NCBI RefSeq assembly: GCF_018977255.1
Contig: NW_024704743.1
Location: forward strand, 18,850,001-18,914,000
DNA from: Callorhinchus milii
Taxonomy: Eukaryota
Direction: 5' to 3'
DNA: 64,000 nt
Shown: piece by piece, positions 1 to 64,000 of the stretch
Layout of the letters: each line of letters starts with the position of its first letter
Numbering within the stretch: position 1 is the first letter of the stretch
Position numbers and translations under genes: made by a program
Notes under the pieces: generated by a model
The model's input: the letters and a program-made list of their open reading frames with translations, nothing else
Database searches by the model: none
What the model was told of the DNA's origin: nothing

Positions 1-3000
1 TGACACACTCTGGCTCAGAAGCATTGAGCTGGAGTGTGAGTTAGACACACTCTGAGAAATAAGGAAGCGGGAGGAATTTCTGGATAGTTTTATCCTGAAC
101 TTGGTCGCACCCCATAGGAAAGCACAGGTACAGGAAGGGGAGGGTGCTACTGTCAGTGAGCAGAGTAGTGGAACCTTGGAGAGGAAGAGAAGGAGGTCCC
201 ACAGACACTGGTACTGTTGTATTTGATTCCTGTGAGCACAAGGAGAATGACTGTGTGAAGGAGAGCCACAATGCAAACCAAGGCACAGTGGAGCAGAAGG
301 CTGTCCGAAGCAGGGAAGAGCAGGTTAGAAATATAGTTGTGATAGGGGATTCAATTCTTAAGGGAATAGATGGCATCCTCTGTACCCAAGAACAAGAGTC
401 CCGAAAGGTGTGTTGCCTACCTGGTGCCAAGGAAAGGACATCTCGAAGCAGCTGAAGAGAAATTTGCAAATGGGAGGAGGCAGATCCAGTTGTCGTGGTC
501 CATGTTGGGACAAACAACATAGGAAAAAAACAGGAGGAAGTCCTGCAGAGGGAGTTTCAGGAGTCAGGAGCTAAATTAAATGACAGGACCTGAAGGGTAA
601 TAACCTCTGGATTGTTACCTAAACCACGTGCAAATTGAAATAGGGAGAAACAGATTAGGAACGTTAACATGTGGTTAAAGGATTGGTGTTGGAAAGAAGG
701 GTTCCACTTCACGGGACACTGGCACCAATACTGGGACAAGAAGCAGCTGTATAAATGGGATGGATTCCACGTGAACTGGAAGGGGACCCATGTCTTAGCG
801 GAAAGGGTAAATAGGGCTGTGGCAAAGGCTTTAACTAGTAAAGGGGGGTGGGAAGGAACAGAAGGAAATGACTCAAGCCAGACAAAAGTAAGAAATAAGG
901 AGAATATAAATGGTCAGGGAATTAATACAATTATAGAAGTGTGAAAAGACTGTCAAAAATAAAATGAGAGGAACAATTAATAATAATAAAGTAAACTGTC
1001 TGTACAGCAATGTGCACAGCCTCTGGGGAAAAAAAGGATAACCAGAGGCAATAATTCGTAGTGAGGAACCAGATATAATTGGGATTACTGAAACATGGCT
1101 ACAAAAAAGAATAGGACTGGAAATTAAACATTGTAGGGTATGATGTATTTAGAAAGTATAGAGATGGGAAACAGGGCGGTGGAGTAGCTGTACTTGTTAA
1201 GGATAACATCACGGCAGTCGAAAAAAGGGACATAGCCAACAGTAAGATAGAAACAGAATCTGTGTGGATATTGATAAAAGATAAGAAGGGATCAATCACA
1301 CAAATAGGGGTACTCTACAGACCACCTAACAGTGGAAGGGGGGTAGAGGAAGAAATATGCAAGCAAATTAGGGAAATGAGTAAAAGACATAGATTTCAAC
1401 TCCCCCCAAATAAATTGGCTAGAAGAGGTAGATAAGGTGGATAAGGGAATGGAGTTCCTTCAATGTGTACATAACTCCTTTCTTACCCAGTATGTAAGCG
1501 TCCCAACAAAGGGGAAATCCCTGCTGGATTTAGTAATGGGAAATGAACCAGAGCAGATGAGAGAAGTATGAGTAGGGGAACATCTAGGCAATAGCGATCA
1601 TAACTTAATAAGGTTTAAGATAAAGACTGAGAAGGACATGAGTATGATAAAGGGCAGGACAATAGATTGGAAAAAAGGTGATTTTGAGGGGATGGGAATG
1701 GAACTTGGGAAAATAAACTGGAAAACAATATTGGCAAAAAAAAGAGATAGAGCAGCAGTGGGAAACATTTAAAACAGTGATCAATAGAGTACAGGAGAAA
1801 TATATTCTGCTAAAAAGTAAGACAAAGCTAAATAATAATGAGACGCCATGGATGAATAAAGACATAAGGGCAAAGTTGAGACTCAGAAAAGAGGCGCTCA
1901 CTAAGTATGTAACCAACAAGGGAGAGCATAACAAAAAAGAATACAAAAAGGTCAGGAAATTAGTCAAAAAAACAATTAGGAAGGCAAAGAGGAATTATGA
2001 AATTATCAAGGAATATAAAAAGAAATAGTAAAATATTCTACAGACATAGAAATAACAAAAGAAAAATCAAAATAGGAATAGGGCCACGAAGGAATGGACA
2101 AGATAAGCTCACAGTCCACGACAGCGAAATGGCAGAGAAATATGAAATAATTACTTTGCCTCAGTATTCACCAGGGAGATGGATCAGGTGGTCATGACAG
2201 CAGAAGACAATGAAAATAATATAAATTCATTTAAGATACAAAGGGGAGATATAATCGAAAACTAATGAAACTCAGAGAGGATAAAACCCCTGGCCCAGAT
2301 GGATTACATCTGCGGATTTTAAAAGAATCGAGGGAAGTGACAGCAAAGGCACTATTACACATATATAATAACTCATTAGAAAAGGGAGTAGTGCCAGAGG
2401 CCTGGAGGATAGCTAATGTTATACCTATATTTTAAAAAAAGGGACATAGAACAAGCCCAGGGAACTATAGACCTGTCATCTTAACATCGGTGGTAGGAAA
2501 GCTAATGGAATCCTTATTGAAGGAGGTAATAGAAAAACATCTGGAAACGGAAAACATAATAAAGAACAGTCAGCACAGATTTCAAAAAGGAAGGTCATGC
2601 TTGACCAACATCACTGAATTCTTTGAAGGGGTAACAGAAAGAGTAGACAAGGGTAATGCGGTAAATTTAATATATTTAGATTTCCAAAAGGCGTTCGATA
2701 AGGTACCACATAATAGACTAATGAACAAGGTCAGAGCATTTGGAATCGGGAAAAATAGCAGAATGGCTAGCAAGCTGGCTACAAAACAGAAAGCAGAGAG
2801 TAGGGGTACAGGGTAGCTACTCAGACTGGCAGGGGGTGGGCAGTGGGGTTCCACAAGGATCGGTATTGGGACCACTGTTGTTCACAATATACATTAATGA
2901 TTTGGATTCGGGAATCAGCAGTACAATTTCAAAATTTGCAGATGACACCGAATTGGGGGGAATAGTTAATACAGTTAATACAAAGTCCTATAATTCAGTG

Positions 3001-4185
3001 GTTAGAGCACTCGCCTTGCAAGCGAGACACCTGGGTTCAATTCCAGGCAGGGCGAAACCTTGGGCAAGTTTCCTTACTCCACACGCATAATAATAATCCC
3101 TCCAAAACAAAAACAATAATAAATTGGTCATTTTCAATTCACAACTGTTTGTGGGACACAATGTGTTTGTGCGCAATTGGCTGTGGCGTTTTGTCTACAA
3201 ATATACAATCAATTCACTTTACAGTCTATTCTGTGAAGCGCTTTGAGATGTCTAGAAGATGTGAAAAGCGCTATATCAAATCCAAGGATTATTATTATTA
3301 TTAGAGGAGGCCTGCAACAAATTACAGCAAGACACAAATAAACTTGCTGAATGGGTATTTAAATGGCAAATGCATTTCAATGTAGAAAGGTGTGAGGTGG
3401 TACATTTTGGTAGAAGGAATAAGGAAGTCACATACATCCTGGAAAATAAAAACCTAAATGGGGTAGAGGAGCAAAGAGATCTAGGGGTACACATACACAA
3501 TTCGCTAAAAGTAGCAACGCAGGTTACTAAGGCCATAAAAAAGCAAACAAGGCATTGGGGATCATTTCTCGAGGGATAGAATTGAAAAGCAGGGAAGTTA
3601 TGGTAAATTTCTAAAGAACCGTGGTTAGACCACACTTAGAATACTGTGTGCAGTTCTGGTCCCCACATTACAGAAGGGGTATAGAGGTACTGGAGAGGGT
3701 GCAAAGGAGATTCACAAGGATGATCCCAGAACCCATCAGGAAAGGCTGAACATACTTGGACTCTTTTCTCTTGAAAAGAGGAGGGTAAGAGGTGACCTGA
3801 TAGAGGTCTTTAAAATGATGACAGGTTTTGATAGAGTAGACATAGGGAAGATGTTTCCACTTGTGAGGGAGACCAAAACCAGAGGCCGTGAATATATAAA
3901 ATAGCCACAAATAGATCAAATAGGGAAGTTAGAAGAAATTTCTCCATGAAGAGAGTAGTGGGAATGTGGAACATGCTACCACAAGGAATTGTTGAGGCAA
4001 ATAGCATAGATGTATTTAAGGGAAAGCTAAATAGTTACATGAGGGGGAAAGGAATAGAAGGTTATGCTTGAAGGCTTAGTTGAGGAAGGGCAGGAGGAGG
4101 CTCATGTGGAGCATAAACACCGGCATAGACCAGTTAGGCCGAATGGCTTATTTCTGTGCTATATATTCTAATGTATTCTAATGTA
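1..4185 (+). mobile_element. Near-full-length, decayed CR1-clade LINE (continues off the left edge), with ORF1 SGNH-esterase and ORF2 APE endonuclease plus reverse transcriptase, both frameshifted
   Basis: ORF1 motifs: IVVIGDSILKGID (~331-370), VVVHVGTNNIG (~490-523), DGFH (~759-770). ORF2 endonuclease motifs: DIIGITETWL (1072-1101), YRPPN, SDH (~1593). RT motifs: [41 protein letters not shown]-terminal RDLGV and [17 protein letters not shown] motifs. CR1-type 3' end with (ATTCTAATGT)x2 at ~4165-4184. Confidence 0.95.
2983..3303 (+). mobile_element. Family-B tRNA-SINE (short variant) inserted into the CR1 RT region
   Basis: tRNA-like head with A/B boxes, Deu-like 3' body and (ATT)n tail. CR1 coding sequence stops just after SKFADDT and resumes at ~3304. 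Confidence 0.92.
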
Positions 4186-4261
4186 ATTCCTCCGCCTTGC
4201 CCCCTATCTTTTTCAAATCCTGCCTTGGAGGGTGCTATATAAGTGCACATTGTTGTTGTTC

Positions 4262-4564
4262 ATTGATTTAATTCCTGGGTGGGGCAAATCCTTAGGTAAA
4301 TTTCCTTACTCCAGATGCCTGTTTACTGAGCAGTAAGGAGGAACCCGATTATTAGCTGATTGGTAGATCTCTTTTCAAGGGGTAATAATACCCTCAAAAA
4401 AAAAGATTTGGTCACTCAATCCACGACTGTTCACTCGATCCATTGCTGTGCGCAATTGACTGCCACATTTAGTCCACAAAATACAATCCATTCACTTTAC
4501 AATATATTCTGTAAAACATATCAACGACGTGATAAGGCGCTATATCAAATGCAAGGATTATTAT
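4262..4564 (+). mobile_element. Family-B SINE (long variant, degenerate 5' end), flanked by short L2 3'-end fragments (~4186-4261 + and ~4565-4710 -)
   Basis: Matches the other family-B copies (tttccttactcca...gcagtaag..ggaacccg...tgtgcgcaattg...gcgctatatcaaatgcaaggattatt). Confidence 0.8.
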
Positions 4565-5194
4565 ACAGCACCTTTCACATTGGGAGGCACATTCCAAAGC
4601 ACTTGACAACACTGGTTCGCCATTAAAGCTGAGGGTGGGAGTTGAGTGGGTTGGGGAAGGGAAAGATGACTTCACAATCAAAAAGGCATAGCTTGAAAGA
4701 GGTAAAGATAGGTAAACATTTTTAGGATTTCAAAGTTTTCCCAAGGTCAGCGACAATTTATGGCAGTGAATAAATCAGATTTTATTTTACTAAGCACTAG
4801 GATTTAGTTAAAATTCAGTACAATTATTGCTGATCAGTAAATGTAACCACTTTATTCCATTCAGCAGTTATTTGAAAAGTAAATGGTGAACCCATTAAAA
4901 TCAGTTTTATCAGATAGATGTTGCCAATTTCTTTCACGACTCTCAAGAGAATATGGAAGTAAAATATCATAAATTTAATTCAGTTCTTTAATCTCTGTTA
5001 TTGATTCGTTCTTTTTGATCTCTGCCACTTTTCTCCTTCCCCACTCCTCTTCTAAAGCTAAAACCATAGTAACTTATAGCACAGAAGAAGGCCATTTGGC
5101 CCATCGTGAACATTCCATGTTCTGACGTGGGCTTTGAACTCACAATCTTCCAACTGAGAGGCGAGAGTGCTACCACTGTACCTGCGGACACACA

Positions 5195-5362
5195 AACCAT
5201 TACCCCCGGAAAGCAATCCACCAATCGACTATCAACCGAGTTCCTACTTAATGCTAGGTAAACGGAGGCATTTGCGGGTAAGGAAACTTGCCTAAAGTTT
5301 CGCCCCGCCCAGATCCTCTCGCTTGCAAGTCGAGCGCTCTAACCACTATGCTACGGGATTCA
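5195..5362 (-). mobile_element. Family-B SINE 5' half (long variant)
   Basis: Reverse complement of the tRNA head and the aggaaacttgcc / gttcctactta segment. Confidence 0.8.
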
Positions 5363-6639
5363 TAAATGAAACAATATGACAATGCATTAAGATATGAAAG
5401 AAGATAGTTTTGTATCTCAATAGTACTTCACTAATAAATTGTATTGTTCCTGCCCAGCTTGGACCATTAGAGAGTTTGCTTCAGCAACCCTAGTGCACTA
5501 GGATTTGAACCTTGTTGCTCTTTATGCCAGGATTTTTTTTGACCTAATATAATGATGACATACACAAAAATAGACACCAGAGATGCGCTGTGTCATCAGG
5601 CTGCTTAATTTAAATTGCGGTCTCAGCACTAGATAACTTGAGTACAGAATTGGCAAGCCTCAAGCAAGACTTTAGGTTAGAGAAATTATTTTAGCCATAA
5701 TGTAGGAGATCCATGGAATGGATTAATTAGTCAATCTAAATTAAACTTTGCTTATTTTGAAGCTAGGGAGACAGGATTATGCAGAGTGTGGGGGTGGGGG
5801 TTGAATAGAGGGATGTGGCATAAAATGTACCTCAATCTACAAAGTGAAAACTAGCAGCCAAATTGTGCTCTCTTTTGAGCACCCTTGGTAAAGATGGTCA
5901 AATAATAAGTGGAGTATCTTCTGCCTTCTGGGGCTTAAGATATTGCAAACATAACCTGGAGAAAGGGGAAAAATTGTTTTTTTCCCCCAAAGAATGTTAG
6001 ATTGGCGCGAAAATAGCTGTTCCACAATTGTCACATCTAAGCTGTTATGAAATTTTGCATTTTTCACCCCATTTCTGTAGTCATTGATGCACCAATGAAA
6101 CAATAATGTGTTGAGCAACCCATTAAAGGGCCATTAGTAAGGTGCATAAAGTTCTGATGTCCACAAAGGGGGCTATATCACAACTAGAATTGAAAATTCG
6201 TTGCTATCTTGGCTTTGCAGCCCAAGCTCTCTGATCCTTAATTCCCCTAATAATAATAAATACCCCCCACCTCATGAAATGCCCTGAAATACTCAGTTTG
6301 TGATGATACCATCTTATATTCTTTATTCTACAAAAAGATTGATGGGTGATTGCTGCAATAAGATTAATAGCCCCTATAAAAATATTTATATGTGTAACTG
6401 TTTCTTATGCAGCTTTTGTGATTTTGGACCAAGATTTATTATACTCCATTGCTGCACATTTCATTTGCATTCATAAATGTTTAATGCACTGATGTAAGTA
6501 TTTGGTTCATAGATTGAATACGATAATGGTAGTTTGTTCCATGAAGAGGACGCATTATACATTTATATTAGTGATATATTTTATTTGCTACTGAAAACTA
6601 AATATTACACAGTATTTGAACATTAAACCAGAAGGGATA

Positions 6640-7335
6640 GAGAATGTTTTTGATTCTAGACTATAGATTTAAATCCAACACAGACAGATGGATGAAAAAT
6701 TCCCTTTCTGATGCTGTTAATTCAAATGGAATAGTCAGAATAAAACTGCGAAGAATTCAACACAAGTTGTGATAAAAGGCAATGTCATTCAAAGAAGTCA
6801 CTGATATCAGGATTAGAATGTGACAAAGCTACAGTAGAATGTGCATGAGTGAAGTTAGGTTAAGATGCACTCATAGTCTTGAGCTCAAAGTCTAACCTGA
6901 CAATCCAGTGCAATGCTGGGGAGTGCTTTATTGTCCAAGTTGCCGTCCTTCAGATGAGACATTAAATGAAAGTCCCATCTGCCTAGTCAGGTGAATTTCA
7001 AAGATCCCACAGCATCATTCGAAATGAGAAGGGAGTAAGATAGCCAACAATCCCCATTGGTCAGTCGCTTCATGGCTGTTTGTGGGACATTGCTATGTGC
7101 AATTTGGTTTTCACTTTACAGTATATATCCTGTGACATGCTTTGAGATACACTGATGATGGAATAAGGTCCCATATTAAAAGTAAAGATTATTGTAATAA
7201 ATGAAGCAATGTAGAGGAAGCTTTACTCTACATTTACCCTGTACTGTGAATGATCAGCTGATGCTTGCTGGCACTGTGTGCAAAATGTTCTCCATTTCAT
7301 AGCAGCAACATTCTTCAATTTGATTAGAACATCCA
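6640..7335 (+). mobile_element. Old LF-SINE-like relic containing a nested family-A (Deu) SINE at ~6875-7200
   Basis: gcaatgtagaggaagctttactctacatttaccctgtactg (~7206-7246) resembles the recalled LF-SINE 3' region. The nested segment matches family A. Confidence 0.45.
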
Positions 7336-7467
7336 AACAAAGAATGACAGTGTTAGGGAACTGAAAACTTTTTGTATCCAATGTCTGGTAAATCTTCTCA
7401 ACATAACATCCTCTGTTACTCTATGTGCAAGTAACTTTCAGTGCTAATTCACAGTTTGAGCCAGACA

Positions 7468-7852
7468 GTAATAATAATAATAATTCTTGCATTTGATATA
7501 GCGCCTTATCAAATCTTCAAGACATCTCAAACGCTTCATAGAATATACTGGAAAGTGAATTGACTGTACATTTTGTTGGCGAAACACGGTAGCCAATTGT
7601 ACACAGCAGTGTCCCACAAACATTCGTGGATTGAATGACCATATTATTATTATTTATTGTTTTTTTGGAAGGGAATATTACCCCCCGAAAAACAATCCAC
7701 CAATCGATTAACAATTGGGTTCCTACTTATTGCTAGGTAAACAGAGGCGTGTGGAGTAAGAAAACTTACCTAATGTTTCATCCTGCTGGGAATCGAACTC
7801 AGGTCCTCTCGCTTGCGAGGCGAGTGCTCAAACCTATACACTACAAGACTCC
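7468..7852 (-). mobile_element. Family-B SINE, full length, long variant
   Basis: (AAT)n tail at left, Deu-like body, internal gttcctacttattgctaggtaaacagaggcg segment, tRNA head ending ...agactcc. Confidence 0.92.
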
Positions 7853-8919
7853 ACAGTATCCTATGAAGTGACATTCAAATGATGTACTTCGCAAGAGCAA
7901 TAGAGGTGGACAATGGCTTCGGGCTGGATTTGAACCCTTCCACTGAGCTTAAGTTGGAGGGAGGAAGGGAAGTAGTTTCACAACCATGAGCCATCGATAA
8001 TCATTGACTGGTTTAGATTGCAATTAAAAGTAATGTAAACAATGTTGCATTTTTCACCCTTATGTTGCAAAGGCATCCACCCTCATCTTCTGTACTTTAG
8101 TCATGACCCAATGTATAGAACTGCAGACCATATTTGTGGGCAAATGTAGTGGCCAATTTTATACACAACAGTGTCTCACAAATAGTCATAAATTAAATGG
8201 TCGATTTATGTGAAGGATTGTTGGTCCAGACATCAGGAAAAAACTCCTTTTACTTTTTGAACAAGCTCATGGGATCTTTAATTTCAACCTTAAAAGGCAG
8301 AAAGGATCTAAGTTTAAAATTGTGTATGAAGGACTGAATCTCCAACAGTGATGGAGGGTCTAACCCTTCCACTGAACTGAATTTTGAGGGAGGAAGGGAA
8401 GTAGTTTCACAGCCATGAACATTAATAATCATTGACTGTTAGCAGTGATCTAAAAATAATTTAAAAAATAATATTTTTTTTAAAAAAAAGAATAATTTGG
8501 GCATTAAAAGAATGACTGACTATTTGTGGGACACTGCTGTGCGAAATTGGCTGACACATTTTGTAACAAACAATATATTCTGTGAAGTGCTTTGAAAAAT
8601 CTCGAAGACGTGATAAGGCGCTATATCAAATGCAAGTATTATTATTGTTACGGCCCTGAACTGTGTCTGCCCAGAATATGGGTCTGAATTCGTAACATGG
8701 CACTTGAACCCACGAATATTAAAAACTGAGCAGAGCTGACACCTTAAAAAAATTTACTTTATTTAAATCAATTCAATCTTTTGCCTCTGTATGGAGCCGT
8801 ATCCATGTGGTATATTCCTTCTTTACAGAAGTAAGTTTTATATCGGCCTTAATAGCATTCATATTTAGCTGTGATCTAAAATGGTTGCTGGGCTTAAATA
8901 ATCAGTACTGTACATGCAG

Positions 8920-9340
8920 AATCACATCGCCATGCATAAGATTATCCAAACCAGACTGAGTATTCCATGCAAGCTGCATACACATGGGAAATTCCCATGT
9001 TTGGCATGGAATGCACACTCCCTGGAGGGAAGCATCCTGCTTACCTAATTCTGGAAAGCGTCAGGCCAAGGCTTGGGGATCCCAGAGGGGTACTGTGTTG
9101 GGGTACTGCTGGAGTCTAACCAGCTAAAACTGCTTGACATTGAAAGCACTGTCTGGCAAACTTACCACTGTTTGTCCAGCTAGTCCACCTTAACCGCTAA
9201 CCGGAGCTAAGTGGGAAAAATCACGTCCTCAGTGACCGGTCTGCCCCTTCAGGTGCTATCGATAAGGCAGCCTGGTTGGTCTGTCATCACCAATCCCATG
9301 TAGTACTGCGAACCTGCCTGGCTCGGGAACTGGACGACTG
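8920..9340 (-). repeat. Unclassified dispersed repeat family U, longest copy (strand defined relative to the 50.2-50.5 kb copy)
   Basis: Reverse-complement similarity to 17717-17865, 46490-46725 and 50200-50500. The 9145-9330 part resembles 31635-31865. Confidence 0.7.
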
Positions 9341-9849
9341 AGATTGCCACAGAGGATTGATTCAATTCTGACAATCCGTTGATAAACACTTCAGCTAGTC
9401 AAGCCTAGTATGTTTCCCCTCACCCAAGGAGGACAGTCACTATATTGTCATTTGATATCCACCACACGTAAGTTTAAGCCCTCACTACGTACATGTCTGG
9501 TGGTGGTGGGTAACAATAACGGTGTACAACAACAACAAAATTACATTTGTATAGAGTCTTTCACATCGGGAGGATGGTGACCAGGCACTTTACCAATGCA
9601 AAGCACCACTCTAACTGTAAGCATATTGACTTACTAATTCTTGCATTAATATAGCGCCTTTATTGGGAAGAGGTCTCAAAGCTCCTCAAAGGATTTATTG
9701 AATGTATTGACTCCATTCTGTAGGTGAACACAGCAGCCAATTTGAAGTGATTGATCCAATTTATTTGGTAATTGTTCTTACCTGAAGAACTCGCTTCTGT
9801 AATAAGCATTTAAGAATGTTACATATTATGAGGGACCCATAAAAGACCA

Positions 9850-10230
9850 ATAATAATAATATTTATAATAATCTTTGCATTTGCTATAGCTCCTTATCAC
9901 ATCTTCAAGATGTTTCAAAATGCTTCACAGAATATACTGTAAGTGAATTGACTGTGTATATTGTGGGCGAAACATGGCGTCCAATTGTGCACAGCAATGT
10001 CCCATAAACAGTTATGGATCGAGTGATCAATTTTTTTTTGTTTTGAATGGATTATTACCCCCAGAAAAGCAATCTGCTTATAGACTAACAACCAGGTTCC
10101 TACTTACTGTTAGATAAACAGAGGCTTGCGGAGTAAGGAAACTTGCCTAATGTTTCTCCCTGCTTGGGAATTGAACCCAGGTTCTCTCGTTTGCGAGGGG
10201 AGTGCTCTAACCACAAAGCTACAGGACTCC
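9850..10230 (-). mobile_element. Family-B SINE, full length, long variant, followed 3' by a flank shared with the 44.8 kb copy
   Basis: Head ends ...acaggactcc (10230), tail (AAT)n at ~9850-9880. Confidence 0.92.
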
Positions 10231-11307
10231 ATAAGGCTGTCCAAGGTAGCTCACCCTGAATTTTGCTCTTCCTCCCAAATCTGACATGGGCGTATCGGCA
10301 TTCAGTAGCTGACAGCAGACTGAATTCTTCTCACTTGTGAATAGGCATCAGCCTGGCTCATTTAATTGCACTCTGATTCAGAAGCTAGTGTTGGCAAGTC
10401 CCATATTGGAACTTTGAACTGTGGGAAACAAGCTTATCAGAAAGCTCAAAAAAACATCCTGGATCACCATCGAGGCAACGTAGAAATATTGGATTAATAA
10501 AACGTCTATTTGCATGAAAAATAAAGGGAGATTCATGAAACACTGACCCACAGCTGATGCCCTTTCCCCAGGCACAAGCATTGTGGCAACACTGCATTCA
10601 CATATAACTTGCAATCTCATGGTACTGGCTTCAGTTACCTCAGGGTTGTAAAAATATACAGGTAAACTCATATAAGTCATATCAGTCGGGACCGTAACAT
10701 TTAATCTGATTTACATGAGGATTCTGTACCTCATCAATGCAGCCGATGATGCTAGTTAGGGGATGACTTGTATTAAGATTTAGGATTATTTGGAACTAAG
10801 ACATCATTACGATTTAGTCGTTTACCCGACTTGTAAAATATGACTAGTGCAAAGAAATCTAAGCGATTTTTCTGTAGGAAACTGAATGGGACTTGGACAC
10901 GTGTATAATATATCCGGTAACACGATTTATAACAACTTATCCAAGTTTGCCTGCATTCTCTGAATAAATAAAATATATTTTACCTTAAGTTAATCAACTC
11001 ACTTTCAGCATCAACTCAGCTACTGATGCTTTCTCTAAAACAATACAGACTAATTACAATGTGTCTGTCAGTTCATTATAATGAGAACCAAGCAAGCATA
11101 AAACATACATTTTATGCCTAAAAATTAAACTGTGAAAACTGACTTTTTTTTTGCTGTTATTTTTTCACAGATAGGGGTTGTAATTGTAATTTCTAGACTT
11201 AATTCAAACTGCTTGCTGTCACTTTAGCAATTAATTTTCAACAAATTTCCCCTGCCTTCTTCTAGCCGATTATAACTGAGAATTCTTCTCACTTGTGAAT
11301 AGGCATC

Positions 11308-11575
11308 AGCCTGGCTCATTTAATTGCACTCTGATTCAGGAGCTAGTGCTGGCAAGTCCCATGTTGAAACTTTGAACTCCAGACTCTCAGCAGTGCCGCA
11401 CTGTTGGGTGATATTAAACTTCCTGTTCAAGTGGACAGTAAACATCCCATGGTACTACAGCATTTGCAAAGAGAAGGGAGTTTCTCCAGGAGTTCTGTCC
11501 AACAACCCCCAGATAAAATTGATCATTCAATTCAACATAGCTGTTTGTGGGACATTGCTGTGTGCAAATGATATA
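11308..11575 (+). mobile_element. Family-A (Deu-domain) SINE, internally deleted
   Basis: tcagcctggctca head, cctgttcaagtggac...catcccatgg, gctgtttgtgggacattgctgtgtgcaaat. Confidence 0.75.
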
Positions 11576-11584
11576 TCTTTACGA

Positions 11585-12870
11585 AAGTTTACAAAGAATG
11601 TACTGGCCCAATTGTCCTGGTCTTTTTACTGCACATGAGTCCTCACCCATTCTTAACTACCTCCCATGCCCTTTTATTCCTATCTCCTTCATGTATAGCT
11701 TCCTCTTGAATGTACCTGTCCTATCTGATTCAACCATCGCTTTAGATAGCGAATTCCACAATCTCACTACTGTCTGCATGAATTACTTCCTACTAAATTC
11801 TCTTTTAGATCCCCTAGTCGCTATCTTATATTTGTGTCCCCGGTTACAGACTCCGCAACCAGTGGAAACAGCCTATTTATGTTAACCTTATTGAACCCTT
11901 TAGTAATTTTAATACTTCTATTAGGTTCCACCATAATCGTCTCTTCTTTAGCAAAAAAAGCCTTACTTATCCAGTCCATCCTGATAGCAGTAACCTGCCA
12001 TATTTAGTTCCATCCTTGTAAACCCACTCTGTACTATTTCCACCACTGTTGTATACTTCTTATAGTTTGGAGAACAGAATTTGACAAAATACTCCAAATG
12101 TAGGCCAACAAAGATTTTGTATAAATTTAACATGACCTCCTCATTTTATATTCCAACTCTCAGGCTATAAAGCCTAAGACCCTCAATGTTTTTTTTCATA
12201 GATATATCCACTTGTGTAGTTACTTCTAGAGATTTGTGGATCCCCAAATCTCTATGCTCCTCTACTCCTCTTAGGTTCTTACCATCTAGACTATCAGCAA
12301 CTTCTTTATTTTTCCCTCTGAAGTGAATTACATTAAATTGCATTCCTACATTAAAATTAATTTGCCGTCTATCTGCCCATTATAATAATAATAATCCTTG
12401 CATTTGATATAGCGCTTTTTACGTCGGGAGGACGTCCCAAAGCGCTTCACAGAACACACTGTAAAGTGAATTGACTATATTTGTGGGCGAACTCGGCAGC
12501 CAATTGCGCACAGCAATGTCCCACAAACAGTCGTAGATTGAAAATGACCAATTTATTATTGGTTTTGGAGGGATTATTATTAGGTGTGTGGAGTAAGGAA
12601 ACTTGCCCAAGGTTTTGCCCTCTGCCTGGAATTGAACTCAGGTCTCTCGTTTGCAAAGCGAGTGCTCTAACCACTGACCTACAGGACTCCGCAACTCCAT
12701 TCTGCTAGCTTGTTTATGTCTTCCTGTGTTCTTCTATTATCCACTTCACTGTTTATCATGCTCCGCAGTTTGGTGTATTTGGTGCAAATTTTGACACCGC
12801 ACCTCTTATACCTGACTCCAAATCATTTATGTGTATGCTGTATAATAGCAGCCCTAACATGTGATCTAAA
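11585..12870 (-). mobile_element. CR1 LINE 3' fragment, split by a family-B SINE
   Basis: Minus-strand peptides LGLLLYSIHINDL...VSKFA and MQFNVIHF...GVEEHRDLGIH are homologous to CR1 ORF2 at 2860-3520. Confidence 0.88.
12383..12690 (-). mobile_element. Family-B SINE, young short variant, full length
   Basis: Near-identical to 57961-58282 and 63418-63727. Its tail carries the L2-type ctccc loop. Confidence 0.95.
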
Positions 12871-13249
12871 TGCAAATACTGGCTAACAAGTCCGCAAATA
12901 AAGTTAGTCATTCCCTTGCTGTTTGTGGGGAAAATTGTCTTGTGCAAATTGGCTGCTGTGTTTGCCTACAAATAATAATAATCCTTGCATTTGATACAGT
13001 GCCTTATCATGTCTTCGAGACAACCTCCTCGGTTGAAACTGGGTGACTATTTTTTTTTTTTACGTTTGATGCAGTGCCATTCGTGTCGGGAGAACATCTC
13101 AAAGTGCTTCACAAGATACAATAACTGTAAGCAACTGCTTACTGTGGACAGACGAGGCAGTCAAGTTGCACACAGCAATGTCCCGCAAACAGCCACGAAG
13201 CGAATGACCAATTTCATTTGGGGTGGGGGATTGTTGACCAGAATTTGCA

Positions 13250-14193
13250 TTCGGTGGGGAATACCTATGGGGGTTTGCAGTTGCCCGAGGGATCAATTCC
13301 GGTGGGTGGGGTGTTCGCAAATTGGTCTCGGCTTATACCGCACCACTAGATGGGAGCGTTTAGCAATCGAAATGAAAACGGGGACTGTTCTTATTACTCC
13401 AAGTCTGCTCCTTGCTCGCACCGATGTCAACGGAATACCAGAGCCGGACTCCAAATGTAGCATTGCACAGGCTGGTATGATCCGGGTTGAACGTAGGACT
13501 TTTCTGTGTGGTTTTTTTTTCCAAAAAAAAAAGGGTGGGGTGGGAATCATTTAAATATACAATACGCCAGGCAAGGAAACAACTAAATAAATCCACCAAC
13601 AAAAGAGAGGATGCACAAGAGAGAGCCCATTGACCCAGCAGCCTGGGTGGTGGGGGTAATTGTTGTGTCCTCTCAACAGGTCATAACTTTTTTTTTTCTT
13701 GCATTGTTGCTGCAAATGCAAATGCAAATGCAGAGAGAGAGAAAAAAAAAGAAACGATTGCAAATAGCTGCGCTGTGAGTGAGTTGGATAACGTGGCGTG
13801 TGTCATTGCATCGAATGCAATCTCGGCTCATTTCCACCCACCAAACCCATATAGAGTGGTGGGCGGTCGTGGGAGCCATCTCTCCCCCCCCCCCCCCACT
13901 TCCACCACCCTCCCCGTGAGAGTGACGCGACTCTCAAGCCTCCCCTCCCCTTCAGCACTGGGAACCAGAGCCACAGAGAGCACCGCAGAGAGAGAGAGAG
14001 AGAGACACACACACATACACACACACACACACGCACAGAGCATCTCTGTTAACAGTGAGTCAGTCACTCGGCGAGTGAGTGAGTGAGAAAAGGAGAAGGG
14101 AAGGGAAGGGCGATTTGGTGCTGAGCTCCAGGCGATGTCAGGGCTGTGTCAGCCTCAGTGAGGGACCAGATCTCACCAGGATCTGTGCCGCAG
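13250..14193 (+). promoter_or_regulatory. CACNB2: CACNB2 distal promoter and 5' UTR region (CpG-enriched, largely TE-free; TSS not determinable)
   Basis: Elevated CpG. Overlapping ATGCAAAT octamers at 13716-13729, GGGCGG at 13861, TGACGC at ~13923, TGAGTCA at ~14056, (AG)n(AC)n tract. Lies immediately upstream of the exon-1 ATG. Confidence 0.7.
13987..14036. repeat. Compound (AG)n(AC)n microsatellite
   Basis: agagagagagagagagacacacacacatacacacacacacacacgcac seen directly. Confidence 0.95.
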
Positions 14194-14262
14194 ATGGTCC
14201 ACAGCGACATGTCCAAAACGCAAGAGATACAGCTGGGGCTGCTGGAGAATCCCAGCATGCAG
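14194..14262 (+). CDS. CACNB2: CACNB2 coding exon 1 (beta-2d-type N-terminus), MVHSDMSKTQEIQLGLLENPSMQ
   Basis: Matches the recalled human beta-2d start MVQRDMSK...QEIQMELLEN. It is 69 nt long and ends at a strong phase-0 donor CAG|GTAAGG (GT at 14263). Confidence 0.93.
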
Positions 14263-14353
14263 GTAAGGCTGCAAACTGTGCCTCTCAACCTGCATCTCTC
14301 TCTCTCTCTCTCTCTCCCTCCCTCCCTCTATTTCTCATCTGCACATTGTACTG

Positions 14354-14393
<40 letters not shown>

Positions 14394-16405
14394 CACTCTG
14401 CAGCTCACCCCCACAACCCCATCCCCACAACCCCCAAACCCCAGCCGGAGTTTCCATCCACTTTGCCACTTGCTGCGGCTTCGCTTTGGGGAGCACGTCC
14501 AAGGCTGGACCTTTAAAAAGAGTGGACGTGTGTCCGAAAGGGCTCTTGCCCGTATTTAGTTGTTATATGTGAAAAGCGCGATATCAAATGCAAGGATTAT
14601 TATTATTATTATTATATTATATTAATCATCATCATCATCATACTGGCAAATGTGTCCCCGAGGCATTTGGGAAGTCAGGGATACTCCTGGTGTGTATGAA
14701 GATGCCTCGCAGGGAACTTTTTCGAAAGGATGGCAGTGAGGGTTTGGATGAATCCTTCATTGCACAGCAAAAGCTGGTTGCTGGGTTGCAAGCTCACCAG
14801 CTACAGGCTCACTGCCACACACAGTGCCTTATAGTCCAGCAGAGCATCTTATTGTCTAAGGTTGTTGTTCTTTAATTTTGTCTGCAGTTATTTTTTTTTC
14901 ACATCCAGTATATTGCAGTGCTCCTATCCGACCGGAAATTTGGAAATGTGCCTCACACATTATTGCACTAACCCTGAGCCTCTCACAGTTTGTACATATT
15001 TCTGATCCTAATGAGAATGCAGATTTTTTTAAATTGATTTTTCGAAAAATTATTTTTGAATGATGGAGAGGGGGGTGCTTAAGGGGGGGAATGACACGAT
15101 ATAGAATTGGACCTTGTACACAATATTGTACACTGAAAGATGTATTCTGCATTAATAATACCTAAATCATGAGCTAAATGAGCACACATTTAGTTTCATT
15201 AAACCTTTTGTTTTATATAGAAACAGAGGGTTTTGGAGTACCATCCTCCACTGTGAACCATTGTGGTCCATCTGATTGAACCCAAAGTAAAGAAGAAACC
15301 TATAATCTTACAACTACTTTACCTCATGTTATCCCACAGTCAAGTAATTCTGCCAAGTTGCTAGCAAATTCTCCCTTGAATTGTCTGACACTATCTGCCT
15401 CCATTGCTTCCCTGGTTGGTCTATTCCACTTATCCGCTATTCTACTTGTTAATATAATTAAATCTGAGCTATATGTTCACCCTCCTGAGCTTTTCCATGA
15501 GTGTCACCTTGTCCCAGGTTTTTTCACCATGTTAAATATTTTTGAGCATTTTAAACATTGTCACTAAAATATTTTATTTGACTCTCTTTTTACAACAGGC
15601 AACAGAGTATCATCAGTCCACCCTACACACACATTGCTTGTGTAATGGTTTTACTGTGACACCTCTCTTGCTTGGATCCCAGAATAAAATAGTTTGTTAA
15701 AAAAATTATCCGGGGATGCAGAATAAAGGAAAAAATGACCAGCGTTCAACTTTCTTATAAAATATACATTTCACTTAGACAGACATCCCCAACAGCCAGA
15801 AACAAATTTTCAGAATTTTTAAAATGATTTGCACAGGGATTGTTTTATAAAGTGATTACTTTGTGTGAACCTGTAAGCATTTTATTGTCTTGTGCATGTT
15901 TGCTCCATTACTTTTGTGGGGATCAGGTTCCTGGAAAACCGAACCGGTTATTGTTTGATTAAATAGTTTGATTTTCGTCTCGATTCTAATTCAGAACAGT
16001 CCAATCTGATTTTGTTGACATATTTATTTAAAAATTTCACGACTTTTAAAGGAAAGAGTTGTTTGTGCCTAATACTGTTGATAAATAATATCTTGAATAT
16101 CTTGGGATACAAGTTTGGGACATGACCTGTTAAGCGACTGCCAGGATGCTGGAAGGTGAACTGGATGGACCTTGGTCTTTCAAATTCTTATGTTCTTGTG
16201 TTTTCTTTACAAAATCAGCTTCAGTGTATTTTATAGCTGAATGTTGCTATAAGAGGCTAGAAATTAATGCAGATGTTAAAATTTCCGATAGCTTCACTTC
16301 TCAAATATACACCTTGCTTTTTTGTTGTTTTTACCTAATTGTAATAGTAGTTAATGTGCTAAGCTCCAGAAAACATAATAATCTTCTTGTCGTTTTGTCC
16401 TGAAG
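14263..16405 (+). other. CACNB2: CACNB2 intron 1 (2143 bp, GT-AG, phase 0)
   Basis: Donor gtaagg. Acceptor atcttcttgtcgttttgtcctgaag. Joining the two exons keeps the reading frame. Confidence 0.9.
14295..14397. repeat. (CT)n and (CA)n microsatellites at the start of intron 1
   Basis: (CT)n at ~14295-14317 and (AC)n at ~14355-14396 seen directly. Confidence 0.95.
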
Positions 16406-16498
16406 TCTTCCGGAAGAGGCGCAATAAGGAAGAGCAGGTTTAAAGGGTCTGATGGTAGTACCTCATCGGATACCACATCTAACAGCTTTGTGAGACAG
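16406..16498 (+). CDS. CACNB2: CACNB2 coding exon 2, [31 protein letters not shown]
   Basis: 93 nt, phase 0/0, AG acceptor and CAG|GTAAGA donor. [21 protein letters not shown] is the CACNB2 form (CACNB1 has RFKRSDG). Too short to appear in the ORF track. Confidence 0.97.
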
Positions 16499-17716
16499 GT
16501 AAGATGCTGGTTAAATTCTCCAATTGTTTTTCGCACATCACAGTGTCTTACTAGTAACGAAACAATAAACTGTAATAAACGTTTAAGCACATTTAATCGG
16601 CGGCAAGCTTGTGATATCAAAGATGTGAAGTGTGAAATTTTGCATTTCGTATTTCACTTCCACTCAAATTCGCACATTCCTAACCATGGGTTACAGCTAT
16701 CCGTGCAGAGGCAGTGATATATTAAAGAGTACCTCCTGTGGAATGCACATTTTATGTTATAACATCAGAGAATAAAGGTAATCCTTCATTACACAATATT
16801 TATGAAGGAATTGGAAAAATAACAAGAAAAACCTTTACGAGGGCTCCTTATTTCAATGGTGTATTTTTCTGGTGAAATTATAAATGGTACAGGTATAGTT
16901 CTAATGTTACCGTGATGTTACCTTGTAAGACACAGATCCCGAAATCTATTTCTTTGATTTCTTTTGGAGTTGTGATACTACATTTTTACGTTGGTCTCTA
17001 ATGATTACAATTTTGGTAGCAATTCATCCCAACCATGTACCATTAGGAAGAAGTAATTTCAGGAACAGTGTGCTTGCATCTGACACAGTATAAATAAACA
17101 AAATATACATCTGGCTACAGTACAGCATGAACACACTGGGTGTAACTAACACTGGGATCTCCCTTCAATGATGTTCTTTAATAACATTTAAAAACAATGT
17201 TATGTTTCAGTGCAAAGGCTCACATGCTCAGAATAGCAAATAATGATGTTTTGATTCTATGAAAGAAAAGCAGAGTGGGAAATGCTGGTTATAGCCCACA
17301 GTCGTACAGTACTGAAAGTGGTGAGATAACTTTGCTCCTGGTAGTATTAACTGCAGCAGAATCAATCCTCTTCATTTGGTTTGGATACCAATAAAGTTCG
17401 CACAACAAATTGCCTTGTGTGATATTTGGCAGAAACCTGTATTTGCATGCCACATGGGTATTGGCAGAATAATGTCTACATCTAATAAATCCCACAAGAA
17501 TAACACTGTTTGTAACTTTGAATGGGTGAACTTAAATTATAAAGTCATTAATCATGACATTCTTTCAGACCTAGCTGTAACTTTCACTGGGGGAGGTTAG
17601 ACATCACTCCTGCTTTTTAAAGAGGAAATATAGGGAAACTTTACCCCCAATGAAGAAATATTGAACCACTGAAATCATAAGCTAACAAACCCATTGGTCA
17701 TTCTGTCAATTCAGTC

Positions 17717-17865
17717 AGGTAAGCAGGATGTGTTCCTCCAGGGAGAGAGTGCATCTTCCATTCCAACAATCTATCTCTGGAAATTCTATGTGTAGGTGGA
17801 ATGCATGGAATTCACAATTTGGTTTGGATACTCTTAAGTATGGTGATAGGTTTCCACATGTGTCA
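17717..17865 (+). repeat. Family-U repeat fragment
   Basis: aggtaagcaggatg...cagggagagag...ttccattccaa...tggtttggata.tcttaag.atggtgat.ggtttccacatgtgtc, shared with 50356-50498. Confidence 0.75.
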
Positions 17866-18439
17866 CCCCCTCAAAAAGCATTCAGTCAGCAGTCCATTCA
17901 GGATCATTGCATTGGTCGCTGATACTCAGAAACTCCTGAGAAGCAGCATTGGATAGAAGCCAGTGGTGAGAGAAAGGAAATCCACGTGTAGCCGAGAATT
18001 GTAGGATTTGCTCTCAAACGGGCTCAGGGAGCACAGAATTGGGTGAGGTGGCGGCTGAATCAAAGGTGTGTGGGTGTGTGACAGAATTAATTGGAAAAAG
18101 GGGGAAAAAACAGGCTATTTCTTTTTTTCCAGAATGCTGGTATTGGGCTGGGTTGTGTCCATGACAACAGTGGATTTGCAAAGTCTGTCAGACCTGAGAT
18201 AGTCATGCTGGCTGCATTGCTGTAATGCAGGACTTTTGTTTGTTCTTTAATGTACAAATATAAGTACACAAGTCACTACACCTCATGGTAAAGTCCTGTG
18301 AAGCGCTTTTTGACATCTTGACGAGGCTATACCAAAGTGCAAGGATTATTGTATATCTTTAAAATTTAGAATTGCAATAGGCACAAGTTTGAATGGATGA
18401 AATGATTGTCAAAAGCTGGTATCAGACCACCTGTTACAC

Positions 18440-18990
18440 CACCCGTGCGCAACTTAAGTGTCATGTTCGATCCCCAGCTTTCCTTTCGGCTCTACATCTG
18501 TTCACTGACCAGGATCACTTTTTTCCACCTCCGCCACATTGAATGCCTCCATTCGTCACAACCGATGTAGCTGAAACCCTTGTCCACCCCTTTGTCACTT
18601 CAAGGCTGGAATATTCTAATGCCCTCCTCGCTGGTCTCCCCAACTCCACCATACACAAAATTCAATTAATCCAAAACTCCGCCGCCCGGATACTCTCATG
18701 CACAAAATTTCGTACCCCCATCACGCCAATCCTTGCCAGGCTCCACTGGCTCCCAATTATTGAATGATCAATTTCAATATCGTCTCACTCATTTTCAAAT
18801 CTCTCCATGCGCTCGCAACCTCCCTACTTATCCAACCTGCTTACCCCCCACTCCATAACCCACTGCCTTCACTTAACTGGATCCAGCCTCCTGCTTATCT
18901 TATCCTCCACTCCACCATCCGTGGTCGTACCTTCAGCCAATTCGCCCCGAAACTCTGGAACTCTCTCCCTCAATACCTCCTCCTTGATTC
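18440..18990 (+). mobile_element. L2 LINE ORF2 C-terminal fragment
   Basis: [24 protein letters not shown]...IQNSAARIL...[12 protein letters not shown]. Confidence 0.92.
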
Positions 18991-18999
18991 CTCCCACAG

Positions 19000-19216
19000 T
19001 GCCGTGGGATCTTTAACAACCACCTGATTATGCAGGTAGGACCTTAGCTTCACATCTCATCCAAATAATGGCACTTCTAACAAATACAGCACACCCCCAG
19101 CATTGCATTAGAGTTCCAGCATTCACTATGTGGGTTCCAAGCCCTCCATCAGATCTTGGAACCCACAACATTCTGACTCAAAGGTAAGAGTGCTACTAAT
19201 TGAGCCACACTGACAC
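19000..19216 (-). mobile_element. Family-A SINE 5' half
   Basis: Reverse complement of the gtcag..tggctca head and the Deu body (gggatctttaac..cacctga). Confidence 0.75.
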
Positions 19217-20541
19217 ACAAATAAGCAATATAAGTCCTAGTAAACTGCCTGCCTTGGGACATCTTTTCAGCGTGAAAGGCACTATATAAATGCAATCTGT
19301 TGTTTCTAATTTTCTCTCTGTTGCCTTGTATCTCTGCTCATGACCCACAGCCTCTTCTTGCTAAGATATGTTCCACACGTGTTTGCTGTGAGTAGGGTCA
19401 CTGAGCTTGAAAGATGATTTCATGCAAAAGTATACAGTCGCCACATTTTACAGTGAATTGTGTGAAGCGCTTTGAAACATTCCCCTGATGCGAAAAGCGC
19501 TTTATCAAATGCAAGGATTATTATTTATTATTATTTCTCAATGATGCATTTCAGCAGTTGAAGTAGAAGAAATGTTTGTGAAGTGAACAGATTTTGAATG
19601 AAAATAAAAGTAAAGCAATGGAGACCTCCTAATCTTGTACGTTCTGTTGCTCCATGATACCATCGCTCGTATGAGACGTTAAACCAAGGCCCCATCTTCC
19701 TGTACAGGTGGATGTTAAAGATCCCAATACAATATTTGACCCACATTTCACCCACAAAATAAACAGACAGTCCACTTTACTGTGAAGCGCTTTGAGATAT
19801 CTCAACGTTGCGATAAGGCACGACATCAAAGAGCAAGTAATGTTGTTGTTATTCTCTTTCCAAGTCATTTTTCTTGTCGATTTTGCCCATTCTCTCTCAG
19901 CTTTCTTTGTTATGCCATTTTTATTCTCAGTTTTGTTTCTAGCTGCCTTGTTTTACCCCTTTTCATCTCCAAACTCTTACTTCATCTCTATGTAGAAATT
20001 CATGCCCAGACAAAAATAATGCTTTCGAAATCATAATTGTCATGGTGACCTCATGGGATATTTCAGTTTCAAGGCCACCGCACAAGATTTCAATTTGTTC
20101 AGCAAACAAAAACCTGCTCAAGAACCCTTAAATTGCTCCAGAGATATGGTCGAAATTTGAAACATTGACTTAAAGTTATACCTAATCAGATAGCACTAGT
20201 TAGATTGTCACAATGACTTGTTTCTATTTGAAGGTGTGAAGTATCAATTGCCTTGCACAGCTTGGATGAAGCTGTGATACATATCATCAACAACTTTATA
20301 CAGCAGCCTTTATTTAGGAATTGGAACACATTTTGGGGTGCTTCACAATGATACTGTTGGACTCTAAGCAAGGGAGGAGGGGGCAGGTGACCACAAGTGC
20401 AGTCAAGGAGGTAAATGTTTTCAAGGATTTAATGTTAGATGGAGAGGGGGTCGTGATGAAGCGATAGAGAGGGGAGCTGGTGGGTGGTGGAACTAAGGAG
20501 ACCAGCAAGAAGTGTGGTAAAGAAGCCCACGAGCTTGCATA

Positions 20542-20908
20542 AAACAACAACAACTTGTATTTATTATAGAGCCCTCCATACCAGGCGGTGTCTCAGAGCG
20601 CTTAACAATGGCGGAGCCCGAGGCCGAGCCATGGGGGAGGGGGAAGATGACCGTAGGCGTGTTCGAAGAGGAAGATCTTCAGGCACGACCAGAAGATGGG
20701 GAAGGAGGGGCCAAGGAAAAGGGGTTGAGGGAGGGAGTTCCAAAGTTTTGTGGTGTAGTAGCTGAAGGCACAGCCACCGATGGTGGAGCAGAGGATTCAG
20801 GGGACACAGAGGATGCCGGACACAGTAGAGCGGAGGCAGGAGGTACTGGTGTGGTGAGAGAGGAGGTTAGAGAGATCGGGGGGTGCCAAGGAATGAAAGG
20901 TTTAAAAC
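20542..20908 (-). mobile_element. L2 3' end with (GTT)n tail
   Basis: aacaacaacaacttgtattt tail and gggagttccaaagtttt...gccaccgatggtgg (reverse complement of the L2 C-terminal region). Confidence 0.85.
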
Positions 20909-22977
20909 ACTAAATCCCTAAAAAAGACCTTCCAAGATACCCAGATAGCCCTGTGTAATCCACTAGTACTCATTTTAGCTAAAAAAAAAGCAACAGAATG
21001 TGAAAATATAGGAAAACTAATTTGGGGGATTCGTCCAGTTGCAAACACAGCCCACAAATACAGTTCACAGTAAAATTCTATTAAGCACTTTTGAGACGTC
21101 TCGAAAATGTGGCAAGGCACTATATCAAATAAAAGGGTTTCTACTATTAATAGTAAATTGTCTCCATTGTTATCATCTCCCCTTTTTGTGATGATAAATG
21201 ATTAAGTCAAACCCACCGAGAGTTTATTTTACAGGAAAATTAATTTTACAGCAGAGAACATGATGGCTTTGTTTTACTGTATTTGTACAATTTTTACCAA
21301 ATTACAGAAACCGTTGGCACATATTATGTTTTGTGAGATGCTCGATTTCCATGAAGTCATTGTGTGTATATTTGGATTTGTTGGGGCTGAATTAGGGGAT
21401 TTGGGGAATGGATGAAAGAGAATTCAACCTGTTTGAAATTTGAAACTAATCCTTAATGATCGCAAGGTTGAATTGCAGCACCCATGGCAGAGAATAATTT
21501 GTGGCCCTGTTTTATATCATTTTTGTTTAGTCAATGTCTTGTCCAAAAATATAGTGGCGGCGGGGGGGTTTGGGGAGCGGTGCTTAGTTTATACTGTACT
21601 TGTGTGGTAGCTGATGCTGAAACCTGAAGTTCAACACGTCTCACAGTCTAAGCCTTATGAACATTGTCTGACGATTTACGAATGTGCAGAACTGCAGAGA
21701 TGCTGAATTTGGGAATTTTCCACAGTTCTGCACAATCATACATTTTAAGTCAATGGTCTGAAAGTTATTACCTTGAGTAAGTTTTGACCTCTGATCTACA
21801 TGCAGCCAATGGCATCAATTCTGTGGCTGAGACCATCTCCTGGGCTGGGGTACTGTGAGGAGGGCTCAGAACTACATTGATTCCTCTGAAACCTGCCTTC
21901 TAGTATTGATCCAATAAATAGAGCATTAATTAAGCCAACTCTTTCTAAGCTGAAATATGCAGGCTTTAAACTTAAAAGGTATTGATTTAATTTAACTGAA
22001 GGGGAAACAATTATATCATATCGATTTTTTCCATCCCAGACATTTGGATCATCTTTATAACTGACAAACCTTTTAATCCATAATTAACTTTGCAACTAAG
22101 TATGGAATGAATCGGGTATGTTTATAATTGCAATTCTTAGCTTTTCTGTGAAGTAATTTTATAATGAATTGGAACGTTTATAAAGAATAACCTCTCCAAA
22201 TATTATCATTTAGTATTCAAATTATTGCAGAGAATTTAAGGGGAGATGGAACTTTGGAATGCGTTGGAACCCCAAATTTTAACTTCAGGTTACCGGCTTT
22301 GATTGCAGTCCAGACAAATTGAAATAAACCCCAATTTCCATTCTGAAAGGAACTCAAACGAGTCTGGGGAATCTCAACTTACTTGTAAAATTAAAATGTC
22401 TTTAGTGTGACTTAATATTATCACAGAAAAGTGGGTGGAACAGATTCCCAATGGAACGGTTAATGCTGCATCGTTTAGATGTCAGCCTGTCTCACTTCTG
22501 AGTCAGGAGATTGTGCAAGGAAATGCAAGAATTATTGTGGAGTCAGGAATTTGAGCTCTTCATCTAGGCTGATGCTCCAATGCTGGGGGTAGTGCTCCGT
22601 TGACACTAAACCAAGGTCCCATCCACATGTTTAGATTTTGCACAGTCTGTGGAGGAAATAGGCTGAATGCTCTGAATGTCCCATTGTTTCATTTTGTTCT
22701 TTAGTTCAAGTCTGTGGTGATCGTGATGTGAATGCACTTTTATATTGGGGATTATTGTTAGTGGGTTTAAATGTATCCCTGAAGAGGATAACAGGAGTTT
22801 TTGTTTGTTTATTTGTTTTATGATTTTGAAGGTTTTAAAAATAAATTTACGGTTTGAAGTTTGCTGGAGTGTTCTCACGTAAACACTATGACTGAGTTAT
22901 TTGTGGATTTTTTTGTATGAACTGTGATCTGAGAAGAGACCCCTGAGCCAAGTGTACTCAGATGTTGTTCAGTCATG

Positions 22978-23510
22978 ACAACTTGCACTTATGCAACACC
23001 CTTCACATGGAGCACTTAATAATGGCGGGGCATGATGCTGAGCTGGTGGGAGAGGGGAGGTGACCATTCACATGGTCAATGAGGAAGGTCTTCAGATGCA
23101 ATCTGAAGAAAAGCAAGGAGGAGGACAGGTGGAGGAACTCAGGCAAAGAGTTCCAGAGTTTTAGGGCATAGTGGCTGAAAACATGGCGGCTGATGGTGGA
23201 ATGCAGGGGACGAGGGAGGTGTAGAATGCAGGAGCCATCTGAGTGAAGTGGACGGGTAGTGGGATAGAAGCAGGTAAGACAGGTAGTGAAGTGTCAGTGC
23301 ATGAAGTGATTTGTTTGCAAATGAGAGAATCTTAATTAAACCATTCTGCTTCGTGGAGCCACTGGAACCTGGCAAGGACTGGGTTGTGGAGTTTGGTACA
23401 GTAGAAAATACGGGGCAGCTGAGTTCTGAATCAGTTGGAATTTATGGGTGGTGTAACTGGGAAGACTAGCTGGGAGGGCATTGAAATAAATCAACTAGGA
23501 GGGTGAGAAA
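22978..23510 (-). mobile_element. Decayed L2 3' fragment
   Basis: acaacttgcacttat tail, gagttccagagtttt, gcagctgagttctgaat. Confidence 0.8.
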
Positions 23511-23749
23511 TGTGTGAATTCATTCCAGACAGAAACTTGTGGTCTCGTGAAATTAAACTTTCAGGTACCGTACTTATTTCTCAATTATATATGATAATTA
23601 TTGTTAATGTTCAAATCTGTCACTCCTAGAATTAACTATTGGCTGAGTCCTAAATTGGAGACTATCTAGGACTTTGCCTGTAAACATGAATCTAGTGTTT
23701 CATGTTTGGTTGTGAATTCCGCCTTGTACTGTGATGTAAATCACTGAGA

Positions 23750-24910
23750 ACAATTGGATTATATATTTACTCACTAGACAGAGTTACACTATTGGTTATA
23801 GACTGGATACAATTAGATTGCAGATGTTAATCTACAAAATAATAATAATAATCCTTGCATTTGATATAGCACTTCTCATGTCTTCTAGACGTCTCAAAGC
23901 GCTTCACAGAATAGACTGTAAAGTGAATTGACTGTATATTTGTGGGCGAAATGCAGCAGCCAATTGCGCACAGCAGTGTCCCACAAACAGTCATGGATTG
24001 AAGTGACCAATTTCTTTTTTTTCTTAAGGGATTATTACCAGGCATGTGGAGTAAGGAAACTTACCCAAGGTTTCACCCTGTCGGGAATCGAACATGAAAC
24101 ATGAATCTAGTGTTTCATGTTTGGTTGTGAATTCTGCCTTGTACTGTGATGGATGACTCGCAAAGCGAGTGCTCTAACCACTGAGCTATAATAGACAGTC
24201 ACTACATATTACAGTGTATCATTTGAAGCGAATGGAGACATTCTCCCAATGTGAAAGGCACTATGCCAAATGCAAGGATTATTTTTGTAAATATTACAGA
24301 CTAGATACAGATCAAATAGTTACAGACTATAATAGTTACAACAAGTTGACTTGGTATAGCGATCTTCATGTGGGGTATTGCTGAGTACAATTACACTGAA
24401 TTGTTTCAAGCAAGACACATTTAAGCTGAATAGTTACAGACTGTTCCACTAAATAATAATAATCCTTACATTTGATATCCAGCCTTATCACATCATAAGC
24501 ATCTCAAAGCACTTCACAGGATATACTGTAAAGTGGAATGACTATATTTTGAGACGAAACACGGCAGCCAATTGCACACAATAATGTCCCACAAATATAA
24601 ATAGTTACAGACTGAGTACAGTTGTATAGTATAATAATAATAATGCTTGCATTTGATATAGCGCGTTATCACATCTTCGAGACTGCTTAAAGCGCTTCAC
24701 AGAATATACTGTAAAATGAATTGACTGTATATTTTGTTTGCGAAAGCATGAGCCAATTGCGCACAGTAGTTACAAACAAAAAACAATTATGTTAAATAGT
24801 TACAAACCAGACACAGCTACTTAAATGGCTGCAGACTAAACACAGTTGAATGAAATAGTTATAAATGAGTCACAGTTAAATTGTTTAGAGACTAAACAAA
24901 GTTACTCATA
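23750..24910. repeat. Degenerate minisatellite (core AATAGTTACAGACT) interrupted by several SINE pieces
   Basis: Core or close variants at ~24315, 24331, 24429, 24599, 24766, 24794, 24853 and 24880. Confidence 0.7.
23839..24190 (-). mobile_element. Family-B SINE with a 55-bp templated insertion in its head
   Basis: Full tail and body. The head is interrupted at ~24091-24155. Confidence 0.88.
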
Positions 24911-25744
24911 CTACAGGTCATGCTTTGAGTTATTAGATTCATTGACCCCTTAATTGTATTTGTTGAGATCACTTGTCAATAAAGGAATACAAATATTGGC
25001 TATTTCATGCAGAAATGTATTAATGGAGGCCATGGGTTGCATAATTCTTATTTATTTAAGTTCTAATTGTTATAAATTTATAAACATCTGTATCATCTGA
25101 ATTATATGTTCAAAATTCCAAACAGCATCATCAGTAAAATGTTATTGTGGAAGTTTGAATTGCAATGTTAAAGATTGTCAAGAGGAGAGAATACTTTGTT
25201 CTTTAAAACCAATCTATTCCTGACTATTTACATGTTGTCTTGTGAAGCAGACTTGCTACCACGCTGCTGAGAGAGGTTGAAAGGTTTGCAGTTTCAAAAC
25301 TCCACTGAACATTATAAAGCAGATTATCTGGTGTGGTTTTAAACTGTTTCAGTTGTCAAGATGATGGCAATTATTTTATTACAATTGTCAGCTTGGTTCA
25401 GTTGGTAGCACTCTTGCCTCTGAGTCACACAGTTTTGAGTTCAAATGCTGACACTCTAATTCAGTGATAGGGGACTTGTGCATTGTTGGAGGTGCTGTCC
25501 TACAGATGAAACATTAAACTGAGGTCCTGTCCTGTTCAGGTGGATGTTAAACATCGCATAATAATAGTAATAATCCTTGCATTTGATATAGCACCTTTTC
25601 ATGTTGCCGTAGAGACATCTCAAAGCGCTTTCACAGGGTATACAGTAAAGTGGATTTGACTGAGGATTTTGTGGGTGAAACGGTACTACTTGAAAAAGAA
25701 GGGAGTTTCTCCTGGCTAATAATCTTCCAGATAAAATAGCAAAA

Positions 25745-26310
25745 CAATGAAATGACAAGGATGATAACAGGGCTGGCAGTTTACTGCTATCAAGATAGAC
25801 CAGATAGGTTAGACCATTTCTAGTAGAAGAGATGTTTAAGAAGGACCGAATAGCAGTGTTTAAAATTATAAAAGGATTTGATAAGGTTACCAGGTTACTA
25901 TAGATTGGCTGTTTCCACTGGCTGGTCTGCAAACATGGGACACAAGTATAAGATAGTGACAAGGGGATCCAAAAAAGAATTTAGGAGGGACAACTTCACG
26001 CAGAGGGTAGTGAGATTGTGGAACTTGCTGTCTAAAGCAGTGTTTGAATAGTATAGCTCCATTCAAGAGGAAGTTAGACCTTTTCATGAGGAAGAGACGA
26101 ATAGAAGTTAAGCAGTCTGGGATGCTACCCTGTGTGACGGGTGCTATATCAATGAAAGTTGCTGTTGTTCTTGTTGATGTTGTTATAGAAGGGTATGGAA
26201 GGGAGTAAAGGAGTGGGTGGAGACTTATGTGGAATATAAACACTGGCATAGACTGATTAGACCAAGTGGCCAATTTCCATGCTGTACATTATTTGTAATT
26301 CTTTGTAATT
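25745..26310 (+). mobile_element. CR1 3' fragment containing an L2-like tail insert at ~26115-26185
   Basis: gtgtttaaaattataaaaggatttgata, aacttcacgcagagggtagtgagattgtggaac, and a 3' end similar to 4100-4185. Confidence 0.85.
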
Positions 26311-26426
26311 AACAGTTGTTTCTGGGACATTGATACATGCCAATTGGCTGTCGCGTTGATGTTACTCTTCAAAATACACAGTCTCTACACTTTACAATAA
26401 ATCCAATGAAGTGCTTTGAGATCCCT

Positions 26427-28358
26427 GGAGCCCTGTAGCTTAGTGACTAGAGCACTTGCCTTGCAAACGAGAAGACCTGGGTTCAATTCCCAGCAGGGTG
26501 AAATGTTGGGCAAGTTTCCTAACTCCACACATGTCAGTTTACCTCGCAATAAGTAGGAACCCGGTTGTTAGTCTATTGGTGGACCCGGGGGAAATAATTC
26601 CTTCAAGTGAATAAAAATAATTTGGTCACTCAATCCAACAACAACAACAACTTGCACTTATATAACGCCCTCCACACAAGGTAGCATCTCAGAGCACTTA
26701 ACAGTGGCAGAGCCTGATTCCGAGCGGGGGTGGGGGTGTGTGGATGTACGGTTGGACGGTCAAAGAGGAAGATTTTCAGGGGAGAGAGGGGGCAGGTGGA
26801 GGGATTGAGGGAGAGTGTTCCAGAGTTTCAGGACATAGTGGCTTACAGCGGAGGGTGTGAGGGATGAGCGTGAGGCCGGTGCCAGTTGAGTGGAGGCGCC
26901 TGGTGGTGTAATGCGGAGTGAGGAGAGGTGGGGAGGTGCCAGAGAGTGAAGGGAGTTGAACACGAATGTGAGGATCTTGAAGTTGATCCGTTCTGTGATG
27001 GGGAGCCAGTGGAGCTTGGCCAGAACTGGTGAGACGGGGGTATTGAGTTTGGTCTGGGTCAGTATGCAGGCTGCAGAATTCTGAATGAGCTGGATTTTTT
27101 AAATAGTGGAGCTGGGTAGACTGTTGAGGAGTGTGTTTGAGTAATCCAGGCGGGAGGTGACAAACACACGCACGAGAGTTTCGGCTGCATTTGGGGTAAC
27201 GTACAGTCGGAGGCGGGCAATGTGGCGGAGGTGGAAGAAGACGGTCCTGGTCAGGGACCGGATGTGGGGTAGGAAAGACAGTTGGGTGTTGAACCAGATG
27301 CCTAGATTGCACACTGGTTTGGTGAGTCTGAGGGTGAGCCCAGGGAGGTTGTGGAGCACAGAACCGCAAGAGTGAAGACATTGACGGGAGCCAAGGAGTA
27401 TGGCTTCTGTCTTGTCCACATTTAGCTGCACTCATACAGACCCTGACGTCTGCCATAAAAGCAGATAGAACATCAGCACACCTGGAGTTGATACTACAGG
27501 AAGCAAATTAGATTTGTGTGTCATCCGCATTTATGTGGATGTTACCCCGCGTCTGTGGATGATATCGACATATAGATAAGGAAAAGAAGAGGGCCAAGGA
27601 TGGAGCCCTAGCGTACCCTGCAGATGACCAGGCGGGGACGGGAAGAGAAACCATTTGCCGAGATGAAATGGAGGCGGTTGATTAAGTAGGATACGAACCA
27701 TGCGAGTGCGGTCCCATTAAGGTGAATGAGCGAGGAAAGGCGGTGGAGGAGGATGGTGTGGTTGACTGTGACGAACGCGGCAGAGAGAACCAGGAGGACG
27801 AGGAGGCAGAGGGAGTCCTAGTCACAAATAGAGAGGACCTCGTTTGTGACTTCGACAAGCGCTCTCTGCAGGGGCTCGAGGTGGGAGTGGAGTTAGAGGT
27901 GAAATTGACATGCAACAAGGAGTTCCAAGACTTTGGCAAGGAAGGGTAGGTTGGAAATAAGATGGTAGTGTGAGAGATTAGAGGGATCAAGAGTGGGTTT
28001 TTTAGGAGGGTTGTGATAACAGCGGTTTTCAGGGGGAGTGGAACAGAGCCTGAGGAGAGAGACTGGTTGATTGTGTCGGCCAGCAGGGAGGAGAGGAGGG
28101 GGAGTTGAGTGACTAGCAGCTGGGTGGGGAGGGGGTCGAGGCAGCAGGTGGTGAACTTCATCCGGGTGATTGTGGTTGAGAGGGAGGAGGGAGAAATCAT
28201 CCATGACTGTTTGTGGGACACTGCTGTGTGCAGTTGGCTGCCCTGTTTCGCCCACAAAATATGCAGTCAATTCACTTTACAGTATATTCTGTGAAGCACT
28301 TTGAGACGTCTCGAAGACTTGATAAGGCGCTATATCAAATGCAGGGATTATTATTATA
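26427..28358 (+). mobile_element. Family-B SINE (long) split in two (26427-26637 and 28199-28358) by an L2 insertion
   Basis: The 5' half ends ...ggtcactcaatcca and the 3' half starts atccatgactgtttgtggg. Confidence 0.9.
26638..28198 (-). mobile_element. L2 LINE 3' fragment, 1.56 kb, with decayed RT
   Basis: Minus-strand peptides PLKTAVIT, ISNLPFLAKVLE, LNVDKTEAILLG and FVTSRLDYSN. (AAC)n tail at 26638. Confidence 0.93.
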
Positions 28359-28454
28359 TATTATCCTGATGTGAAAGCTTTGTATCAAATGCAAAGATTA
28401 TTATTAAAGTTAGTACACTGGCTCCTCATCAGAGAAATAAGGTAATATAATGAC

Positions 28455-28820
28455 CCCCGAAACAGCTATGAATCAAATGATCAATTTTATTTGGGGAATT
28501 ATTGGCCAGGACACTGGAAGAAACTCACTTATCTTTTCGTTTAGTGCCATGGGATCTTTAACGTCCACCTGAACAGGCGGACATCTTGGTTTAACATCTC
28601 ATCCGAAGGATAGCACCTCTGACATTGCAATACAACAACAACAAGATTACATTTGTATAGCGCCTTTCACGTCAGGAGACCCCCCCTCCCGACCCATACC
28701 CCATTACCACCTCCAGCACGCATTATGTGTCAGGCTAGACTGACAAGTCCCAATGTGTGCTTGAATGCACATACTTCTGACTCAGGCAAGAGTCCTACCA
28801 ACTGGGCCAGGCTGACACAG
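28455..28820 (-). mobile_element. Family-A SINE with an L2 tail inserted at ~28632-28680
   Basis: gtgccatgggatctttaacgtccacctgaacagg and a head ending ...ggctgac. Confidence 0.8.
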
Positions 28821-29781
28821 AAGAACTCCCTGTTCTTCATCAATATGCTGCTATAGGAATTTAGCATCCAATCAAATGACCACAAGGATTGACACAAAGA
28901 TTGCAGACTGTGTTTTCAAAGGAAAGCTGTGTGGTTTTTGCTGGTTGAACTCCAGCAGCAACTGTTTTGGCTGGTTAAACTCCAACAGCAAGCCAAAGTC
29001 CTAACGGGTAGGGTGGTTCTAGCTGGGCAAGCTTTGGGAAACTGTTTTTAGCTGTTTAAACTGCTTCGGCACTGGGAGGCCCTACTTACTTTCAGGTGGA
29101 TATTGAAGATCCAGTAACACCACAGGTATCCTGCCGAGCAATCCTCCAGATTAAACAGTCACTCGCCGCATAATTGTTTGTGAGTCCATGCTGACATAAT
29201 TGGCTGCATTGTTTGCCTACAACAACTTGCATTGATATAGTACCCTTGAAGCGAGAAAGCATCGGAGTGCTGAAACACTACACCTAAATGTAACTGTGTG
29301 TGCAGCACTTTGAAAGGTTTCAACATCTGCATGTTCTTTCGTTACAAAAGAACTTTTGTCTTAAATGCATTTCCCATTCTCTTATTAAATTGTTGAAGCT
29401 GCTCCTGGCCTGTTTCCATCATCTGGCAGTTCCTCCAATGATTTCCCCCGAACTGTGTAAATATAATGTTCCAACTTCAAACAATCGCCAGAAATAGATA
29501 AAAGTAAACAGAAGGATACCATAATTCCTTTTACTTGTTGATATTTGGTGAAGGGCACTGATGCGAGACTGGCTCTTTGGAAAGGTGAGACCAGAATAGT
29601 GTGATAAGAAAAATAGCAAGAGGGAGGGATACTCCAAGAAATTCAGTAGAGAGAAAAGTTGTTATGCAGTGAGAAGAGTATCTCAAGTACTGGGTGTTAG
29701 TTTACCTTTGAAGAACTTCAGTATGTTTTGCTCGTGATTACAGCATTTATACCTTTTAGTTTCCTCTCCTCCTCTCCTTCT

Positions 29782-30220
29782 GTCAGCTTGGCTCAGTTGG
29801 TAGCACTCCCACCTAGCAGTCAGATAAATGTGGTTCAAGTTCCTATCGAGATTAGGAACTCATATAGTCTATGCTGACACTTCAGTGCAGTAATGGAGAG
29901 TATTCTGCATCGTCAGAGATGCCATTCTTCAAATGGAACATTAAACCAAGGTCCTGTATGTCTCTCCAAGTAGACGTTAAAGATTCCACGGCAATATTCG
30001 AAACGAGAAGGGAGTTGCACCTGGCCAACAATTCCCCCAAATAATACTGGTTACTTATTCCATGGCTATTTGTAGGACATTGCTGTGTGCAAAATTCACT
30101 GTCGCATTTCTCTCATAATATGCACACAGTCACACCATTTTAAGTATATCCTGTGAAGCGCTTTGGGATATCTCGTTGACGTGACAAGGCCTCTCTATCA
30201 AGTTTAAGGATTGATGTTAT
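29782..30220 (+). mobile_element. Family-A SINE, full length (tRNA head + Deu domain + L2-like tail; SacSINE1/DeuSINE-like)
   Basis: A box tggctcagttgg, B box ggttcaagtt, Deu core cattaaaccaaggtcctgt...gacgttaaagat, tail tgtgaagcgctttggg...aaggcc..tatca. Confidence 0.88.
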
Positions 30221-30714
30221 TATATCTGACCCTTCAGCTGGAAATAAAATACCAAGGGTGCTGGGCTCCTCCAACCCCCTATACCTCACCCAATAGCAAT
30301 ATTTTTGTATGCGTCTGGACAACGAGCGGCCTATTTGATGTGGATGGTTTGTTACAACTGCAAATAAAGATAAATTTAGGGATGCTTAGACCTACTCTGG
30401 ATCTAAGATCTGAAGTCAAGATATTCCCCTTGTTTGGAATTCGTGCCAGTTGTGCCTCAACACTACAGAGTATTTAATGTTCCAACATAATTCTCCTGTT
30501 GCTGCAGGGGTAATAAATCTGGGTTGTCTCTTCAAAACCTGGCTTCAGCCAAACAGTTGGCTTTGTTTGGTTAAACAAATGAACAAGAAAATGATGAGTG
30601 AACAGATTTTCTTCTTAAAATATAAACTCTTAGAAAAAGAAGTTAATTAAATTCTGCTTCTCAGGTCTTATGCAACAGCAACTTGCATTTGTATAACACC
30701 GTCTTCTTCTGTAC

Positions 30715-31090
30715 CTGCTACTGATTGTGTGGATATCTGATAGCCGAGTAGGGCGAGGTTAGGCTCTGGTGTGCCACCATCTAAAACCGAGTGACCTGCT
30801 GATGTCTTTGAATTTGTTTTGCATTGCCTGAAAGGGTGGTGGAAGAAGATTCAATGGTAACTTTCAAAAGGGAATTGGATAGGTACTTGAAAAGGAAAAA
30901 AATTGCAGGGCTATGGGGTAGGAGCGGGGAAGTAGGACTAGTTGGGTCTTTCAAGAGCCAGCAAAGGCACGGTGGGCCCGAATGGCCTCCTTCTGTGCTG
31001 TAATATTCTATGGTTATCGTAGGGTAACCAGGCAATTGGTACATGTGGAACCGCACTCCTGCAGGAGGAGATCAGACATGGAGTAGAGAG
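30715..31090 (+). mobile_element. AmnSINE2-like relic interrupted by a CR1 3' end (~30820-31015)
   Basis: The CR1 part is clear (ggaattggataggtacttgaaaagg...gaatggcctccttctgtgctg...ttctatg). The flanks resemble 46910-47090 and the recalled AmnSINE2 consensus. Confidence 0.55.
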
Positions 31091-31316
31091 GAATATACAG
31101 CATTTATATAGTGCCCTTCACAGAGCTGAGCCTCTCAGAGCACTGAAATTGGTGTAGAGAATTCTAGATAAATAATGGAATAAATATCAAATTGGACAAA
31201 GAGAGTTCAAACCAGACTGAGAGTTCCACATACATATGCCACCTATGCAAAGGGCATTTCTCTATGGCTGGAATGGAATGAACACTTTCTCCCTTATCTA
31301 ATTGCTGAAAATATTA

Positions 31317-31630
31317 CTAATAATAATCGTTATATTTTGTATAGCGCCTTGCATATCTGGAGGATGTCCCGAAGCCTAGGATACACTGTAAAGTGCAGTG
31401 ACTGTATGTTTTGTGGGTAAATGCGGCAGCCAATTTGTGCACAGCAGTGTCCCACAAAGACCCATGAAGTGAATGACCAATTTTATTTGGGGGATTGTCG
31501 GCCAGGACACTGGGAGAAGCTTCCTTCTTTTTTGAACAGTGCCATGGGATCGTAAACCTGAACAGGCAGACCGGGTCTTGGTTTAAAGTTTCATCCGAAG
31601 GACGGCACCTCCAACAACACAGCACACTAC
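31317..31630 (-). mobile_element. Family-A SINE (5'-truncated)
   Basis: Well-preserved reverse complement of the Deu core and tail. Confidence 0.88.
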
Positions 31631-32304
31631 AGCACCGCTTGTAGGTTGTCATTAAGAGTACTGTTTGGCAAGCTTCATGATACTTGCCCAGATAGGATCA
31701 CCCTACCCACTAGCACTTTGGCTGCAGGTTAACAAGAGCTGAGTGGCAACCCTCCCTGTTCCCAGACTACCTCTCCATGTCATGCCAACAAGCAAGGCTG
31801 GCGGTCCTGTCATCAGCACTGTCTTGCTGTAAAGTTCTAGGGTTCTGTTTGGCTCAGGAACCGGGTACAGGGTTGACTCAGTTCTGATGTTCTGTTGTAA
31901 GCACGTCACCTTGGAGCCAATTCAGCCTTAGGTACACTTACCTCCCCTAAAGGAGGAAAGCCAGATCTTGCTAATTGACTGCTGAAAGTGCTCAACTGAT
32001 TCTGCCCATGTCGAGCAAGAATTACAGTCTGGTTTCCGAGACAACTTCTTGATGATCCCATTTAATTCTGAAGAGTGCATATATTTCTTCCTCAGAATTC
32101 CTTTTAACTGCCTGATATTTGAAACAAAACACTTAATTAAAGGATGTATCCAAGTGTAAAGAACATTAAGTAACATGGCACAGAAACAGGCAAAGTGCTA
32201 CTGTCCAAAGTCAAGCACATATTTTTCAACCCCAATGATGGATTTTACAAACCCAATAATGGCTTGTCATAGTTCTGCTCATACAAGAACCATTGCTATA
32301 TTTT

Positions 32305-32735
32305 CCTGGCTCAGTTGGTAGAACTATTGCCTCTGAGTCAAAATATTATGGGTTCAAACCATATAATCAGGACTTTGAACTCATGGACTAAGGTCATGTT
32401 TCAGTGCAGTGTTGGGGCTTTGCTGGATTATTGGGTGGTGTCATTCTTCAGAGGAGACATTAAACTGAGGTGCCACTTGCGTGTTCAAATGGACGTTATA
32501 GATCCAATGGCACTGTTGGAAAAAGAAAAGGGAGTTTCTCCTAGTTTCCTGCCACCAATCCCCCAGATAGAGCTGGTTATTCATTTCATGGCTGTTTGTG
32601 GGACATTGTTGTGTGCCACGTTCACCTACAAAATACACAGTCACTACAGTTACAGTAAAATCGTGTGAAGCTCTTTGAGACATCCTCCTGAAGTAAAAGG
32701 TGCTGTATCCAATGCAAGGATTATTATCGTTATTA
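32305..32735 (+). mobile_element. Family-A SINE, full length
   Basis: cctggctcagttggtag head, Deu core, aatgcaaggattatt tail. Confidence 0.88.
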
Positions 32736-33077
32736 CTATGTGACAAAGGCCACAATGCAGCTCAATTAGGAAATTTTAGGAAGGTTTAGCAAGACACTCG
32801 CACTATGTACAAATAAACATCCAGTCAACTTCAATCAAGGGAAAGAATGATCAGGGATATCTCACAATGATATTTGCAGACATACATTTTAACATACCTG
32901 CTACAGGAAATCTAATCAGCATATGCTGTTAAAGTGGAAACTAAGGGACAGCAACTAATTCTCTCTCCTCAGCAAGTTTCATTTGAGTTCCTTCATGTCA
33001 GCTTGGCTTTATTGGTAGCATTCTTGCCCCTAAGACAGAAGATTGTGGGTATAAGTCCTATATCAGCACTTGAGTTG

Positions 33078-33884
33078 GCCCTCCTGATTGGCTCGCGCCA
33101 TCGCCTCAGCACCTCAGGCTCTGGCAACATCAACCTCCATGGTTGCACACTACAACTCACCAAGCCAGTCAGGAACCTAGGTGTCTTCTTCGACCCTCAA
33201 CTGTCTTTTCTCCCCCACATTCAAGCCATGACCCGCTCTGCCTTCCCTCACCTCCGTAACATCGCCCGACTCCGCCACTACCTCACCCCTCAGGCCGCTG
33301 AAACTCTTGTTCATGCATTCATCACCTCTAGGCTCGACTATGCAAATGCCCTGCTTGTCGGCCTTCCCAACTCCTCCCTCCACAGGCTGCAGATAATCCA
33401 GAATTCTGAAGCCCATGTTCTCTCCCGCACCAAATTCCGTGACCCCATCTCCCCCATTCTTGCCCGACTCCATTGGCTCCCTATCCTTCAGAGGATCCAG
33501 TTCAAGATCCTGGTCCTCACTTACAAAGTCCTCCATGGCCTCGCCCCACCCTACCTCTGCGACCTCCTAACCCGCTACCAACCCGCCCGTTCCCTCCGCT
33601 CAGCCGGCTCTGGCCTGCTCCACATCCCCCGACCCACCCGCCCCACCATTGGCGGGAGAGCTTTCAGCCACTCTGCCCCCAACCTCTTGAATTCCATCCC
33701 CCAGTCACTCCACCTCGCCCCTCCTTAGCCTCCTTCAAGTCCCGCCTCAAGACCCTCCACTTCCCTCCCCTCCCTTCCCCCCCAACCCCAGCTCGGGTCT
33801 GAAATGCTATACGCTGTCCAGCGCCTTGGGACGTCCTCCCGACGTGAAAGGCGCTATACAAATGTAATCTTGTTGTTGTTGTTG
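33078..33884 (+). mobile_element. Young L2 3' fragment with an uninterrupted ORF2 C-terminus and complete tail, inserted into a family-A SINE (32997-33077, 33885-34050)
   Basis: VRNLGVFFDPQLSF...TSRLDYANALL...LHWLPILQRIQFKILVLTYK...GGRAFS, a 3' stem-loop and (GTT)n. Confidence 0.95.
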
Positions 33885-35221
33885 AGTTCATAGTTCATAG
33901 TCTAGGCTGACATTTCAGTGCAATTTTTGGAATCTTCAGAGGAGATGTTGAACTGAAATTCCATCAGTCTGTCCTCAGGTGGATGTTAAAGATCCTATGA
34001 CACTACTCGAGAAAAGACAGAAATGTTTCCCAGCGTTTTGATCAACAATCCTCCAGATGAATCAGCAATTAGTAACACTTGCAGTTTCAGGTCAGAAGGT
34101 TGAATGCTTGAGTCACCTCTCCGTAGCCTCGCCTCATCAAGGCTTAAACTGCTGATTTAGACTGTCGTTCCAATTTAGCTGAGGAAGTGTTCCATTGTTG
34201 GAAGTAATGTCTTTAGATGTGACATGAAACCAAGGACCTGTCTGCATGTTCTTTGGTTCGGATGGACAACAAAGATCCTGTGAGGATATTTTGAAAAAGG
34301 GTAGGAAGTTACATAGAGTGATGTGGCAAGGAAACAGACCATTTGACCAAACCCGTCTGTGCTGGTGTTTATTTGGTCATTTATTATTGCTGGTGTTGCT
34401 GGTTCAGATTAGCTGCGCCGTTTGAAGAATGGATGCAATCACCACACTTCAAAGTATAGCCTGAAGAAGGCCCTTCAATAATAATCTGCTTTATCAAATG
34501 AAAGTATCATTTTCAGATAAGAATTGAAATCAAACTTAGAAATTTGCTTAAAAGTAAAAATTCCATTTTTAAGTGTTGTACTTTGACATTTCTATTTTGA
34601 AATATCAATTCTTCAAAACATTTCCCCTTGAGCTGCTGAGGTCTTTCCTTCAGTGCTTCCTCGTAAACGACCAAAGCCATTTGTTTTTAGCGTATTTGAG
34701 GACCTGTCTCCTTTTATCAATCCTATTTGTTTCGTAATCTGTTTTCTCTCCCACACATCCTGCAACAGGATTCATAAATATTTGCTAATTGCAGTCAGAT
34801 TATATATTGTCAGTGTATAACTAGTTTTGTTTCCTGCATCCCATAGAATTATACATTATCACTATTTCCTGACTTCTTGGCAAAGGCATCAATTCCCATA
34901 TCCCAGATTGACTGATAAATTAATTTCCTGCACATACTGCAGTTAGATGGACATTATTCAGTGTATATTGATATGCACAGAAGTCCATTTCCTTCACAAA
35001 CCAGGTTCAAAGAAGAATCATTTACTAAGAAAGAATAGGATATAAAATGCAGATTGAGCGAATAGCCCATGGGCTAACCATGTTCAAATCCATAGAAATG
35101 CCCTTAATTTGCAATTAAGCATCAGTGAAAAAGATTACAGGTGATTCAGAATTTTTTTCCCTGGTTAATTTCATAATTAAGAAAACTTGTATATGTTTGA
35201 ACATGGTTAGCCATGGGCAAA

Positions 35222-35870
35222 TCACAACAATAACAACTTGCATTTATATAGGGCCCTTCACATAGGATAATGTCTTGGAGTGCTTCATTGTGGCAGGGTA
35301 GGATGTTGAGTAAGAGAGAAGGGAAGAGGACTTTTGGTACAGCCAAAGAGAGAGATTTTAAGGTGAGATTTAAAAACGTATAAAGAAGGGGCAAGGTGAA
35401 AGTTCCCGAGTTTAAAGGCACAGTGAGCGAATGCTCGGCCACTGATGGTGAGATGGAAAAGCTGGGACAAGTGCAGCAGGCCTATGTTATATGGGTAGAG
35501 GACAGGGGTATGAGCAGGTCAGAGGGAGAGAGATGTGCTCGGGAATCAAAGGATTTATATCTGAGGGACACGTTTCACAACAACTTGCAATTATAAAGAG
35601 CCCTCATGCGAGGAGCGTCTCAGAACGCTTAATGCTGGTGTGATTTGACACCGAGCAGCACAGGTACGGGAGGTGACTGGAGGCACAGTCGAAGAAAACA
35701 GTGTTTAGGAATCGTATGAAGAAAGGCAACCAGGGGATAAATTGGAGGGATTGAGGCAGGAAATTCCAGAGTTTGGGAGCATTGTGGATGAAAGCATGGC
35801 CGCCAATGGTGGAGCGGAGGAGATGAGGGATATGCAGAAGACACGAGTCAGCCGAGCAAAGGTGGCGGGT
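35222..35870 (-). mobile_element. Two adjacent decayed L2 3' ends (35222-35570 and 35577-35870)
   Basis: Two acaacttgca tails, each followed by the reverse complement of the L2 C-terminal region. Confidence 0.8.
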
Positions 35871-36449
35871 ACTTTCAAGTACCTGGAATTGAAATATTTT
35901 GATCTAAAAAAAATCAGTTATTGGGTATATAGCTATAAAAGAGAGCTGCAGGAGGCAGCTAAGATTTTTTTGACAGAGCTGTTTTTTCGTTTGCGCTGTG
36001 CGCATTGTTGCCTCAATCAGTCATCAAACTAATTCACAGTCTTCATTCATTGAATCAGATGTTTAATTTGAACCCTTGTCAGCTATCAGATATGAACTGC
36101 GATGAGTGTGAGAAATTTGTATCCATTTAGTGACAGTGCTTAATTACCTGACAAACCATAATGCAGTGGATTGAATTAACTAGGCTTGTAATGTAATTGC
36201 ATCTGCCACTTTCTTGCACACCTGCCTGTACAAATAAAACACCATGTTAATCCTAAACAGTGACGCAGTGCGAATAGAGCATCTGGAATATTCTACACCC
36301 ATCTGTATTATTTTTACCAGGAGAAGTGTTCAGATCTACCGTGCTGTCTACTTTAAAACCTTTATTTTTCTATCCTTAATTTCACCAGATATAGTTATTC
36401 ACTCAGTCATTACAGAAGCCCACCATTCATTCAGAAGCTATCTTTTTGT

Positions 36450-36872
36450 TATAACAATCCTCGCATTTGATACAGTGCCTTTCGTGTTGGGTGGCCATCT
36501 CAAAACGCTTCACAGGATTTATTGTGAAGTGTAGTGACTGCGTGTTTGTAGGCAAACACAGCAGCCAATTTGCACACAGCAATGTCCCACAAACAGATGG
36601 GAAGTGAATGAATAATTTTCTCTGGTGAATTACTGGCCAGGATACTCCCTTCTCTTTTCGAACAATATCATGTGATCCTTAACGTCCTCCTGAAGACAGC
36701 TTGGTTTAACATCTCATTTGATAGATGGTTTACCTTCCAACAATGCCCCACACTTTCAGGGTGGTATTAGAGTGTGATCTTAGATTGTCAGTTTAAAGAT
36801 CCGACGTGGGGGTTGAATACACAACCTTCTGAATCAATGGTGAGAGTGCTACCAACTCAGTCGAGTTGACAC
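36450..36872 (-). mobile_element. Family-A SINE, full length
   Basis: Tail, Deu core, and head gagtgctaccaact...ttgac. Confidence 0.85.
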
Positions 36873-37621
36873 ATTATCTTCTTAGAATGGATTTAAGATG
36901 AGTCAGAAATCCACTAATAATTTGATTATGTTTGCATTTTTATATGCAAAGAGAAACAAAACCTACATGTAGTACAAATTATAAGATTATTTCATAGTGG
37001 TTAGCGTGCGAGAGAACCTGGGTTCAATTTCCGAGCGGGGCAAAACCTTAGGCAAGTTTCCTTACTTCACACACTTCTGTTTACCTAGGAGTAAGTAGGA
37101 ACCCAATTGTTAGTCGATTGGCAGATCGCTGTTTGTGGAACACTGCTCCCTCGATTATAAACAAAGTGTAGTTGATTTAAACACACTGATTGATGACCTG
37201 GTGAAGATTTAAAATGTGTGCAGCACAGGACTAGCCACAGAACCATAAGCTAAAACAATCGGGACCCATTCATGAGAGCTCTTGGGAAATTTCCCTATAT
37301 CCAGTCTGCCCCTGTTGGAGCAACTCATTGACCGATATATTAAGTCGCAACTACGTCCAATGTGCATGAAGAGTTATGCAGGAGAATTGAGAAGTAGAAG
37401 CCCTCAGTAAAAGGATAAGAGTTTATCTTTTGTAGAGTATTTACAAGTATTTAACATTGGCAGTATTTACCATTTTCACTTCAGCTACAACTCCATATAA
37501 CCACCTGTCACTTTCTGAATTGCATTTGTCTTGTTTGATAGCTACCATGTTACCTGTAGCTATGAAAGTAAACATACAAATTTCTATGTCTCAATAAAAT
37601 ATAGATTGTATTATACAGTAT

Positions 37622-38030
37622 GTCAACCTGGTGCAATAGTAGCCTCTGAGCCAGAAGGTTGTGGGTTCAAGCCCCACGTTGGGATTTTGAATCACATAGT
37701 CTAAAATGACATTCCAGTGCAGTGCTGGTAGCGTTTGCATTGTTAAAATTGCCGTCCTTGGATGAGACATTAAACCAAGGTCCCATCTGCCTGTTCAGGT
37801 GGATGTTAAAGATTCCGTAGCACTAGTCAAAAAGAGAAGAGAGTTTCTCCCGGTGTTCTGGCCAACCACAAATAAAAATTGGCTGTTTGTGGGACATAGC
37901 TGTGCTGGCTGCCAAGTCTCCCAAAAAATATGCTGTCAGTCACTTTACAGTATATCCTGTGAAGTGCTTTCAGATGTCTTAACGATGTGATAAGGCACTA
38001 TATCAAATATAGGATTATTTTTATTATTAA
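37622..38030 (+). mobile_element. Family-A SINE, full length
   Basis: gcctctgagccagaaggttgtgggttcaagcccc head, Deu core, tail. Confidence 0.88.
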
Positions 38031-38215
38031 TATTAATACAAATTTAGATTTATATAGTGCTTTTCACATTGGGAAAGATCCCAAGGAGCTGAAGAGCCTA
38101 GGGTTTGAGGCGAGGGTGGGGGTGGAAAGATAACTGAAAGTGGAGTCAAAGAGGGGAGTTTTGAGGTGGAAGTTGAAGGAGACGAGGGAAGGAAGGAGCC
38201 TGACGAGCTGAAGGA

Positions 38216-39052
38216 ACACCAGAACATAGGAACTAGAGTGGGCCATTCAGCCTTTCGAGCCTGTTCCGCCATTTAATTCGATCATGGCTGATCTGTACTT
38301 CAACTAATCCTGTCAATTCCAATTTCCCGCTTTCTCTCCATATCCCTTAATACCCTGAGCTACCAAAAATCTATCAACCACACTCTTGAAGGTGTGGATG
38401 GATCCAGCATCCATGGCCTTTTGGGGGAGAGAGTTCCAAATTTCTATCAACCAGTGAAAAAATGTTTCCTGATTTCACTCTTAAATGGCCTGGTTCTAAT
38501 TTTAAGACTATACTTCCTTGTTTTAGATTCCCACCAGAGGAAATAGCTTCCCTGTATCTACCCTATCGAATCACTTTATTATCTTAAACGCCTCAATCAA
38601 ATCACCCCTCAACCTTCTAAACTCAAGGGAATACAATCCAAGTTTATGCAGCCTTTCCTCGTAACTTAACCCTTTTAGGCCTGGTAACATTCTGGTGAAC
38701 TTGCGCTGTACCCCCTCCAGGGCCAATATATCTTCGTGACATGTGTTGCCCAAAACTGAATGCTGACCAATGGTCTATACAGCTGAAGCATCATTTCTTC
38801 CCCTTGAGATAAAGGCCAACATTCCATTTGGTTTTTAGATTACTTTTTGCACCTGGGAACTAGTTTTTAGTGATTTGTTGACATGGACATCCAAATCTCT
38901 TTGCTCCTCCACAGTTCTTAATTTCTCCCCATTAAGAACATATTCTGCTGTATCTTTTTTCAGTCCATAGTGGATGACATTGCACTTCCTTACATTGAAC
39001 TCCATTTGCCTCAGCTTTGGCCACTCACCTAATCTGTCCTTTTGTAACTTGG
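38216..39052 (-). mobile_element. CR1 3' fragment nested in an L2 3' fragment (38035-38215 and 39053-39270)
   Basis: LEGVQRKFTRMLPGLKGLSYEERLHKLGLYSLEFRRLRGDLIEAFKI on the minus strand. L2 sequence is collinear on both sides. Confidence 0.92.
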
Positions 39053-42000
39053 GACTCCGGGATGGAGTTCCTGAGAGTGGAGGCAGATACTTTGGAGGCA
39101 GATGAACTGAGCGGAAGGAGCTGCCAGGCTGGTAGAGTTTGAGGATGTCATAGACGTCAACTGTGGCAAGATCATGGAGCGATTTTAAGGTTAGGACGAG
39201 GATCTTGAACTCGATCCGCTGGAGGATTGGAAGGCAGTGGAGCCGGGCGAGGATGGGGCTGATCGGCTCACAAGCCTAGTCGAGATCTTTTCAGGCTCTG
39301 GGAGTGGTTTAAATGAACATTGTGGATCTCATGATACCTATCTACATCTTAACAGATCAATAGAAGCAAAATAATTAATATAATCATTAACAATATTAAT
39401 TCCTGCATCTGATACAGTGCCTAGTCAGGAGGCTGTCTCAAAACGTTTCACAGGAATTATTGCAGCTTCTCTTGCCTTTTGAAGGATATCAGAGATGTAG
39501 TAATGTTGCATTATGGTTTTGTTATTTTTCAATATATGTTTTTAACCTTGGTGATGATCAGTTGAACTGCAATCATCTTTTCCAGTCCTGCACATTTGCT
39601 ATGCAATAAGAAGCATGATTGAACCTCAAACTAGGTTTCAGGACAGATTGGGAGGTGGCCTGGACCACACATGTTGCAAAGTGTGCCTGATATTATTCGC
39701 TGTGTGTATTGTTATAATAAGAATCATAATTACATTTTATAATAGTGCCTCATCACATTGAAACAAAAGCCGCAGCCCATCTGCACCAACACTAACCCAT
39801 AAAAAACAATGACATGAAGAGCCAATTGATCTGAAATTTGGGGGTGAATTTTCATGAGGGAGGAATAATGTAGATTGTCTCTTGCATAATTTAACCAATG
39901 TCCAGATGGCACCAGCTTCTATGTATGAGAAATGCGCGTGTGTGTGTCCTGACTATAAAGGAAGCAGAGTTCCAACTATCTGCTCGTCCATTTGATGTCA
40001 TGGCAATGGCCAGAGACATTGCAGAAAATCTAATCCTGCGGCATTTTGCAAAATGCTGAAAAGAGAAAATGAATCAAAACATCATTGCAGCTATCTTTCC
40101 AAACAGTAATCAGCCCACAAGAGAAATCATGCCCTTTTCTCAATTGAATCATTCAGATCACCAGTCTGGCTTTGGATAGAGTGTGTTAAAGCTTTGCTGT
40201 TTCTGTAGACTCGAGTAAAGCTGGTTTCCAATAATTATTGTTTTCTGTAAATATACACTGAACAGATTGCATTGTTTGCAGTGCACCTATATGATGTTCT
40301 TAGTTCTTCTATTCCAGTTGATCAGTGTGGTCTTGGGTGTGTGCACAGCTGTTTGTGCCAATGTGGTTGTCAGTTGCGGGAGGGAGCAGACACATTCTAT
40401 TTGCACGTATAGATTGCGATCAGACGAGGGGGGCGGGGGGAGGAGGAGGTGGAGACAGACGGCAGAGTATCACAGTATCGCTGACTGATATGTCAGTGTA
40501 GCCTGAGACTTTAAACCTTTTATTGGAACACTGATGGCTTATTTTGTCACTTCAATAAATGTGTTGTGTGGTTTTACTGCCGCTTCAGGTATGACACTGA
40601 CCAGTGAGCCAACATCTTAACTGAGATTTTCCGAGCTTAATTATACTGTGGTTTATAGATGCTCATGTACTGACTAATGTCCTGACATGTTTAATCTCAT
40701 GCACACCGCAAACTGTAGGCAATCTTTGCATCAACGAAAAGGCAGCGCCCAAGGTCTTCAGATCCAGTTAAACTAGTTATGATAATATAATCATAATCAA
40801 TCCTTGCATTTGGATATTGGGCCTTTTACATTGCGACTATGTACCAAAGCTCTTCACAGGATATACTGTGGACATACACAATAGCCAATTTGCGCATGGC
40901 AATCTCTCACAAACTGCCATGAAGTGAATGACCAACTTTATTCACAGGACACTGGGAAAAACTCCCTTTTCTTTTCGTATAGTGCCATGGGATGTTTAGC
41001 ATCCACCTGAATAGACAACGGGATCTTAGTTTAACATCTCATCTGATAAATGACATCTTGGCGTATCAACCTAGAGGCAATATTTATTGCACTGAATTGT
41101 GCCAGAAGTGGATCTTGCCCCCCACCCTCCAGCCTTTCTCAGACCAGGAAGCCACAAAACAGAAGTTAAGTTGCACAACAAATTCCATGACAAAGATTTT
41201 AATAGTTAAACAAAACATACTTAAAACAATACAAATGCTGCCAAGACAAGCTGTCATTTTTACTGGTCTTCGCAACATCAAACTGAATTATTAAAATATA
41301 AAGCATGTTTTGGCTGATGGAACCGGTCAAAGAGCCAATTGTAAAATATTAGGTGAATCCTTCTCTTTTAAACACTGGATTAATTTAATGTTGAAATCTA
41401 CATTGTACTCGAGATTAATTGCGAAGTGAAACATTAGAATGAACATTAGGACATTCCAATTCTATCTTTATTAAAACTTGCACATTAAACTATCACAGAA
41501 ATAATAAGTGTGGTTAAGGGTACATTCCTTTTGCTGTCTAACATAATATAATATCTCCCTATCTGCCCCACCATTGATGAGCGAGCTTTAAGATATTCAG
41601 CCTCTGCTCTCCAGAACTCCATACCTCTCTTCCTGCAAGTCTGCTTCAAGACTTATCTCTCTGACCATGCTTTCAATCATGTTTCCTGTCCCCACCCCAC
41701 AGAGAGATTGCGATCAGCATGCTTCCCCAGCTGAGGTACCCAGCCAAGAGCATGAAGCACTTTGACATGTCCTCCTGATTTGAGAGGCGTTATATAAATG
41801 TGAATTGTATTGCATTGTACAATGTTATCCCATGGCATTGACCGAAAAAAGAAAGGAATTTTTCCCGGTGTCTTGGCCAACAATCCTCCTGAAAAAATTG
41901 CTCAGTTAATTCATGGCTTTTTGTGTAACATTACTGAGTACAATTTGCCTTCTAAGCTTGCCTACAAAAAGATAGTCACTACACTTCATAGGAAAATCCT

Positions 42001-43067
42001 GTAAAATGCTTTGCGACGTCTCATTGATGTGATAAGATGCCAGATCAAATTCAAGGATTGCAATTATAATACTGAATATAACAATTCTAAAGGCTTTCAG
42101 GAATTCTTATAATAAAATGAAAGCAAATCACTTCTCCTATAATCCAGAGTTGCACTCCTTGAGTAATGCATGTCTTTCAAGTAGCATGGCTTTCACAGGA
42201 TCTAACATGAATCTTGATTAATTAAAATATTGCCACATAGTCCTAAGCTATGTTGCGGACTCTATTAGGAAGATGGACGCATTATGATCTGACCCAGGAA
42301 TTAGTTGATTAAACCAATAGAGTTTAATAACAGAGAGAATACAATTTATATAGCTCCTTTCTTGTATCTGACTCTCTCTATGAAAACTACCATTTGATTC
42401 CAGGATGAAGAATTCTGCTTTATTATATTCTATAAGCCACAGGATCAAAGGATCATTTCAGATGAGGAAGCTACCTTTGGCCTATTTGATCTTATCTTTC
42501 CTCTTTAATCTTGGCACCACTTCTGGGTCCTCAAAGACATTTGTGTGTTGTAGGTCCTGTCTGCTGTCAGGTGGATGCTAAAGATCCCATGCGCCATTCG
42601 AAAAGAAAAGGGAGTTTCTCCCGGTGTCCTGGCCAACAATTTCCTATACATAATTTGTCATTCATGGCTGTTTGTGGGCTATTGCTGGTGCAAATTGACT
42701 GCCGTGTTTGCCTGCAAATACAGTCTTTACAATAAATTTGTGAAGCGAATAGAGACAGACGTCCTCCTGAAATGAAAGTCACCATATCAAATGCAACAGT
42801 TATTATAAAAGCGGGATCTTGTATGACTTTCTACACTGCACTGATGATGGTTACATTCGTTTAAAGCCAATGTTGAATCCTGAATCTCACAATAGAAATC
42901 AAGTCTATGTGATTGTAATCAGATTCAGTTCAGAATAATAAGAAAATAGTGCTTGCATTTGATATAGTGCCTTATTACATCATCAAAACATTTAAAAGCA
43001 CTTGATGCAGATTTCCACTCTAAAATGTGTTGACAGTATATAGACGAACAAGGATATTCTTTGATTA

Positions 43068-43540
43068 CCAACAACAACAACAAAATTACATTTGTAAAGT
43101 ACCTTTCACGTCGGGACGACGTCTCAAGGCGCTGGACAGACAGTGTTACGAACTCGAGCTGGGGGTCGGGGTGGGGGAGGGCAGGTGGGGGGAAGCAGGG
43201 AGATCGAAAGCACGGTCAAAGAGGAGGGTCTGGAGATGGGTCTTGAAGGTGGCAAGGGAGGGGGCGAGGTGGAGGGACTGCGGGATGGAGTTCCAGAGGG
43301 TGGGGGCAGAGTGGCGGAAGCCCCGCCCGCCAATAGTGGGGCAAGCGAGGCGGGGGACATGAAGCAGGCCAGAGCCCCCTGAGTGGAGGGAGCGAACAGG
43401 ATGGTAGGGTGTTAGGAGGTCGGAGAGGTAGGGGGGAGCAAGACCGTGGAGGGCTTTGAAGGTGAGGACCAGGATCTTGAACTGTATCCTCTGTGTGATG
43501 GGAAGCCAGTGGAGTTGGGCAAGGATGGGGGTGATAACCC
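43068..43540 (-). mobile_element. Young L2 3' fragment
   Basis: High similarity to the reverse complement of 33440-33884, with an (AAC)n tail. Confidence 0.93.
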
Positions 43541-44089
43541 TTTGCAGTCACAAAATATTACTTAATTGCGACACCAAATATATAGTTTGTGCAACTAATA
43601 CAAGTTCAAGATAATGATCAAAAGTTATATTTAAGTTTTGATTTTAATTTTGCTAAATATCAATATGATATTTGCAGATATAGTTATAGATATAGGCTCT
43701 AAATGATCAAATGTAATTTATACAGCACTCACGTCTTTCTGTGTTTGCTATATGATTACTTGTGTTTTCTCCAAAAAAAATGACCAGCGCTTTTATCCCT
43801 CTTCCTTCCTGAAATCATTTGACTCCTCTTTCTTTTCATGGGTTTAATCTCACTAGCGAATTTACTTCTAATACTGCTTTGAAGTTCTCTGGTATCCAAG
43901 CTCTGGCCTTTCAAAAGATTTTAATATCAGCTGGACGCCATCAACTAATTGAATTACCTTCTCAAAGAATTCCCAAGGACCACCGAGCTGACCCACTGCT
44001 GCTAATCCCACGATCACACTTGCAGTCTTTATGGTTATTGAAACTGGACATTGATGCATTTTAACAAAAATCTTCCCGAGTATTTATGT

Positions 44090-44427
44090 GGAGTCCTGTA
44101 ATGTACTGGTTAGAGCCCTTACCTCGCAAAGCAAGAGGACCTGAGTTTAATTCCCAGGCAGAGCGAAACATTGGGCAAATTTCCTTACTCCACACGTCTC
44201 TGTTTGCCAAGCAGTAAGTAGGAACCCGGTTGTTTGTCAATTGGCAGATTGCTTTCCGGTGGTAATAATCCCTTCAAAATAAATAAATAATAATTTGGTC
44301 ACTCAATCCACCACTGTTTGTAGAACACTGCTGCTATTGCAGTAGATTCTGTGAAACGCTTTCAAATGTCTTGGTGACGTGATAAGGCTCCATGTCTAAT
44401 GCAAGGATTATTATTAGTATTATTATT
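44090..44427 (+). mobile_element. Family-B SINE, long variant
   Basis: ggagtcctgta head, gcagtaagtaggaacccggttg, tail. Confidence 0.9.
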
Positions 44428-44837
44428 TTCTTTGATTCCAGTGTTAGCATCGAGTAGTGGTATCAGGAAGATCTGGAATAGAATTGTAAGTCTGAATCTT
44501 GATCAGTTTAGGGTCTGAATATTTCTCCAGAGATGGGAGACTTCTAATAAAATTGAAGTGGCTGGTGGGAACACTGCCCAATATTTATCGGAAAGGAAGG
44601 GTTGGATTCTTTCCAGGGCCCATGGCACTCAAACCTATTTGAAAGGATGAGGCATGCATTGGGTATCCAGCTTCATTGGAACCTAATAATTTATAGCAAA
44701 ATGCAAAGAGAAAGGTTAAGGCTGTATTTCTGTTTCATTGTGTTGGGACATGTTTACATTTTGAATACTGTGTGTGAACATTAGCAATAGGACAGCTTGC
44801 ATCGTCTGCAACAGAAAGTTATATCTGAGGGCATTGT

Positions 44838-45210
44838 GGATTACAGTAGCTTAGTGGTTAGAGCACTCACCTCGCAAGCGAGAGGACCTTGGTTTGATTC
44901 CCGGGCAGTAAGTTTCCTTAGTCCACACTCCTCTGTTCACCCAGCAGTAAGTAGGAACCCAGTTGTTAATCGATTGGCAGATCGCTTTATCGGGGGTAAT
45001 AATCCCTTCCAATAAATAAATAAATAAATAAGAAAAATTTGGTCGCTCAATCCATGACCGTTTGTGGGACACTGCTGTGCGCAATTGGTTGCCGTGTTTC
45101 CCCCACAAAATATACAGTCAATTCACTTTACAGTACATTCTGTGATGCTCTTTGAAACGCCTCGAAGACATGATAAGGCGCTATATCAAATGCAAGAATT
45201 ATTATAATTA
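44838..45210 (+). mobile_element. Family-B SINE, long variant, with a shared 3' flank and a second tail (to ~45375)
   Basis: Full SINE. 45214-45335 is the reverse complement of 9729-9850. Confidence 0.9.
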
Positions 45211-45662
45211 CTATTGGTCTCTGTAAGTCCCTCATAATATGTAACATTCTTAAATGCTGTATTATAGAAGCAAGTTCTTCAGGTAAGAACAATTCCCAAA
45301 TAAATGTAATCAATTACTTCAAATTAGCTGCTGTGATAAGGCGTTATATCAAATGCAAGGATTAGTATTATTATTGGACAAACTGTGACACCTTAGATTT
45401 ATGACTGGGCAGCTAAGTGACACCGAATCCAACCAGCGTATAATAAAGCAATGTGTGCACAGAATTAAATGCAAACCACACAGAATCGTAGAAATGTATC
45501 TGACAGAACAAGGACATTTAACCCAATGTGTCTGTGCTGGCTCTGTGAAAAGGCAATCCATTCAGTCCTATTTACCTGTCTTTGCTCTGTACCCTGCAGA
45601 TTAGCCTTCTAAGTGTGACTAAAAGCAATTTATAATTTGGGTTCTGTATTTCAAATCAACTG

Positions 45663-46070
45663 ATAATAACAATTGTATTTGATATAGCATCTTATCACGT
45701 TGTCAAAACATCTTCAAGTGCTTCACAAGATTACTGTGAAGTGTAGTGACTGTGTATTTTGTAAGCAAAAGTGGCAGCCAATTTGCACACAGCAATGTCC
45801 CGCAAACATCCATGAAGTGAATGACTCATTTTATCTGGTGGATTGCTTGCCAGGACACCCAGAAAATTCCCCTTTCTTTACGATTAATCCCATGACATCT
45901 TTAACAATTTCTTCCGCAGGACAGAACCTGATAATGCACCTGACAATGCAGTACTTCCCCAGCGTTGCACTGGTGTGTCAGCCGTGATTGAAAGCTGCAA
46001 GTCCTGATGTTCTTGAAATAATTACCTGCTGATTCAAATGCGGGAATGCTACTAACTGAGTCAGGCTGCC
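45663..46070 (-). mobile_element. Family-A SINE
   Basis: Tail, Deu body and head (gctactaactgagtcaggctg). Confidence 0.8.
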
Positions 46071-46489
46071 AATCGTGATTAATTCAAACACTTGGTGAGA
46101 TTGTCTGAATAATACTGGATAATGTTGTACACCTTTACCACTGAGTCATTTTGCTGTCAAGAATCCTCATACTGTTAACAAAATGGACAAATGCTACTCC
46201 TGCTTCTACCCCAATTGTAAAATTGTAAGTTTTTTTTCAAATGATTGTGTTAATCTCTAGTCAAAAAAAAACTCTTCATCTAAAACGATCACCAAAAAGG
46301 AAACTCCCAATAGCTCGGCCCTGTTTTAACTTGTCAATATCAGTTAAGTCATCATGCTGTCCATATCCCGACCGGATTTATTTTGTATTTATACATAAGT
46401 CTAACTTGTTGCTCTGGATAACTCGTCGCTGAGCCCTTTCCCCTTGCAGTGACGACTTATCAAAAGTTTATTGTATTCATCTTCAACGG

Positions 46490-46725
46490 CAGGCTATGTG
46501 GCTTTAACTGGTTAAACTCCAGCAGTTACCCCAATACACTCTGTAGTCCCCAAGCCTTGGCTCATGCAGGTTTGCACCTAATACTCTCCAGAATTGGGTA
46601 AACTCTCAAGAGAGATTACGTATTCCATTGCAGACACAAAGAAATTTCCTTGTATAGGTGGGTTAAATGGAACTCCAAGTCTGATTTAGAAACTCATAAA
46701 CATGGTGATGGATTTCTGCATGTTT
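46490..46725 (+). repeat. Family-U repeat copy
   Basis: gctatgtgg...ggttaaactccagca...gtccccaagccttg, shared with 50262-50320 and the reverse complement of 9065-9130. Confidence 0.75.
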
Positions 46726-46909
46726 CAGACACCTGGCTGACCAAAAAATTCTAAAAAGTATGTTTCAAATTAAATTTCAATCCGAATATACACTTATATA
46801 CGCTTAAGGGTTAGATTAGGGTTAAGGATTGGAACAAAATTTTGGATGGAAATCCACAAAATGCATCCAAGGTTTTCATTGCATTCATTCTGTGTTTCAC
46901 TGTTGACTT

Positions 46910-47090
46910 ATAGGGTGGGAAAGGGAGGATAGGAGGGATAGATCAGCTATCCAGCAATCTGCTGGTCGGTGTGTATGGATGATGAGTGAGAATACAATTA
47001 GCCTTGGCTGTGATGCCTTCAGAACATTACTTCAGTGGAAGGAAAAAAGGAGGGAATGCATTAAGGAGAGGAGTAAAATTGGCAAGAAAG
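46910..47090 (+). mobile_element. AmnSINE2-like relic
   Basis: gatcagctatccag...ctgctgg...gtgtgtatggatg...gtgaga...ttggctgtgatgcc resembles the recalled AmnSINE2 consensus. Related pieces at ~19310-19420, 55120-55250 and 56760-57070 (minus strand). Confidence 0.55.
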
Positions 47091-47519
47091 AAATGAAAAT
47101 GTAATCAATCAGAGTACCAAAAAACATTTGGAAGAACCTTGTTTTTGGCTGATTTTTAGGTACGTTAATTAAGATCGTGATTTCAAAACCAGCTGAGTAA
47201 TGCTGTAATCCAAGACAAGTTAAATCTAAAACACAAGTTAATGTAATAATTACATTTTTAGATTTTCACAAATTGAGATTATTATGTATTTGCCAACGAT
47301 GTAAAATAAATAATCCTTGCGTTTCATACAGTACATTTCATACCAGGGGGACGTTTAGAAGTTCTATGCATGCCACCTATACACGGAAATTTCCCTGTGT
47401 CTGTAATGAAATACATACTCTCTCTTCAGAGGAACGCCCCTATTTACCCAAATCTGGAGAGTATTAGGTGCAGAACTCGCAAGAGCCAAGGCGTGTGGAC
47501 TCCTAAGTACAGTAAATCA

Positions 47520-47855
47520 CAGGATCGACTGTAAACTGTAGTGATGGTGTATTTTGTAGGTGAGTGCCGCAGCCAATTTGCACACAACATTGTCCCACAA
47601 GGAGCCATGAAGTAAATGACCAATTTTATCTGAGTGAACTGTTGGCCAGAACACCCAGAGAAACTCCAGTTGTGTTATGAATAGTGCAATGGGATCTTTA
47701 ATGCCTAAATTAAGGCAGCACCTCCATCAATGCAGTGCTCCCACGAGACAACATTAAACTGTAGTGTAACCCTAGACTGTGAGCTCAAAGTCCTCATCTG
47801 GAGCTTGAACCAACAATCTTCTGACTCGGAGGCAAGAGTTCTACCAAGTGAGCCG
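47520..47855 (-). mobile_element. Family-A SINE
   Basis: gcagccaatttgcacacaac...gggatctttaatg...ttctgactcggaggcaagagt. Confidence 0.8.
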
Positions 47856-50199
47856 GGTGGATGCATGCAACAGTTCCAACAAAAGTCCCTTTTTTCTATA
47901 ACGACTCTGTTTAATCAGCCACACCAAAGCCTCTACTGTTCTCTTGCTCTGCTTGTGAAGAGTTAATATTTCACACAGCATTCTGCTAAATTATCGTATT
48001 TTTATCAAATTGACAAAGGCTGTTAACATGAGATTAGCCAGGGCACTTCCCAACGTGAGCTCTGCTTAATGTTCTGTCTCTGTTATTTTTTCTTGACAAG
48101 CACACCAAATCAAGTCTGTTTCTCCCTCCGGTAATGAACTTTTTATCCTTGTGGATTAGGAAGAAGCTTATGTTTGTTTAGCAACTGCTTGGATTAGATA
48201 AGTCCCATATATTATTTGGGAAGGAGGGGGAGGGTTTTCAAATAATGTGGCAATTATTATCAATTATTAATTATTTTTCCGACGTGAAAGGCATTATACA
48301 AATTAATTTGTTGTTGTAATTCAGTTAAAAATCTTTCACAATTCCTTCTTCAGATTCTCTTGATGAAATATAATTCATAAACTGTTTTTTGTAACTTTTA
48401 ATAGAAATAAATACGTCTAATCAAAATAATATTTGAATCTTTCATTATATTAATAATAAGATCATAGTTTACCTTCCTTATTTGTTTGTTTGATTATTTT
48501 CCTCCTCTTTACAATCCCACTGAACTAATACATGGTCACAATAGTGGGCAGATAATGTGCACCCAAAGCTTTGCCAATGTTGGTCTTGAACCAACTACTA
48601 AGAGGTGTGTTAACATATGACTAAGTGACTCACTTCTCTTCCCTCACCCCCACAAATCTCCCTCTCTGTGTCTCTATTGGAAAGCACTGTTGAGGTCAGA
48701 ATCTTGGTTGCCTAACCATTACACATAACGTACCACCCACAACACAGCAAGGGAATGCACAATTCTTTATTATGTATACTTTGTGCATTTTTCATTATTA
48801 GGTATACTGTGCATTTAAATATACATATAATACTGCAAATGAAAAAGATATAATAAAAAATTGGTCACTCACACCTTCACTGTTTGTGGGACATTGCTGT
48901 GCGCAACTGGCTGCCTCATTTCACTCACAAAATACAGTCAGTTCACTTTACAGTATATCTTGTGGAGCTCTTTGAGATGTTTCAATGACATGATAAGTCG
49001 CTATATCAAATGCAAAGATTATTATAATTATCATATGTGTGTGCCTCAGACATTAGTACAGTACAAATAATAGAGAGTAAAACCACAGAAACATGGAAGC
49101 CGTGTAAACATTTTCTTTTTTATTCCATCTACATGGGTTGTATTTTTAATTATTGTATTTGATACAGTGCCTTATCACTCTGTCAAGACATCTCAAAGCG
49201 CTTCACAGGATTTACTATGAAGTGTAGTAACTGTATTTGCAGGTGAACTCAGCAGCTAATTTGCACCACAGCAATGTCCACAAACAGAGATTTTTACTTT
49301 GAAGCCAAATCTCCCCCAAAATGTTACATAATTGTTCTTCGTTTGTTAGCAGTGTGTAGGCGTTAATGAAATGCAAATCCTAACAATTATACAGGCTTCC
49401 TACATTCCTGCAGGATTACTGCATTTTTTCCCATATACTCAACACCTCTAACAATTCGGTGATATATGAAAGACCGCATTATTACAATATTTTCTAAACC
49501 GGTCCAGATGTATGTATTTTGATTCCAAAGTAACATTTGTTTGGCAGTGTGAAATCAAAGCAAAAGTAATTTTGCAAGTGAAAGTAGATTACATTTGAGT
49601 TGAAATGATAAATGTTAAGCATGGGCAAAATATGTTGATTCAGCCAGTTTTTGGTTATTTGTGGGACGCTATTTTGTGCAAATTGGCTGCTGCGTTCCTC
49701 CACAAAAAATTCGGTCGATACACTTTATAGTTTATCACGTGAAGGGCTTTGACATGTCCTCTAGGCATTTTACCAAATATAAGAATCATTATTGTATCTG
49801 GAAGATCCATTGCAATAAGAAATTCGGTAGTGGATATTGCTTTGGAGGAAACGTTCTAGGTAATATAAAAATGTTCATATTTCCAGGATTTGGAATCTAC
49901 CTTGATTGTTATGCAGAGAAGCAAGCAGCCTTTGCTTAAGCTCTACGCATCCAACTGATAGAACCAACATTTGAAAAGTAAGGATGTGTGTCCGAGCTAT
50001 AGACAGGAAGATGCTAGAAAAGCTCTCATGCATTACTTGCTGAGCTGTGCTGTCCACCAGAAGGCATGGAGGATATCTACCATCCACCACGCAAGGGCTT
50101 AACCCTGCACTTGTCAAATGTTGAATGATCAACAAATGATTATCCTCATTGGTGGGTGGGAGGGCTGCTCTGGGGGCAGGGATTCTTCCAATTCAGCGC

Positions 50200-50500
50200 C
50201 TGTTAACCGTGCTAGCTGGACACGCAACAGGAAGTTTGCAAGATAGTGCTCTCAATGGTAAGCTATGTGGTTTCAGGTAGTTAAACTCCAGCACTACACT
50301 CTAAGGTCCCCAAGCCTTGTTTCTTGCCGACTAATACTTAATATTCTCTGGAAATAGGTAAGCAGGATGCCTCCCTTCAGGGAGAGAATATACATTCCAT
50401 TCCAAACACGGGAATTTCCATATGCAGATTGTGTATATACATAGAACTCTGACTGGTTTGGATAGTCTTAAGCATGGTGATGGGTTTCCACATGTGTCCT
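50200..50500 (+). repeat. Family-U repeat copy
   Basis: Collinear reverse complement of 8920-9190. Confidence 0.78.
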
Positions 50501-50532
50501 TAAAGATATAGGCAGGTCATAGAGATTATAAC

Positions 50533-50569
50533 CATTCATTCATTCATTCATTCATTCATTCATTCATTC
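50533..50569. repeat. (CATT)n microsatellite, about 9 units
   Basis: Seen directly. Confidence 0.97.
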
Positions 50570-51414
50570 GATAAACCTATAAAATTGAAACATCTCAAAG
50601 TGCTTTACAATTAGTACTGTTAATGACTGTGAATTTGTAGGCAAATGCAATGACTAATTTGCACACACCAGTCAACCAGTCAGGAGGTAAATGGCCAATT
50701 TATCTGGAGTATTGTTGGCCAGGAGGAACTTCCCTATCTTTTCAAATCATTTCATAGGTTTTTAATGTCAACCTGATCAGTTTAAATACAATGCCTTTTA
50801 CATTTATATGGTGCCTATCACTTTTGGGGGATGTCTCAAAGAGTCTGATACTACTGATTGGGAGTCAAAGGGGCTGTAGAACCGATCGTGCGTTCAAAAA
50901 TTCTGTCTCATTTGAAGGTTGACACCTCTGCCACGCAGTGCTCCCCCAACACCACCCTGAAGCTTCAGCTTAGACTGTGAGTTTAAAGTCTCTGCAACCT
51001 TCTGACCCGAAAGTGAGAGTGCTTCCATCTCAGAAGTGAGAGTTATACCAGCTGAGCCACGCTGCGACTTGGCATATTCTGAAGGAGACAGATTCTGTTA
51101 TTGGATATATATTGGTGAATACATTTGTCCTGACTTCCAGTTTGGAGGAGGAATTGAATTTATATTTTGTACTGGGGCTGAGGTTGGTGCCAAACACCAC
51201 TTAGGTTATTAATGCTATTAAAGAGCTATTTGCTTAAAAACATTTAAAAGCTTATTTTTTTTAATTTTCAAAATTCCCTTTTGAATATTAGCTTCGGTAG
51301 AATTTATTCTGATTTATACTGCAACCGATTGCATACGTTCCGTGCGGAAACCAATCCCTGAGGTGGTTTCGGGAATGAAGCTCGGAATTGAATCGGTGCC
51401 TTCAAAATCTGATT

Positions 51415-51640
51415 GAAAGTTGTTACGGACTGGAATGCACTGCCTGAAAGGGCGGTGGAAACAGATTCAATAATAGCTTCCCGATAAAAGGGAATTAGAT
51501 ACTTAAAAAGGAAAAACATTGCAGGGCTCTGAGGTAAGAGCGGGGAAATGAGACTAGTTCGTAGCTCTTTCAAAGAGCCGGCACAGTCATGATAGGCCGA
51601 ATGGCCTCCTTTTGTGCTGTAAATTTCTATGATTCTATGA
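51415..51640 (+). mobile_element. CR1 3' end
   Basis: Similar to 30820-31015. Ends ttctatgattctatga (CR1-type short tandem tail). Confidence 0.9.
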
Positions 51641-51749
51641 AAGCAATTGAAGTTTTTGAGATGGTGAAGTGACAAAGTCAATGTTGGCAAATTGTTCACC
51701 TGATCCATGAAATTCAAATTACCGAGGACACAAGTTTAAATCATTCAGG

Positions 51750-52016
51750 AGCCCCCAGGCTCTGGAACTCCATCCCCCAGTGCCTTCGCCTTGCTTCCTC
51801 CCTTTCCTCCTTCAAGGCCGGTCTCAAGACCTTTCTCTTTGACCGCGCCTTCAGCTCCCCTCTCGACTCTCTACCCCCTCCTCGCTCCCTCCCTTCCCTC
51901 CCCTCACCCTGACCATTTCCCCCTGCTCGGGTCCTGACCCAACTGTCCAGCGCCTTGGGACGTCCTCCTGACGTGAAAGGCGCTCTATAAATGGAATCTT
52001 GTTGTTGTTGTTGTTG
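51750..52016 (+). mobile_element. Young L2 3' end
   Basis: ctctggaactccatcccc...gtccagcgccttgggacgtcctcctgacgtgaaaggcgc...(gtt)n. Confidence 0.92.
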
Positions 52017-55000
52017 AGTAGGTCGGAGGACAGCCTGAACTTTTTCCAAGAATGCAATTATAATGGATGGTGCAAATAGCATCAAGAGGCATCAGTTGTG
52101 TGTCTGCAAAGTGTGTAAAGGGAATTGACAGACAGCAGGGTCAAGAGCTCTTATAAAAGTATGATCCTGTTGGTTCCTATTAACGTTTCCTGTTCCGAAA
52201 CAATCTTGTGACCACTAACTATAAAAACAAGCTGCTGTAAACGGACGTTTTTTTCAGCTCATTGATCTATTAGGCTTCTTGGTTTTTTTTGGCCTGTAGC
52301 ATATTCTGTTCCATTAATCACCCATTTTTGCATAGAAAAAAGCTTCAATGGCATTTTTTAGTCCATGCATGTTAATTGAGAATAAGATGATGCATCATTT
52401 TACTTAAGTAAAACATATGCATATGGCTAACGCGATTAATGTGGTGTCTTGATGGCTACCTAACAATGTTTATGTTTTGTATAAAGGAAAGTGCATACGG
52501 TGTTTTAAGGGATTACTTAACTTGAGCTACAGACTCTGTTAACATTATCTGCCCTGTACAATGCTGAGGCTTAGAACTGCAGTAGCACTGCAAATCTTAC
52601 TAAGAATGCTTTTTGTGTCAACAGCGAGATTTTCTGTCGGTAAATTCAACCTGCCCTTGATGGATAGATCTGAAAACAAGCGCTTCACTTGTAGGTTATT
52701 TAATACTTATAAGAATATGTGTATACTTGGAGTGCACCTTCAATGGGTAGACCCAGATGACATCTGCAGTCATGCAAGATAATGGACCTGGGACAGACAG
52801 GATAGTGAGACACTGAATAAAATGCTGCCAAAAAGAACTTTAAAGTTGTTTTTGGCTCCTACATTAAGAATAACCAGAAATCAGAACCAGGAATCTGAGC
52901 CAAAGGAAGAATAGACAGCATTCATGTCAATTGATGGTACTGGCTATTAGTTATAAGGAAAAATTAAACTACAGTATGAACAACTTCAGCATAAAAATAG
53001 AATATGTATAGAACAATAGGTTATTCATTAGATAAACTGTTAACCTTAAAAACATGGGCAGCAATGCTTAGTCTCCCAGTGTCGCCCAGATTCAAAGGAA
53101 GAGTAAAATATAGGCTGGAATGGGTATCACAATATTCTATTGAGTTTTGTTACTGAAAATTGGAATACAGGGAGAATATTTCAGTGTGCTTCCTGTCCAA
53201 CATGCCTGCTTGCTCCTTTCCTGCTCAGTTTCCTCTAGGTTGCTGTTCAACAACATGATAAGACACTATATCAAATGCAAGAATTATTATTAACCTGTCT
53301 CCCTATCCCACTTTCTTCCATAAGTGCTTTGGGACGTTCTCCCGACGTGAAAAGCGCTATATCAAATGCAAGGATTATTATTATTATAATCAGCCCCTCA
53401 AAAATGTCTCCTTTCACTGTTCGGCAATCACTGCTACACTAAGTCAGAAAATGGGACCTAAATGGGAATCGCCGTAGTAGTAGTCTGATCCATTCCCTAC
53501 AGTAAGATAGATTGTACAAAAGAAGGAGTGGAAACTGGCAGTTCAAGTAGAGAGGAAAACAGAGAAGGTAATCAGTGAAGGGGAGACATTGGAGAAGAGA
53601 AGGATGTTGGAAATCAGAGACATAGAGGGAAGGGGGAAGCGAGGAAAGCAAAAAGCAAAGTAAAAGAAGAGGGAATAAATAAACAGCAGGTAAGCGAGTA
53701 AGTGACAAGAAGCAAAAATAAATTACAGAAAACGAACCAAGCTAAGGGTAATTTTTAAATAGTATTATAACAAATCACTATTGAAAGAAATAAAATGAAA
53801 ATGGAAGCGTATTTGTTTTATACACTTTATTTAGTGTGCTTGCCAAAATATAAACAGATGCTAACAGAGCAATGTTCCAAATGAACTTGCAAACTCATGT
53901 ACTTTCACACCTGTGGAATAACCCCAGACCACATTGCAGTTAGTATTGTATCCGGTTTCCAATGTAAAATAGATTTCTGTGTTTGTGTTTGTTTTGTAAT
54001 GCCATCCGCTGTAGTGACAGGTTCTGACTAACAGAATCAATTGTACTTACAGTATTACACCACCTAAATACTGGCTGCTTTCAAAATAAATCACAAGCAG
54101 ATTATTATATTCTCGACTGTAACTCATTGCATTTTCATCAAATTTATTGATGTAACCTGGAATTTTGGCAACTTTGGTAAACAGCAACAACAAATTACAC
54201 TCATATACCAACCTTCACGTTGGAAAGCGGACGGAGCAGACAAACTGATTTGGGGTTAGGAGGGTGGAGAGGTACAGGGGAGCAAGACTGTGAAGGGCTT
54301 TGAAGGTGAGAACGAGGGTTTTCTACTCGATTCTCTGAGGGAAGTGAAGCCGAGCAAGAACGGGGGTGATTGGTTAAAGTAAATCTGTCTAGCATAAAAC
54401 TGATAATTTAAATATTGTGAATACAGTGTAGGCATTTACTGCGCACACAATAAGGGAAAAGTCCTTCCTTCATCGTCATTATTATTATGTTCTCAGTAGG
54501 ACCCGCTGCACAAGTTTCCGTTTTTTCAAAGCAGCTTCAAAACATGCCATACATAGAGTATCACCCTTTCAAGGGATACATTTTTTAAAAATTAGAACAA
54601 CAGTAATTTGTATTTATGTGCACTCTGGGATGCTATCCTGCGTGAGGAGTGTGATATAACTGCAAGTTGTTATTTTGTAGTGCCATTCACAAGGAATGGC
54701 ATCTAGGAGCACTTAGTAGAGCTTCCTACTGAGACTCCTGTATGTGCAAGCTGGAAGAGGAAGTGTGGAAAAAGGAGGTAAAACAAATGAATCACTGGAA
54801 CACGTTGCCAGGAAGTGTGGTTGAGGCCAGGACATTGGAACTCGTTATAAAAAAAATCGGCTTGATGACATGATGGGAATCTATGTATTTTGTAAAGATC
54901 AGATGGGCCGAATGGCCTTTTTCATCCAAAGCGATTTTGTGATCTTGTGATATTTAAAACCTGATGTACAATTACTGACTTAAGCCTGAATTAATTAAAA

Positions 55001-55435
55001 AAAATAAGAGTTGAAAGTAAATGTGAACAACGTTAGTGTTGTTAAAACTGGGCAAACAAATGTCAATACTGTATTTTATTTATTTTCCACCCTACTGCGA
55101 GGTGATGATGTATTCTGAAGTATGGCTGGCCTCACTCTTACAGCCATTCTTCATGGGCGACTGTTGGTGAGCTGCTTGATAAGCCCGCCCACCGTCAACA
55201 GCACATGCAGTGCGCATTTTCCAGCAGTAGTCACTGGGTAGAGAAGATAGAATTACAATCATTTATTCTACAGCACGGAATCACCATTCGGCCCAACTAG
55301 TGTGTGCTAGCATTTATACTCCACATGAGCCTCCACACATCCTAATCCCAAGCCACCCCAGGCTCCCCCCCTAACCCCTCTATCCTTTCTCTTTCATATA
55401 TGCAGGAGCAGGAATTCTGCTTTGTATCCTAAGTA

Positions 55436-55763
55436 ACTACCAACCTGCCCGCTCCCTCCATTCAGCGGGCTCCAGCCTGCTCCATGTCTCCCGCCCGTCC
55501 CACCCTATCATCGGTGGCCGAGCTGTCAGCCTCTCTGCCCCCACACTCTGGAACTCCATCCCATAGTCCCTTCGGCTCACTTCCTCCCTTGCCTCCTTCA
55601 AGGCCAGTCTCAAGAGCCTCCTCTTCGATCGTGCTCCCACCTCTCTGCCTTCCCTCACCCTTACCTCACCCTTCCCCCAAGCTCAGGTCCTGACCGTCCA
55701 GCACCTTGGGATGTCCTCCCGACATGAAAGGCGCACTATAAATGTAATTTTGTTGTTGTTGTT
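55436..55763 (+). mobile_element. L2 3' end
   Basis: Same family as 33570-33884, with a (GTT)n tail. Confidence 0.92.
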
Positions 55764-55896
55764 ACAGTTCTGATGAAGGGTCATGGACCCGAAACATTGA
55801 CTCACTTTCCTTTCTCCATAGATGCTGACTGACCTGTTGAGTGTTCCCAGCGACATCTGTTTTTGTTTCAGATTTCCAGCATCCGCAGTATTTTGT
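55764..55896 (+). mobile_element. Penelope-like terminal-repeat relic carrying a minimal hammerhead-ribozyme-like motif (55766-55802)
   Basis: CTGATGA-A-GGGTC-atg-GACCC-GAAAC, followed by agatgctg..tgacctg.tgagt..ccagc, a pattern I recall from fish and shark Penelope-like repeats. Confidence 0.65.
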
Positions 55897-56319
55897 GTTC
55901 CATTTACTGTAACGTTTTTTTCCTAAAATCATTACAGTATGTTATATTTTAATCCATAAGCAAGTCTCATTGTGGGTGTCTTGGATAAAATATTGATGGA
56001 ATTTGAATTGATTGCAGGACTGTACCAAAGTAATATAAGTGGATTGAATTATGCATAAATCTGCAGTTATTTCTGACATGAGAGCTTGTTCAGCAGTTGG
56101 GCTTTTGGAATCCATCAACAGGGAACACACTATATCACACTACCCTTAAATAAATAAAAACTAAACTTTGCATTTGATATATCATCAAAACATCTTAGGG
56201 CATTTTACAGTAATTATTGGTAAGTGACTATTTTTCATAGACTTAACAGCTGCATTTACACATTGCAAAATCCCACGTTAGGCAAACAATGTTTTGATTT
56301 GGTGGATTATTGACCAGGA

Positions 56320-56580
56320 GGGCACATGGAACAGGCCGGAGCCTGATGAACGAAGTGAGCGGACAGGTCGGTATGGAGTTAGCAGGTCACAGAGGTAGGG
56401 AGGAACAAAGCCACAGAGGGCTTTCAAAACAAGAATGAGGATTTTGAACTCTATCCTCTAGGGGATGGGGAGCGAGTGGAGCTTGGTGAAGGTGGGGGTG
56501 ATAGGTTCACGAAGAAGACATGAGCTGCAGAGTTCTGAATGATTTGCAGCTTGTGAAAAGAAGAGTTGGGAAGAGCTCTG
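56320..56580 (-). mobile_element. Decayed L2 fragment
   Basis: gaggattttgaactctatcc...gagtggagc...gctgcagagttctgaat (reverse complement of the QNSAA...LHWLP...FKIL region). Confidence 0.8.
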
Positions 56581-57960
56581 GGAGAATTCTGATCACAATT
56601 AATCATCGTACATATTGTACAGCCAATTATAATTAATTCTTTCTAATTGTACACTATCTTCAATGAACTTGTCTCTATACATTATTGATCAGCATGGGAG
56701 AGGATACACAGCTGCATTGTTGAAGTGAAGGAAAATATCAGGTTATTTTATTTAATATTCTTTGGCTTGATTTTTCCCACTAACTTAGCACAGGTCATGG
56801 ATCAAACTTGAGAACTGGCTCGGTTTCACACTTAGAAGTGTTTTTTTTTATCAGCTGAGTCATCATTTGTATTAATTTATGATCCAACCAAACAGCCTAA
56901 AATTATGATATTTAATACTGATGGCCATGCTTTTTTTTAATCTTTCCTCCTTCCTTGAAGGCAGTGACTCTTTCTGGGTTACAGGTCCATATGTGATAGA
57001 GAAACTCCATTATTTTGCTCAATGGATCATTTTTCACATGTGAATTGAGACATGCTCAGGTCATTGCATACCAATGAGAGGAATATCCCAAACATTGCTG
57101 TATCTGAAAAGAGAAGGCAATTTCTCCCAGTGTTGTGGTTAACAATCCACCAGATTAATCAGTTGTTCAACCGATGGCTGGATGTAGGGCTTAGCAATAC
57201 AAAAAATGGCTGCCACTTTTGGTCTATGTAAACAGTGATCATTAATAATAATATTAATCATTGCATTTGATATAGCACATTATCATGTTATCGAGGTGTC
57301 TCAAAGCGCTTTGTAGAATTTACTGTAATGTGTAGTGACTGTGTAACTGTGTATTTTGTAGGTGAATGCAACAACTGTTCTGTACACAACAATGACCCAC
57401 AAATAGCCATGAAGTAAATCATAGTTTTATCTGATGTTGAAGTGTTGGCCAGGCCATGGGAATTGTTAGTCATTTCGCTTACTCGTAACCCTGGTGTTAA
57501 TGGTTTTGAATTCCCTGCCTGGGGCCATTGGTTCTAAACTATTCTACTTTTTCAACAAGAACAACATCAATTTTCATTCATATAGCACCCCTCGCAGATG
57601 ACCTGAAGATGGGGAAAGAAGGGGCAAGGCGGAGGGATAGAGGAGAGTGTTCCAGAGTTTTGAGGCGTAGTGCGGTCACCGATGGTGGAACGAAAGGCAC
57701 GAGGGACATGCATGAGGCTGGAGCCGGTCAATCTGAGGCAGTGGGTAGTGGGTTGGGGAATAAGCAGGTTTCTAGGGTTATAATAAGCTATAACAGGATT
57801 TTTTCTGCCGCCCCCCCCCCCACCCCACACCCTCCTTTCCAGGTTGCTGCTGACAGTCTTTTAGCAGTTTGCCCTTATTACTTTCTACGTGTATGTCTGT
57901 GTGCCTTTGTTTTGTTTAGACACAACCCAACTTGTTTTAATTTGGAGACAATGACAACGT

Positions 57961-58282
57961 GAGTCCTGTAGCTCAGTGGTTAGAGCACTCGCTTTGCAAG
58001 TGAGAGACCTGAGTTCAATTCCAGGCAGAGGGCGAAACCTTGGGCAAGTTTCCTTACTCCACACGCCTAATAATAATCCCTCCAAAAAAACAAAAACAAT
58101 AATAAATTGGTCATTTTCAATCTACGACTGTTTGTGGGACATTGCTGTGCGCAATTGGCTGCCGCGTTTGCCCACAAATATACAGTCAATTCACTTTACA
58201 GTATATTCTGTGAAGCGCTTTGAGATGTCTAGAAGACGTGAAAAGCGCTATATCAAGTGCAAGGATTATTATTATTATTATT
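57961..58282 (+). mobile_element. Family-B SINE, young short variant, full length (best reference copy)
   Basis: A box TAGCTCAGTGG, anticodon-like loop TTTGCAA (Ala-TGC-like), B box GAGTTCAATTCC, Deu-like 3' body, stem-loop and (ATT)n tail. Confidence 0.96.
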
Positions 58283-59941
58283 AACGTCCCTGTGAGTTCT
58301 CTCCATCCATGAAGCACAGAAATTTACAGCGCAGAGGAGATCATTCGGCTCATCAAGTCTGTAACAGCTCTCAGAGCAAGCTGTCCATTGAGTTGCACTG
58401 CCTCAACCCTCCCCATTACCATTTTCACCAGCCGTCTATGCCCTTTACCCCTTCAAGTCTTTATCTTTCATATACGTGTCTAGTGCTACCCTGCGTAATG
58501 GGTGCTAATATAACTGCAAGTTGTTGTTGTTATTGACTAGTTATAGTGAACATTTGCCCCTGTAAGTAGTTCCACTTCACTAACTGGAGTACCACATTCT
58601 TAGCTTTCATATTATCCACCTCCCTTTTTGCTTTCCCAGTGTCCAAAAGGTGCTGAAATTGGACTCAATGCATGACTCATATGTGTTTGAGTAATAAATT
58701 GTCTATTAGCACCATTTTGGAAGAGGAAGTAGAGCTTCGCACTGTGGGAGCTGTGAATTTAACAGCAGGTTCCTTCCGCCAAACAAAACGAGAGTTAAAT
58801 TGCCTGTGCTGATTCTAAAAAGGATGGAATTGTATTTAAAAAGAAAGAACTTGCATTTTCCTAACATCTTATCACATCTGAAAGCAGTTCACTGTAATCT
58901 GTCAAGATTAGTATATTTTTTGTTATCATTTGCAATGGTCATTCTCCACACAGCAGGGTTGCATAAATTAATAATAATAATATAATAATATTGCCATGAG
59001 GTCAAAGACAAATACACCTGCAGAATTATTGGATCCACCTGAAAGATTCACCTGAAGGATCCAGCGCTTTGGGACGTCCTTCCAACGTAAAAGGCACAAT
59101 ATAAATGCAATTTTATTATTGTTGGCCAGCACACTGGGAAAAATTCCATCCTCTTTTCAAATAGTGTCGTAGGATTTTTAGCAAGAATAAGCTTTGGTTC
59201 ATTGTTCAATTTAAAGGTAGGAAGACTGTACCTAAACACTACCCATCATAACCTTTTAATTTTATTTTGAAGAACAATGATTGTTCTATGGTGTATTCTG
59301 TGTCAGTAGTACCATAGAAATTTACAGTATGGAAGAAGGTGCCTTGTCCCATTGTGTTGTGCTGGCTCTTTGAAAAAGTATTCTATTCATTCCTATTTAA
59401 CCTGCCTTTTCAACAATAACAACTTGTATTTATATAGTACCATTCAGGTAGAAACACATCTCTGAGTGTTTGTCTACACCCCTGCAAATTACTCCTTTAT
59501 AGATATCTATCTAGTTCTCTCCTGCAAGTGAATGTGAATTCTGCATCAACTTACAGTTCGGCATTTCACATCCTAACAACTCTGTAAAAAAACAACAAAA
59601 AAACATCCTAACCTTCCCCTTTTACTCCCATGTTAACTATAGAACTGTAGAAATTTACAACATTTACAACATAGACCATTCATAGGTTAGCAATTTTGGA
59701 TCTGATGCCACCTCAGTTGTTAAACTACTGTTAATGTTACATGTTAAACACAAAAACAATTAGTTACATTTGTATAGCGCCTTTCATGTCAGGTGGACAT
59801 CTAAAGGCGCTGAGACAAAATTATCTTTTGTCCCCATTATCAGAATTAATCTAAGAACACAAATCATTGGATGCTTATATCAGCTCTATTTTCAATTGTA
59901 ATCATTGGGATCTGCTTTGTGATTTGTGCAAATACATTTGT

Positions 59942-60470
59942 ATAGGAATATAGGAACAGGAATAGGCCATTCAGCCCCTTGGATCTGTTCCACCATTCTA
60001 TAAGAGCATGACTGATCTGTACCTCAACTCCAATTATCGCCCTTGCCCCAAATCCCTTGATAACCTTACCGAACAAATATCTATCCACTTCAGTCTCGAA
60101 AATTTGAATGGATCCAGCATCCACAGCCTTTTGGGGTGAGAGTTCCAGATTTCAACTACCCTTTGGGTGAAACACTATTTCCTGATTTCACTCCTAAATG
60201 CCCTAACTCTAATGTTAAGATTATATTACCTTGTTCTGGATTCCCCCACCAGAAGAAATCTACCCTATTGAATGCCTTTAGTATTTTAAAAACCTCAATT
60301 AGATCACCCCTTAACGTTCTAAACTCAAGGGAATACAGATCAGGTTTATGCAACTTGTCCTCAAACCCTGGTGACATTCTGGCGATCTGGGCTGCACCTC
60401 CTCTGGAGCCAATATATCCTTCCTGAGGTGTGGTGCCCAAAACCGAACGAATGATGGGCCTTGTGTAAAT
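59942..60470 (-). mobile_element. CR1 3' fragment
   Basis: LYSLEFRTLRGDLIEVFKIL on the minus strand. Same subfamily as 38216-39052. Confidence 0.9.
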
Positions 60471-62179
60471 CATGTGCAAATAAGAATGTGTACACAGGAA
60501 ATTACAGATGCCCTGAATAAAGTAATTATTCCTTTACGACTGAGAAGAATCAGTTCAATCAGGAAGAGGAACAAGAGAAATAACATTTCTGACAATCCAT
60601 CACTCTCTGAAAAGACAATACTGTGGGATATGTGAGCAGGAGAGCAATAATCTTCAATAACTTCTGTCAGGAGATAGATCTAATTTTTCAGTGGTGAAAG
60701 TTACACAGGCACAGATTCCTCTGTTCAGAGAAGATCAGCAAAATGGACAGCTTGTGTTCAACAGATAAGATCCCAGGGCTCAAACCCCCTGGCCTGTCTA
60801 TTCCCTGAATATTCCCTTCATGAGGAAACCACTGTTCACTTGTCAGTTTTGTGAAAGTCAGAGAAGAAAGAGCCAGGGTCATTCTGAATTACCTTTTATT
60901 ACCTATAAACAAGCTTTAGTTTTCAGATTTGTTTTGTCTGGTAATAATTCCTCTCTTCACATTCCCAGACAGGAAAGATTTGTAATAACAGATACAGGGA
61001 GATTCTGAAATTGCAGTACCCAATTTAAAATGGACTTGATATTGAGAAGGAAAGTTTAGTGCAAAAGGCTATTTTGATTCCTAAATCAAAGCAATTTTAG
61101 TATATTCATAGTAGCACAGAAACATGACTTGTAAATGTCAAGTTAGTATGCAAAATGCACCACCCAAACAGTGTATAATGTATAATAATGTTGGAGAGCT
61201 TTGTTCTTTAGTTAGCAAGTAGGAAGACTATTCTACCTTGTGTTATTTGACCATAATACACATTCTAATATTTCACAGTAAAGTCTTGAGAAGCGCTTCT
61301 ATATTAAATGCAAATATTTTTTATTATTATTATTCTGTGTGTCGTTAGATGAGGAGTAAAAATCACTTGTGTGAAACTGCAAGAAGAAAACGATTCGTAG
61401 TGAAACACGCTTGATGTCAGATTCATAAAGGAAGTCTGGAAGACAAAACACAGAAATTTATAGCGCAGAAGAAGGGCATTTGGCTCATTGTGTTGAACTA
61501 TCAGATGCTTGTTGATATGCTGTTCCTCTTTAATAACCTTTTTTATTCTTGATGTAGTTTTTTTGAAAGTTTACAACAGAAATGATTTACCACTTTGAGA
61601 TGTTTTGATGACATGATATGGCGCTATATCAAATGCAAGGATTATTGGTATTACATTATAAATGCTGTGCTTAAGAAACAGTTATGGCATCTGAAGAATG
61701 CAGAACGAAAGCCCCCTGATACTCCATAATGATGGAGTAAAGACTAAAACAGAAAAGAAACCATGAGCAAGACTGACAATTAAGTACAACACACCTCCCC
61801 ACTAAGAAAGAGCTTTTATTACATCAATAAATGGAAGACCATTTCATCTTGGGAACAAGGAATTTAGAAAGAATTGTCTGTGAGTGATAGAGCACATTGT
61901 TCTCATTTTAGCATTTACTTTAGAAAAAGATGACAAGCATTGTTAAAACCACTTTACTTGGATTATTGATTTGAAAAAACATTACTTTGCAAAGCTACGT
62001 TCTTCAACTCGGGATTGTGCAAATAATAGGCTGACAGTTTTTCAGTGGAGCTTCATGTAACATTAGGAAAGATTTGAGGGTATTTCTTAACAGATTTCCA
62101 AATGAAGAAATCAGTTAAATATACTATGACAAAATTGTTCCTGATCTTACAAAAACATCAACAAATTGAATTTCTGTGT

Positions 62180-62710
62180 CTAAGGTGCTGGACAGTTGAG
62201 GGTTTTCACCCAAACTCGGGAATGGATTTGGAAGGGTGGGGGCCAAGGGGGGTGAGGGAGAGAAGTTGACTGAAGGTGCAGTCAAAGAGAAAGCACTTGA
62301 GAAAGACCTTGAAGGAGGAGAGGGAAGGGTGAGTCGAAAGGAGACCCCGGGAGGGAGTTCCAGAGGGTGAGACTTATAGGCTAAAAGCCAAATGCAGATG
62401 GTGAGATGGGCAGGGCAAGGGACATGAATCAGGCCAATGCCTGCCAAGGAGAGGGAGCAGGCAGGTTGGTAGGGTTTAAGAAGGCTCAGGTGGGGCAAGA
62501 CCATGGAGGGTTTTAAAAGTGAGGACAAGGATTTTGAACACAGTCCTCTGGGGGATGAGGATGTAGTGGAGCAGGGTAAGGATGGAGGGTGATAGGCTCA
62601 TAGAGCATTGTGCAGGAGAGAACATGAGCTGCAGAGTTCTGTATGGTCTGCAACGTTTGAGGGCAGAGTTTGGATGTCTAGCTAGCAGAGAGTTGGCATA
62701 GTCTAGCCTC
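62180..62710 (-). mobile_element. Decayed L2 3' fragment
   Basis: gggagttccagagg, aggattttgaac, gctgcagagttctg, gcatagtctagcct (reverse complement of RLDYAN). Confidence 0.85.
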
Positions 62711-63417
62711 GTCTAGAATTTGAGGAATGTTAGTTTGAAAAGGACACCCTCAATATGTATAAACTTTAATTGAACAGAACATACATTGACATAATTTGGG
62801 TTGTGTCATTCCCATTCCCTAATAGCTATAGACATTCGTAAAGCATATGTAACAAGACATTCCATGTACTTCTCTGCCAAAGAAGTAATTAGAAGGTAAT
62901 TGAAATTTTGGGAACATTTAAAGGTGTATTTCCTTAAAATACACACAGTACTAAATTCTACAGGATTCTTTTTGACATAAAATACCAACACATTAATAGG
63001 AGTTCAATTCTGCCCCCACCCGCCTTGATTTCACTTGAAATAGACAGGGTTTCAGTAGTCCTACAAAATCCTATGCATTTTGGGTGCATTTCCATCACAC
63101 TCCAATAACTTATGGAAAAGGCTCCTAGGAACAGACTTGTAGTACCAAACACTGCACTGGAGAATACACAGACATAGGAAGAAACATTCAAAAATGTTTT
63201 TGGCAACACTTGCCTATGGTAAGTAGCTGCTAACAGAACTTTTACATATCTCCTAGTCTTAGTCCTTGCATTTGGCCATCTGCAGGATACATTGCCCCAA
63301 TGTTTGGAAGGTGGTGAAGTGTGCGGTGTTGCTGGATACAAATAAGACATCGTCAAGCTTATGTCACTGCAGAGACTGATAGGGAAATAAGATACATGAC
63401 CTGTCAATGGCACTTTA

Positions 63418-63727
63418 TAATAATAATAATCCTTGCATTTGATATAGCGCTTTTCACGTCGGGAGGACGTCCCAAAGCGCTTCACACTGTAAAGTGAATT
63501 GACTATATTTGTGGGCGAACGCGGCAGCCAATTGCGCACAGCAATGTCCCACAAACAGTCGTGGATTGAAAATGACCAATTTATTATTGTTTTTGTTTTG
63601 GAGGGATTATTATTAGGCTCTGTGTGGAGTAAGGAAACTTGCCCAAGGTTTCGCCCTCTGCCTGGAATTGAACTCAGGTCTCTCACTTGTAAAGCGAGTG
63701 CTCTAAACACTGAGCTACAGGACTCCA
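63418..63727 (-). mobile_element. Family-B SINE, young short variant, full length
   Basis: Near-identical reverse complement of 57961-58282, with the L2-type ctccc loop in the tail. Confidence 0.96.
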
Positions 63728-64000
63728 CAATTTGGCACTCAATCAGCCACTCAGTCCCTGGGGAAAAAACTGTACAGACGCTCTTAAAAATTCTGCAGTA
63801 GAAGGAGCTTCCAAGAGATGACAAAGCAAGAACATGTCCAAAGCCTACATTTGCCAAAGGTTGCTGTGAGGGAGTTAAGGACCTCATAAAGGCAGCATTG
63901 AAGTGAGGTCAGACAGTGCTTATCACTGGACCTCACAATGGGCTCTGCAAAACAAGGTTCTTCCAAAATCTGAGGGGAGACTGAGAGGGAGTCAGCCAAT

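Follow-up and report, generated by a model that had tools for sequence, protein, structure and literature searches.

The window analysed here, a 64-kb stretch of vertebrate DNA rich in SINEs and LINEs, carries on its plus strand the first exons (14195..16499) of a CACNB2-like calcium-channel beta-subunit gene, which serve as context only. Exon 1 (14195-14263), which we take to be such from its general likeness, and exon 2 (about 16407-16499) each end at a GT donor read directly at the exon end, and 16409-16486 resembles the beta-2 isoform 2c of PDB 8hlp_C (E 2e-6). Short motifs of later or alternative first exons were looked for in the 64-kb window and not found. The SINEs include a younger family with a tRNA-Ala head, which comes in a long and a short form and in this window diverges by about 9-17% from its own majority sequence. 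The other family is older and has its last 160-180 bases in common with the tRNA-Ala-headed one. Two long-form copies, 35 kb apart and in opposite orientation, are the subject of this work: copy B, about 4 kb upstream of the CACNB2-like first exons on the opposite strand, and copy A, 3' of exon 2 and presumably in the next intron.

Both bodies are full-length. Copy A (44834..45213, plus strand; first tail 45171-45213) is a long-subfamily, CmiSINE-like element by a profile match over the whole model and by alignment; ARAGORN places a tRNA-Ala at 44841-44912 in its head and Rfam a tRNA at 44840-44913. Copy B (9851..10234, minus strand; first tail 9901-9851) belongs to the same subfamily by the Rfam tRNA search, profile match and alignment. 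The Rfam search found nothing but tRNA-like heads. The profile of the old family also matches the 3' ends of both bodies (45031-45210 in A, 10038-9859 in B), so that each has a tRNA-Ala-derived head and a 3' end of about 160 bases in common with an older Deu-type family, as CmiSINEs do. A deletion of 14 bases behind the tRNA head (44908-44909) is private to A; B and the other copies keep these bases. A contig of a second organism (organism B, run X6) extends from 44479 as far as 44860 in the SINE head and differs at 34 of 368 bases; because it enters the head at the same place, SINE A is older than the split from organism B.

Other repeats lie around these two. Just 3' of A, 45494-45613 is another medium-copy repeat (contig depth 10^3-10^4), of which 45522-45583 matches 59348-59409 at 84% in a self-BLAST of the window. 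Decayed LINE reading frames at about 40-3600 (plus strand), presumably CR1-like to judge by their translations, hold a short-subfamily SINE at 2984-3303. Young short-subfamily SINEs at 57961-58278 (+), 63413-63729 (-), 12379-12690 (-) and 53322-53389 (+) are 3.7-6.6% apart. The copy ending at 63729 is possibly a mosaic, its 5' part being like that of the 57961 copy and its 3' part like those of the 12690 and 53322 copies.

A flank common to two SINEs

How alike is the DNA behind A and B? In the self-BLAST, 44838-45335 (+) matches 10230-9729 (-) at 78% (E 9e-123), and the flank by itself (45227-45335 against 9836-9729) does so at 91.7% over 109 columns (E 7e-40). Counted from the first base past the (ATT)n tail, 45214-45335 and 9850-9729 are identical at 109 of 121 aligned bases, and the flank core has a local score of 169 against a maximum of 24 in 500 shuffles. 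The first-pass annotation had reported the same flank of about 120 bp behind two SINEs 35 kb apart, and the likeness is real. It was right as well that the 5' flanks are unrelated: 380 bases from each side give a score of 21, the shuffle mean being 18, and 15% of 200 shuffles score as high. Homology thus stops at the SINE 5' ends and does not extend outwards as a segmental duplication would. Beyond the second tails, the DNA of A and B scores 17, as do shuffles (17). Nor is the flank a free-standing repeat, the other outcome that would have spoken against the annotation: it stands at single-copy depth (see below) and has no third copy in the window, where the next-best self-BLAST match has E 0.07. 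Among 44 SINE tails (946 pairs), A and B form the only pair with a common non-SINE 3' flank; the next scores listed among tail pairs (at most 68) come from copies with another SINE piece close behind.

The flank at A has two parts. The 5' part (45214..45262, matching 9850-9802 on the minus strand) is unclassified AT-rich DNA in which no SINE origin was detected by comparison with the old-family majority sequence (no better than shuffles, p 0.53). The 3' part (45263..45335) is decayed old Deu-type, SacSINE1-like sequence, scoring 42.6 against a maximum of 37.6 in 1000 shuffles, with no significant old-SINE likeness in its first 25 bases taken alone (p 0.18). The stretch without detectable SINE origin is the first 50-75 bases; the last 50-70 of the flank that had been called non-SINE consist of decayed old-SINE sequence. 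The reverse proposal, that the entire flank is a decayed old SINE, was rejected, as it fails for 45214-45287 (p 0.36). An internal deletion of 30 bases in the decayed old-SINE part is common to the flanks of A and B, which shows that the flanks have one origin.

At B, the flank (9729..9850, minus strand), the putative donor, is followed by the remainder of the old Deu-type SINE 3' end with a short decayed tail (9632..9728, minus strand). The old-family profile matches B at about 9744-9632 (E 2e-18), which bears out the annotation's older Deu-type 3' end downstream. Copy A differs at this point: 65 bases of B (9728-9664) are missing and its flank passes directly into a second tail (45333..45376) made of the last 42 bases of a long-subfamily-type SINE, that is, the 3' arm of the hairpin, the spacer and the ATT run. 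Both copies do end in a second SINE-type tail, as claimed, but not in the same one, B having an old SINE end and A the 42-base tail. Compared over 35 bases with five other long-subfamily tails, this tail of A has 2-4 differences, and it is nearer to such tails than to the second tail of B. The final GTG of the flank at A doubles as the start of the second tail, which begins exactly where the family reads GTG-ATAAGG.

Could these second tails be read by an L2 enzyme? The hairpin before the ATT run folds in two young copies and in the first tail of B. The second tail of A has no 5' arm and no loop, and its centroid structure is unpaired; the second tail of B does not fold into the hairpin today. 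The annotation's second L2-recognition tail is thus not borne out at either copy, in a comparison that reflects the present-day state only, the first tail of A having drifted too. Two smaller marks concern the tails. A TATAA break in the ATT run is found in both first tails and in 2 other tails, and ATTAGTA right behind the spacer is confined, among 42 tails, to the two second tails. Runs of four T are absent from A between 44834 and 45480, and three lie within the unit at B today. Further back-to-back tails and tail-only insertions occur in the window at 28199-28406, 53253-53387, 24774-24453, 13243-12971 and 14568-14610, and double tails are thus common in it.

A stretch of 15 bases within the flank, 45268-45282 (+) or 9796-9782 (-), lies between AG and GTAAG with a TGC just upstream. 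At A it is in frame and stop-free, reads KQVLQ and lies on the sense strand of the CACNB2-like gene. The motif has one match in 47.5 kb of plus strand and one on the minus strand, with a pyrimidine tract of 0.53. A microexon was set aside, the motif being post hoc, its pyrimidine tract weak and its position overlapping likely SINE-derived sequence; the stretch is probably due to chance.

Copy number and relative age

Is the flank repeated elsewhere in the genome? Contigs of 4 of 24 runs were aligned to 44454-45653 at 80% likeness, and the bin 45254-45293, wholly within the flank, was taken as the flank core. In X1, the best run of the window's organism (156,710 contigs aligned), the summed depth of this bin is 23.1; two unique bins have 18.2 and 21.2, and SINE bins range over 1.4e5-6.5e6. 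Contig depth is a rough measure here and not a copy number, and contig sets drop records. A single contig with B-type letters covers 45265 and 45272 in this run; cover of 44534-44653 and an A-type contig at 45265 are missing from it, and a few further copies could be missed too. In organism B (X6), the flank core stands at 47.7 against 44-54 in unique bins, and one contig crosses it with A-type letters at all three displayed sites, from what could be either locus. In organism C (X11) the depth is 14.5, with a gap in cover at 45259-45272 that proves nothing. A fourth run (X5), guessed to be RNA, covers the flank partially (5.95), which has no bearing on expression. A flank family of tens of copies or more would show in contig depth, and a handful could escape.

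Are the two bodies sisters? They differ at 56 of 327 sites. The A-B distance is 17.5%, A lies 15.7% and B 18.0% from another copy (c7853), and none of 200 bootstrap trees of 15 SINE copies (0%) groups A with B. The 13 ancestral CpG sites comprise 1 with the same change in A and B, 5 with different changes, 5 changed in one copy and 2 intact in both; these mostly unshared changes indicate that the bodies parted while their CpGs were nearly intact. The tree suggested by the first-pass annotation thus gives no pairing, yet an AU test of A and B as sisters does not reject it (p 0.28). The alignments show no sign that the bodies are sisters. The flank, at 12 mismatches in 121 (10%), is closer than the bodies (17%), a difference that is not significant with the untrimmed flank (Fisher p 0.074; non-CpG binomial p 0.066). 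A Fisher p of 0.012 was discarded as overstated, since it came from the BLAST-trimmed flank, and the untrimmed value is used instead. Two orders of events fit: copying of the flank later than the parting of the bodies, or copying of the entire unit from a newly inserted B.

Proposed repair copying and its rivals

What brought the same flank behind two SINEs? Our favoured reading, to which we give a probability of about 0.5, is that DNA repair acting between two independently inserted SINEs produced, in one event, a local duplication of about 120-160 bases present in two copies. What is observed is a flank common to A and B and low in copy number, outer flanks that are unrelated, second tails that differ and the GTG overlap; from these we infer the following course. 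A CmiSINE-like copy would have inserted at B, with a decayed Deu-type SINE end lying about 50-75 bases further downstream, and a separate copy would have inserted independently at A. Later, a break or stalled fork near the tail of A may have left a free end that invaded the homologous 3' end of SINE B. Synthesis would then have run through the tail of B and 122 bases of its flank, and the new strand would have rejoined A's own tail at the 3-4-base GTG/TGTG overlap. The flank would as a result lie between two tails, the second of which would be A's original tail. Judging by structure alone, copying would have gone from B to A, and the duplicated flank is probably inert.

Repair is favoured because there are two copies, close together, with bodies that give no hint of sisterhood, a common TATAA break and a second tail of long-subfamily type. 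The low copy number of the flank and its closer likeness than that of the bodies point the same way, as does the small chance, about 7e-5 per event for a genome of 0.95 Gb (the contig total), that a random insertion would fall within 35 kb. As in a templated insertion or a conversion, the donor is intact, the copy number low and the donor nearby, and homology or microhomology is present at both junctions, the SINE 3' homology on the left and the GTG overlap on the right, where 3 bases can match by chance. Several points weaken the argument. A windowed scan can show nearby pairs only, which lessens the weight of proximity, and the TATAA break, being present in two other tails, counts for less as well. 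The non-significant difference between body and flank, together with the AU result, speaks against repair, as does the distance, since conversion between Alu elements acts mainly within about 10 kb against 35 kb here. The confinement of ATTAGTA to the two second tails fits a second tail of A derived from that of B, in which case a separate 65-base deletion is needed.

The model of the first-pass annotation was a 3' transduction of the whole unit, in which a young SINE B was read through to the old SINE tail, the L2 reverse transcriptase started there and the unit inserted at A, the 65 bases being skipped or lost later. We consider this unlikely, though it has real points in its favour. The homology is bounded by the SINE 5' end on one side and an L2-type terminal repeat on the other, a part of the claim that stands and that repair predicts likewise. 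The ATTAGTA of the second tails is its strongest point, and further ATT repeats follow it at A, as template slippage would yield (PMC1636434). An A-like ancestor, with no T4 run in 44834-45480, could have been read through, and neither an equal age of body and flank (p 0.07) nor sisterhood is rejected. Against it, the bodies are no closer than other members of the family and share 1 of 13 CpG changes, so that positive signs of sisterhood are missing, and the sole daughter seen sits 35 kb from its source. The three T4 runs in the B unit today and the greater closeness of A's second tail to long-subfamily tails than to that of B do not fit either, and the hairpin lacks its 5' arm in the second tail of A and is unformed in that of B, a present-day comparison that decay blunts. 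The transduction has to accept a 65-base loss that removed the hairpin and a copying before any shared change arose. A capture linked to retrotransposition at A itself is about as doubtful. Here the ATT tail of SINE A would have served as the priming site for L2 reverse transcription, and the cDNA would have joined through tail homology, the template being either a fresh SINE RNA, cut short after 42 bases with a switch to B at the GTG, or an RNA from B. Its final structure would be the same as under repair, and it is in line with the window's other double tails and tail-only insertions (14568-14610, 28199-28406, 53253-53387 and 24774-24453). The new insertion must, however, strike the tail of A and also reach a template 35 kb off, and no target-site duplication is evident by eye at the outer junctions of A. 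L2-type elements often leave no target-site duplication.

The remaining two readings are far less probable. A relic of a larger inverted segmental duplication, its outer parts lost or overwritten, would account for an inverted pair at 35 kb; the likeness of the 5' and of the outer 3' flanks does not exceed that of shuffles, and the bodies, which differ more than the flank does, have no private marks in common, which makes it very improbable. Still less credible is an undescribed dimeric SINE subfamily of many copies, which the first-pass annotation had offered as its alternative. Two copies per 64-kb window are what a large family would give, and nothing else speaks for it. The flank core lies at single-copy depth in all three DNA-like contig sets (23.1, 47.7 and 14.5 in X1, X6 and X11) against 10^5-10^7 in SINE bins, which overturns the proposal, and the two copies have no common 3' structure, A being without 65 bases of B and having another type of tail. 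The main text of the work on these SINEs mentions no dimer, composite or transduction (PMC5499810). A dimeric family of tens of copies or more is largely refuted.

Under repair copying, a single local event matters little; it illustrates how dense SINE homology can relocate short flanks. It also calls for caution, as a common flank and two tails in one window are insufficient to call a composite element. We think it improbable that a stringent enzyme of the L2 clade started on the tail of an older, downstream SINE and so mobilised a read-through transcript together with host flank. Were it true, it would be a 3' transduction by machinery that usually requires a hairpin of its own, and the daughter would have landed 35 kb from its source. 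Given some 500,000 tail-sharing SINEs in such a genome, adjacent tails would then offer a constant path by which flanks are shuffled and dimeric SINEs arise. If it were also common, tail-sharing SINE families would let stringent L2 systems move host sequence.

Comparison with known systems

In 3' transduction by L1 and SVA, the element is followed by the 3' flank of its source and then by a second tail. Copy A has this order too, being an element with the 3' flank of another locus and a second tail. L1 recognises any poly(A), and transduced daughters are normally scattered and sisters of the source. In contrast, the second tail of A lacks the L2 hairpin, and neither scattering nor sisterhood of copies is evident. 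According to PMC1636434, L2-type enzymes need a hairpin and a terminal repeat.

The SINEs themselves resemble those described from the elephant shark, the CmiSINEs (SINE2-1_CM and SINE2B-1_CM) and SacSINE1-CM, whose partner LINE is L2-2_CM, the tail of which they use (PMC5499810). As in the main text of that paper, there is a tRNA-Ala head, two close subfamilies and a 3' end of about 160 bases in common with an older Deu-type family; the likeness is one by description and not by alignment to the published consensus. Unlike the double-tailed A, no dimeric, composite or transducing form appears in that main text, and a search of the open-licence literature (subscription journals and Repbase being outside its scope) found no composite or transducing form of L2-type SINEs.

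The event likely resembles a conversion tract or templated insertion between neighbouring SINEs, local, one-off and ordinary. PMC8230782 states that conversion between SINEs declines with distance and that Alu conversion acts mainly within about 10 kb. Like the non-allelic Alu conversion treated there, the event at A would be a copying among homologous neighbouring SINEs that left the donor intact; unlike it, the tract leaves the SINE into non-homologous flank and adds sequence, and spans 35 kb rather than roughly 10 kb. Templated insertions at double-strand breaks need contact between donor and acceptor, often with short microhomologies, as set out in bioRxiv 10.1101/2022.09.30.509517, where the 100-kb enrichment refers to donors near breaks and not to the distance between donor and acceptor. 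The insert at A resembles these insertions in its class of size (100-250 bases), in its probable origin at another locus and in its short junction microhomology. It differs in that the breaks described in that text were induced in human cells, whereas here one end would enter through long SINE homology.
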